DNA of 64,000 nt from contig NIVC01000387.1 of the NCBI GenBank assembly GCA_002269645.1, forward strand, positions 124,001-188,000, given 5' to 3'. This DNA is from Macrostomum lignano. Its lineage: Eukaryota. Shown piece by piece: positions 1 to 64,000 of this stretch. A model generated the notes under the pieces. That model made no database searches, was not told where the DNA came from, and worked only from the letters and a program-made list of their open reading frames with translations. Both the position numbers and the translations under genes were made by a program. Within the stretch, counting starts at the first letter, position 1, and the number at the start of each line of letters is the position of its first letter.

Positions 1-1
1 C

Positions 2-48
<47 letters not shown>

Positions 49-65
49 ATGTATGTATGTCTGCC

Positions 66-104
<39 letters not shown>

Positions 105-105
105 A

Positions 106-140
<35 letters not shown>

Positions 141-276
141 ATGTATGTCTGTATGTATGTATGTATGTCTGTCTGTATGTCTGTCTGTCTGTCTGTATGT
201 CTGTCTGTATGTCTGTCTGTCTGTCTGTCTGTCTGTATGTATGTATGTATGTCTGTCTGTCTGTCTGTCTGTCTGC
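1..276. repeat. (CTGT)n/(ATGT)n microsatellite in UBA5 intron
   Basis: Direct reading of the sequence. Confidence 0.97.
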
Positions 277-281
277 TGCAG

Positions 282-1115
282 CAGGATAGCGCCGACCCGC
301 TTCAACTCCGTCAGATCGAGGCGCACTCCTGCAACGTGACAACAATGGAAGGCTACGAGCTGCTCCGGTCTCGCGCAGCCGAAGGCGGCCTGCCCGACGG
401 CGGCCCCGTACAGACGCTGCTGGCCTGCGTTGACAACTACGAGGCCCGCGTGGCGGTCAGCGCCATGTGCACCGAGCTCGGCCTCACCTGGCTGGAGTCC
501 GGCGTCTCCGAGGACGCCGTCAGCGGCCACGTGCAGCTGATGCGGCCGGGCCGGACGCCCTGCTTTGCCTGCCTGCCGCCGCTTGTCGTGGCCGAAGGCG
601 GCGATGAGCGGACGCTGAAGCGGGAGGGCGTCTGCGCGGCGTCCCTGCCCACCACAATGGGCATCGTGGCCGGCCTGCTGGTCCAGGCCACCCTCAAGCT
701 GCTGCTGGGCTTCGGCCGGGTGTCTCCCTACCTGGGCTACTCGGCCATGACCGACTTCTTCCCGGTCGAGTCGCTCAAGCCCAATCCCGACTGCGCCGAG
801 CCCGCCTGCCAGCGCCGTCAGCGCGAGGCCGCCGAGGCCGACGCCGTTGCTGCCGCCGCCGCCACGCCTGACTCAGCGGAGCAGAACTCGTCGGCCGCTG
901 CGGCCGCAGTCCACTCGGAGAACGACTGGTGCATCGAGCTGGTTGAGGAGGGCGGTGACGAGGCGGCGGCCGGCCGCTCTGTTGGAGCCGGCGGCGGTGT
1001 CCGCACGGCCTACTCGGTGCCCGCCGCTGCCGCTGATGCCGCCGCCCCTGCCGCCGCAGTGCAGGAATCCGGCCTGAGTCTGGAGGATTTGCGCGCTCAA
1101 ATGGGCCGTCTTTGA
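282..1115 (+). CDS. UBA5: Last coding exon of ubiquitin-like modifier-activating enzyme 5 (UFM1 E1); 5' exons lie outside the window
   Basis: Translation contains [39 protein letters not shown], the catalytic [13 protein letters not shown], a UFM1/LC3-interacting-like NDWCIELV and a UFC1-binding-like C-terminus [12 protein letters not shown]. The acceptor is uncertain (AG ending at 281, 284 or 314) and follows a (CTGT)n tract. Confidence 0.93.
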
Positions 1116-2241
1116 CAGTTGCGAGCGCAGCTGTCTGTTTGCGAGAAAAAATTGTCCCTAAAGCAGCTGTCCGCCCGGATCGATTGAGATTTAAATTCGA
1201 TGGGTTTCCATTGCGTGTTGGCTCGTTATATCTGTTTGATTTAAGATGTTTTTGATGATTGTGATTGAAATTGAAATGCAGTTTTATGCGCTATTCTGTT
1301 GTTCATTCGCTTATCCAATCCACCGCCCCGTTGAAAACGTTACCGTTACGAAAATCGCTGGAGTCATTGCCAACACGCGAAAAATTTGTTCAATAGTCGG
1401 TGTGTTAGCGCTTAGCTTACTACTATCTTGAGTTCACTAATAAGAGTTTTTATAAATGCGAAATGCAATTCTGACTCAAGCAAGCAACGCCTGAGATACG
1501 ATTCTACGGCCCCGGAGTCATTCTAGAAGCGCCCCAGACTCACGCCTCAAATTAGCTCTTAGGCGACTCTTTTACGACTTTTTTGGCGTCCTTGGGGTAC
1601 CGTTTTTCATCGGAACGCTTGTCCGTTTATTTGTTGTGCCCGTCTTCCGCTATAAAGTGTTTCTGCTTGCTGCTTTCCTGTATTGGTGTGTGGGAGTCTC
1701 CGCTGCTTTGCATTGTTATATTCACCTCCCTTGCTATTATGGTCAATCTGGTCAGTGTTAATCCGTTTGCTATTTATCAGCTAATAATACATCATATTAC
1801 ACGCGCCGTCGCATTATATATTATTTTACCTAGCTGAGTATAACTCTGTCCCGCCCTGTCCGACATTCCCCATGCATTGGAATCCGCAGTCAGTGCTTAG
1901 CGACCTGCTTGACTAGTTCACTTTCTTTCAATTAGTTTCTGTTGCGCTTGCTCGCTGAAAAGATAAAAAAATAGTAAAACAGTGACGAATTTCTTTTGCT
2001 TCGGGATGATTTGGTTTTTTTGTTTCCTTACTTTTTTATTATGCATAAATGCCATAAATATCAAAGCGGTGCAGGGGGTTTGTGGTGTACAATATGTTTC
2101 CGAAAAGGTTGCACACTGATTGTTGAAATAGAGCTTCGAGCGTGTGCGTGTCACAGGTGACGACACAGGTAGAATCTCGCAAAGGGAATTTTAATATTAT
2201 TAACAATTTCCCATCTGCAGTCGCGCATCGAGTTCCCGCCA

Positions 2242-4843
2242 GTGGAAGAAATCCAACGGCAATGCCACGAGCTGGAGGCTCTGCTGGACGGCGAAGGCGA
2301 CGGCGACGAGTCCGGATCTGCGAAGCGGCGCGACCGGCCCTGCCCGCTGTGCGGCCGGCAGTTCCGCCTCTTGGCTAACCTGCGCCGGCACCTCCGCCTG
2401 CGGCACGCGCTGCTGCACCGGCAGGAGTCTCCCGAGCAGCCGCCCAGAAAGCGGAGCCGCCCGACCGGCCCAGCAAAGAAGCCGGGATGGGCCGGCGCCA
2501 GCGGCGAGTGGCGCAGCGCCGAGGTGGCCAGCCACGCCGAGCTGACAGCCTGGCGCCTCAGCCACGAGGCCAGCGTCGGCTGCCGGTACTATGTCAGCAG
2601 CCTGCGGCGGGAGGGCGGCGGCGGCGAGCCCGGCGCGGTTCGCTACTGCGTGCACAGCTGCAGCGCGGGCTGGCGGACCCGCCTGGCCTGCCCGGCCCGC
2701 ATCATCGCCTCCAGGCGGCCGGGCGGCCTGGCCGGCTACCGGATTCGCTACTCCCTGCTGCACCGCCACCACCCGGAGCACCGGCCGCCCGCCCGCACCC
2801 GCTTCAGCGCTGGCGAAGCCAGTCACGTGCCAGACGTGCGCGCCCGCGCGCTGCGCTCGGCGCTGCTGTCTACTGAGGAGCCCGACCGGCTGTGCGACCC
2901 CCGGCTGGCCCGGCGCCTGACGCGCGAGGCCCTACGCGGCCATGCCCTGGGCGGCCAGCAGCCGTGGCAGGCGGTCGAGGAGCGACTGCTGACCGAACTG
3001 GCGGCCGGGCCGGCCAGCCCGCTGCTGCTGTGCCAGTTCCGACGCTCCTGGTGCTTCAGAAACCGCGTCCGGCTTGGCGCCGGCTTTCACCCGTCTGACG
3101 GCGCGCTCGGCTGCGCGCTGACGCTGCAGGCGCCGTCAGAGCGGCAGCTGCTGGCGCAGCGTCTTTCCAGCGCCGAAGCTCTGGTCATCGACTGCGTCTA
3201 CGAGAGCTCCGACCCCGAGGAGCTCAGCGTGCTCTGCCTGCTGCTGCTGGATGCTGAGGGTGAGGCAGTCGGCAACTGTATGCAGTTTTGAATGAGAAAA
3301 ATAACCCTATCGACTTTATTGATTGCTGCTTGGCATTTCAGGGCGGCCACAGACAGGCGGCTGGCTGCTGACTGACCGAGTCACCGAGACTCGCGTTGAG
3401 GACTGGCTGCGCTGCTGCGTCACCGCGGCGGCCGATTCGCCTCGCTCCGACTCCGGCTGCGCCTTCACCGGCTGGCTGCTGCTGCCGCCCGGACTGCTGG
3501 GCGCCACTGCCGGGGCCCGCGTGTTCCCCAGGGCTGCCGGCTGCTTTGCCGAGCGGCTGCAGCTGCTGAGGAGCTGGCGGCGCTGCCTGCAGGTAAGCGT
3601 CTGCCATCTGATTGTCTCTTCAGTCCACTCCCCTGTTTTTAGACCTCCCCATTGTGTCAGTCGTCCCAATTGTGTCCTCCGTCCTCCGCATTGTGTCCCC
3701 ATTTTCCTCAGTCCACTCCACTGTCACTCAACCGCAGGCCCGCCCGGACCAGTGGGACGTCGCCGCCCTGCTGCTGCTGGAGCTCCACGCCGCGGCAGTG
3801 CAGCCGCAGCTCGGCCGGGCCTCCGCCGCCCTGTCAGAATTCGCCAGAAAATTCCGCCGCGTCTCGCCGGAGCTGGCGGCTCGCGCCGACCGCCTTGCCC
3901 GCTGGCCGCAGCTGTGGGCGGACGCGGCCAAGCCGGCCCGCCTTCGCTGGGTGGAGATGCGGCTGCACTCGAACCCGGGACTGCTCGGTCTGCTACCCCT
4001 GCACTTCGCCGGACGGACGCGCCGGCCCGACCGCCTGCTGGCGCTGGTGCTGGAGGCGGCTGACTGGCGCCGCAGCTGCTGCGAGCTGGACGACGACCTC
4101 GATAGCCACCGGGAGTCCCTGGCCGGCGACACCGCCACCGCCCCGGTGACGGCGGCTTTTCGGACAGACGCGCCGGCCATTCACAGCGGGCCCGCCTGGC
4201 CGGATTTGGCCGATCAGTTCTGTCCGAGGGAGATCCAGGTGAGCGGGTGTCCATGAATATGCGGGTGTCCATGAATATGCATTCTGAATTCAGCTCGCAA
4301 TGCTGTACATGCACTGCTGTCGCACTCTTGCAGGCGCAGCTGGCCGGGCAGCCCTGCCTCGTGGCCGGCAGCCAGCTGGTCCGCCGGGTTCGCTCCGTCT
4401 GTCCGGAGCGGCTCTGCTTCCGACTCTGCCCGTCCGCCGCCTGTGCCGGCCTGTGCCCGCACCTGTACCGCTGCGACTGCCGGCCGGCGGGCCAGACCGG
4501 CTTCTGCCGCCACGTGCACCGGGCGCACGCCGATCTGACAGCCCGCCTGCTGCACACGCCAGCTGCCGAGGCGGTGCGCAGAGCCACTGTGGCCGAACAG
4601 CCACTGCTGCTGCCGGCCAGGCCGTCCGACCAGCTGCTGGTTGAAGCGGAGCTCGGCCTGTCAGCGGAGCCGCATCAGCAGCCGCATCAGCTCGCCGCGG
4701 CTGCCAGTTCCGCGACAGTCCCAACGCATTCGGCGGAGCTGCAAGTCTGGCTGCCGGACGCACCGCTGCCGCCGCAACCGCTGATATCCTCGGACCTCAG
4801 CCCACGGGCTCAGCAGCTGATTAGCCTGCTACTGGATGATTGA
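2242..4843 (+). CDS. Mutator-like (MULE) transposase-derived protein: C2H2 finger + WRKY/GCM-like finger + degenerate MULE domain + SWIM finger; 4 exons; start codon not resolved
   Basis: Exons about 2221/2242-3259, 3342-3592, 3738-4238 and 4334-4843 join in frame through GT-AG introns (2280 nt from 2242). Motifs: CPLCGRQFRLLANLRRHLRLRH; YCVHSC..CPARI..LLHRHH; VIDCVY..LCLLLLDAEG|RPQTGGWLLT; GRTRRPDRLL; CAGLCPHLYRCDC..FCRHVH (SWIM). AATAAA at 4971. Confidence 0.8.
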
Positions 4844-6015
4844 CAGGCATTTATTTGCGTCTGCTGTCCGAATACCTTAATTACACTTGTGCATTTGCTG
4901 CTGCTGTTTATTGTTTATATTCGATCTTGTTCGGCATTCTGAATGCAACTTGAATTTCTCAAATAATTCAAATAAAGTCAAAAAAGATCGAAGACATCAA
5001 AGTGAATTCAATTGGCTTTACCGATCAGATAGAGAGGAGACCTGAAATTCTGGGGCTGCCTATCAGCAATGGCGGCGTGTCAAAACATGATTTATTATTT
5101 AACAATGCCTGATGAGATCGATCAATGGTTAGCGGCACAACAGCGGGGACAGCAACTGGAGTCGCTGGGCGGGCAAGTATAAAACACACACACACACTTA
5201 ACGCATCTCTCAAAAAGGAGAATTTTCAGTCATATTGTTGGAATAAACAAACAAACATACAAAACCGGCAGCGCCTAAACAATTGTAAAACGAACCGAAG
5301 CTAAGAAAGTAAAAAACGGGAATCACGCAATGCGGATTAATAATGAGGCTTTGTACAGGGACTATGACAGAATTGAGCCTGGGAATTCTTTCCTAATAGA
5401 AAAGATTATAAATATGCTACGAAAATTGAACTATTGAATCGGTGCCAAGTTGTGAAAGCAATTTTAACAAAAAGTATTACAACGCCCACAGTGGAATTGA
5501 GTTGCAGAAACTGAAGCAGCGGCAACAACAGAGACAAAGGTATAACAGAAGCCAGGCAGGAAAGCGAGATTAGGCGGGGCGGACAGGAGGATTAAGCCAT
5601 GACTTGCTGGGGCTGCCGTACTACTTAGGAAAAACAACTGGTCAAATTTTAGCACCAGGACGTTGCCTGCCGATAATTAATTTTAAAAAAGCTATTTTAT
5701 TGTTAGTTTTTACCTGAACGCGCAGTATAGCAGAAAAACTACATGTACAGCAGCGAGTGTACACAGCGGTTATTTCCATACAGTAACCAAACATACTACT
5801 AGTCTGTTAGTAGCGCAAGTTCTAGGATAAGATAAAACTGTTGTCTTGGTTTAGTGATATGCAACGACGTAAATATTTCTGTCATTTTAGCTAAGCTTGC
5901 AGACCTGACTGACTGACAGCTGAACCCTGACCGGCGCACCAATTTCATAATACGAAGAAATAAAAATCAAAAGTTAATCCGGCTCCAGTCCCAATTGCCA
6001 TGGCAACCGGGTCAG

Positions 6016-20588
<14,573 letters not shown>

Positions 20589-22626
20589 TACTGAGTTAGG
20601 CATGTGAGAAAGTGCTTTCTTTGACCTTTGACTGTGAAATATGGCAGTTATGAACAGTATAGGCTATCCTACGTATGATCGGTACACCTACGCATAAGAC
20701 AATGATATTGATGATGGTCGATGGATGCAAAACTCTAAGAGGCAACTCTAAGATGAAATCTAAAAAACAATAATGAAATGAAAAGCTACAGGTAGGTCTT
20801 GTCAAAAACTGTCAAGGAACCATTGTACCTCCTTCTACTAATCAAAAAACAAAAATTCACATTGTGCATTCAATTGCAATATGATAAGCCTACTGCAAGG
20901 CCCGATGAAATGTAAAATATTCGGCTTAAAACTTAACTGTACCTTGCCCGATAGCGACCGGTTGTTAAAAAATTGTCCATTGCAACCAGTTTATAAAAAA
21001 TCATTAAGGCTATTATTTTTCGTATATACTTTGATAAAAAGTAAAAAATTTCGATCATTAGTATCATTAAGGTAAAATTAGAAATCTTATTAGAAAAAGA
21101 ATTTCAAATTTTGTTTAATTTTTGACGAAATTTCGAGTTCGGATTTGGATTTGCGAGTACAATTGCGATGACTACTCAACTCATAAAGGCCAGAAGATCG
21201 GCTGACTGAAGGGCGCAATCAATTCTGGGAAGCTATTCTAAAACTCAAGATTCTAAATGCAAAACGCAATGTTAATTTCTGTATCTGTGACATGCATGCA
21301 TCAAATATTTAAGTTTTGCAAACAAAGCCAATTATAGTGGAAGTGTAATAGACGCAAGTTTTTAAGCCCGGTTAAAAGCAATATGAAGAAATTGAGTTTA
21401 AAATAATTCATTTTTCAACTTCTTATTCCAAGCTTTGCAAAATTCTTAATGCTATAGACTAAGCAGGCAATCTATATAAAAATGAGCACCTAAAAACTAA
21501 AAAATACGAATCACTCTATTGACCCCTCAATATTGTTTAGTGCCCTGAACTTGCAGCACGAGACTAAATTAAGCTAGAAAACGCCAAAGCCATTGGTTTA
21601 AGCAGTATTGAATAATAACAGGTACGAGATTTTAACATTAAGATGTATGATAATGCATACTTGAACGAGTACATCGTTTATATTTAACCAATCAGAGAGT
21701 GATACATATACTAAAATTTTTCTACAAGGATAAACGTTGTTCATAATAAACGAAAATAATTAAAATTTGATCGACAGGATAGATAGCTGTGCAGGACTCG
21801 CGAAAATTAGCATGTTTTAATATTCAGCATTGACGAATATGAGAAGCTGAACACTGGGCAAAAGGCCATATTGGGACTGAACTGGGCGGCCAGCCCTAAG
21901 TGCAAATTTCCTTAGAGGAAAAAAATTCGGGACACGTCGAATAAAAAAATAAAATAAAACGAGAATAAAACTGTTAAAATGAAGAAAAACTCAATGCGAA
22001 TTAAATTGAACCGTGAAAGACAGAGAAACGATAGTAAGACAGTTACACTTGATTCTCTGCATGTATAAGTTGGGAGATTGCAGACCGCTAACTACACGTG
22101 TAGCTTATAGATTCTCTGTAAAGCCGTTGCATTGGTGCACATGAAGAGGAAAATTATATGTTAGACAGCTCTCTGCTGCTGAAGCAACATACCTGTTTAT
22201 GGTCAGTGCGGTGCGTGCTCAGATATAATAAACTGGGGCAAAATAACATGTGAATGATCGACACAGCAGCTGCGTTAAAATAAACCAAGATGCGCAAATT
22301 ATTTCTAAAACCAACTGTTTGAAATCCCTCAAAACTAACAGGGCAAGCCATGGAAGATTTCAGTGAATAAAATCCAGCTGGGCCGCCACATGCCGGCTGC
22401 AGTAGTAATAATCAATACTAATCACGCATCAGCAGAAAATAAGCAATACAGGACGAGACAGTTAAAAAGGCAAGGTAAAAACAGAGAATGATAAGCTAAT
22501 GACGCAGCTGATTGATTTCTAGGAGGACAACGCTTAAAAAACTGGTACTAGAGTACAACTGTGGCTTCGAATGTCTCAGAATGAGAAAAATCTCAAATAG
22601 TAAAAAAACTTCGAAGTCCGCGTTAA

Positions 22627-25600
22627 TCAGCAACTGGCAGCGTTGGCGCCTCGCTTGCACTGTTGGGATCCTGAAAATTGACAGAAATTGCATCATATAC
22701 GCGTATCGCTACTAACGAGTAGGCAGTTTAGAGCAGATCAATCAAGCAGCGCTTACCTTTGCCATCAGGGGCTTCGTCGGCCTCCTTGCGATCCGCTGAG
22801 GTTTTCGCCGAGGCGAAATCGATGAACACCTGGGCGATGCGAGTTTTGCGGAAGTGTGACAGTTAATTAAAAGTACATTTAATTGCTTCAGTACCACAAA
22901 TGTTAAGGAATCAGAAGCAACCTGATGAGAGGCTGCCAGCCCCAATCAGGAGAGGGTGCCAGCCCCAATCAGGAGAGGGTGCCAGCCCCAATCAGGAGAG
23001 GGTGCTAGCCCCAATCAGGAGAGGGTGCCAGCCCCAATCAGGAGAGGGTGCCAGCCCCAATCAGGAGAGGGTGCCAGCCCCAATCAGGAGAGGGTGCCAG
23101 CCCCAATCAGGAGAGGGTGCCAGCCCCAACCAGGAGAGGGTGCCAGCCCCAATCAGGAGAGGGTGCCAGCCCCAATCAGGAGAGGGTGCTAGCCCCAATC
23201 AGGAGAGGGTGCCAGCCCCAATCAGGAGAGGGTGCCAGCCCCAATCAGGAGAGGGTGCCAGCCTCAATCAGGAGAGGGTGCCAGCCCCAATCAGGAGAGG
23301 GTGCCAGCCCCAACCAGGAGAGGGTGCCAGCCCCAATCAGGAGAGGATGCCAGCCTCAATCAGGAGAGGGTGCCAGCCTCAATCAGGAGAGGGTGCCAGC
23401 CTCAATCAGGAGAGGGTGCCAGCCTCAATCAGGAGAGGGTGCCAGCCTTAATCAGGAGAGGGTGTCTAATCAGGAGAGGGTGCCAGCCCCAATCAGGAGA
23501 GGGTGCCAGCCCCAATCAGGAGAGGGTGCCAGCCCCAATCAGGAGGGTGCCAGCCCCAATCAGGAGTCGGTGCCAGCCCCAATCCGCAGAGTCACAGCCG
23601 CCCACCTGGTCCAGACTGGTCTGGGTCACCGAGTAGTCCAGCACTTGGCCGGCCTTCCGCATGGCCTGCAGCTCGGCGAAGAGGCCGGCAAGGCGGCAGC
23701 CGAGCCGGTCGCCGGGCAGGCGGTACTGCAGCTGGCAGACGTGGGCTGAGCGCAGCTCGGCGCCGGGAAAGGCCGCAGTGAAGACGGCGTGCGCCGGCTG
23801 CATCTCCGGCGTCAGAGCCGCCGTGGGCTCCAGCAACTGCAGCTCCTCCGTGTCGGCCAGCGCCGACTCCTTCGGCGAGTCGGCGATCGCGTCCTCCCGG
23901 AGCTCCGGCGCGGTGCCGGCAGCCGGCTTGGCGACCCGAAGGTAGACGGTGAAGCCGCAGCCGAATTTGCTTTTGAGATACTGCGGACTACCGATGCAGC
24001 GGAGCTGGCCGTTCACCTGGGGACGGTGGGGATGTCCCAGTTGGGAATTCGCATCAATATTTGAGAATATCCACAGCAACAGCTAAACCGCATTTGATTC
24101 AGACTGCCACTGGTGATCCACTGCCCCAAGAGTTCACCAACCGGTAGGTGATCCACCTGCCCCAGAGTTCACCAACCGGTAGGTGATCCACCTGCCCCAG
24201 AGTTCACTAACCGGTAGGTGATCCACCTGCCCCAACAGTTCACCAACCGGTAGGTGATCCACCTGCCCCAACAGTTCACCAACCGGTAGGTGCGCCCCAA
24301 GAGTCGTGGGTGATCCATCGGATGCCACGCAGAGGCGTAGCTGAAGGGGCAGGGGCGCCACTCTCCGCAGGAAAAAAGCAAATTGTTATATCTATAGGTT
24401 TGACAGCTCTGCCGCTTGCATCTATTTAAATAAAATAGCGCCCCCAAAAAACGCGCGTCTACCATAAAAGCCTGCCCTCGATGCCTGATTTCGCATGCTC
24501 GGGATTCCTCTACAGGTTATTGAATCACCGAATTGCATTGCTCAACTTCTGTGGCGCGCGTGACAGCGCGAGGTGAAAGTCAGCTGTCCTGCCGTCTACT
24601 GTGTATTGCAATTGAAACACATGCAAGTGCATTCGCACTGCAATTTGGAATTGCGCAGAGCTTCAGAGCGCCATCTGTATCGAGTACCGCCAGTGAAGTA
24701 TCGGGAATTTTAATAGACGGGGTTTGCTAGGGCTTGTGGAAGTCATTAAAGATTCAGTATTTGAATCAAAAAGTGAGCGCGCCACTTAATAAAAACAAAT
24801 TAGTGCAGTCAAAACAGTGCTTTTCTAGACATGCTGTACATAGTGTACATAGCGACTTCTGCGGGCTCAAGGCTCCAGTGAACTTCAGCAGCTCCTCCTT
24901 CCTTTTGCTCAACTGTCACACTTTGGTCTCCGTTCTAACAGCGAACAGCACAGCTTCTCCTTTAAGCTTGCTTTCTCTAGAACAGAAGCGGTGCTTCATT
25001 CCCACATACTGTAAATTATGGAATGCTCTACCTGCAGCACTAGCTAATCCTGGCATCAAGCCATCCATTTTCAATTGAGCCAGGTGTCTCAAAGATTAGT
25101 TTTAGAATTCTCTCTTTTCGTTGTCTTATTATCATTCCATCCTCTCCCTTTGACTTCTTTGACTTCCTTTCCCCTGTACCGCTTCGTAGCCATGGAGCAC
25201 CATTGGTGTTGTTTGTCCTTGACCACTCCAATGGTGAGTTGCATATGATAATAGGAGTGTCAGATAAACCTTTCGTGCCAAGTTTTCTACTGGATCAAAT
25301 TTCAAGACCAATCAAAGGAAATTGCAAATCAGAACAGCTGGAATGAGTAACCCGTGATAGCTACAGATCTCCCGTGAGAGCTACAGATCTTCCATGAGAG
25401 CTACAGATCTTCCATGAGAGCTACAGATCTTCCATGAGAGCTACAGATCTTCCATGAGAGCTACATGAGAGCTACAGATCTCCCATGAAGGCTACAGATC
25501 TTCCATGAGAGCTACAAATCTTCCATGAGAGCTACAAATCTTCCATGAGAGCTACAGATCTCCCGTGAGAGCTACAGATCTTCCATGAGAGCTACAGATC

Positions 25601-28600
25601 TTCCATGAGAGCTACAGATCTTCCATGAGAGCTAAAGATCTTCCATGAGAGCTACAGATCTTCCATGAGAGCTACAGATCTTCCATGAGAGCTACAGATC
25701 TTCCATGAGAGCTACAGATCTTCCATGAGAGCTACAGATCTTCTATGAGAGCTACATGAGAGCTACAGATCTCCCATGAGAGCTACAAATCTTCCATGAG
25801 AGCTACAGATCTCCCATGAGAGCTACAAATCTTCCATGAGAGCCTGCAGACCTTCCATGAGAGCTAAAGATCTTCCATGAGAGCTAAAGATCTCCCATGA
25901 GAGCTACAGATCTCCCATGAGAGCTACAGATCTCCCTGAGAGCGACAGATCTCCGATGAGAGCTAAAGATCTTCCATGAGAGCTAAAGATCTCCCATGAG
26001 AGCTACAGATCTCCCATGAGAGCTACAGATCTCCCTGAGAGCTACAGATCTCCCATGAGAGCTACAGATCTCCCTGAGAGCGACAGATCTCCGATGAGAG
26101 CTACAGATCTTCCTGAGAGCTACAGATCTCCCGGAGAGCTGCCGATCTCCGTGATAGATTACATATTCACAAGAGAGATTACATATACTCAGAGTTACAG
26201 ATCCCAGCGAGAGCTCAGACAATCACAGGCTGCAGCCCAAGCTCACCATGATGGTGAGCCGGTGGCACAGGGCCTGGCAGTCCTCCATGCTGTGGCTGGT
26301 CAGGATAACACAGGAGCCGCGGGCCACCATGCCCTGGATGCAACGCCACAGGGACCGCCGGGCCTTGGGATCCATGCCGGCCGTCGGCTCGTCCAAGAAG
26401 AGAATCGGCGGCCCGCCGATGAAGGCGACGCCGCAGGAGAGCTTCCGCTTGTTGCCGCCGCTGTACTGCTCCGTGACCTTGTCGATGTGCTGCATGATTC
26501 CGACCCTGACAGTTAAAATCACCTCATTGTCAGTCATTTGGGACTCATTTGGGAAGGTCAGTCACTGGTATCTATCATGTGCGGTCCCCTCGCTCCTAGC
26601 AGGGTGAACTGGACCTCAGCTTACTTAGTTAGACACACGCCTATCAGGGTGCGTACTAACCGCTGCCGACTCTGCTTAACTCCAAGGCAGTCAGTCCTAC
26701 GGTTAAACAGACGCATCGAGAGAAAACCCCCAGCTTCACTCACTGCCTGGCGATGCTCTCAGCCATGCCCGGCACCAGGTGCTCCGGCACACCGCGAATC
26801 CTGGCGTACAGCTGCAGCACCTCGCGGCCGGTCAGCAGCGGCTGCACCGCGTCCGACTGCGGGCAGTAGCCGAGGCGCCTGTGCACCTGCAAGAGGCCCG
26901 GTTGGGATGGGGGGATGTTTTTTACTTGGCTTTAAGTTGCAGAGAACACGAAAAGCATTTTTATTTTTGTTCAATGCTTGTGCAGCTTCAGCCACCACCT
27001 TAACTGATTTTATACCCTCACTATACCCCTTCCAGTGCTTTTAGGGCTCCGATACCCCTCACTCTACCCCTTCCAGTGCTTTAATGTTTCCGATACCCCT
27101 CACTCTACCCCTTCCAGTGCTTTAATGGCTCCGATACCCCTCACTCTACCCCTTCCAGTGCTTTTAGGGCTCCGATACCCCTCACTCTACTCTTTACAGT
27201 GCTTTTAGGGCTCCGATAACCCTCACTCTACCCCCTACAGTACTTCTATGGCCTCCGCAACCACCCCTTATCCCCACCCTTCCTCCAGCAGAACAAGCCC
27301 AATGTCGTGAGTTGGCAAACCTCTCGAGCTTCCGTCACCACCGAGCGCCCGCAGACGAAGGCGTCGCCGCTGCTGGGCGCCAGGTCACCTGTCAGCATCC
27401 GGAATGTGGTCGTTTTGCCGGCCCCGTTGACGCCCAGGAAGCCGAAGCACTCGCGCCGGCCAACCGCCAGGCTGACGCCGCGGACAGCAGCGATTCGCCG
27501 ACCACCGCGGCCACGAAACTCCTTGGCCAGGCGACGCAGCTCCAGCGCGGTGTCCGGGTTGCCACCGCCTTCGCCGCTCAGGCAGCACCGTGCCTCCTCC
27601 GCAGCGACGTCGTCGTCGATAAGATCGGCGGCGTCGGAAGCCGCAGGCGGGTTGCGGCGCCAGCGGGACAGGGCGCGAGGCAGCAGGGTGGAGCTGTACT
27701 CTATGAGCAGCACGGCTGAGAAGTACACGACGCTCTGAATAGCCAGGGCGATGATGTAGCTGCGGGCGGGGAGGGAAGCGGAGCAGTCGATAATGGCAGT
27801 TATACTACAGCTAAAACTGTAATTATTGACTCAGCGCTTACTTTCTAGCTGGTTGCCAGGCGCTGCTGTGGAAGACCAGGCCGCTGGAGAAGTACTCCTT
27901 GACGCCCCGCTTTCCGGCCATGCTGAGCAGGCGCACGGACAGCTGGTAGTAGATGTTGAGCTCCATGAGGCCGTGGCCGAGGCAGAAGTGCGGCAGCGCC
28001 ATGAACAGCCACTTCAGCACCTCGGAGATCCGCTGCATTTGCTTGTCCTGGGGGAGAGTTTCAAGTATATTGACACCTCTTGACATCGATTCGCAAGTCC
28101 ACAACACCCAAAGCAAAGCCTTGAACAATTGAAAGTAAAACTTTGATTTTATGAAGTCTCCATGGATTAGGAGGCCGTAGCCCAGTCGTCTAGCGGCCCA
28201 GACTCGATTCCAAGTGCATTAATTTGGAGCTAAATTGGAATCTCGGCTTGGCTCTGCTAGCGCAATTAACGGCCTTGAGGGCCAACCTCCAAGGCGCAGT
28301 GAAGTGCACATGCCTAACGATAATATAAAGTTGGGCGCTGTACACTCCTGTGTGAGTGTGGACCTGCGCGTATGACTGCGTACGTATCCGCGCGATTGTG
28401 TACCTGCTCAAGGCGAAATGGGCACTAATGCCTCTCGCCGGTTGTGACAATGTCGCTTGAAGTGCGCCAGGGTGCACGCAGTCCCTGCCTCTAATCTAAA
28501 AAAATCTCCATGGCTTATCGAAAAGGCATATCCTAGTGGAAGTAGGATATCCAAAGCATGAGCCGTCGATGGAGCTTCAGTGAAACACTATCACAAGAAA

Positions 28601-31600
28601 TTAATGTCCAATGATTTCGGCTCCTACTAGCAGTAGTAGTCAAGCGCAATTTCTCACATCGTTCTGCTCGCCAATCATCCGCACGATGGTGACGGACATG
28701 GTGGTGACGAAGCCCAGGCCGAGGTTGGCGCAGGCCAGCAGCGTGTAGGCCTTGCTGGGCACGCCGAGCCGCCAGCTGGCCAGGTACATCAGCGGCGCGC
28801 AGGCCAGGCCGTACAGCAGCAGCACGGTGACGGTCGGCCCGATGGACCCAGCACTGACGAACTCCTGACTGTCGAAGGCGGCGAACATGATCAGCAGGAT
28901 GGCCGCGGGTGCCAGATAGTTGACCAGGTTCCAGGCGTGATTCACCAGCCAGTAGAGGCCGGGCGGCACCCCGGACACCAGCTGCAGGTGCTTGGCCCCG
29001 GACCGGCGCTCCGCTATGGGGAAAATGACAAAGCTGGCCAGCACGAAGGACAGGGCGAACAGCACGGACACTACAGTCATGGCCGACACGAAGGCGTTCA
29101 TCTGGATAGCGTTGGACGCCCAGCTGGGCCGGTTCGTCACCGGGTGGGTCCAGGCTGAGATGCCGTAGGCGGAGGCGTTGCCGGCCGGGATGAGGGAGCG
29201 CAGCAGGGCGTTGTGCAGCACGTTGAGGTAGGCGGGCCCGGCCGTGTAGCCGCGGTTGTCAAACCAGACCTCGTGCTGGTGGGCAGCGGCGGCCTCGGAG
29301 GCCAAGCGCGGCAGCGACAGGCGGCCCAGCTGGGACCAGAAGCTGCGATGGGGGCGGCGGGGCAGTAGGGAGGGGTGCAGGATTAAGAGAGTTAATAGGA
29401 TCTTGGGGCGAGGGGGGTCAAGAAGGCAATGGAGTCACGTGGAAAAAGCCAATGGCCATAATGGCAGGACAGGCTTTGTTGTAATTCACAAGGATAATGA
29501 AGTCATAGGGCCCAATGGAGTTAAGGGTCAAAGTACATGTAGTCATAGGGTCATAAGGGCCAATGTAGTTAGGGGTCAAAGTAGTCATAGGGTCATAGGG
29601 GTCAATGGAGTTAGGGGTCAAAGTAGTCATAGGGTCATAGGGGTCAATGCAGTTAGAGGTTAATGGAGTTAGGGGTCAATGGAGTTAGGGGTCAATGGAG
29701 TTAAGGGCTTCAAGTACGTTGAGTTACTATTGTTTCAGCATTTTTGCGTTCGAAAATGAAGGTAACTGGGGAAAACAGCACAATAAATGTTTACAGAGGA
29801 CCTCATGAAGTGGACCTCCCACCTGTTCGAGTTGTTCTCCTTGACGCCAAGCAGCTGCAGACTGCGCCAGGCGGTGTCCACGGCCCCGGCCCGGGCGGCA
29901 GCGGCGGTGGCGTTCTCCACGAATAGGCGGAGGCCGCCAAAACGGCGCCGGTAGTCGGGCATGGTGGACGCCCGAAGGTAGTCGGCGAGGCCGCCCAGGC
30001 CGCCCCGCAGGCCGCTCAGGTCCTCCAGCAGGTCGCCGCTCATCAGCGCCCGCCTCGGCTGCTCCGGCCTGGCCGGACAGTCCGGACCGCCGCCTGCGGA
30101 CTCCGGCCGGCAGCGGCACCGGCCGACAGTGTTGCTGGAGTTGGCGGGCACCTCCGACCAGGCGCTGCCGGCCCGGTGCCACTTGCAGGGGAAGCGCGGG
30201 TTGCTGAAGCGGCCTGGCGGCATGCAGCGGGTGCCCAGCTGCTCCGTGGCGCGCAGGTGGCGGGTCAGAGGCTGCGCGGCTGAAGCTCCGGGCTGCGTCA
30301 GGCTGACGAAGGTGCGCAGGTCCTGGCTGGAGGCGGCTGCGGGGTCCCGGGTCCCCAGCAGGTACCAGGGCGCCAGCTCGAGCGGCGGGTTAAGGCCGTC
30401 CCGGGGAACGATCTGCAGCAGGGCGAGGGCGAGCAGCACGAAGCCAGTGGGCAGCAGCAGCTCGGCCAGCCAGCGCGCCACCGCTCGCGACGAGGTGTGA
30501 AAGCGCGCTGAGACTAGCGCGCGCGCCTGCTGAGTAAGCGAGGTGGCGCGCGCAGCGAATGCGTCGTCTGATTCGGCCACAGCAACGACGGCTCCGTTTT
30601 GAGCCTTGGCGCTCTCGCCGGCGTGGTGCGTTTTGGCGTCGCCGTTTTCTTCGGCGGCTTCCTCGCCGTCAGTGCAGCCGGTGACCTGGGCAAAAACAGT
30701 TAATTGGGGATTGGATGCGCTTGAGACCCCCTGTTGGGCCTACCTGCCAGCTAAGTCTATCGTCTACCCTGACTGCCGAGTCTACCCTGACTGCCGAGTC
30801 TACCCTGACTACCCAGTCTACCCTGACTACCCAGTCTACCCTGACTACCCAGTCTACCCTGACTACCCAGTCTACCCTGACTACCCAGTCTACCCTGACT
30901 ACCCAGTCTACCCTGACTACCCAGTCTACCCTGACTACCCAGTCTACCCTGACTGCTCAGTCTACCCTGACTACCCAGTCTACCCTGACTACCCAGTCTA
31001 CCCTGACTACCCAGTCTACCCTGACTACCCAGTCTACCCTGACTGCCGAGTCTACCCTGACTGCCGAGTCTACCCTGACTACCCAGTCTACCCTGACTAC
31101 CCAGTCTACCCTGACTACCCAGTCTACCCTGACTGCTCAGTCTACCCTGACTACCCAGTCTACCCTGACTACCCAGTCTGCACCGCAACGATTACTTGAG
31201 TGCTCACCTTCAAGAAGACCTCCTCCAGCGAGCAGTCCTCTATGCCGTAGGCGGAGACGCCCAGCTCCGACATGGCGGCGTCCAGCCGATCGAACAACGC
31301 GGCAAATCCGGCCGCAGAGCTGGCGGGCAACCGCAGGCGAATCTCGCTGGTTGTCGCCTCGGCCAGGCGGGCCTCCGGCACCTCCTGCCTGACCAGACGC
31401 AGGGCAGCGGCGTCAGCGGCGGCAGCTGCCTCGGACGGAGCCTCAGCCGATCGGACGAGCGTCAGCGCATAGCCGTCGCCGAGGGCCTTCTTGAGGAAGA
31501 GCGGCGAGCCGCTGCAGACCAGGCGGCCCCGATCGATGATGCAGATCCGGTCGCCGAGGATGTCCGCCTCGTCCATGTGGTGCGTGGTCAGCAGGATGGT

Positions 31601-34600
31601 GCGGCCGGTGCGGAACTTGCCAATTACCTCCCAGATGCCGCGGCGGGCGTGCGGATCCACGCCTGGTCAGCGGGGTGCGGCAGGAATACAGCTGCTGTGA
31701 ATTTGCGCCTCTCATTTTGTGAGCTGTGGCTTCAGTGACAGTCATCCTCTTTCGGACAGTGAACAGTAAAAGTGAGCAGTGAGCAGGAAGTGAGCAGGAA
31801 GTGAGCAGGAAGTGAGCAGTGAGCAGGAAGTGAGCAGGAAGTGAGCAGTGAGCAGGAAGTGAGCAGTGAGCAGGAAGTGAGCAGGAAGTGAGCAGTGAGC
31901 AGGAAGTGAGCAGACAGTGAGCAGTGAGCAGGAAGTGAGCAGACAGTGAGCAGTGAGCAGGAAGTGAGCAGACAGTGAGCAGTGAGCAGGAAGTGAGCAG
32001 TGAGCAGGAAGTGAGCAGTGAGCAGGAAGTGAGCAGTGAGCAGGAAGTGAGCAATGAGCAGGAAGTGAGCAGACAGGGAGCGTTGAGCAGACACACAGAC
32101 AGTTAGCAGACAGTTAGCAGACAGTTAGCAGACAGCTAGCAGACAGTAAGCATGAGAGCAATGACTTACCAGCTGTGGGCTCATCCAGCACAACCAGCTT
32201 GGAGTTGCCCACAAACGCCATGGCAACGGAGAGACGCCGCTTCATTCCGCCGGACAGATTTTTGCTGAGCTCGTGCCGCTTTTGCAGCAGGCCAACGTCG
32301 CGCAGGAACGAGTCCACCTGAGGCCGGATCTCGGCTTTGGTGAGGCCCTTCAGCATGCCATAGAAGTAGATGTGGTCCTGCACAGTCAGGCAGTCGTACA
32401 GAATGTTGTGCTGCGGGCAGAGGCCGAGGCACCGACGGACGGAGTCCATCTGGGTGCGGATGTCCAGGCCGTAGATGCGCGCGGTGCCGGAAGTCGGGGT
32501 GTACAGTCCAGTCAGCACCGAGATGGTGGTGCTCTTGCCTGCCAGACGGGGAAGAGGCATAACAGAGGTCGTAGAGGCCCTACAGATCACAAGTATTCTC
32601 CTTTGCAAAATGTTTTGGCTTGGGCAAACCTACCTGCTCCGTTGTGGCCCAGGAACGAAGTCACCTGGCCTTGGTAGAAGTTCACCGTCAGGCAGTCGAC
32701 AGCGGCCACCGGCAGTCCGCTGCCACCGCCGCCGTCCGTCTCATCGTCGCCGCCGACGCAGCTGCCAGCGGCGCCGAAAAATCTGGCGGCCGGTGGCCGG
32801 GCGTCGTAGACCTTGCGGAGCCGGCGGACCGCGACGCCGACTGGCAGGTGGCCAGGCTCCTCTTCGAATCGGTCGGCCGCCGGGCCGTCCTCTGCCGCCC
32901 CGCCGTTCAGCAGCGGCTTGTCGTTCTCGGCGTCGATCTCCTCCAGCGCAGCGCCGCCATCGACACCATCAGTCTTGTCCGCGGCCGATTTGCTGCGCCG
33001 CTCTCCGCGCCAGAAAGCGGAAGTGAATGGAAAGTGCAGCGGCCGGGGCACCCCGTAGGGCCCGGGGAACACCTGCTCCAGATAGGCAGCGGCGGCGAAC
33101 AGCCAGGCCGCGTCCAGCCACATGGCCAGCAGGACGCTGCTGAACGCAAAGGCGTCGTCGGACATCGGCGACAAGCGCAGGTTGTGGGCCTGCAGGCCAA
33201 CGCCGGCAAGCTCCCACTTGGCTACGTAGCGGCAGCCGATGCCGAAGGCCAGCTGCGGGATGGCGCAGGCGGCCGAGTAGGCTCCGGTGGTCATGCTGTC
33301 GGCCAGCCGGTCCACCGCCGAGTACGGCACGTAGCCGACGAAGTACACCACGCCGGCGAATGCGGCCGCCACGCTGGAGTCGGCGAAGCACACGGAGATG
33401 AGGAAGGCCTCGCAGACGCTGCTGACAATGAAGGAGAAGATGAACATGAACAGCAGCAGCGGGTCCGAGTGGCGGACGATGCCGCCAGCTGTGAGCAGGG
33501 CGGTCATGCCCACGGCACTGATGGACATGACGGTCACGGTGGTGATGAGCCAGGACAGCCAGTGCACGGAGTCCGACAGGCCCATGATGCGCATCAGCTC
33601 CTTCATGCGGGTCTCGCGCTCGTAGACAATGGCGTTCACCAGCAGGGAGATGCTGTAGATCCAGGACAGGGTCATGATCATAGGCAAGAAGCCTTCGATG
33701 ACTCGGACGAATTTGTCCTGCGAGTTGCAGACGGAGGGGAACAGGCGCATCCGGCTGGTGTGGCGGACCTCCACGCCCGACAGGTCGGAGACGATGGCCA
33801 GCTCTAGCAGCTCCTGGCGATGGGGAACCGGTGAGGCTGATTGACAGCTATGCATCCAATATTTCATCTAGGACTCTTCTCTGACCTGTACACTCGTGAT
33901 GAAGATAATCTCTACCTGATGATAAGGTGGCGGAGCTCGTCAAAATCCGGCCCGCGAAGCCTCTCTATTCGGCCCTCGGATCCTTTGAAGCTTCACAATA
34001 GCAATCCAGTCCGCTCAAGGCTTGTGTCTCTTCTCAGCTCTCTTCTCTCCCTTCCATTTTCTCTCTCCACTTCTGCTCTGCTCTCTTCTCTCGTTTCTCC
34101 TCTCGTCTCCTTTATTTCCTTGCCTCTCCTTTCTCCAATCTCTTCTTTCTTATCTATTCTCTCCCCTCTTCTAGCTGGGTTCTCTATCTGGTCCTTTGGA
34201 TTATTTTTTTAAAAGGTGTACAGTACAGCATAGGGTGTACAGAATAACACAGGATGTACAGTACAGCATATGGTGTACAGAATAACAGAGTGTACAGTAC
34301 AGCATAGGGTGTACAGAATAACACGGTGTACAGTACAGCATAGGGTGTACCGAATAACATAGGGTGTACAGTACAGCATAGGGTGTACAGAATAACATAG
34401 GGTGTACAGTACAGCATAGGGTGTACAGAATAACATAGGGTGTACAGTACAGCATAAGGTGTACAGAAAAATCTACAGCGAATTCCTCACCTGCAGGTGT
34501 ATAAAGAAGGACGTGAAGTACTTGAAATCCTGAGGAAACTCCGCCCTCGGCCCGGGTGTCCAGACCCGGTCCAGCACCTTGTAGTGCCGGGTGCTGTCCA

Positions 34601-37600
34601 CCGCGTACTCCGGCATGCGCAGCCGGTAGCGGACGAAAGTGTCCGAGTCCGAGTCGAACACCAGGGCGGCCAGCAGGTGCGGCATCTGCTCGGACAGTTC
34701 CCCATCTTTACCCTCTGTTTCGTTGCCGTTGCCGCTGCTGCCGCTACCGCCGCTACCTCCGCCGCCGCCAGCCTTCGGCAGCAGAGCCGCCCGCGGCAGC
34801 GGGCCCCGCTGCGGCCCCGGACCGCTGGCTGCCGGCGACTCGTCAGACGAAGGCGGAGGAGCGTCATAGTTGCGTAACAGCTGCTCCACGCGGGCGTTGA
34901 GCGCCGATTCGTTGGCGAACCCGTGCAGCTTGGAGAGGCGGAAGCAGGCGGTGGCATAGTACAGCCGCCTGGCCGCCCAGTCCGCCCACGACAGGCCGCG
35001 GCGCCATGGCGCGGTGCTGAAGTTGGAGGCCGCAGCAGCTGCCTCCGTGTCATTAAAAGAGCCGTCAGCAGCAGTGGAGCCGCTTTCGGCAGACAAAGCG
35101 GCGACGGCCGCCTGACAGGCCGGGCTCGGGCAGGCCGAGAGGAAAATCTTCGGGTTTAGAGAGGGGGCGAGGGGATTAGGAAAGCGGGGATGAGGAGGGG
35201 TTGAAGACAGAAGAGAGTGGTAACGAATGGAACGGAGGGGAAGGCACGGAATGAATGAACTGGAGATGAGGGAACACATGGAAATGAGGGAAGACATGGA
35301 AATGAGGATAGACATGGAAATGAGGGAAGACATGGAAATGAGGATAGACATGGAAATGAGGATAGACATGGAAATGAGGGAACACATGGAAATGAGGATA
35401 GACATGGAAATGAGGATAGACATGGAAATGAGGTAACACATGGAAATGAGGATAGACATGGAAATGAGGGAACACATGGAAATGAGGATAGACATGGAAA
35501 TGAGAATAGACATGGAAATGAGGATAGACATGGAAATGAGGGAACACATGGAAATGAGGGAAGACATGGAAATAAGGATAGACATGGAAATGAGGATAGA
35601 CCTGGAAATGAGGATAGACATGGAAATGAGGATAGACATGGAAATGAGGATAGACATGGAAATGAGGATAGACATGGAAATGAGGGAAGACATGGAAATA
35701 AGGATAGACATGGAAATGAGGATAGACATGGAAATGAGGATAGACATGGAAATGAGGATAGACCTGGAAATGAGGATAGACATGGAAATGAGGGAAGACA
35801 TGGAAATAAGGATAGACATGGAAATGAGGATAGACATGGAAATGAGGATAGACATGGAAATGAGGATAGACATGGAAATGAGGATAGACATGGAAATGAG
35901 GATAGACATGGAAATGAGGATAGACCTGGAAATGAGGATAGACATGGAAATGAGGATAGACCTGGAAATGAGGATAGACATGGAAATGAGGGAACACATG
36001 GAAATGAGGATAGACCTGGAAATGAGGATAGACATGGAAATGAGGATAGACATGGAAATGAGGGAACACATGGAAATGAGAATAGACATGGAAATGAGGA
36101 TAGACATGGAAATGACGATGGACTTGGAAAGGAGGATAGACCTGGAAATTAAAGTAGGCAAGGAAATGAGGGCAGGCATATATGAATGAACCGAAAATGA
36201 ACAGAGTGAATGGAGAAACAACAGAGAAACATAGCAGCATACAGAGGTGTCTACTCTAAATAAATGAGAGTAGAGAGAAGACAGGGCAAAATCCAAGTAA
36301 CCGGAAGTGAACTCACTTGAAGCGCGGGCAGCAGCGGCCCGTTAGCCAGGAACTGGGCGGCCCGCTCCGTCTCGTTGGTCAGCCAGAGCTCGGCCACGCG
36401 CGACACGTCGGCAATGCCGGTCAGAGTTTCGTTGATCTACGCGGGGCGGGGAGGGGAGCCGGCGGCTAGCCGTCAAAAGTATTTCTGAACTGTTGGGAGT
36501 CACCTGAGATTCACATAAGCTAAGATTCACTCTTATATACAAACTAAGATTCACTCTTATAAAAGCTAAGATTCACTCTAATACAAGCTAAGATTCACTC
36601 TTATATACAAACTAAGATTCACTCTTATAAAAGCTAAGATTCACTCTTATACAAGCTAAGATTCACTCACACAAGCAAAGATTCACTCCCCCATAAGCTG
36701 AGATTCACTCGTCTATAAGATTCACTCCTCCCCATACACTGAGATTCACTCCTTCATAAGCTGAGATTCACTCTTATACAAGCTAAGATTCACTCACACA
36801 AGCAAAGATTCACTCCCCCATAAGCTGAGATTCACTCGTCTATAAGATTCACTCCTCCCCATACACTGAGATTCACTCCTCCATAAGCTGAGATTCACTC
36901 CTCCATAAGCTGAGATTCACTCTTATACAAGCTAAGATTCACTCACACAAGCAAAGATTCACTCCTCCATAAGCTGAGATTCACTCCTCCGTAAACAGAG
37001 ATTCACTCCTCCGTAAGCAGAGATTCACTCCTATACAAGATTCACTCCTACATAACTTGGAGTCATTCCTAATCGAGCTGAGAGTCAGCAAAACATGCCA
37101 GACGCCCCAGCCTCACCCGCCGCAGGTGTCGCCGAACCGACTCCGTGTCAGGCGAATAATCGATCTCGCCGAACGCCAGCACGGAGAGCGAGTCGAAGCC
37201 CAGGCTGCTCAGCAGGCTGCCGACGCTGCCCAGCAGGGCGAACTGGTAGCTGGCGTTGAAGCAGACTGGGGGCGGAGAGCGGAGACGCCATGCAATTCTG
37301 CACTCTTGAAATCCAAGAAAAAATCCCCCACTTATCCCAATCCTTATCTTCCCCAGCACAGAACGGGAAAATAAAAAAAGAGAACAGCGTCACAGGCCGC
37401 GTTTCCGTTCAGGCGCCCCCCTCCAGTCATATATGCGCAACCCCCCCTGATTTACACTGGCCGTGCGACTTATTTTTTGGCTAAAAATGCGACTTACCTG
37501 TGAAAGAACCCTAGAGCAAAAATTACTCTAGAGTTTTGGGTAAACGGCAGGAGTAACTATCACTGGTTTATTTAGGCTAAATGCCTCGTCATCTAATTAG

Positions 37601-40600
37601 TACTAATAAGTCTGTATTCTTTCGGCTGGGCATTTTTGCGACTTACCCCTGATCCACCACAATTTACGGTGGCTGGATTGGCCAGGTCGGCCAGCAGTTG
37701 CGCCCGGCTCTAGGCATCTACATGTACATCCCAGACCAGGAATGAAGCACAAAGATGAGCTGCAAGGCCCTCCAAACAGCCAAGGCACTCACACTGCTCA
37801 GGCTGCGCCAGCTCCACAGCGTCCAGATCGACAAGGCGACGCGCGGCGCTGGAGTTGCCAGATTCGTCGGCCTCGCCAACTGGCGGCAATGTCGGCCGCG
37901 CCTCCGGCCCCGCATGCTTAGTGTCAGGCTTGCGGGCTCGGCCGGCCAGTCTGGCCCGCAGCCGGCCAGTGATCTGACGCAGGGTGCTGGCGCCGTGGCC
38001 GCAGGCGACGTCCGACAGGCGCTCCAAGCGGTCCAGCATGGCCAGCGCGGTGGGCGGCGAGGCCGTCGCCTCCGAGGCGGTGGTCGCGGGTTCGAGTGCG
38101 GCGATGCGTGACCAAAAGTCGTCCAAGAAGTTCAGCACGCCGGCGTCCTTTAAAGAAACCAGCTGAGGGAATCGGATGGGGAGTTGTGGGTTGCTTTGGC
38201 TGGGAGAGAACTGGTAGATTCTCTCTTGAGATCCCACTGGCACTGACTCTTGAAACCCACTCTCTAGATACCACGCTGACTTTCTCGAGACCCCGCTGAC
38301 TCACTTGGGATCCCGCTGACTCACTTGGGATCCCATTGACTCACTTGAGATCCCACTGACTCACATGGGATTCCACTGACTCACCTAGGATTCCACTGAC
38401 TCACTTGGGATCCCATTGACTCACTTGAGATCCCACTGATTCACATGGGATCCCACTGACTCACTTAGGATTCCACTGACTCACTTGGGATCCCATTGAC
38501 TCACTTGAGATCCCACTGACTCACATGGGATTCCACTGACTCACCTAGGATTCCACTGACTCACTTGGGACCCCGCTGACTCACTTGGGATCCCACTGAC
38601 TCACCTGGGATCCCACTGACTCACTTGAGATCCCATTGACTCACTTGAGATCCCACTGACTCACATGGGATCCCACTGACTCACATGGGATCCCACTGAC
38701 TCACTTGGGATCCCGCTGACTCACTTGGGATCCCATTGACTCACTTGAGATCCCACTGACTCACATGGGATTCCACTGACTCACCTAGGATTCCACTGAC
38801 TCACTTGGGACCCCGCTGACTCACTTGGGATCCCACTGACTCACCTGGGATCCCACTGACTCACTTGAGATCCCATTGACTCACTTGAGATCACATTGAC
38901 TCACTTGAGATCCCACTGACTCACTTGAGATCCCATTGACTCACTTGAGATCCCACTGACTCACTTGAGATCCCACTGACTCACATGGGATCCCACTGAC
39001 TCACTTGGGATCCCATTGACTCACTTGAGATCCCACTCTCTTGAGATCCCACTGACTCACTTGAGATCACATTGACTCACTAGAGATCCCACTGACTATC
39101 TTCAGATCCCACTGACTCTCTTGAGACCCCGCTTTCTTGAGATCCCACTGACTCTCTTGAGATCCCACTCACTCTCTTGAGATCCCACTGACTCTTTTGA
39201 CATCCCACTGATTCCCTTGAGCTCCCATTGACTCACTTGAGATTCCATTGACTCAATTGGGATCCCATTGACTCACTTCAGATCCCACTAGATTATCCAG
39301 CACTTCTACTCCTTCTACCAAGTATTCAACACTTAAAAAAGTTTCCCATGCGCAGAAATGAAAACTCGAATGATACTACTTAACTCACCTTGCTGATCAC
39401 AGGCTTCAAAGAAACAGCATCAGAAAAACGGATTGGCAGCGGGATGCTGTCTCGGTCGGATGAGGCCAGCTGTTTTTGTAAATAAGAAATCATTTTTTGA
39501 TACCTTCAATTAACCCTTCACACACTGACCTTAATTGAACCTGTGGAAAGAAGACTTACCTGGTCGACCAGCTGAACTGGGCTGAACATCTGGGCCAGGT
39601 TGCTACGGAAGCGGGCCTGAGAGCACAGAGACTGGCTAGCAACCAGGATGCACACCGTCTGTGGAGCCTCCACGTCTGACGGCATGGACTGCGCCAAAAG
39701 CGCGCTTCTGAGCAAGAAGTCGAGGCGCAGGTTCAGCTTCTGAGGGATTGCGGAGATGTGAGCGAATTTCCGATGCACCTGCTGGCCTTTAATTAGACTT
39801 GAGCAGGGACCCGGGGTTTGGGGCAGCAAGAGGGTCAATGTCCCCCTTTTAATATTGTTGAGACAGTATTAGACTCTGCTAAGTGTAGCTTGACGCTCAT
39901 CGTGACACATTGGCGCTCATTCTGACACATTGGCGCTCATCCTGACACATTGGCGCTCATCCTGACACATTGGCGCTCATCCTGACACATTGGCGCTCAT
40001 CCTGACACCTTGGCGCTCGTCTTGACACCTTGGCGCTCATCCTGACACCTTGGCGCTCATCCTGACACCTTGGCGCCCATCTTGACACCTTGGCGCTCGT
40101 CTTGACACCTTGGCGCTCATCCTGAAACCTTGGCGCCCATCTTGACACCTTGGCGCTCATCCTGACACCTTGGCGCTCATCCTGACACCTTGGCGCCCAT
40201 CTTGACACCTTGGCGCTCGTCTTGACACCTTGGCGCCCATCTTGACACCTTGGCGCTTGTCTTGACATTTTTCTTGACATTTTGACGCCTCAATGCCGAT
40301 TTTAGCACCTTAGCTTGCAACGCTTGGTTCAAAAGGGGGAGTGGTATTGCCCTATGGGCGCCAACTATAAAGTCCCAGTTGGCCAATATTAATGAGATGC
40401 TAGTGCAGATGTCAATGGATCAACACCGCACGATTAAATGAACATTAAGAATGGACAATGAGGGTTCGCACTGATCAAAATATCTGCACAGAAAATGACA
40501 AACTTCATTATTGCAGGCTTAGAAGGCTCTGCAGACTAGTATAGCAAAGAAACAAGTATAGACTCTAATAAGCTCAATTTTCACCTTCGGCAGAGGCACG

Positions 40601-42813
40601 GTGGCCGACATCAACTGCCGGATTTCATCGTCCGTAGCATTCACTCCGTTGAACAGATCCTTCGGCCTGGTGAACAGCCTCTTCAGTGGCACCTGCTTCA
40701 CTTCTGCAAAATCAATTTATTCACGGATTATTTAGCATACTGCATACGGATTAGCGATATAGGATTAGCGATATAGGATTAGCGATATAGGATTAGCGAC
40801 AAAGGATTAGCGACATAGGATTTAGCGACATAGGATTAGCGATATAGGATTAGCGATATAGGATTAGCGATGTAGGATTAGCGATATAGGATTAGCGATA
40901 TAGAATTAGCGATATAGGATTAGCGATATAGGATTAGCGATGTAGGATTAGCGATATAGGATTAGCGATATAGGATTAGCGATATAGGATTAGCGATGTA
41001 GGATTAGCGATATAGGATTAGCGATATAGGATTAGCGATATAGGATTAGCGATATAGGATTAGCGATATAGGATTAGCGATATAGGATTAGCGATATAGG
41101 ATTAGCGATGTAGGATTAGCGATATAGGATTAGCGATATAGGATTAGCGATGTAGGATTAGCGATATAGGATTAGCGATATAGGATTAGCGATATAGGAT
41201 TAGCGATGTAGGATTTGCGATATAGGATTAGAGCGAGCCATCAAGGCACGTTTGCAGATTCTGTCCATTTCATCTAGTTAAGCTTCAAGAATATTCTAGA
41301 AAGATCAGTGGCCGATTTCAGTTGATTCGGTTGGGAGCTGAACTTCCTGCTCCATCCCGGTGACTAGCATTCACTTTCCTCTATTGAGAGTTTCCCCGAC
41401 TGCTGATATGTAGCGTAAGATACTTTAGCAAGGCACTATCGCTGCACTAACAGGTGCAAGCATTCAGCGAACTCACGATCTGGGTCAGTCCAGTTGGTGG
41501 GAAGAGCCTTCAGGGCCGCGGATGCCACCAAACGCGTGGTCCGATGCGCCATCAGCTTGTTGACAGCAGCCAGCGCAGTGCTGGCGTTGCCGTACCTGCG
41601 GGGATTGCGGCACTGCTCTGATTGGTTCGGAGTGCGGCTGTGCAGAATGCTTAAGATATAGCTTAAAGCAGGCTGGGAGTCTGGGCTTGCAACCCCCTAC
41701 AGTCCAGTGGATGCAGGCTGGGAGTCTGGGCTTGCAACCCCCTACAGTCCAGTGGATGCAGGCTGGGAGTCTGGGCTTGCAACCCCCCTACAGTCCAGTG
41801 GATGCAGGCTGGGAGTCTGGGCTTGCAACCCCCCTACAGTCCAGTGGATGCAGGCTGGGAGTCTGGGCTTGCAACCCCCCTACAGTCCAGTGGATGCAGG
41901 CTGGGAGTCTGGGCTTGCAACCCCCTACAGTCCAGTGGATGCAGGCTGGGAGTCTGGGCTTGCAACCCCCCTACAGTCCAGTGGATGCAGGCTGGGAGTC
42001 TGGGCTTGCAACCCCCCTACAGTCCAGTGGATGCAGGCTAGGAGTCTGGGCTTGCAATCCCTACAGTCCAGTGGATGCAGGCTGGGAGTCTGGGCTTGCA
42101 ACCCCCCTACAGTCCAGTGCATGCAGGCTGGGAGTCTGGGCTTGCAACCCCCCTACAGTCCAGTGGATGCAGGCTGGGAGTCTGGGCTTGCAACCCCCCT
42201 ACAGTCCAGTGCATGCAGGCTGGGAGTCTGAACTTGCAACCCCCCTACAGTCCAGTGGATGCAGGCTGGGAGTCTGGGCTTGCAACCCCCCTACAGTCCA
42301 GTGCATGCAGGCTGGGAGTCTGAACTTGCAACCCCTGCAGACCAAGGCAGCTCACTGCGAAGCCAATGAGAACAAAAACTGCGCATATATGTGGTCTAAA
42401 TTTTATGTGAACAAAAGACGCAGACACGGGACGGGACGCACCATTCGCCATCTGCAGTCTCGTCCCTGGAGACGGACTCGCTGCTCTGGCAGACGCCCAG
42501 GTGACAGGCGGACCGCAGGGCGGCCAAGAGGCCGTCGGAGGCCAGCGGGGTCGGCCGGTAGTCGCACTCTGGGCTCGACCTGATGAAGTTCTGCGACTGA
42601 CGCACCGCCACCAGGATCATGAAGAACACCAGCGGCATCACCAGCTCGATGGAGGTCTTTGCCTGCGGTGGAGCGAGTCCTATATTGCATGACACTACTC
42701 AGGAAGCTGGTCATAATAAGTAGGGAAATTCTTACCCATTGTCTCTGCTTCAGTTTAATGTTTTTCCATTGCAGCAGGTAAAATTGCTTGAAAAAATTTG
42801 TCATGTTTGGCAT
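22627..42813 (-). CDS. Full-size ABC subfamily A lipid transporter (ABCA1/2/4/7-like, large extracellular domains); 22 exons, about 2419 aa
   Basis: Exons 42813-42736, 42662-42442, 41595-41477, 40703-40585, 39778-39560, 39469-39389, 38162-37793, 37265-37117, 36436-36317, 35147(or 35111)-34491, 33813-32634, 32538-32170, 31662-31208, 30685-29823, 29342-28658, 28047-27842, 27759-27321, 26886-26744, 26505-26247, 24016-23606, 22829-22757 and 22670-22627. Phases are all consistent (7260 nt). NBD1: GHNGAGKS / LSGGMKRR / LDEPTAG / [11 protein letters not shown]2: GVNGAGKT / YSGGNKRK / LDEPTAG / SHSMED. Confidence 0.95.
22910..23585. repeat. 23-bp minisatellite (gccagccccaatcaggagagggt), ABCA intron 20
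   Basis: About 28 tandem copies. Confidence 0.96.
24108..24292. repeat. 35-bp minisatellite, ABCA intron 19
   Basis: About 5 copies of tgatccacctgccccagagttcaccaaccggtagg. Confidence 0.9.
24880..25090 (+). mobile_element. CR1/L2-like LINE 3' fragment
   Basis: Translation [16 protein letters not shown] matches the 'F.PR....WN.LP' C-terminal motif of CR1/L2 ORF2. Confidence 0.55.
25355..26135. repeat. 20-bp minisatellite (gagagctacagatcttccat), ABCA intron 19
   Basis: Tandem copies across about 780 bp. Confidence 0.96.
27012..27240. repeat. About 40-bp minisatellite, ABCA intron 17
   Basis: atacccctcactctaccccttccagtgcttttagggctccg, about 5-6 copies. Confidence 0.9.
28171..28475 (+). mobile_element. 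tRNA-derived SINE, family 2, copy 2 (ABCA intron 15)
   Basis: Same head (ggccgtagcccagt..ctcgattccaagtgca..ttaattt..gctaaattggaatctcgg) and tail as 9176-9375, with a longer central segment. Confidence 0.7.
29500..29710. repeat. Degenerate repeat (ggagttaggggtcaa / agtcatagggtcat), ABCA intron 14
   Basis: Direct reading of the sequence. Confidence 0.75.
30760..31180. repeat. 18-bp minisatellite (gtctaccctgactaccca), ABCA intron 13
   Basis: About 23 copies. Confidence 0.96.
31770..32150. repeat. gtgagca(ggaa) compound repeat plus agacagttagc repeat, ABCA intron 12
   Basis: Direct reading of the sequence. Confidence 0.93.
34215..34468. repeat. About 38-bp minisatellite (tgtacagtacagcatagggtgtacagaataac..), ABCA intron 10
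   Basis: About 6-7 copies. Confidence 0.92.
35260..36150. repeat. 18-bp purine-rich minisatellite (atggaaatgaggatagac), ABCA intron 9
   Basis: About 48 copies. Confidence 0.97.
36505..37052. repeat. Variable 20-25-bp repeat with core agattcactc, ABCA intron 8
   Basis: Direct reading; includes higher-order duplications. Confidence 0.92.
38270..39290. repeat. 20-bp minisatellite (gactcacttgggatcccact), ABCA intron 6
   Basis: About 50 copies, decaying toward 39290. Confidence 0.96.
39890..40275. repeat. 20-bp minisatellite (tgacaccttggcgctcatcc), ABCA intron 4
   Basis: About 19 copies. Confidence 0.95.
40748..41232. repeat. 14-bp minisatellite (aggattagcgatat), ABCA intron 3
   Basis: About 34 copies. 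Confidence 0.97.
41668..42335. repeat. 45-46-bp minisatellite, ABCA intron 2
   Basis: agtccagtggatgcaggctgggagtctgggcttgcaacccccctac, about 14-15 copies. Confidence 0.96.
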
Positions 42814-44759
42814 GCAGCATGGCTGAAATTAATTAAAACAGACATTACTATATTAACCAGTGATGCATACTACATTGATATAAAGAAAGAGAAGACAGAG
42901 TGCAACTTTAATGTGTTAAGAAACTAAAAACAAATTTATGCTTGTATTTATATTTTGTTTAAATAAATTTTTTTATTATCTTGCCAACCCAATATTGCTA
43001 AAATTATTCCTCTATTAATCTATTTATTAAATAAATTTAAAGTCATTAGAACCAATATTTTTATGTAATGAAGAATTAAACACTATAATATAATATATCA
43101 ATTAATTCTTCATTACAATATTAATTTTTATCTATATTAATACAAATATATAAGAAATAAAAACCAAAAAATTACTAGATTAAAAGTATAAATCAGTAAA
43201 TTTAAATTTAACCAATTGCTTAGTTACAAAATTCTAAAACAAGCTTTAAAAAGTTATAAATATTACTATTACCCTAAGACTAAGGCAAACAATGGATAAA
43301 TAATCAGCAGTCCCAGTGTGTGACAACGATTGTCTGGCGAGCACCAGTAGGCACAAGCCATAGACAAATCGTTGTCACGTGCTGCGACCGCTGATTATTT
43401 GCATTGTTTTTCTGTTTGACGATCCTACAGACAATGCATTGTTTGTAGTAGTGGATTGTTCTGCATTAAAAATGTGAATAATGATTGTCAAATTGCTGAA
43501 CAATGAATAACAAAACAATTAAAATAAAAAAGATATAGGCTAAATAAAAAAACTAAAAAATAGAAAATAAGTGCAAGCAAACTAAGGGTAGGACTCAAAT
43601 AACCATTTTAAAAGATGAAATATTATAGCAATAAGTAATAAAAATATTAGATTGTAGAATATAAAATTATTCTTTGAAATAAAATTCAGCTAGCCTAAAG
43701 TAACATATTTAAAAAGAATTGCTTAGGATTGCTTAGGAATTGATAGAATTAATTAATCCTATTATTATTATTAATAATTTGTCTTTCAAGATTGGCTATA
43801 AGCAAGTTACCAATATGGCACTCAGTTGCCAAACTGGCCTATTATATCCTGGTAAATTATTGCACCATTGGCAACAAGCTAGCAAGCTAGGTATATGTCA
43901 TCTAAGTTAAGTCATAATGCTTATAGCTAAGTATATAAGATACTATTGCTAACACTATAGGCACCCTTAGGCCTACTAATAGACAGGTGCATACCTAACA
44001 TTTTGTCAATTGCCTGCTATCTGATGCTAGGCCTAGCATCTAAAATACTATTAAGTAGCATAGGTTAAATTTGCACCTAGGCCCTAAACCCCCACTCTCA
44101 AATCTTACATATATGCCGCAAAATTATGGTATACAATACAATGGTCATGGAAAAATTGTTGGCATAAAGTATCTGGCATATAGAAATCAGCTGAAAAAAT
44201 TTGTGCCAAAGAGCCAGTGTATAGCGTAGCTATTGGCATACAAAAGACATACATTATTGTGTACATAATTCAACTATTTACCATCAAATGACAGTGGTGA
44301 AACTAGAAGATTGCCCATCTAATTTATTGCTGTTTTTAGGAACATTTCCAAGCAAATTCTATTAGTATAAAGTTGTAATCATGAAATAAGTAAGGTATTC
44401 AATGCACTGAAATTCTGAAAATTGTATTGATATACAGTGTAGTAGCAAATTATAGAATACAGAAATACGATCCGACCGACACCAAAATAAAAATGTTTCC
44501 AGTGTGTTTCTATGAAAACTGACATTTAAAATTTTTTTCGTTTATCAATTTGTTTGCTCCATCAAGTGATTCCGTGGATCTGATCTCGTAATACGAGCTA
44601 GTTAATTATCTATCTCTGTTCCGAAATCACTTTGATAAGTAATAAAAAACGCTTTAAATAATAAGCATCTAAACTCTTTATCTGAACATTTGATATCATT
44701 AAATAACTTTGAAAAGATAGACAGATGTCTGAAAAATACATCCATACTATCACTATATT

Positions 44760-45665
44760 TATATATATATATTAGGACGCAGAGGGGAGGCCCCTTGCGC
44801 GCACACGCTCGCAGAACAGGCGGGAGGAGCAGGCAGCAGCAGCAATCTGAGGGGTCAGCTCAAGCGCCTGCAAGTCAGCGATGAGGCAGTCCGTTAGAGT
44901 AGCAGTGCGGGTCTGGCCGCGGCGCAATTGCTCGGTCGGCCGGTGCAGCATGGCCAGGGCCGGAGGGACGGGCGCACCCCCGACCCAGGGTCCGTAGGCA
45001 GTGGCCCAGCAGCATCTGGCGGCGCCGGCGCAGGGTAGCGCTCAGGGGCGGAGTTCCAGCGCGGGCCATCAGAGCGTTGGTCGGCAGGCGATCCGGGTAG
45101 TGCACGCCCAGCGCGTAGCGCAGCAGCGATCGGTAAAGCGCGCGTCCAAGGCTCGCTCTCACGTTTCGGACAGCGGCACAGCCTCCATGCCGTACAGCAG
45201 GATCGGCTCGACGGCCGCGCGGAACAGGCGCACCTTCAGGTCGTCTCTGGCAGCTGAATTAAAAACTTCCTGATGAGGTGCGCGGCGCGCCAGGCCTGGT
45301 TCCTCCTGTCGGAGACAATCGCATCGGGGCTCATTGCCAGGGCGCCCAGGTACCGGAAGTCCTCGCACACCGCGATGCGATCTCCATTGGGCAGCGTTAG
45401 AGTTGGGGCGGTATTCGTGCCCACGTGCAGCGCCTCCGTCTTGCGAGCGTTCACTAGCAGCCCAACACGGGAAGACCTGCCGCGTGTCCGGGTTTCTCAG
45501 GTCGGCCCAGAGCGGGTGAGATGGCGCAGGCCGGAGCTTTTGCCAATGCAGATCAAAGTCGCATGCCACCAGGCGGTGATCAGATTGAACGCAGTCGGGG
45601 CGGATGTTGAGGCGATTGTCTCTGCGCACCCTGGACCTCAGAGTCCTGGACCTGCGCACCCGCGC
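44760..45665 (-). mobile_element. RTE-like non-LTR retrotransposon remnant with internal deletion
   Basis: The APE endonuclease end (SDHRLV) is joined directly to the post-RT region (VGLLVNARKTE, FRYLG, KVRLFRAAVEPILLYGME, LRRRRQMLLGHCLR). Frameshifts present; (AT)n tail near 44760. Confidence 0.8.
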
Positions 45666-46699
45666 ATACTACGCTCGTATCACTACCCGGCTCGTAACTC
45701 GTAACTTCCAGTAATACGATGCATAAATAGGCTTTGGTATATACTGTTGCTGCGGAGGTTTGCATCAATTTCCAAGAAGTTGTTGCTGATTTATTCTTTT
45801 TTACTTTAATTGCTGGTCATAATTTTTCCAACCGTATCATGCAGTTTATAACTTAATTATGTACTTCGCAATTAAGGCGAAAAATATTGTAGCTATGGAC
45901 GTATAAGATGTACTCGCATTCGAGTATTAAAAGTATAAGTTGACCGTATGTTGGACATTAAAGCATCTAGTTTTCTGATCATGGATGTTAATTTAAACTT
46001 GGATGCTTTGCGTTTCTCTAAAAAGTCTACTGATCAAAGAGCGCCATCAACTTCCTACAGCGTTAACTGATATCCATGCTGTAGGCTATGAGTAGTAATG
46101 ACAGGAAGGATATATAGTGTCAATATCAAATCATTAAGTCTTCTTAATATTCACGTGCAATCCACTTAACCTTTGTGATTTAATTTAAGAAGCCGAGCTC
46201 AGATTGAGTCAGTATAGGGCTCGACACATTGTTCAAGCGGAATTACTAAAGTAGTTTCACATGTCCAGACGGAGAGGTGAGGATAGCGTCGTCCCTGACG
46301 TCATTCATAACGATGTTGTTGCTCAGCTCGAGTCGCCGCACAACAGCGGCACAGCCAGCTTGTCCCGGGTGACAGCAGCGGCGAGTTTCTGCAGGCCAAG
46401 GAGTCGGAGCTGACGCCGCCGAGAACAGTAGCTAGGAATTTCTTCTGTGATGAAATTTGTGATGCACTCTGTCCGGCTGGAGTTGCGCAATGCTTCAACT
46501 CGGCGCAGAGCTCCACTGGTCCCCAGCTGTTTTGATGTGAACAGGGTGCGTGCACCTGGCCCCGCTGTCTGCCCGCTAGCTTTGTCAATTTTGGTAATGG
46601 GACAAATTGTGTTTTTTTCTCTTTCGAGTTTGAATACTCGAGCACTACATTTCCAGGGAGCCTGATAAGTGAGTTTTGAGTCCGTCTCCTCATCAATTG

Positions 46700-47750
46700 G
46701 TTTCATCTTCTAGAAAACGTATTCAATATTTACACCTGCAGCAATGTAGCAGCTTCTTAGGCTTTGCCTGGTCCATCTTTGGAAGCTGAGGACACGGAGG
46801 AGTTCATCATCAATGGGAATAAAGCAGCCTGTTCTCTTCAGCTAGAATTTGCTCACTGAGCTCATGCAGTATCTATTCGGTGTGCTACATAAGTCTTTTC
46901 ACTTTTTCTCAAAGCCCAAATCAAATCTCAGGAGCGACTGCAATGAATTGGCTACCTTCCAAATTTAAATTTTCAAGGTCATGACAGAGGTGCTAGGCCT
47001 CTCAGTCCAACGGGGTGGGAAAATCGAGCAAACACTTCACCGCGCACCGCGCACCGCGCGCCGTAGCTGCGTTAATTTGCTTTCAGGAGATCAATGAGCA
47101 GCCTGTGCCTGAGGTGAGCACACTGCGACTCCATGCATGAAACAGCTGGCTATTTTCTCAGCCTCACTTGATGAAGCATGGTCCCATGTGTTCAGTGATT
47201 GCCTACCTTTCTGCCTCCCCAACCCCACCTTCTCACTTTTGTCTGCTGCTGCCAAACAGCCCTGTTCTTGGCAACGAAACTTCCAGACCAACGTCCTGTG
47301 CGATCAATCTTGCGTGATGATAGGCCTGTCCCCAGCGGAAACAAACTCTTTCAAGTTTTTGTCTCGATTTACACCATACTTTCCGCCTCTGAGCTTAGGT
47401 GGTGCCTAAAGAAATACTCGGGGGATGCTTATCGAAATTTTGCTGGGCTGCGGCCAACAACTCAGGAGCAAATTCTGTGGGAGCAAAGTAGCAGAGCGGT
47501 AACGAAGATGACTTGTTGACTCTCGACTCTTTCATGCTTGCTTCCCCAATCCAGGATGCGGTACGAATGTGGAATGCCAGAAGGATTTCGTGAAGTTGGG
47601 GATTCCGCCAAATCGAGCAGCTGGGCAGCTTCCACCAGCCCAAGGCGCCAGCCATTGGTCGGGTCGCGCACTGCCGGGCGAGGGCCAATGAACTCAACTC
47701 GCACTGCGCCAGTGTCCCACCGGATCGATGCCGAGAAAGACATTTATGGG
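46700..47750 (-). mobile_element. Possible heavily decayed hAT transposase fragment
   Basis: Scattered frames give LARQCATR, IFVTALLL and YHHARLIAQDVGLEVSLPRT, loosely like hAT transposase motifs; judged by eye only. Confidence 0.25.
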
Positions 47751-47807
47751 CAAAATTTATGGGAAACTTTGCACTCGCGATTTCCCCCGCGTCTTGAAAG
47801 CGTTCTC

Positions 47808-47965
47808 ATAGTTCGGACAGACAGTTCTCATAGTTCGGACAGACAGTTCTCATAGTTCGGACAGACAATTCTTATAGTTCGGACAGACAGTTCTCATAGT
47901 TCGGACAGACAGTTCTCATAGTTCGGACAGACAGTTCTCATAGTTCGGACAGACAGTTCTCATCG
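47808..47965. repeat. 22-bp tandem repeat (tagttcggacagacagttctca) ending just upstream of the GPCR ATG
   Basis: About 7 copies. Confidence 0.95.
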
Positions 47966-47980
47966 GGCGAACGCTTAGCA

Positions 47981-50900
47981 ATGAATTCTAGCCAAGGTGA
48001 CTGCACCCAGGAGGACAGCAGCTTCATCAACTCGGTGATGGAGCGGACGCTGGGCCAGCGGCAGACGTCGCTGCAATTCAAGGTCCCCTTCGGAGTCATC
48101 TACTCACTCATCCTGATGCTGGGAGTCAGCGGCAACCTGTGCACCTGCGTGGTGATCGCTCGCACCAAATGCCTGCACACTGTCACCAATTTGTACCTGT
48201 TTAGCCTGGCAGTCAGCGACCTGTCACTCCTGCTGACTGGTGAGTTGCCTCCGAATGGCGCACTGAGTGCTTTGGGTTGCCAGGGGTTTCAAGCTGATGG
48301 GCCGCAACAGCAAGGTTGGCTTGTCCCTCCATCGGCATTAAGATAGGTTGCACCAGCAGAGGTTGCTTAGAGTTGGTCATTCCCGAGGAGTAGGGGATTA
48401 GCTGACCAACCTGGGCATTAGGGGATTAGCTGACCAACCTGAGCATTAGGGAATTAGTTGACCAACCTGAGCATTAGGGAATTAGCTGACCAACCTGAGC
48501 ATTAGGGAATTAGCTGACCAACCTGAGCATTAGGGAATTAGCTGACCAACCTGAGCATTAAGGGATTAGCTGCCTTATAGCTATGGAAAGCATAGAAACC
48601 ATGGAAGCAGCGATCTACTCAGAGTCTCCTGTAAGGCTTTGCAAAGCAGAGACTCAATTAGTTAGCTGCTGGGCAGTCTAACACAAACTCAACTTCAAAT
48701 ACAAAAGTCAGGAAGCAGAGGCAGCAGTTGTGAGCGCTGTTGGCTCACCTGGGCAGCAGCGGGGAGCGACCTACCCCTGCAGGTGAGAGGGGGGCGGGCG
48801 GCGCCTCCACAGTGGATTTCCGGGACAGCTGACCTGTCTCCTGCCCCCTGGCGCCAGAGAGCTGCAGAAGCCGCATTCATTTATGAAGATCCGTAGGTAG
48901 AGGCGCATGGCAACCGCGCACAATGCGAAATCCCGCTATGCAATGGAAGCAAATGATGATGGCTCATCCATTGAGCCGCTGCGGCGCATGCATGGCATTT
49001 GCTGTGATTGGAACTCGCCGTCCTCCTCCAGGCTGGCCATCTCATGCAGGATGAGCATACCGGGCAAGATGCAGGGAGGCTCATCAGCGACCATGCAAAT
49101 TGAATTCCCGGATGGCCTGCGGTCAGACGGAATGGAATTGGGAGATCAAAGGCGAATAAGACGGGATCTCAGACTCTCTTGGATATGAAGCCTGCCAGGA
49201 TTAGCATTTGGCATTTGAAGAATTTTCAGATCCGAACTACTTTCGGAAAGTTTACTTTCAGAGCTGGGACGGTTTCATCAACTATAATAATAGATAATAA
49301 AAAATTCGCATTCAAATAGAATTGAATTGGAGTTCTTTAGCGCCGTGGTGATCACAAAGGATACTGTGTGGCAAAGATTTGAATTAATAGACCAGAAAAA
49401 TCTTTGAAGTTCAAATAACAAAGAGTTAATATTTTACGCCGTCGGGGCTGGTTTGGTAGAACTTAGAAGCAAGCGAAACTGGCTGTCTTTGCACAAGCAG
49501 AACTGAATGGACCCGTGCGGGCTCACTGGCTTGGAGAGCATCATGCGAGCCAGTTTGAGACAGTCAAAATAAATACGGACCGAGCCGGTGGCCGGGGGAA
49601 TGCGTGAGGAATGCAATTTCTAAAAAGGCGAAATCAGCGAAGCGCACAATGCAGCGGCTCGCCCTGGGATAAGTGAAAGCCGATTGCCGGCAATCAATCT
49701 GCGAGCCGGAGTGGCCGGTCAGGGCGGGAGAACTGGGATATGAAGGGGCGGCATCCTGCCACGGGTAGCCGGCGGGGGGTCACCCAGGGACAGGGGGAGG
49801 GGGGAGGCGAGAGACGCGGGCGGAATTCCTCGATCCCTCCCGGATTCTTATCCCAGCGACCGTCGGGCTTTGGTTGCCACGCGCAGCTTGACGCCTTCAT
49901 CCGCCTCCGAGCGGGATTGCCGGATTTCAGCTGCCGCCGCCTCGTCTTGCCTAATTAATTGAAGTCGAGAAGTCGAGAGCCAAGCCATAAACGGAGTTAT
50001 TAATAATGAATAACTCAATGCGAATCTTGCAATTACTTTCACCTGTCTTATGTAACGAAATCCAAATTGGTACCGGATGTACATGCAGCTGCCTTGTTAC
50101 GTATCTTGCGCACCTACTTTAAGCCTTATTCTATAACAGACCTTTAAACTGCTAGAGAAATAGGAGATTAATTCATTTCTGCAACAAAGTCTTGAAGGAT
50201 AACGGCGTCGCAGGGAGCGCTTCAAGGCTTCGACTGTGCACCGGCTGCGAGCGGTTCACACCGCCATCAAAAAAGGCCAATTATCTTGCAATCGCCCGAC
50301 TGTCGCATACATGTCACGCGTACTTTTCGCTTTGTACATCAGTGGGCCTTATTTACAGGCTCAGTAGAAAGTTCCGAAGCTATTTACAGGCTCAGTGGAA
50401 AGTTCCGAAGCTATTTACAGGCTCAGTGGAAAGTTCCGAAGCTATTTACAGGCTCAGTGGAAAGTTCCAAAGCTATTTACAGGCTCAGTGGAAAGTCCCG
50501 AAGCTATTTACAGGCTCAGTGGAAAGTTCCGAAGCTATTTACAGGCTCAGTGGAAAGTCCCGAAGCTATTTACAGGCTCAGTGGAAAGTTCCGAAGCTAT
50601 TTACAGGCTCAGTGGAAAGTTCCGAAGCTATTTACAGGCTCAGTGGAAAGTTCCGAAGCTATTTACAGGCTCAGTGGAAAGTTCCGAAGCTATTTTAGCT
50701 GCCAGGCCAGGAAGGGGCTCCCCTGTCCGGAGCGGCAACTCTTCAAACTGCCGCGTTCACTGCCTGAGCCAAACAGCTTCTGTCTTTAATCTGGGGAATG
50801 CGACTTGGCAGGTGGGTTGGAAAAGAAAATAGTTTTGCTGGAACGCAGGCGACACCAACAGGGGGGGGGGGGTCGCGGAACAAGAGGGAGGCGGCACCGC

Positions 50901-53900
50901 TCCGGATCTCCGGTCTGGCCAGCGGTGCAGCAAAACATCCGGTCGGCAAGCCGCGCATCGCAGCAGGCGGTCTGCAGCTTTTGGGCTGACCATTTTCAGT
51001 CTGGGTGGATGAGGGATATGCGAATCATTCAAGCCCTCAATTCCACCTGCGCCTGATGTAGGGCTGCTCCCCATGGAGTCCCTTGCCGCTTATATTTGCC
51101 TTCTATAATCAGGAATTTCTTGGGCAATGGCTGCACTTTTCTAACAATTTAAGACAACTTAAAGAAGCTTAAGTATATAGGATGTTTTCGCTTGTCGCTT
51201 GGCTCAGCCACATGGCTTTGGCCTCTATATGCTCATGCCAGTTGTTGAGTGGTCGGCTCTGGAGTACATTGAGTTCAAACTGGCTAGGGATAAGTGCATC
51301 TAATGTACATTGAGTCCACACTAGCCAGGGATAAGTGCATCTGATGTACATTGAGTCCACGCTGGACAAAGAATTTCGCTCCTGATTTCGAAGAAACGAC
51401 TCTAAAAGCCTTGCGAGCGATGATTTAAAGTAGGTTAAACGGCGTACTTGAATTTTCAGCCATGCCGATTCCCGGGACAAGCGGCATTTTGAAAATTTGA
51501 GTCTTAAACAAGCAAAAAAATCTGAGCCCTAGTCGAGTTGCCACTTTCCCATCAATAATAGATTGATTTCAATGCCTTTTAGCAGTTCATCTGCGCCGTT
51601 CGCATATAATCAACTAAGCTCGTAGCTGCACAGTGCAGAAGTGCGCGGCCTGTTGATTGAGTTTATTTCAAAATTCAACTCTGAATAACGAAAAAAAAGT
51701 TTCTTTCTAATCCTGCGCTCGAATTGAGAGTTCCGGGATGGCGCACTATTCGCATGGGACTGACGGAGGCTCAAATGCAGTGCTTGGGAGACAAACAGCT
51801 CTGTTTTTCAGCGCTTCAGGACCGAGGGGAAGCGTTGGGATTTGCAGAGGGCCTCGATGGCACCCAATTTCTCCTGTATCTGTCCCGGCAAGCGCGGCAA
51901 GTTCCGCCCCAACCCATGCAGTGGCGGGGCCGCTGACAAGCACCACTGGTAGATCAAGGACGTAACATGTCAAAATTATAGAAATTTTAAATTGAAGGCC
52001 CAGTTTTGCTTTTAAACGCACTAGCATTTTTTGGCAATTTTGGCAATTAAATAATGCATTTCGACACATTTTGATGTCCGCTTACTATCAGTGGTCCTTG
52101 GTCACGGATCCAGTTGGTGGTTCATTGGATCGGTAGTCAAGCAAGAGGTTACTGAGTGCAAGTCATCTCGGACAAGAAGGACGCCACAGGGAGGTCAGTG
52201 GCCCGGCCGCGCACTTGTTAGCAGGGTACAGGGTTGGTCACCGAGTCGACAAGTCCAGAGAACTCAGTCGCCGAAGTCCTCAGAGACCGCGGCCGCACTG
52301 CCGTAAAGAACAAAGTAGAGAGAAAGCAGAAATCCCCATTGGAAGCTGGAGCACCCGCCTCATCCGCATAGCAGCCGAATTCGCACTTGGCGAGATAATT
52401 GATTTTCAATCCCTCCGCGCAAAGCCCCACCAGCTCGCGTGCCCCTCCCTCTTGGCTGGGAAGTTAATAGCGAGTCTCTCCGACGCCTCTCCCGCCAATT
52501 TCTCAGAGGGGCTCGCGGCACCAAATCCAGATTAGCTTTCAGTTTTTTAATCCACCAAGGAGTCCCAGCTAAGCTCGCTTCTTATCCTTTATCTCTGATC
52601 ATTTATATTCCCAGTCCTCCTTTAAGCCGCCCCAGCTGAATTCGCGGAGCTCTTTAAGTCTATTAAGTCTGCAGCAGATTTTCAAAGAGCGTCTGCAATG
52701 CTCCGAAAGTTCTTGCGGGCAAGCTCAAGCAAAGATTAAAGAGAATGCGTGAGTTGGATCTGAGCCAGGCATGCTAATCCTGCGGTGCTGCTGCATGAAA
52801 TAAAAAATCTGTTTTGACAAACTGAACTTGATTGCTTGTGTCCGACTGTGTCCGACTGTGTCCGAATTGGTTATAAGGTCATTGGGGAATTGGATGCAGA
52901 ACCCTTGGCCATACTGTCTTGCGTGTGTGACTTCGGCGTCTGGAAGACGCTCGGACAATGCAGGTCGGATAATAGAGTCCGAGAGTGGCCGAGGATGATT
53001 GTCTCCGAGTAATAGTGTCCGACTGAGATTGTTGCTTAGCAAGATAGTGTCCAAGTAAGTTAGTGTCCGAGTAATATTGTGTCCGAGTAAATAATGTCCG
53101 AGTAATATAGTGTCTGTGTAATAAAGTGTCCGAGTAATATAGTGTCCAAGTAATATAGTGTCCGAGAAATATAGTGTCCGAGGGTCGAGCTTGCAAACTC
53201 TGCAAGAGAAATATCCGACGAGAAGTGAATTTTTCCTAGTAAATTGTCTGAAAATGTTGTCCCAAAGAACAAAACAGTTTTCTGGCTAAAAGCCTCTGCA
53301 GGCCTGGCTGGTCATCAGACAACTGACAAAATCCATTTCATGCCTTCAATTAATTCGCCTTCTTGGAAAGTTAGAAAGCAAAATCGCATTAGCGCTCGGC
53401 ATCAAAGAGCTGTTAGAAGAATAGCTGGCGAGTCAACCGAGCGGAAAATTGAGCTCAAAAGCCTGACGGATTTCTGGCAAGCAGCTTATAATCTAATAGA
53501 CTCTGCAGCTCAGCAGTTGCAGCTGTCGAACAGAGTCTTTGAACTTCACGAATTACCTTGCTCCCTTCTCTGCTATTCCCCCCTGTTTCATTTTGTCCCC
53601 CTCTTCCGTTTCTTCCCCTCCTCTTCCGTTTCTTCCCCTCCTCTCCTGTTTCTTCCCCTCCTCTTCAGTTTCTTCCCCTCCTCTTCCGTTTCTTCCCCTC
53701 CTCTTCCGTTTCTTCCCCTCCTCTCCTGTTTCTTCCCCTCCTCTTCCGTTTCTTCCCCTCCTCTTCCGTTTCTTCCCCTCCTCTTCCGTTTCTTCCCCTC
53801 CTCTTCCGTTTCTTCCCCTCCTCTTCCGTTTCTTCCCCTCCTCTTCCGTTTCTTCCCCTCCTCTTCCGTTTCTTCCCCTCCTCTTCCGTTTCTTCCCCTC

Positions 53901-55446
53901 CTCTTCCGTTTCTTCCCTCCTCTTCCGTTTCTTCCCCTCCTCTTCCGTTTCTTCCCCTCCTCTTCCGTTTCTTCCCCTCCTCTTCCGTTTCTTCCCCTCC
54001 TCTTCCGTTTCTTCCCCTCCTCTTCCGTTTCTTCCCCTCCTCTTCCGTTTCTTCCCCTCCTCTTCCGTTTCTTCCCCTCCTCTTCCGTTTCTTCCCCTCC
54101 TCTTCCGTTTCTTCCCCTCCTCTTCCGTTTCTTCCCCTCCTCTTCCGTTTCTTCCCCTCCTCTTCCGTTTCTTCCCCTCCTCTTCCGTTTCTTCCCCTCC
54201 TCTTCCGTTTCTTCCCCTCCTCTTCCGTTTCTTCCCCTCCTCTTCCGTTTCTTCCCCTCCTCTTCCGTTTCTTCCCCTCCTCTTCCGTTTCTTCCCCTCC
54301 TCTTCCGTTTCTTCCCCTCGTTTCTTCCCCTCCTCTTCCGTTTCTTCCCCTCCTCTTCCGTTTCTTCCCCTCCTCTTCCGTTTCTTCCCCTCCTCTTCCG
54401 TTTCTTCCCCTCCTCTTCCATTTCTTCCCCTCCTCTTCCGTTTCTTGCCCTCCTCTTCCGTTTCTTCCCCTCCTCTTCCGTTTCTTCCCCTCGTTTCTTC
54501 CCCTCCTCTTCCGTTTCTTCCCCTCGTTTCTTCTCCCCTCCTCTTCCGTTTCTTCCCCTCCTCTTCCGTTTCTTCCCCTCGTTTCTTCTCCCCTCCTCTT
54601 CCGTTTCTTCCCCTCCTCTTCCGTTTCTTCCCTCTTCTTCCATCGCTTCTCCTTTTTGCTCCCCTCTTTTCCACATTTTCGTATCAATTTTTCATTTACT
54701 TACTTTGCCACCTGTGATGCCGTCCATAGCAGCTGCTGAACACAACTTGGCTCTTTTCTCCCGTTTCCTCCGCAGGCGTCCCGCACGAGCTGTACAGCAT
54801 CCTGGTTGCGCAATACCCCTGGTACCTGGGCTCCGAGCTCTGCCGGCTGCGCAGCTTCCTTGCCGAGCTGACTCCCACAGTCAGCATCCTCACCATCACT
54901 TGCTTCACCGTGGAACGCTACATCGCCATCGCGCACCCCCTGCGAGCGCAGGTGATCTCCAGCTTCAAGCGGACTCTCTTCATCATCCTGTCTCTCTGGC
55001 TACTCGGTGGCCTCGTCTGCGTCCCCGTCGGCTTGGCTTCGGCGCCCGTGCCCTACGTGGTGTACCCGAACCTGTCCGAGTCCCGCTACGCCGCTCTCGG
55101 CTGCCCGGAGCCGCCCTGGGCGAACCTGACCGGCCAGCCGATTCCCCTCAGCGTGGTTTGCAACTGCGCCCAGTGCGACACGCACATCCAGGTTTCCGGC
55201 CTGCTGTTCTTTGTGGTGCCCGTCTGCGTCATCGCCGTGCTGTACCTGCTGATTGCGGTGGCTCTGCGCCGCTCCAACCCCATGTCCAGCCGCGGCAGCC
55301 GGGGGGCCGACGCGGGGGCCAGCGGCGCCCGCGATAACAGGCGGGACAGAGACCGGCGATCTAAGAACTCGGTTGTTCGAATGCTCGGTGAGTCTGTCTG
55401 TCTGTCTGTCTTAGTGTCTTAGTGTCTTAGTGTCTTAGTGTCTTAG

Positions 55447-55525
<79 letters not shown>

Positions 55526-58500
55526 AGGTTTTGAATTCCAATGTTGGTCAGTCCTTACCGCATTTCATCATTTTATTCAACATCAGTTAACTGTAAAACC
55601 CTCTTCCGTTGGGACTAAGAACACTTATTTGCACTCGAAGAAAAGTGAATCTCCATCATCTCTAAGAGCCGCTGGGCAGCCCCTTTGTGCGGAGGAATTC
55701 TCTTCGCTCTGTCGCGCGCAAATCACACCAAATCGGTGAGCCTTTGAGCAGCCGGCCACAGCCACCGGGATCAATCACGCTGGGGCCGAGCGCCTCCGCT
55801 GGAGCCGCATGACGCGCAACCGGCGGGACCACCGATTTGTCACCGGTGGGGGGGGGGTTGTTGCCGAGCGGGGACTTCACAGCCCGGGCAGGGATTATGC
55901 ATCGGAGGCTGGCCGGATAGAACCGCTCGAGTTGAATGAATTAACGGTGACCGAGCAATTTTAGCGCGCAGTTCTTTAAAGACAGACTCTCTCACTCTCA
56001 CTTTCTCAAGATGAAGGCTTGCCAGCCTCCCCGCGCGCTGTCCCGCGGGAGTTCTGGCGCAGCGGCAGACCGGAGCTTCGCCCTCGGGGGCGCGGCGGCA
56101 TTGCGAATTCCGGTCGGGTGGCGATAATTCGCCCCTAATTGCGGAATCTGCGCTCCCCGCTGCCCTGCTCGGCTGGGCGGCTGTCCTATTTTTAGCCGGG
56201 CAGCGGACTCGGGAACAATGGCGGCCGAACAAGCGGGGCGACACGGCTGGGGAACAATGGGGAACCCGGGCCGGACTTCCGGTGCGTCGGCCCTTGCCCG
56301 GTGAAGAAGCAGGAGGACTTGTTTGTCTGCCGGGCATTGTCCCCGCTCCCCAGCCTCCTTCCCCATCAATCATTGCGGTCGAGCAGCGGCAAGTTCAGTT
56401 CGGAGAGCCTGGGGAGAGGTTGATGCCGGACTGCAGGATATTTGCGGCTTTTATCCCCCTAGCGCTTATAAATACTGGTGGAACAGCCGGAGGAAGACGG
56501 GATAATGCCGAGATGAAAGCCGATATCCACAGCCCGGGGGAAGCTGGCCATTTCCCATTTATGCTCGCTCGCCAAGAGACGGCGCTGGGAGAGGCGGCCG
56601 AGCCACCTCCGGAAGAGCGGCAGATGGCCTCAATCTCTGCCGCTTCTCCGCTTATCCTGGCCACTTCGCCGCTCTCAGGAGCGGATGCGAGATGGCAGAA
56701 GGACATGAAGTTCTCAGACTGGCTCCAGGAATAATTCTGAGATTCGAGAACTTTGTCATCGCTCTGTTTCTCTGTTTAGTGCTGCCGCCCCAGACTGCCG
56801 GCATGGAAAATCCTTCCAAGTGTTTTCAATGTGGAGTTTGCTCAGGAAGTTTAGTCTAATTTGTGTTCATAATTTTATCCCTATTATTTCAGTGGTAATC
56901 GTGGTCACATTCTTCATCTGTTGGGCGCCGTTCCACCTGCAGCGCCTGTTGGCCACCTACGGCCGCCTGCAGTACCTGCCGGCGCCGATCACCAATGCGC
57001 TGTACTTTTGTTCGGGTGAGCAGGGCTGCGAGGTGCTTGTCGGGGAGACAATGAGGGGCAGGGTGTGAGGTGGTTGTCGAGGAGGGACAGTGAAGGGCAG
57101 GGAGTGAGGTGGTTGTCGAGGAGGGACAGTGAGGGGCAGGGTGTGAGGTGGTTGTCGAGGAGGGACAGTGAGGGGCAGGGAGTGAGGTGGTTGTCGAGGA
57201 GGGACAGTGAGGGGCAGGGAGTGAGGTGGTTGTCGGGTATGGACAGTGAGGGGCAGGGTGTGAGGTAGTTGTTGAGGAGGGACAGTGAGGGGCAGGGTGT
57301 GAGGTGGTTGTCGAGGAGGGACAGTGAGGGGCAGGGTGTGAGGTGGTTGTCGAGGAGGGACAGTGAGGGGCAGGGTGTGAGGTGGTTGTCGAGGAGGGAC
57401 AGTGAGGGGCAGGGAGTGAGGTGGTTGTCGAGGAGGGACAGTGAGGGGCAGGGAGTGAAGTGGTTGTCAAGGAGGGACAGTAATGAGCAGGGAGTGAGGT
57501 GGTTGTCGAGGAGGGACAGTGAGGGGCAGGGAGTGAGGTGGTTGTCGAGGAGGGACAGTGAGGGGCAGGGAGTGAAGTGGTTGTCGGGTATGGACAGTGA
57601 GGGGCAGGGAGTGAGGTGGTTGTCGCAGTGAGTGCTGGGGCAGGGTTGTCAGGGAGGGACAATGGGGTGTTTAGCAAGGTTGAGTAGCTCAGGGTTTCGC
57701 TAATCCAGAGTTAAATTACTTTTAATTCGCAGGGATTTGCATTGGATTTGCTCAGAATCTGCTCAATATTGTCTCTGTGCTTTCAGGACCCTTCCCAACC
57801 GGATTATGACACTTCAGAAAGCAAAAGCAGAGCTGCTTGAGTTTAATACTCTCTTGTCTCTAATATAGGCGAGTTCTTGGTCAGGCAACTTCTTCTTGCA
57901 GTGCTTTTCAGGAGGCCATCAAGCCCACTACACACGGCTTTGTTGTTGCGATGAATTTCCTGTTTGTGTCTTTTATTTCTGAAGCCATCTTTGAAGGCTG
58001 ATGTCCGCTGCTCAGAAGATGGACTCGGCGGATGGACTCGGTCGTGAAAACAAAGGTGGACGCATTCAATTGCGGATCTCTTGGTTAAGAAGGCCTATCA
58101 ATCCCGAATCTTGAATGCTCGACTCAAACAAGCAGAAGAGATACTAAAAGCTCAACTGCGGCCCTTCCGATAGAACCTGACTGTCTTGTTTGTCACGAAA
58201 AATCAGCCTGTTCAAACCTCTTTTATTGAAGTCCGAAAACAGACGGGACTGAGAATCGAACTCAGGTCAATCTTTGTAAACAAGGCAGTTTGCACCAGTT
58301 TGGAGATGCCGTGTAGCAGGCATCGCTTGATGGCTTTTGAGTAATGGCCATGGTTTATCGGGTATTGGGTATCGGGTATCGGGAATAGGGTATCGGGTAT
58401 CAGGTATCGGGTATCGGGTATCAGGTATCGGGTATCGGGTATCGGGTATCGGGTATCGGGTATCGAGTATCGGGTATCGGGTATCGGGTATCGGGTATCA

Positions 58501-58991
58501 GGTATCGGGTATCGGGTATCGGGTATCGGGTATCGGGTATCGGGTATCGGGTATCGGGTATCGGGTATCGAGTATCGGGTATCGGGTATCGGGTATCGGG
58601 TATCGAGTATCGGGTATCGGGTACCCCCTGCCGCTCACCCGCAGGCTCCCTGTACTACGTATCGTCCACGCTGAACCCAATCTTCTACAATCTGATGTCG
58701 GCAAAGTTCCGGCAGGGCTTCCGGTACGTCTTCTGCGGCGGCAGCGCCGGCGGCGCCCTCGGCGGTGGAGGAGGACACCGGCGCCGGTTCGACACCGCCA
58801 CGGGGGGCACCATAGCGGTTGCCATGACGACCCGAAACGGCGGCCTAAGCCCCAGTCCGAGCGGCCTCGGTGGACCGCCGTCCCGTTCGCCCTCAGCTGT
58901 CGGCGGCTGGAAGGCCCCGGCAACCGAGAAGGAGGCCGCCATGCTGATGCCGCCGCCGACTGCCAGCCGGCAGATGGAAAGCCGGATCTGA
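47981..58991 (+). CDS. Class A neuropeptide GPCR, neuromedin-U / capa / PRXamide receptor family; 4 exons, about 446 aa
   Basis: Exons 47981-48239, 54776-55387, 56893-57015 and 58645-58991 join in frame (1341 nt). Motifs: GN (TM1), TNLYLFSLAVSD (TM2), ELY, ERY, FFICWAPFHLQRL (TM6), LNPIFYNLMSAKFR (TM7/H8). The acidic and basic pocket residues (ELY, AE, QR) are typical of NMUR-like receptors. Confidence 0.9.
48390..48572. repeat. 28-bp minisatellite, GPCR intron 1
   Basis: gggaattagctgaccaacctgagcatta, about 6 copies. Confidence 0.93.
50345..50697. repeat. 31-bp minisatellite, GPCR intron 1
   Basis: atttacaggctcagtggaaagttccgaagct, about 11 copies. Confidence 0.95.
52965..53185. repeat. About 16-bp degenerate repeat (gtgtccgagtaatata), GPCR intron 1
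   Basis: Direct reading of the sequence. Confidence 0.85.
53600..54632. repeat. 20-bp polypyrimidine minisatellite (ctcttccgtttcttcccctc), GPCR intron 1
   Basis: About 50 copies. Confidence 0.97.
55389..55523. repeat. (CTGT)n/(CTTAGTGT)n microsatellite at the GPCR exon 2 donor
   Basis: Direct reading of the sequence. Confidence 0.95.
55700..56750 (-). mobile_element. Possible decayed LTR-retrotransposon gag fragment in GPCR intron 2
   Basis: GC-rich block with AEIEAICRSS and FGRHCSRVRCPAKNRT, resembling the 'KAI.ICR' helix and 'CG..H....CPA' knuckle of Gypsy Gag; judged by eye only. Confidence 0.3.
57060..57628. repeat. 39-bp G-rich minisatellite, GPCR intron 3
   Basis: gtgaggtggttgtcgaggagggacagtgaggggcaggga, about 14 copies. 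Confidence 0.96.
58360..58623. repeat. (GGGTATC)n 7-bp repeat ending at the GPCR exon 4 acceptor region
   Basis: About 36 copies. Confidence 0.96.
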
Positions 58992-59214
58992 GGCGGGCCG
59001 GCAGTCCACCAGGATGAGTGACAGCCGCTTGAGCACGCTAATTTTTTATTGTCGTCGCCTTTGTTGTAAAAAAGTGATATTTAACCATGACCTGATGTTT
59101 CCGAACGAAGCGCAGCTGGAGGGCCTCGCGCAGCACGTAGCATGTCTGCGTGTTTGCGTCGCTTTCATGGGCAGCCACCGTGAGCGAATGGGAAATCAAG
59201 GTGAGCTGCAGTTC

Positions 59215-60012
59215 ACCTGCTGTGATTGGGTGGCAGCTCTAAGCTCCAACTCAACCCTGCTGTGATTGGGTGACAGCTCTAAGCTCCAACTCAACCCTGC
59301 TGTGATTGGGTGGCAGCTCTAAGCTCCAACTCAACTCTGCTGTGATTGGGTGGCAGCTCTAGCTCCAACTCAACCCTGCTGTGATTGGGTGACAGCTCTA
59401 AGCTCCAACTCAACCCTGCTGTGATTGGGTGACAGCTCTAAGCTCCAACTCAACCCTGCTGTGATTGGGTGGCAGCTCTAAGCTCCAACTCAACCCTGCT
59501 GTGATTGGGTGACAGCTCTAAGCTCCAACTCAACCCTGCTGTGATTGGGTGACAGCTCTAAGCTCCAACTCAACCCTGCTGTGATTGGGTGGCAGCTCTA
59601 AGCTCCAACTCAACCCTGCTGTGATTGGGTGGCAGCTCTGAGCTCCAATTCAACCCTGCTGTGATTGGGTGGCAGCTCTGAGCTCCAACTCAACCCTGCT
59701 GTGATTGGGTGGCAGCTCTGAGCTCCAACTCAACCCTGCTGTGATTGGGTGACAGCTCTGAGCTCCAACTCAACTCTGCTGTGATTGGGTGGCAGCTCTG
59801 AGCTCCAACTCAACTCTGCTGTGATTGGGTGACAGCTCTGAGCTCCAACTCAACCCTGCTGTGATTGGGTGGCAGCTCTGAGCTCCAACTCAACCCTGCT
59901 GTGATTGGGTGACAGCTCTGAGCTCCAACTCAACCCTGCTGTGATTGGGTGGCAGCTCTAAGCTCCAAATCAACCCTGCTGTGATTGGGTGACAGCTCTG
60001 AGCTCCAACTCA
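59215..60012. repeat. 40-bp minisatellite downstream of the GPCR stop
   Basis: ctgctgtgattgggtggcagctctaagctccaactcaacc, about 20 copies. Confidence 0.96.
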
Positions 60013-61049
60013 AGCTTCCTGCTTGATTTCACTTTATTAAAGTGTTCGCGTCCCCATATTGCCTCTGATCCGTCCAGTGCGCGGTCCCCGGATCAGCCAT
60101 CCCGCTTGTTGTTAAACTCTCGGTCCCCAAGCACGCTCCAGTTCCTTGCTCTCTCTCTCTTTTTAGTCCATGCTGTGACATTGTTGTCTGGCAAAACCTT
60201 TCCCTGAACAGTTTGTCTGTAAAATTCAGCGTTGTGCCGTTGCTTTCTTGTCCGTGGTATATACTTACTCTACTCATACAAGTAGGAAGTGTAGGGCATG
60301 CTGGGCATCGAGGCGGCTCGCACTCACTGGAGGATGTAAAATTAATTTACAAAGAATATTTTAATGTTCTGTTTACAGTAAGCAGTATAAAAAACTGTTT
60401 CAGTAAACAAATCATAAATGCACATCAAGATGTGACTGTCAGACTTCTGTGGTTATCATATATAAATCAGCTATCAATAAATCATTTATTATTTTAATCT
60501 TAGATGTGATTTTTTTCCTGTTTCCATCAGGAAAATGGTGTCGCTATTTTCGTGTAGTATTTTCGTTTTTCTGCGCACAGCAAACAGAACTCATAATTGC
60601 AGCTATTCTAATCTTGTGTTTTGTTTCTCGTGCAGTCTTGAATAAACAAAGCGAATGCCCTGCAATCAGCCGGGAACTCTGCGGTTTAAATTAAACTGTT
60701 GTTCCAATTTTTGCATCTAGGAAACTCACTGGCAGAGTGGAAGAGAGTGAATGAGAAGAGGGGGTGAACTGTCTATTGGTGACCTCAATTATTTATTTTG
60801 TTAGAAACCGCAAGCTGCGTGATTGGCACAGTCTGGAGCCCATTAGCTTTTGCATGTCCGGAAGCTTCCATAAGGCCAGCAGCAGTTTTGACCCTTTACT
60901 TTACACCAGCTGGTGATCCAGGACCTCATCTCTGTGGACACACAGAAGTCCATGGCAAACGAAATTCAACAACACGAGCTGACTTTTTGTTGCGCACCTT
61001 CTCAATCAAGAATCAAGTCCCAAGCCCTTCAAAAACGTCGATATATTAA

Positions 61050-61426
61050 ACGATTCTGCCAGAAGGTCGGATTTTTCCCACAAGCGCCATTGTTTTCAGT
61101 ACACCCCTGTGCGCCAATCAAATTTAATCAACATGGTGACACCTGTTGAAGTTGCCAACCAATTTAGGGTAGCTTGAGGTATGCTTGAGAGACTAACTAA
61201 GGATGTCCAGCAGATGAGATTTGCCAACTGTCGAGGCCTAATAGGCGAAACCAGAGAAATTCGCAACAGGGTGTCCATGGTCACCTGGTGCCACCTGTTG
61301 AAGGTCTAGAAGCTCCGCCTGGGGGGGGGAGCCAGTGACCACCGAAGGCAGTGCTGATTGGCGCACAGGGGTTTACTGAATACACTGGCGCTTATGTGAA
61401 AAATCCGACCTTCTGGCAGAATCGTC
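61050..61426. mobile_element. MITE with about 70-bp TIRs
   Basis: acgattctgccagaaggtcggattttt..gtgcgccaatca is inverted at 61355-61425. Confidence 0.75.
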
Positions 61427-62329
61427 AAATATCTGTTCGTATCTGTTACTGTTGACAAACGCTCAAAGTACATCTAGAGCACTCTGCACTCGCTGTAAGA
61501 GATTCGCTTAAAAGAATTTTCGTGAACAATTGGGCATCGATTTTAAGTCAAATAAACAAAATTTGAGGATTAAAAATGGGAAAGCAATCTAATGAAGACA
61601 CTAACTGGTTGTATATTTTTAAGGCAATACGTCAACACCTTATGCAAAACAGCATTACAAAAAAAACGATTGATAGGAGTAAAAAGATCCAAGTGTCCGG
61701 CTGATTGCGTTACATGTAGAGGACATGAGCAAACAATGCTGTGTGCAGATAGTTATTGGGCACGGCAAAAAGATAAAAATATTGATAATTGAACTTTCAA
61801 GGCTCTTCAATAATATGCGATTAAGCTGCTACGAGCGTAAATTGTGCGAAACACAGCAGAACTGCGGAGATTTTGTTAGCCACTCATCTCTTTCATGAGG
61901 TTGGTTAGTCATGGTCTTCTTTCAAGTCTAGCAGGATCTTGCCGCTCCGACAGCTGCACCCCGAATTCACTGTGTGGGACTGCAAACTGACTACCGGCGA
62001 CTAACGGGAGTAGATAGTATAGAATATTACATAAAAAAATAAAAAATAAAATAAAATCACGATTATCATGGATAACAGAGTGATTAAAAGAGAAGGTTCT
62101 GAGATTCTGACGACTGTTTTAGTGGCCGCGGAGTCCACCGAGGAGGCACAGAGAAGCAAAGTACAAAAATGTAAATATTCAAGGTAGTTAATGCGCAAAG
62201 TGAATAATTTAAACAAATATTATTGAAACAATTGTGTGAAAAAAATTGTCGTCGATCATAAGAGGGATAGATTAAAATAAAGAGTAAAATTGTTCCAACG
62301 AATCCGATTCCGCGAGCCTGTGTGCTCAC

Positions 62330-63684
62330 TTGTCTCCCAGGTGTTGCAGAATTTGCAGCATTTTGCCATTGCTTTCGGTAACCTCCCGCATTTGCTCCTG
62401 AAGCTTGGTGAACTTCTCCCTGAAATCAGTCAAGGACGGCTGCTGCTGACTCTGCCTGGCTAATGGGGCTGCTGCTGCTGACTCTGACTGGCTAATGGGG
62501 CTGCTGCTGCTGACTCTGACTGGCTAATGGGGCTGCTGCTGCTGACTCTGACTGGCTAATGGGGCTGCTGCTGCTGACTCTGCCTGGCTAATGGGGCTGC
62601 TGCTGCTGACTCTGACTGGCTAATGGGGCTGCTGCTGCTGACTCTGACTGGCTAATGGGGCTGCTGCTGCTGACTCTGACTGGCTAATGGGGCTGCTGCT
62701 GACTCTGACTGGCTAATGGGGCTGCTGCTGACTCTGACTAGCTAATGGGGCTGCTGCTGCTGACTCTGACTGGCTAATGGGGCTGCTGCTGCTGACTCTG
62801 ACTGGCTAATGGGGCTGCTGCTGCTGACTCTGACTGGCTAATGGGGCTGCTGCTGACTCTGACTGGCTAATGGGGCTGCTGCTGACTCTGACTAGCTAAT
62901 GGGGCTGCTGCTGCTGACTCTGACTGGCTAATGGGGCTGCTGCTGCTGACTCTGACTGGCTAATGGGGCTGCTGCTGACTCTGACTGGCTAATGGGGCTG
63001 CTGCTGACTCTGACTAGCTAATGGGGCTGCTGCTGCTGACTCTGACTGGCTAATGGGGCTGCTGCTGCTGACTCTGACTGGCTAATGGGGCTGCTGCTGC
63101 TGACTCTGACTGGCTAATGGGGCTGCTGCTGACTCTGACTGGCTAATGGGGCTGCTGCTGACTCTGACTGGCTAATGGGGCTGCTGCTGACTCTGACTGG
63201 CTAATGGGGCTGCTGCTGCTGACTCTGACTGGCTAATGGGGCTGCTGCTGCTGACTCTGACTGGCTAATGGGGCTGCTGCTGCTGACTCTGACTGGCTAA
63301 TGGGGCTGCTGCTGACTCTGACTAGCTAATGGGGCTGCTGCTGCTGACTCTGACTGGCTAATGGGGCTGCTGCTGACTCTGCCTGGCTAATGGGGCGGCT
63401 GCTGACTCTGCTGATGAGAATGAGAAATGATGAGGATTGCAAGGATCAAAAAACGGGGTGACCCCCATGACGAAAGACTCACTCCAGCTCTTGCAGCTTC
63501 TCGCTCACTGCAGCGCCGTCCTGCTCCTTGTCTCCATTGTCCCTGATGCCAGCCGAGTCGGTGGCCAAAGCGGACACCGGCGTGGAGTGGTCGTCGCTCT
63601 CCGGATAGCGGCGCAGGTAGCGGTCAGTGGCGCGCTGCTCGATGGCTGAGAGTCGCTGATGCTGATTCTGGTCCAGCTCCATGG
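62330..63684 (-). CDS. Two internal exons of a coiled-coil protein continuing beyond the window; tentatively a TRPM-like channel C-terminus
   Basis: Exons 63684-63483 (ctgcag|cc..ctgga|gtgagt) and 62419-62330 (tttcag|g..gacaa|gtgagc) join in phase. Translation: MELDQNQHQRLSAIEQRATDRYLRRY...EKLQELEEKFTKLQEQMREVTESNGKMLQIL. It resembles by eye the TRPM 'L..E..L...E....ENYL' helix followed by the tetramerisation coil. The next exon could not be fixed. Confidence 0.5.
62440..63412. repeat. 29/32-bp minisatellite (ctgctgctg[ctg]actctgactggctaatgggg) in the intron of the coiled-coil gene
   Basis: About 32 copies. Confidence 0.96.
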
Positions 63685-63849
63685 CTGCAGGGAGAAGCGG
63701 GCGGATTGAGTGAGAAGAGGAAGGCTTGCCCCACTTGGGTAACCGTATCAACTTTCACGAATTCGACACGAGCTCATGTGGATCCCCAATAGTTCAGAGT
63801 ACGATGGATTCTGTATCTAGGGTCCGTATCTAGGGTCTTCATCCAAAAT

Positions 63850-64000
63850 CACTATCCAGCAGTGTCTATATCCAGTGTTACTATCCAGTGTCTATATCCA
63901 TAGTTACTATCCAGTGTCACTATCCAGTGTCTCTATCCATAGTTACTATCCAGTGTCACTATCCAGTGTCTCTATCCAGTGTCACTATCCAGTGTCTATA
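63850..64000. repeat. tatccagtgtc-type repeat, runs off the window edge
   Basis: Direct reading of the sequence. Confidence 0.9.

What the first reader, a model, noticed from the sequence alone, without database searches (positions are those of the whole stretch)
2221..4976. Apparently domesticated, catalytically dead Mutator transposase gene (C2H2 + WRKY/GCM-like finger + MULE + SWIM)
Seen: four exons join in frame without stops, with canonical introns, host-like GC-rich codons, a polyA signal at 4971 and no flanking TIRs or TSD that I could find. The domain order matches animal Mutator transposases (established: WRKY/GCM-type DNA-binding finger, DDE domain, SWIM). Only the first catalytic Asp (IDCVY) is recognisable. 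At the expected second Asp the sequence reads WLLLPP, the CxxH signature reads GCFAERL, and the Glu region reads EMRLHS, while the zinc ligands of all three fingers are kept. Inference: a host-recruited DNA-binding regulator analogous to plant FAR1/FHY3 and MUSTANG or vertebrate ZSWIM3, possibly lineage-specific and undescribed. It sits between UBA5 and the convergent 3' end of DOT1L.
Basis: partly seen in the sequence, partly recalled or inferred. Interest (0 to 1): 0.72.

Follow-up and report, generated by a model that had tools for sequence, protein, structure and literature searches.

The report
Domesticated, inactive Mutator transposase gene in flatworm
A four-exon gene of the flatworm Macrostomum lignano, lying between UBA5 and DOT1L, descends from a Mutator-type jumping-gene enzyme that has lost a key catalytic residue and its mobility but kept its zinc fingers, so it probably now binds DNA for the host.

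Summary
Exons 2221-3259, 3342-3592, 3738-4238 and 4334-4843 join in frame with GT..AG introns. Their translation equals the transcript-based GenBank protein PAA84119.1 (Macrostomum lignano Mlig033309.g4, "hypothetical protein, partial").

The protein has no direct Pfam MULE or SWIM hit. Its Cys/His-rich C-terminal module matches proteins that do carry MULE / ZSWIM1-3 RNaseH-like domains (profile E 1e-13 to 5e-21). The WRKY-like finger and the first half of the catalytic core give weaker, collinear similarity (0 of 2000 shuffles reach the score).

The first catalytic Asp (D324) and the conserved Trp (W486) remain. The second Asp is gone: there is no acidic residue between aa 384 and 416. The (C/D)xxH motif is broken, and the Glu is ambiguous (E503).

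There are no terminal inverted repeats. All four genomic copies sit in the same Radial-spoke / UBA5 / X / DOT1 synteny, so they are polyploid or haplotype copies. dN/dS among the intact copies is 0.14-0.25.

Exon 1 has no ATG. The acceptor at 2221 fits spliced-leader trans-splicing, and the leader's terminal AUG is in frame.

Verdict: a domesticated MULE-derived zinc-finger gene, a new member of a known kind. Its function has not been tested.

The parts
2215..2220 (+). Splice acceptor CTGCAG; proposed spliced-leader trans-splice site
   Evidence: It matches the M. lignano trans-acceptor motif [T/C]TNCAG (PMC8629364). The GenBank CDS of this copy starts exactly at 2221 and is flagged partial. 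An in-frame TAG lies at 2170-2172 with no ATG before 2221.
2221..3259 (+). Exon 1 (aa 1-346 plus 1 nt): C2H2 finger, basic NLS-like stretch, WRKY/FAR1-like finger, start of the RNase H-like core with D324
3342..3592 (+). Exon 2 (aa 347-430): rest of the core N-half, the degenerate D2 site and the degenerate CxxH site
3738..4238 (+). Exon 3 (aa 431-597): helical C-half of the core, with no detectable similarity left except W486 and the E503 region
4334..4843 (+). Exon 4 (aa 598-766 plus TGA): extended SWIM-like zinc module and C-terminal helix
2341..2406 (+). C2H2 zinc finger, aa 41-62 (CPLCGRQFRLLANLRRHLRLRH)
   Evidence: Pfam zf-C2H2 gives E 0.0015 and 19.3 bits, below the 25.2 cut-off. The pattern is C-x2-C-x12-H-x4-H. 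It aligns with the C2H2 finger of P0013, P0017 and P0042.
2443..2484 (+). Basic stretch PRKRSRPTGPAKKP (aa 75-88), a possible nuclear localisation signal
   Evidence: Read from the sequence. The role is inference only.
2515..2772 (+). WRKY-GCM1/FAR1-like zinc finger, aa 99-184; ligands C147, C157, H181, H183; shared CPARI motif
   Evidence: hhalign E 0.008. HMM hit at aa 152-164 with iE 0.016. 0 of 2000 shuffles reach the score. The ligand columns are invariant or nearly invariant. pLDDT is 56-80, and the top Foldseek hit is the AtWRKY18 DNA-binding domain at E 8e-3, TM 0.61.
3118..4121 (+). Degenerate RNase H-like (MULE) core, aa 300-558; the span includes introns 1 and 2
   Evidence: It is collinear with P0017 aa 319-581, but hhalign E is 0.4 for this region alone. 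The N-half (aa 301-365) gives iE 0.058 and 0 of 2000 shuffles reach its score. The C-half gives no signal. The predicted order is b1-b2-b3-a1-b4-a2. ISCth4 (IS256-family) and Hermes transposases are among the top Foldseek hits at E 0.013-0.06.
3190..3192 (+). D324, the retained first catalytic Asp (VIDCVY), on predicted strand b1
3482..3490 (+). L394-P395-P396 at the position of the second catalytic Asp (relatives read MTDED/N)
   Evidence: There is no Asp or Glu anywhere between aa 384 and 416.
3542..3562 (+). CFAERLQ (aa 414-420) at the (C/D)xxH position; the His is lost in either alignment register
   Evidence: anchored on the invariant W425.
3903..3905 (+). W486, the conserved Trp upstream of the catalytic Glu (counterpart of Muta1 W401)
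   Evidence: Nearly invariant column. Spacing data. Role of the Trp from PMC5499845.
3954..3959 (+). E503-M504, the ambiguous catalytic Glu position
   Evidence: E503 is +17 from W486, while relatives with a Glu have it at +19. The two MAFFT alignments disagree here.
4400..4528 (+). Extended SWIM-like module, aa 620-662: 8 Cys and 4 His invariant, including CxCx8CxH (C644, C646, C655, H657)
   Evidence: phmmer hits at 1e-10 to 1e-3 to the same module of MULE proteins. hhalign Prob 98%, E 1e-13. hmmsearch 5e-21. Invariant columns. UniRef names the C-terminal fragment P0041 'SWIM-type domain-containing protein'. Pfam SWIM does not hit.
4799..4840 (+). C-terminal helix SPRAQQLISLLLDD, aligned with a conserved L-x-x-R-L-Q-x-L-x-x-LL motif of the relatives
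   Evidence: Predicted helix at aa 754-764.
4971..4976 (+). AATAAA poly(A) signal, 128 nt after the stop codon

Best explanation
This is a host gene of Macrostomum lignano, Mlig033309.g4 (PAA84119.1), with three near-identical polyploid or haplotype copies. It descends from a Mutator-superfamily (MULE) transposase of an animal clade. That clade's architecture is C2H2 finger, WRKY/FAR1-like finger, RNase H-like DDE core, and an extended SWIM-like zinc module.

Shown:
- The gene is immobile: no TIRs, one syntenic locus.
- It is interrupted by three spliceosomal introns and uses host codons.
- The public annotation built from transcripts contains it.
- It has evolved under purifying selection since the copies diverged.
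- It keeps all zinc ligands of its three finger modules.
- It lacks the second catalytic Asp and the His of the (C/D)xxH motif, and the C-terminal half of its core has drifted beyond recognition.

Inferred:
- It cannot cut or join DNA. In the MULE Muta1, changing the second Asp alone to Ala abolishes cleavage and end joining.
- It acts as a nuclear, sequence-specific DNA-binding protein, either a regulator or a chromatin adaptor. The C2H2 and WRKY-like fingers would read DNA, and the SWIM-like module plus the dead core would serve as an oligomerisation or partner-binding scaffold, as in plant FHY3/FAR1.
- Its mRNA is made by spliced-leader trans-splicing at 2221. The AUG at the 3' end of the leader supplies the initiator Met in frame (M-SRIEFPP...), possibly from a UBA5-X polycistronic precursor.
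For: Gene model. The exons join in frame, and the translation is identical to the transcript-derived PAA84119.1.

Homology. An exhaustive phmmer search of 1.84 billion representatives returns two kinds of hit: C2H2 repeats, and the aa 609-686 module. Of ten module-class hits scanned, five (P0007, P0013, P0017, P0019, P0021) carry PF10551 MULE, at or within 0.1 bit of its cut-off, four of them also PF21056, and several have N-terminal C2H2 fingers. hhalign gives 98% probability at E 1e-13. An HMM built from nine relatives gives three collinear hits at aa 152-164, 301-365 and 610-673. For both the WRKY region and the core N-half, 0 of 2000 shuffles reach the observed score. AF2 predicts b1-b2-b3-a1-b4-a2 with D324 on b1. 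The best Foldseek hits are the WRKY18 DNA-binding domain and the IS256-family ISCth4 transposase.

Catalytic residues. The requirement for the DDE triad and the Trp in Muta1 is from PMC5499845.

Immobility. No TIRs. Single copy in the window. All four genome copies lie in Radial_spoke / ThiF / X / DOT1 synteny. The GenBank gene set excluded transcripts that overlap repeats (PMC5730564).

Selection. Synonymous to nonsynonymous changes are 13:5, 9:6 and 14:9, where about 1:2.65 is expected under neutrality. dN/dS is 0.14-0.25, with one-sided p of 1e-4, 0.008 and 8e-4. dS (0.014-0.023) is about equal to the noncoding divergence (0.017-0.018).

Start codon. There is no in-frame ATG in exon 1 and a TAG at 2170. 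The leader ends in ...GCATG and the acceptor motif fits. The leader's ATG has been noted as a likely start codon in Macrostomum. The annotation pipeline cuts genes at leader sites after trimming the leader, and the annotated CDS starts exactly at 2221.
Against: - No Pfam MULE, SWIM or FAR1 hit on the protein itself.
- The core region alone is not significant by hhalign (E 0.4), and its C-half has no detectable similarity. The mapping of D2, CxxH and E therefore rests on weak local alignment plus predicted secondary structure.
- The structure model is poor (mean pLDDT 41.6), and no Foldseek match reaches E 1e-3.
- No orthologue outside M. lignano could be found or searched for. Age and cross-species constraint are unknown, and the dN/dS values rest on only 15-23 substitutions in non-independent comparisons.
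- One copy (L004) carries three 1-bp indels in exon 1.
- No RNA-seq reads were inspected, so trans-splicing at 2221 and the leader-derived AUG are inferred.
- DNA binding and any regulatory role are untested.
Confidence: 0.78

Rival explanations
1. It is the C-terminal extension of an alternative UBA5 isoform, not a separate gene. A donor inside the last UBA5 exon (GCA|GTGCAG at 1058/1059) would be cis-spliced to the acceptor at 2221, giving a UBA5-transposase fusion protein.
For: The UniRef model A0A1I8GZ54 (P0002, 871 aa) joins ...DAAAPAAA directly to SRIEFPP in frame. Exon 1 has no ATG of its own. There is no canonical AATAAA or ATTAAA between the UBA5 stop and 2221.
Against: - The donor GTGCAG is weak.
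- P0002 comes from an older assembly and has garbled stretches inside UBA5 itself.
- The later transcript- and leader-guided annotation calls two genes in all four copies. UBA5 is 414 aa ending at its own stop, and X starts at or within 9 nt of the acceptor.
- The leader's AUG gives a simpler in-frame start.
- Occasional cis-splicing from an upstream gene to a trans-acceptor would be expected as a by-product of a polycistronic precursor.
Confidence: 0.1
2. It is a decaying relic of a transposon insertion, a pseudogene whose reading frame has survived by chance and has no host function.
For: - The catalytic core is degenerate.
- There is no detectable orthologue in any protein database.
- One copy has frameshifting indels.
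- The amino-acid composition is extreme and driven by GC content.
Against: - A 766-codon frame runs across four exons and is intact in three copies, with all splice sites canonical.
- There is a deficit of nonsynonymous changes, while dS matches the noncoding divergence.
- All 18 zinc ligands of the three finger modules are kept.
- The gene is present in a transcript-derived gene set.
Confidence: 0.07
3. It is one branch of a single ancient bilaterian domestication, orthologous to the echinoderm and shrimp relatives, rather than a flatworm-lineage recruitment.
For: - The whole architecture is shared, including the C-terminal L-x-x-R-L-Q-x-L-x-x-LL helix.
- The echinoderm clade (P0017, P0042, P0044, P0045, about 70% identical to one another) uniformly lacks the catalytic Glu.
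- The Penaeus clade (P0013, P0037, P0043) uniformly lacks the first Asp. These relatives therefore also look like host genes.
Against: - Different catalytic residues are lost in each lineage.
- The Amphiura gene encodes the whole transposase-like part in one exon, whereas the flatworm gene has three introns there, so no intron positions are shared.
- Identity is only 16-22%.
- Relatives with an intact DDE triad and an Ulp1 protease ORF, which look like elements, exist in the same family.
- Synteny could not be compared.
Confidence: 0.15
4. It still has nuclease or recombinase activity, built from a rearranged active site using D324, E503 and another acidic residue.
For: D324, W486 and possibly E503 are retained.
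Against: No acidic residue lies within 11 residues of the D2 position after strand b4. The His of CxxH is lost. The single substitution D283A abolishes Muta1 activity.
Confidence: 0.04

Closest known systems
Plant FHY3/FAR1/FRS and MUSTANG (MULE-derived transcription factors)
   Same: Both are immobile single-locus genes derived from a Mutator transposase. Both have an N-terminal WRKY-GCM1/FAR1-type finger, then a MULE core, then a C-terminal SWIM. Both are under purifying selection and are presumed to bind DNA without transposing.
   Different: - This gene is an animal (flatworm) gene from a different MULE clade.
- It has an extra N-terminal C2H2 finger.
- Its SWIM sits inside a 12-ligand Cys/His module.
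- Pfam FAR1, MULE and SWIM models do not recognise it.
- Its function has not been tested.
Vertebrate ZSWIM1/ZSWIM3 (Pfam PF21056 ZSWIM1-3 RNaseH-like)
   Same: These are animal proteins with a MULE-like RNase H-like domain followed by a SWIM finger. PF21056 is the best Pfam hit of several relatives of the candidate.
   Different: The candidate itself does not hit PF21056. No ZSWIM3 N-terminal or ZSWIM1/3 C-terminal domains were detected in the candidate or its relatives. Orthology is not indicated.
Animal MULE clades with zinc fingers (Spectre with C2H2; Phantom and Ghost with SWIM or FLYWCH; Curupira in flatworms; Muta1 of Aedes)
   Same: All belong to the same superfamily. C2H2, WRKY/FLYWCH-type and SWIM fingers are combined with a DDE core (PMC6446971; PMC5499845). 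Some relatives of the candidate carry an Ulp1 protease, as some MULEs do.
   Different: Those are mobile or recently mobile elements with TIRs, TSDs and an intact DDE triad. The candidate has none of these. I could not assign it to a named clade, because no reference sequences were at hand.
Uncharacterised relatives: Amphiura filiformis protein P0042 and Penaeus chinensis LOC125045492 (P0013)
   Same: They are collinear over the full length (C2H2, CPARI finger, core, 12-ligand module, C-terminal helix). Each lacks one catalytic residue and looks like a host gene.
   Different: - Identity is 16-22%.
- Different catalytic residues are lost.
- Exon structure differs.
- Their second Asp is intact.

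Membership tests
Mutator-superfamily (MULE) transposase, by descent | Match to Pfam MULE PF10551 (or PF21056) above the curated cut-off | tested here: not met
   No hit at E<=10 with the whole protein or with the core fragment.
Mutator-superfamily (MULE) transposase, by descent | Significant, collinear sequence similarity to proteins that do carry PF10551/PF21056 | tested here: met
   C-terminal module E 1e-13 to 5e-21. The finger and the core N-half are collinear, and 0 of 2000 shuffles reach their scores. The core C-half is undetectable.
Mutator-superfamily (MULE) transposase, by descent | RNase H-like fold with D on b1 and D after b4 | tested here: inconclusive
   The secondary-structure order fits, and Foldseek finds IS256-family, hAT and mariner transposases. 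However, pLDDT is about 40 and E is 0.013 or weaker.
Active DDE transposase of the MULE type | First catalytic Asp | tested here: met
   D324 in VIDCVY aligns with DxTH of the relatives.
Active DDE transposase of the MULE type | Second catalytic Asp | tested here: not met
   LPP stands where relatives have TDE. There is no D or E between aa 384 and 416.
Active DDE transposase of the MULE type | (C/D)xxH motif 15-45 aa after the second Asp | tested here: not met
   The region reads CFAERLQ. The His is replaced in either register, anchoring on W425. The motif definition is from PMC5499845.
Active DDE transposase of the MULE type | Catalytic Glu, with a conserved Trp about 18 aa upstream | tested here: inconclusive
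   W486 is present. E503 lies at +17, against +19 in relatives that have a Glu. The alignments disagree.
Mobile MULE element | Terminal inverted repeats and 8-10-bp target-site duplications | tested here: not met
   No flanking inverted repeats in 1100-6100.
Mobile MULE element | Multiple dispersed copies at unrelated loci | tested here: not met
   The four copies in assembly GCA_002269645.1 all lie in the same Radial_spoke / ThiF / X / DOT1 context. There are no other M. lignano paralogues among the 35 hits of the exhaustive search.
SWIM zinc finger | CxCxnCxH signature | tested here: met
   C644-x-C646-x8-C655-x-H657, all invariant across the family. UniRef names the fragment 'SWIM-type domain-containing'.
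SWIM zinc finger | Match to Pfam SWIM PF04434 | tested here: not met
   No hit at E<=10 for the candidate or for the same module of three relatives.
C2H2 zinc finger | C-x2-4-C-x12-H-x3-5-H with a Pfam zf-C2H2 match | tested here: inconclusive
   The pattern is perfect at aa 41-62. Pfam gives 19.3 bits against a cut-off of 25.2, E 0.0015. PDB C2H2 fingers match at E about 0.01.
WRKY-GCM1 / FAR1-type finger | Four-stranded sheet with C..C..HxH zinc ligands, N-terminal to the MULE core | tested here: met
   C147, C157, H181 and H183 fall in invariant or nearly invariant columns. Strands are predicted at pLDDT 56-80. AtWRKY18 DBD is the top Foldseek hit with TM 0.61, though only at E 8e-3. Pfam FAR1 gives just 0.11 on a relative and nothing on the candidate. 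A basic loop of about 24 residues between the two Cys is deleted in the candidate.
Domesticated (exapted) transposase gene | Purifying selection on the coding sequence | tested here: met
   dN/dS is 0.14-0.25 among the three intact copies, with p of 1e-4 to 8e-3, and dS is close to the noncoding divergence. There are few substitutions, and the comparison is within one genome only.
Domesticated (exapted) transposase gene | Syntenic orthologues in other species | not testable with these tools
   No eukaryotic genome collection was searchable. The protein searches returned only M. lignano sequences at high identity.
Domesticated (exapted) transposase gene | Expression as a spliced host mRNA | tested here: inconclusive
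   The GenBank model derives from a transcriptome-guided annotation and equals my exon model. I did not see reads.
Spliced-leader trans-spliced gene with a leader-donated AUG | Leader-containing reads ending at the acceptor; leader AUG in frame | tested here: inconclusive
   The acceptor motif, the in-frame phase, the lack of any ATG and the annotated 5' end at 2221 all fit. Reads were not available.

The most novel reading that the evidence does not exclude
The flatworm gene, the echinoderm clade and the penaeid shrimp clade may be members of an undescribed, recurrently or anciently domesticated animal MULE lineage. The lineage would be defined by C2H2, a WRKY-like finger, an RNase H-like core, a 12-ligand three-zinc SWIM-like module and a C-terminal helix. 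Each host lineage would have disabled a different catalytic residue while conserving the zinc modules. That pattern implies a common, selectable non-catalytic function, such as DNA targeting of a conserved partner, that predisposes this transposase to host capture.
Probability: 0.25. Interest if true: 0.65.

Novelty: new member of a known kind. Interest (0 to 1): 0.45.

Why it matters
MULE-derived host genes are well studied in plants (FHY3/FAR1, MUSTANG) but few are described in animals. This would be a clear flatworm example in a transgenic and RNAi-tractable model, so its function can be tested directly.

It also shows how far a domesticated transposase can drift. No Pfam domain is detected, and the amino-acid composition is extreme and GC-driven. 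Even so, every zinc ligand is kept.

It points to an unrecognised, strongly conserved 12-ligand extension of the SWIM finger. Finally, it gives a concrete case where the protein's only possible initiator is the AUG carried by the spliced leader, which explains why the public annotation calls the CDS 'partial'.

Tried and rejected
- Pfam on the whole protein and on three fragments returned only a sub-threshold C2H2 hit. The C-terminal modules of three relatives also gave no Pfam SWIM hit.
- PDB sequence searches, with the single protein and with a profile of the relatives, found no solved relative.
- The word-indexed homologue search found only M. lignano sequences, both with the protein and with alignment A1. 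With the relatives alone it found only five family members.
- Single-sequence AF2 was useless, with pLDDT 37. The MSA-based model was only slightly better at 41.6.
- hhalign on the core region alone was not significant.
- No copy of the leader sequence occurs in the window.
- No paper mentions the gene identifiers, and no paper links ZSWIM1/3 to MULE domestication with my search terms.
- An active transposon was considered and rejected, because there are no TIRs, the second Asp is lost and the locus is syntenic and single.
- A TE-copy explanation for the four near-identical proteins was rejected on the synteny evidence.
- TIRs were sought around the intact-DDE relative P0019 on contig L006 and none was found. 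Whether that relative is a mobile element stays open.

Full report
**1. What is in the sequence**

The window is Macrostomum lignano DNA. Positions 1116-6000 are 100% identical to GenBank contig NIVC01000387.1 of assembly GCA_002269645.1.

They join in frame into 766 codons plus TGA, and every intron is GT..AG. The translation is identical, residue for residue, to PAA84119.1 (P0040, 'hypothetical protein BOX15_Mlig033309g4, partial'). That annotation was built from a genome-guided transcriptome (PMC5730564).

Exon GC is 0.71-0.74, against 0.40-0.53 in introns and flanks. GC3 is 0.86, like the UBA5 exon (0.84) and the DOT1L-side ORFs (0.73-0.86). AATAAA at 4971 is the first canonical poly(A) hexamer after the stop.

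The neighbours are a ThiF/UBA5 gene upstream on the same strand and a convergent DOT1 gene whose CDS ends at 6016. No flanking inverted repeats exist, and there is no second copy in the window.

**2. The missing start codon**

The only Met in the protein is M504. The reading frame is closed by TAG at 2170-2172, with no ATG before 2221. So 2221 is an acceptor that must receive an upstream exon.

The M. lignano spliced leader is CGGTCTCTTACTGCGAAGACTCAATTTATTGCATG, and trans-acceptors carry [T/C]TNCAG (PMC8629364). Here the acceptor reads CTGCAG|TCG. The leader's terminal ATG abuts codon 1 in phase, giving M-SRIEFPP.... The leader's final ATG has been noted as a probable start codon in Macrostomum (PMC10468722).

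The annotation pipeline cut genes at leader sites after trimming the leader. That explains why the CDS is called 'partial' and begins exactly at 2221 in this copy, and 6 and 9 nt further in for two others.

An older UniRef model (A0A1I8GZ54, P0002) instead joins UBA5 codon ...AAA to SRIEF, through a weak donor GCA|GTGCAG at 1058/1059. I treat this as a minor or artefactual cis-splice of a possible polycistronic precursor.

The UBA5 stop and the acceptor are 1105 nt apart, and no canonical poly(A) hexamer lies between them. No reads were seen, so the trans-splicing explanation is inferred.

**3. What the protein is**

Pfam gives only a sub-threshold C2H2 hit at aa 41-62. It gives no MULE, SWIM or FAR1 hit, whether for the whole protein or in fragments. 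PDB sequences give only C2H2 fingers.

The exhaustive HMMER search of 1.84 billion representatives returned 35 hits, one of them the gene's own near-identical copy P0001. The rest are of two kinds: C2H2 arrays, and matches to aa 609-686.

Ten of the module-class hits were scanned with Pfam. Five (P0007, P0013, P0017, P0019, P0021) carry PF10551 MULE, at or within 0.1 bit of its cut-off, and four of these also carry PF21056 ZSWIM1-3 RNaseH-like; several have N-terminal C2H2 fingers. P0010 carries an Ulp1 protease instead of a detectable MULE core. The other four had no Pfam family hit, apart from one far-sub-threshold rve_3 match. Named members are Penaeus chinensis LOC125045492 and an Amphiura filiformis protein.

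Alignments A1 and A3 are collinear over the whole length:
- C2H2 finger;
- F..W...C...CPAR...Y..HxH, the WRKY/FAR1-like finger, with the candidate's C147, C157, H181 and H183 in conserved columns;
- NP.LL, then LQT.EQ;
- the D1 strand;
- the ..D after strand b2;
- the D2 strand, then VFP, then the CxxH site and ..W;
- W upstream of E;
- a module with 8 invariant Cys and 4 invariant His (C620...H662), which contains CxCx8CxH;
- a C-terminal L..RLQ.L..LL helix.

The statistics are as follows:
- The C-terminal module gives hhalign 98% probability at E 1e-13 and hmmsearch 5e-21.
- The finger gives hhalign E 0.008 and HMM iE 0.016.
- The D1 region (aa 301-365) gives iE 0.058. All three HMM hits are in collinear order.
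- In shuffle controls, 0 of 2000 shuffles reach the real score for aa 90-200 or for aa 280-400. For aa 280-560 the figure is 2 of 2000. Nothing is detectable in aa 400-560.

AF2 with alignment A3 is poor (mean pLDDT 41.6). It still predicts a sheet-rich finger at pLDDT 56-80, and the order b1(320-327)-b2-b3-a1-b4(391-393)-a2.

Foldseek against the PDB puts the AtWRKY18 DNA-binding domain first (E 8e-3, TM 0.61). The IS256-family ISCth4 transposase comes next (E 0.013), followed by Hermes and Mos1. None of these is significant by itself, and the model depends on the alignment. They are, however, exactly the folds expected of a MULE derivative.

**4. Catalytic residues**

In Muta1, the substitutions D214A, D283A, E419A and W401A each abolish cleavage and end joining. 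MULEs and hATs share a (C/D)xxH motif 15-45 aa after the second Asp, and a Trp upstream of the Glu (PMC5499845).

In the candidate:
- D324 (VIDCVY, on b1) is kept.
- At the second Asp, relatives read (M/V)(T/S)D(E/D) and the candidate reads L-L-P-P. No acidic residue occurs anywhere between aa 384 and 416, so the loss does not depend on alignment register.
- The CxxH site reads CFAERLQ. Anchoring on the invariant W425 puts E417 and Q420 at the C and H positions. The His is lost either way.
- W486 is kept.
- E503 lies +17 from W486, against +19 in relatives that have a Glu, so its homology is unresolved.

The claim of catalytic death therefore rests on the second Asp and the CxxH motif.

**5. 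Mobile element or host gene**

The 90% identity cluster holds four M. lignano proteins on four contigs. All four loci have the same gene order: Radial_spoke(-), ThiF/UBA5(+), X(+), DOT1(-). They are 98-99% identical through exons, introns and intergenic DNA, and differ by intron indels.

This is what the known redundancy of the DV1 assembly predicts: extra large chromosomes and 180 Mb of duplicated blocks at 95% identity or more (PMC5730564). It is not what transposition would give.

The three intact copies differ by 13:5, 9:6 and 14:9 synonymous to nonsynonymous changes, with S=630 and N=1669 sites. That gives dN/dS of 0.14-0.25 and one-sided binomial p of 1e-4, 0.008 and 8e-4. dS (0.014-0.023) equals the noncoding divergence (0.017-0.018).

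The fourth copy (L004) matches L001 in substitution counts region by region, apart from one extra mismatch in exon 1, and has three 1-bp indels in exon 1. This is either long-read assembly error or a dead allele. Its annotated product is the 264-aa ORF starting at M504.

The GenBank gene set excluded transcripts that overlap annotated repeats.

**6. Mechanism proposed**

Shown: descent from a MULE transposase, immobility, purifying constraint, retention of every zinc ligand, and loss of the second Asp and of CxxH.

Inferred: the product is a nuclear protein, given the basic PRKRSRPTGPAKKP stretch at aa 75-88. It would bind DNA through the C2H2 and WRKY-like fingers without cutting. The dead core plus the 12-ligand SWIM-like module would serve as an oligomerisation or partner-binding scaffold, by analogy with FHY3/FAR1.

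Compared with its relatives, the candidate's finger has lost a basic loop of about 24 residues between the two Cys ligands. Its DNA-binding mode may therefore differ.

**7. Relatives and novelty**

The echinoderm clade (P0017, P0042, P0044, P0045, about 70% identical to one another) uniformly has Asn or Thr at the Glu position and SxxH in place of CxxH. The Penaeus clade (P0013, P0037, P0043) uniformly has Val at the first Asp. P0019, which is followed by an Ulp1 ORF on its contig, has D, D, CxxH and E intact.

The Amphiura gene spans 9.3 kb. It encodes aa 258-1019, the whole transposase-like part, in one exon behind three added 5' exons. It therefore shares no intron with the flatworm gene.

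This pattern favours independent recruitments from one MULE lineage, but a single ancient event is not excluded.

No paper mentions the gene. MULE surveys list flatworm Curupira and Phantom elements and C2H2-bearing Spectre elements (PMC6446971). I could not place the candidate in a named clade.

I rate it a new member of a known kind, namely domesticated MULE transposases. It has two modest extras: the start codon donated by the spliced leader, and the conserved 12-ligand SWIM extension that Pfam does not model.

**8. Limits**

No eukaryotic genome collection or RNA-seq data could be queried. Orthology, age, expression and the 5' end therefore rest on annotation and inference.

The alignment in the C-half of the core is weak. 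The structure model is of low confidence. The selection test uses few, non-independent substitutions within one genome.

Noticed in passing
window 1-275: A (CTGT)n microsatellite of about 69 units, with CTGT/ATGT variants, runs up to the acceptor of the last UBA5 exon. It creates long spurious ORFs in three frames.
   Followed up: no
window 1116-2220: There is no canonical AATAAA or ATTAAA hexamer anywhere between the UBA5 stop codon and the acceptor at 2221. This is compatible with a UBA5-X polycistronic precursor or with a variant poly(A) signal.
   Followed up: partly
window 1058-1060 joined to 2221 (UniRef A0A1I8GZ54 = P0002): A public protein model fuses UBA5 in frame to this gene through a weak internal donor. 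The same model has garbled residues inside UBA5, which suggests it came from an error-prone older assembly.
   Followed up: partly
window 4243-4280 (intron 3): A perfect 18-bp tandem duplication, GCGGGTGTCCATGAATAT x2.1, starts 5 nt into intron 3, immediately after the donor GTGA. In copy L003 the same intron is about 440 bp longer.
   Followed up: no
window 3593-3737 (intron 2) versus L001 11472-11735 and L004: Copies L001 and L004 carry an insertion of about 263 bp in intron 2 relative to the window. L003 carries smaller insertions in introns 1 and 2. The nature of the inserts was not examined.
   Followed up: no
L004 5742-6803 (contig NIVC01001698.1, exon 1 equivalent): The fourth copy of the gene has three single-base indels in exon 1 that break the frame. 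Otherwise it matches L001 in substitution counts in every region compared, apart from one extra mismatch in exon 1. Its annotated product is only the 264-aa ORF from M504. This could be a dead allele or a long-read assembly error.
   Followed up: partly
window 6392-6704 and 7566-8343: There are two minisatellites inside the DOT1L gene region: 34 bp x 9.2 and 26 bp x 30.6. Both vary in copy number between the homologous contigs.
   Followed up: no
relatives P0017/P0042/P0044/P0045 and P0013/P0037/P0043: An echinoderm clade (Amphiura filiformis and relatives, about 70% identical) lacks the catalytic Glu. A penaeid shrimp clade lacks the first Asp. Both keep all zinc ligands, so they also look like domesticated genes rather than elements.
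   Followed up: partly
candidate aa 620-662 (window 4400-4528) and the same module in all relatives: Twelve invariant Cys/His residues form C-x4-C-x3-C-x4-C-x3-C-x-H...C-x-C-x8-C-x-H-x-H-x2-H, enough for three zinc ions. The module is strongly conserved across phyla, yet Pfam SWIM or any other Pfam model does not recognise it.
   Followed up: partly
whole protein (window 2221-4843): The amino-acid composition is extreme: L+A+R = 40%, against K 0.8%, N 0.4%, I 1.3%, Y 0.9% and a single Met. It mirrors GC3 of 0.86. This probably explains why domain models fail and why the word-indexed search was swamped.
   Followed up: no
L006 2470-6271 (JGI metagenome contig Ga0501171_005618): This family member has D, D, CxxH and E intact and is followed by an Ulp1 (Peptidase_C48) ORF. 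Its finger and core lie in separate ORFs, as if split by an intron. No TIRs were found on the 7.7-kb contig.
   Followed up: partly
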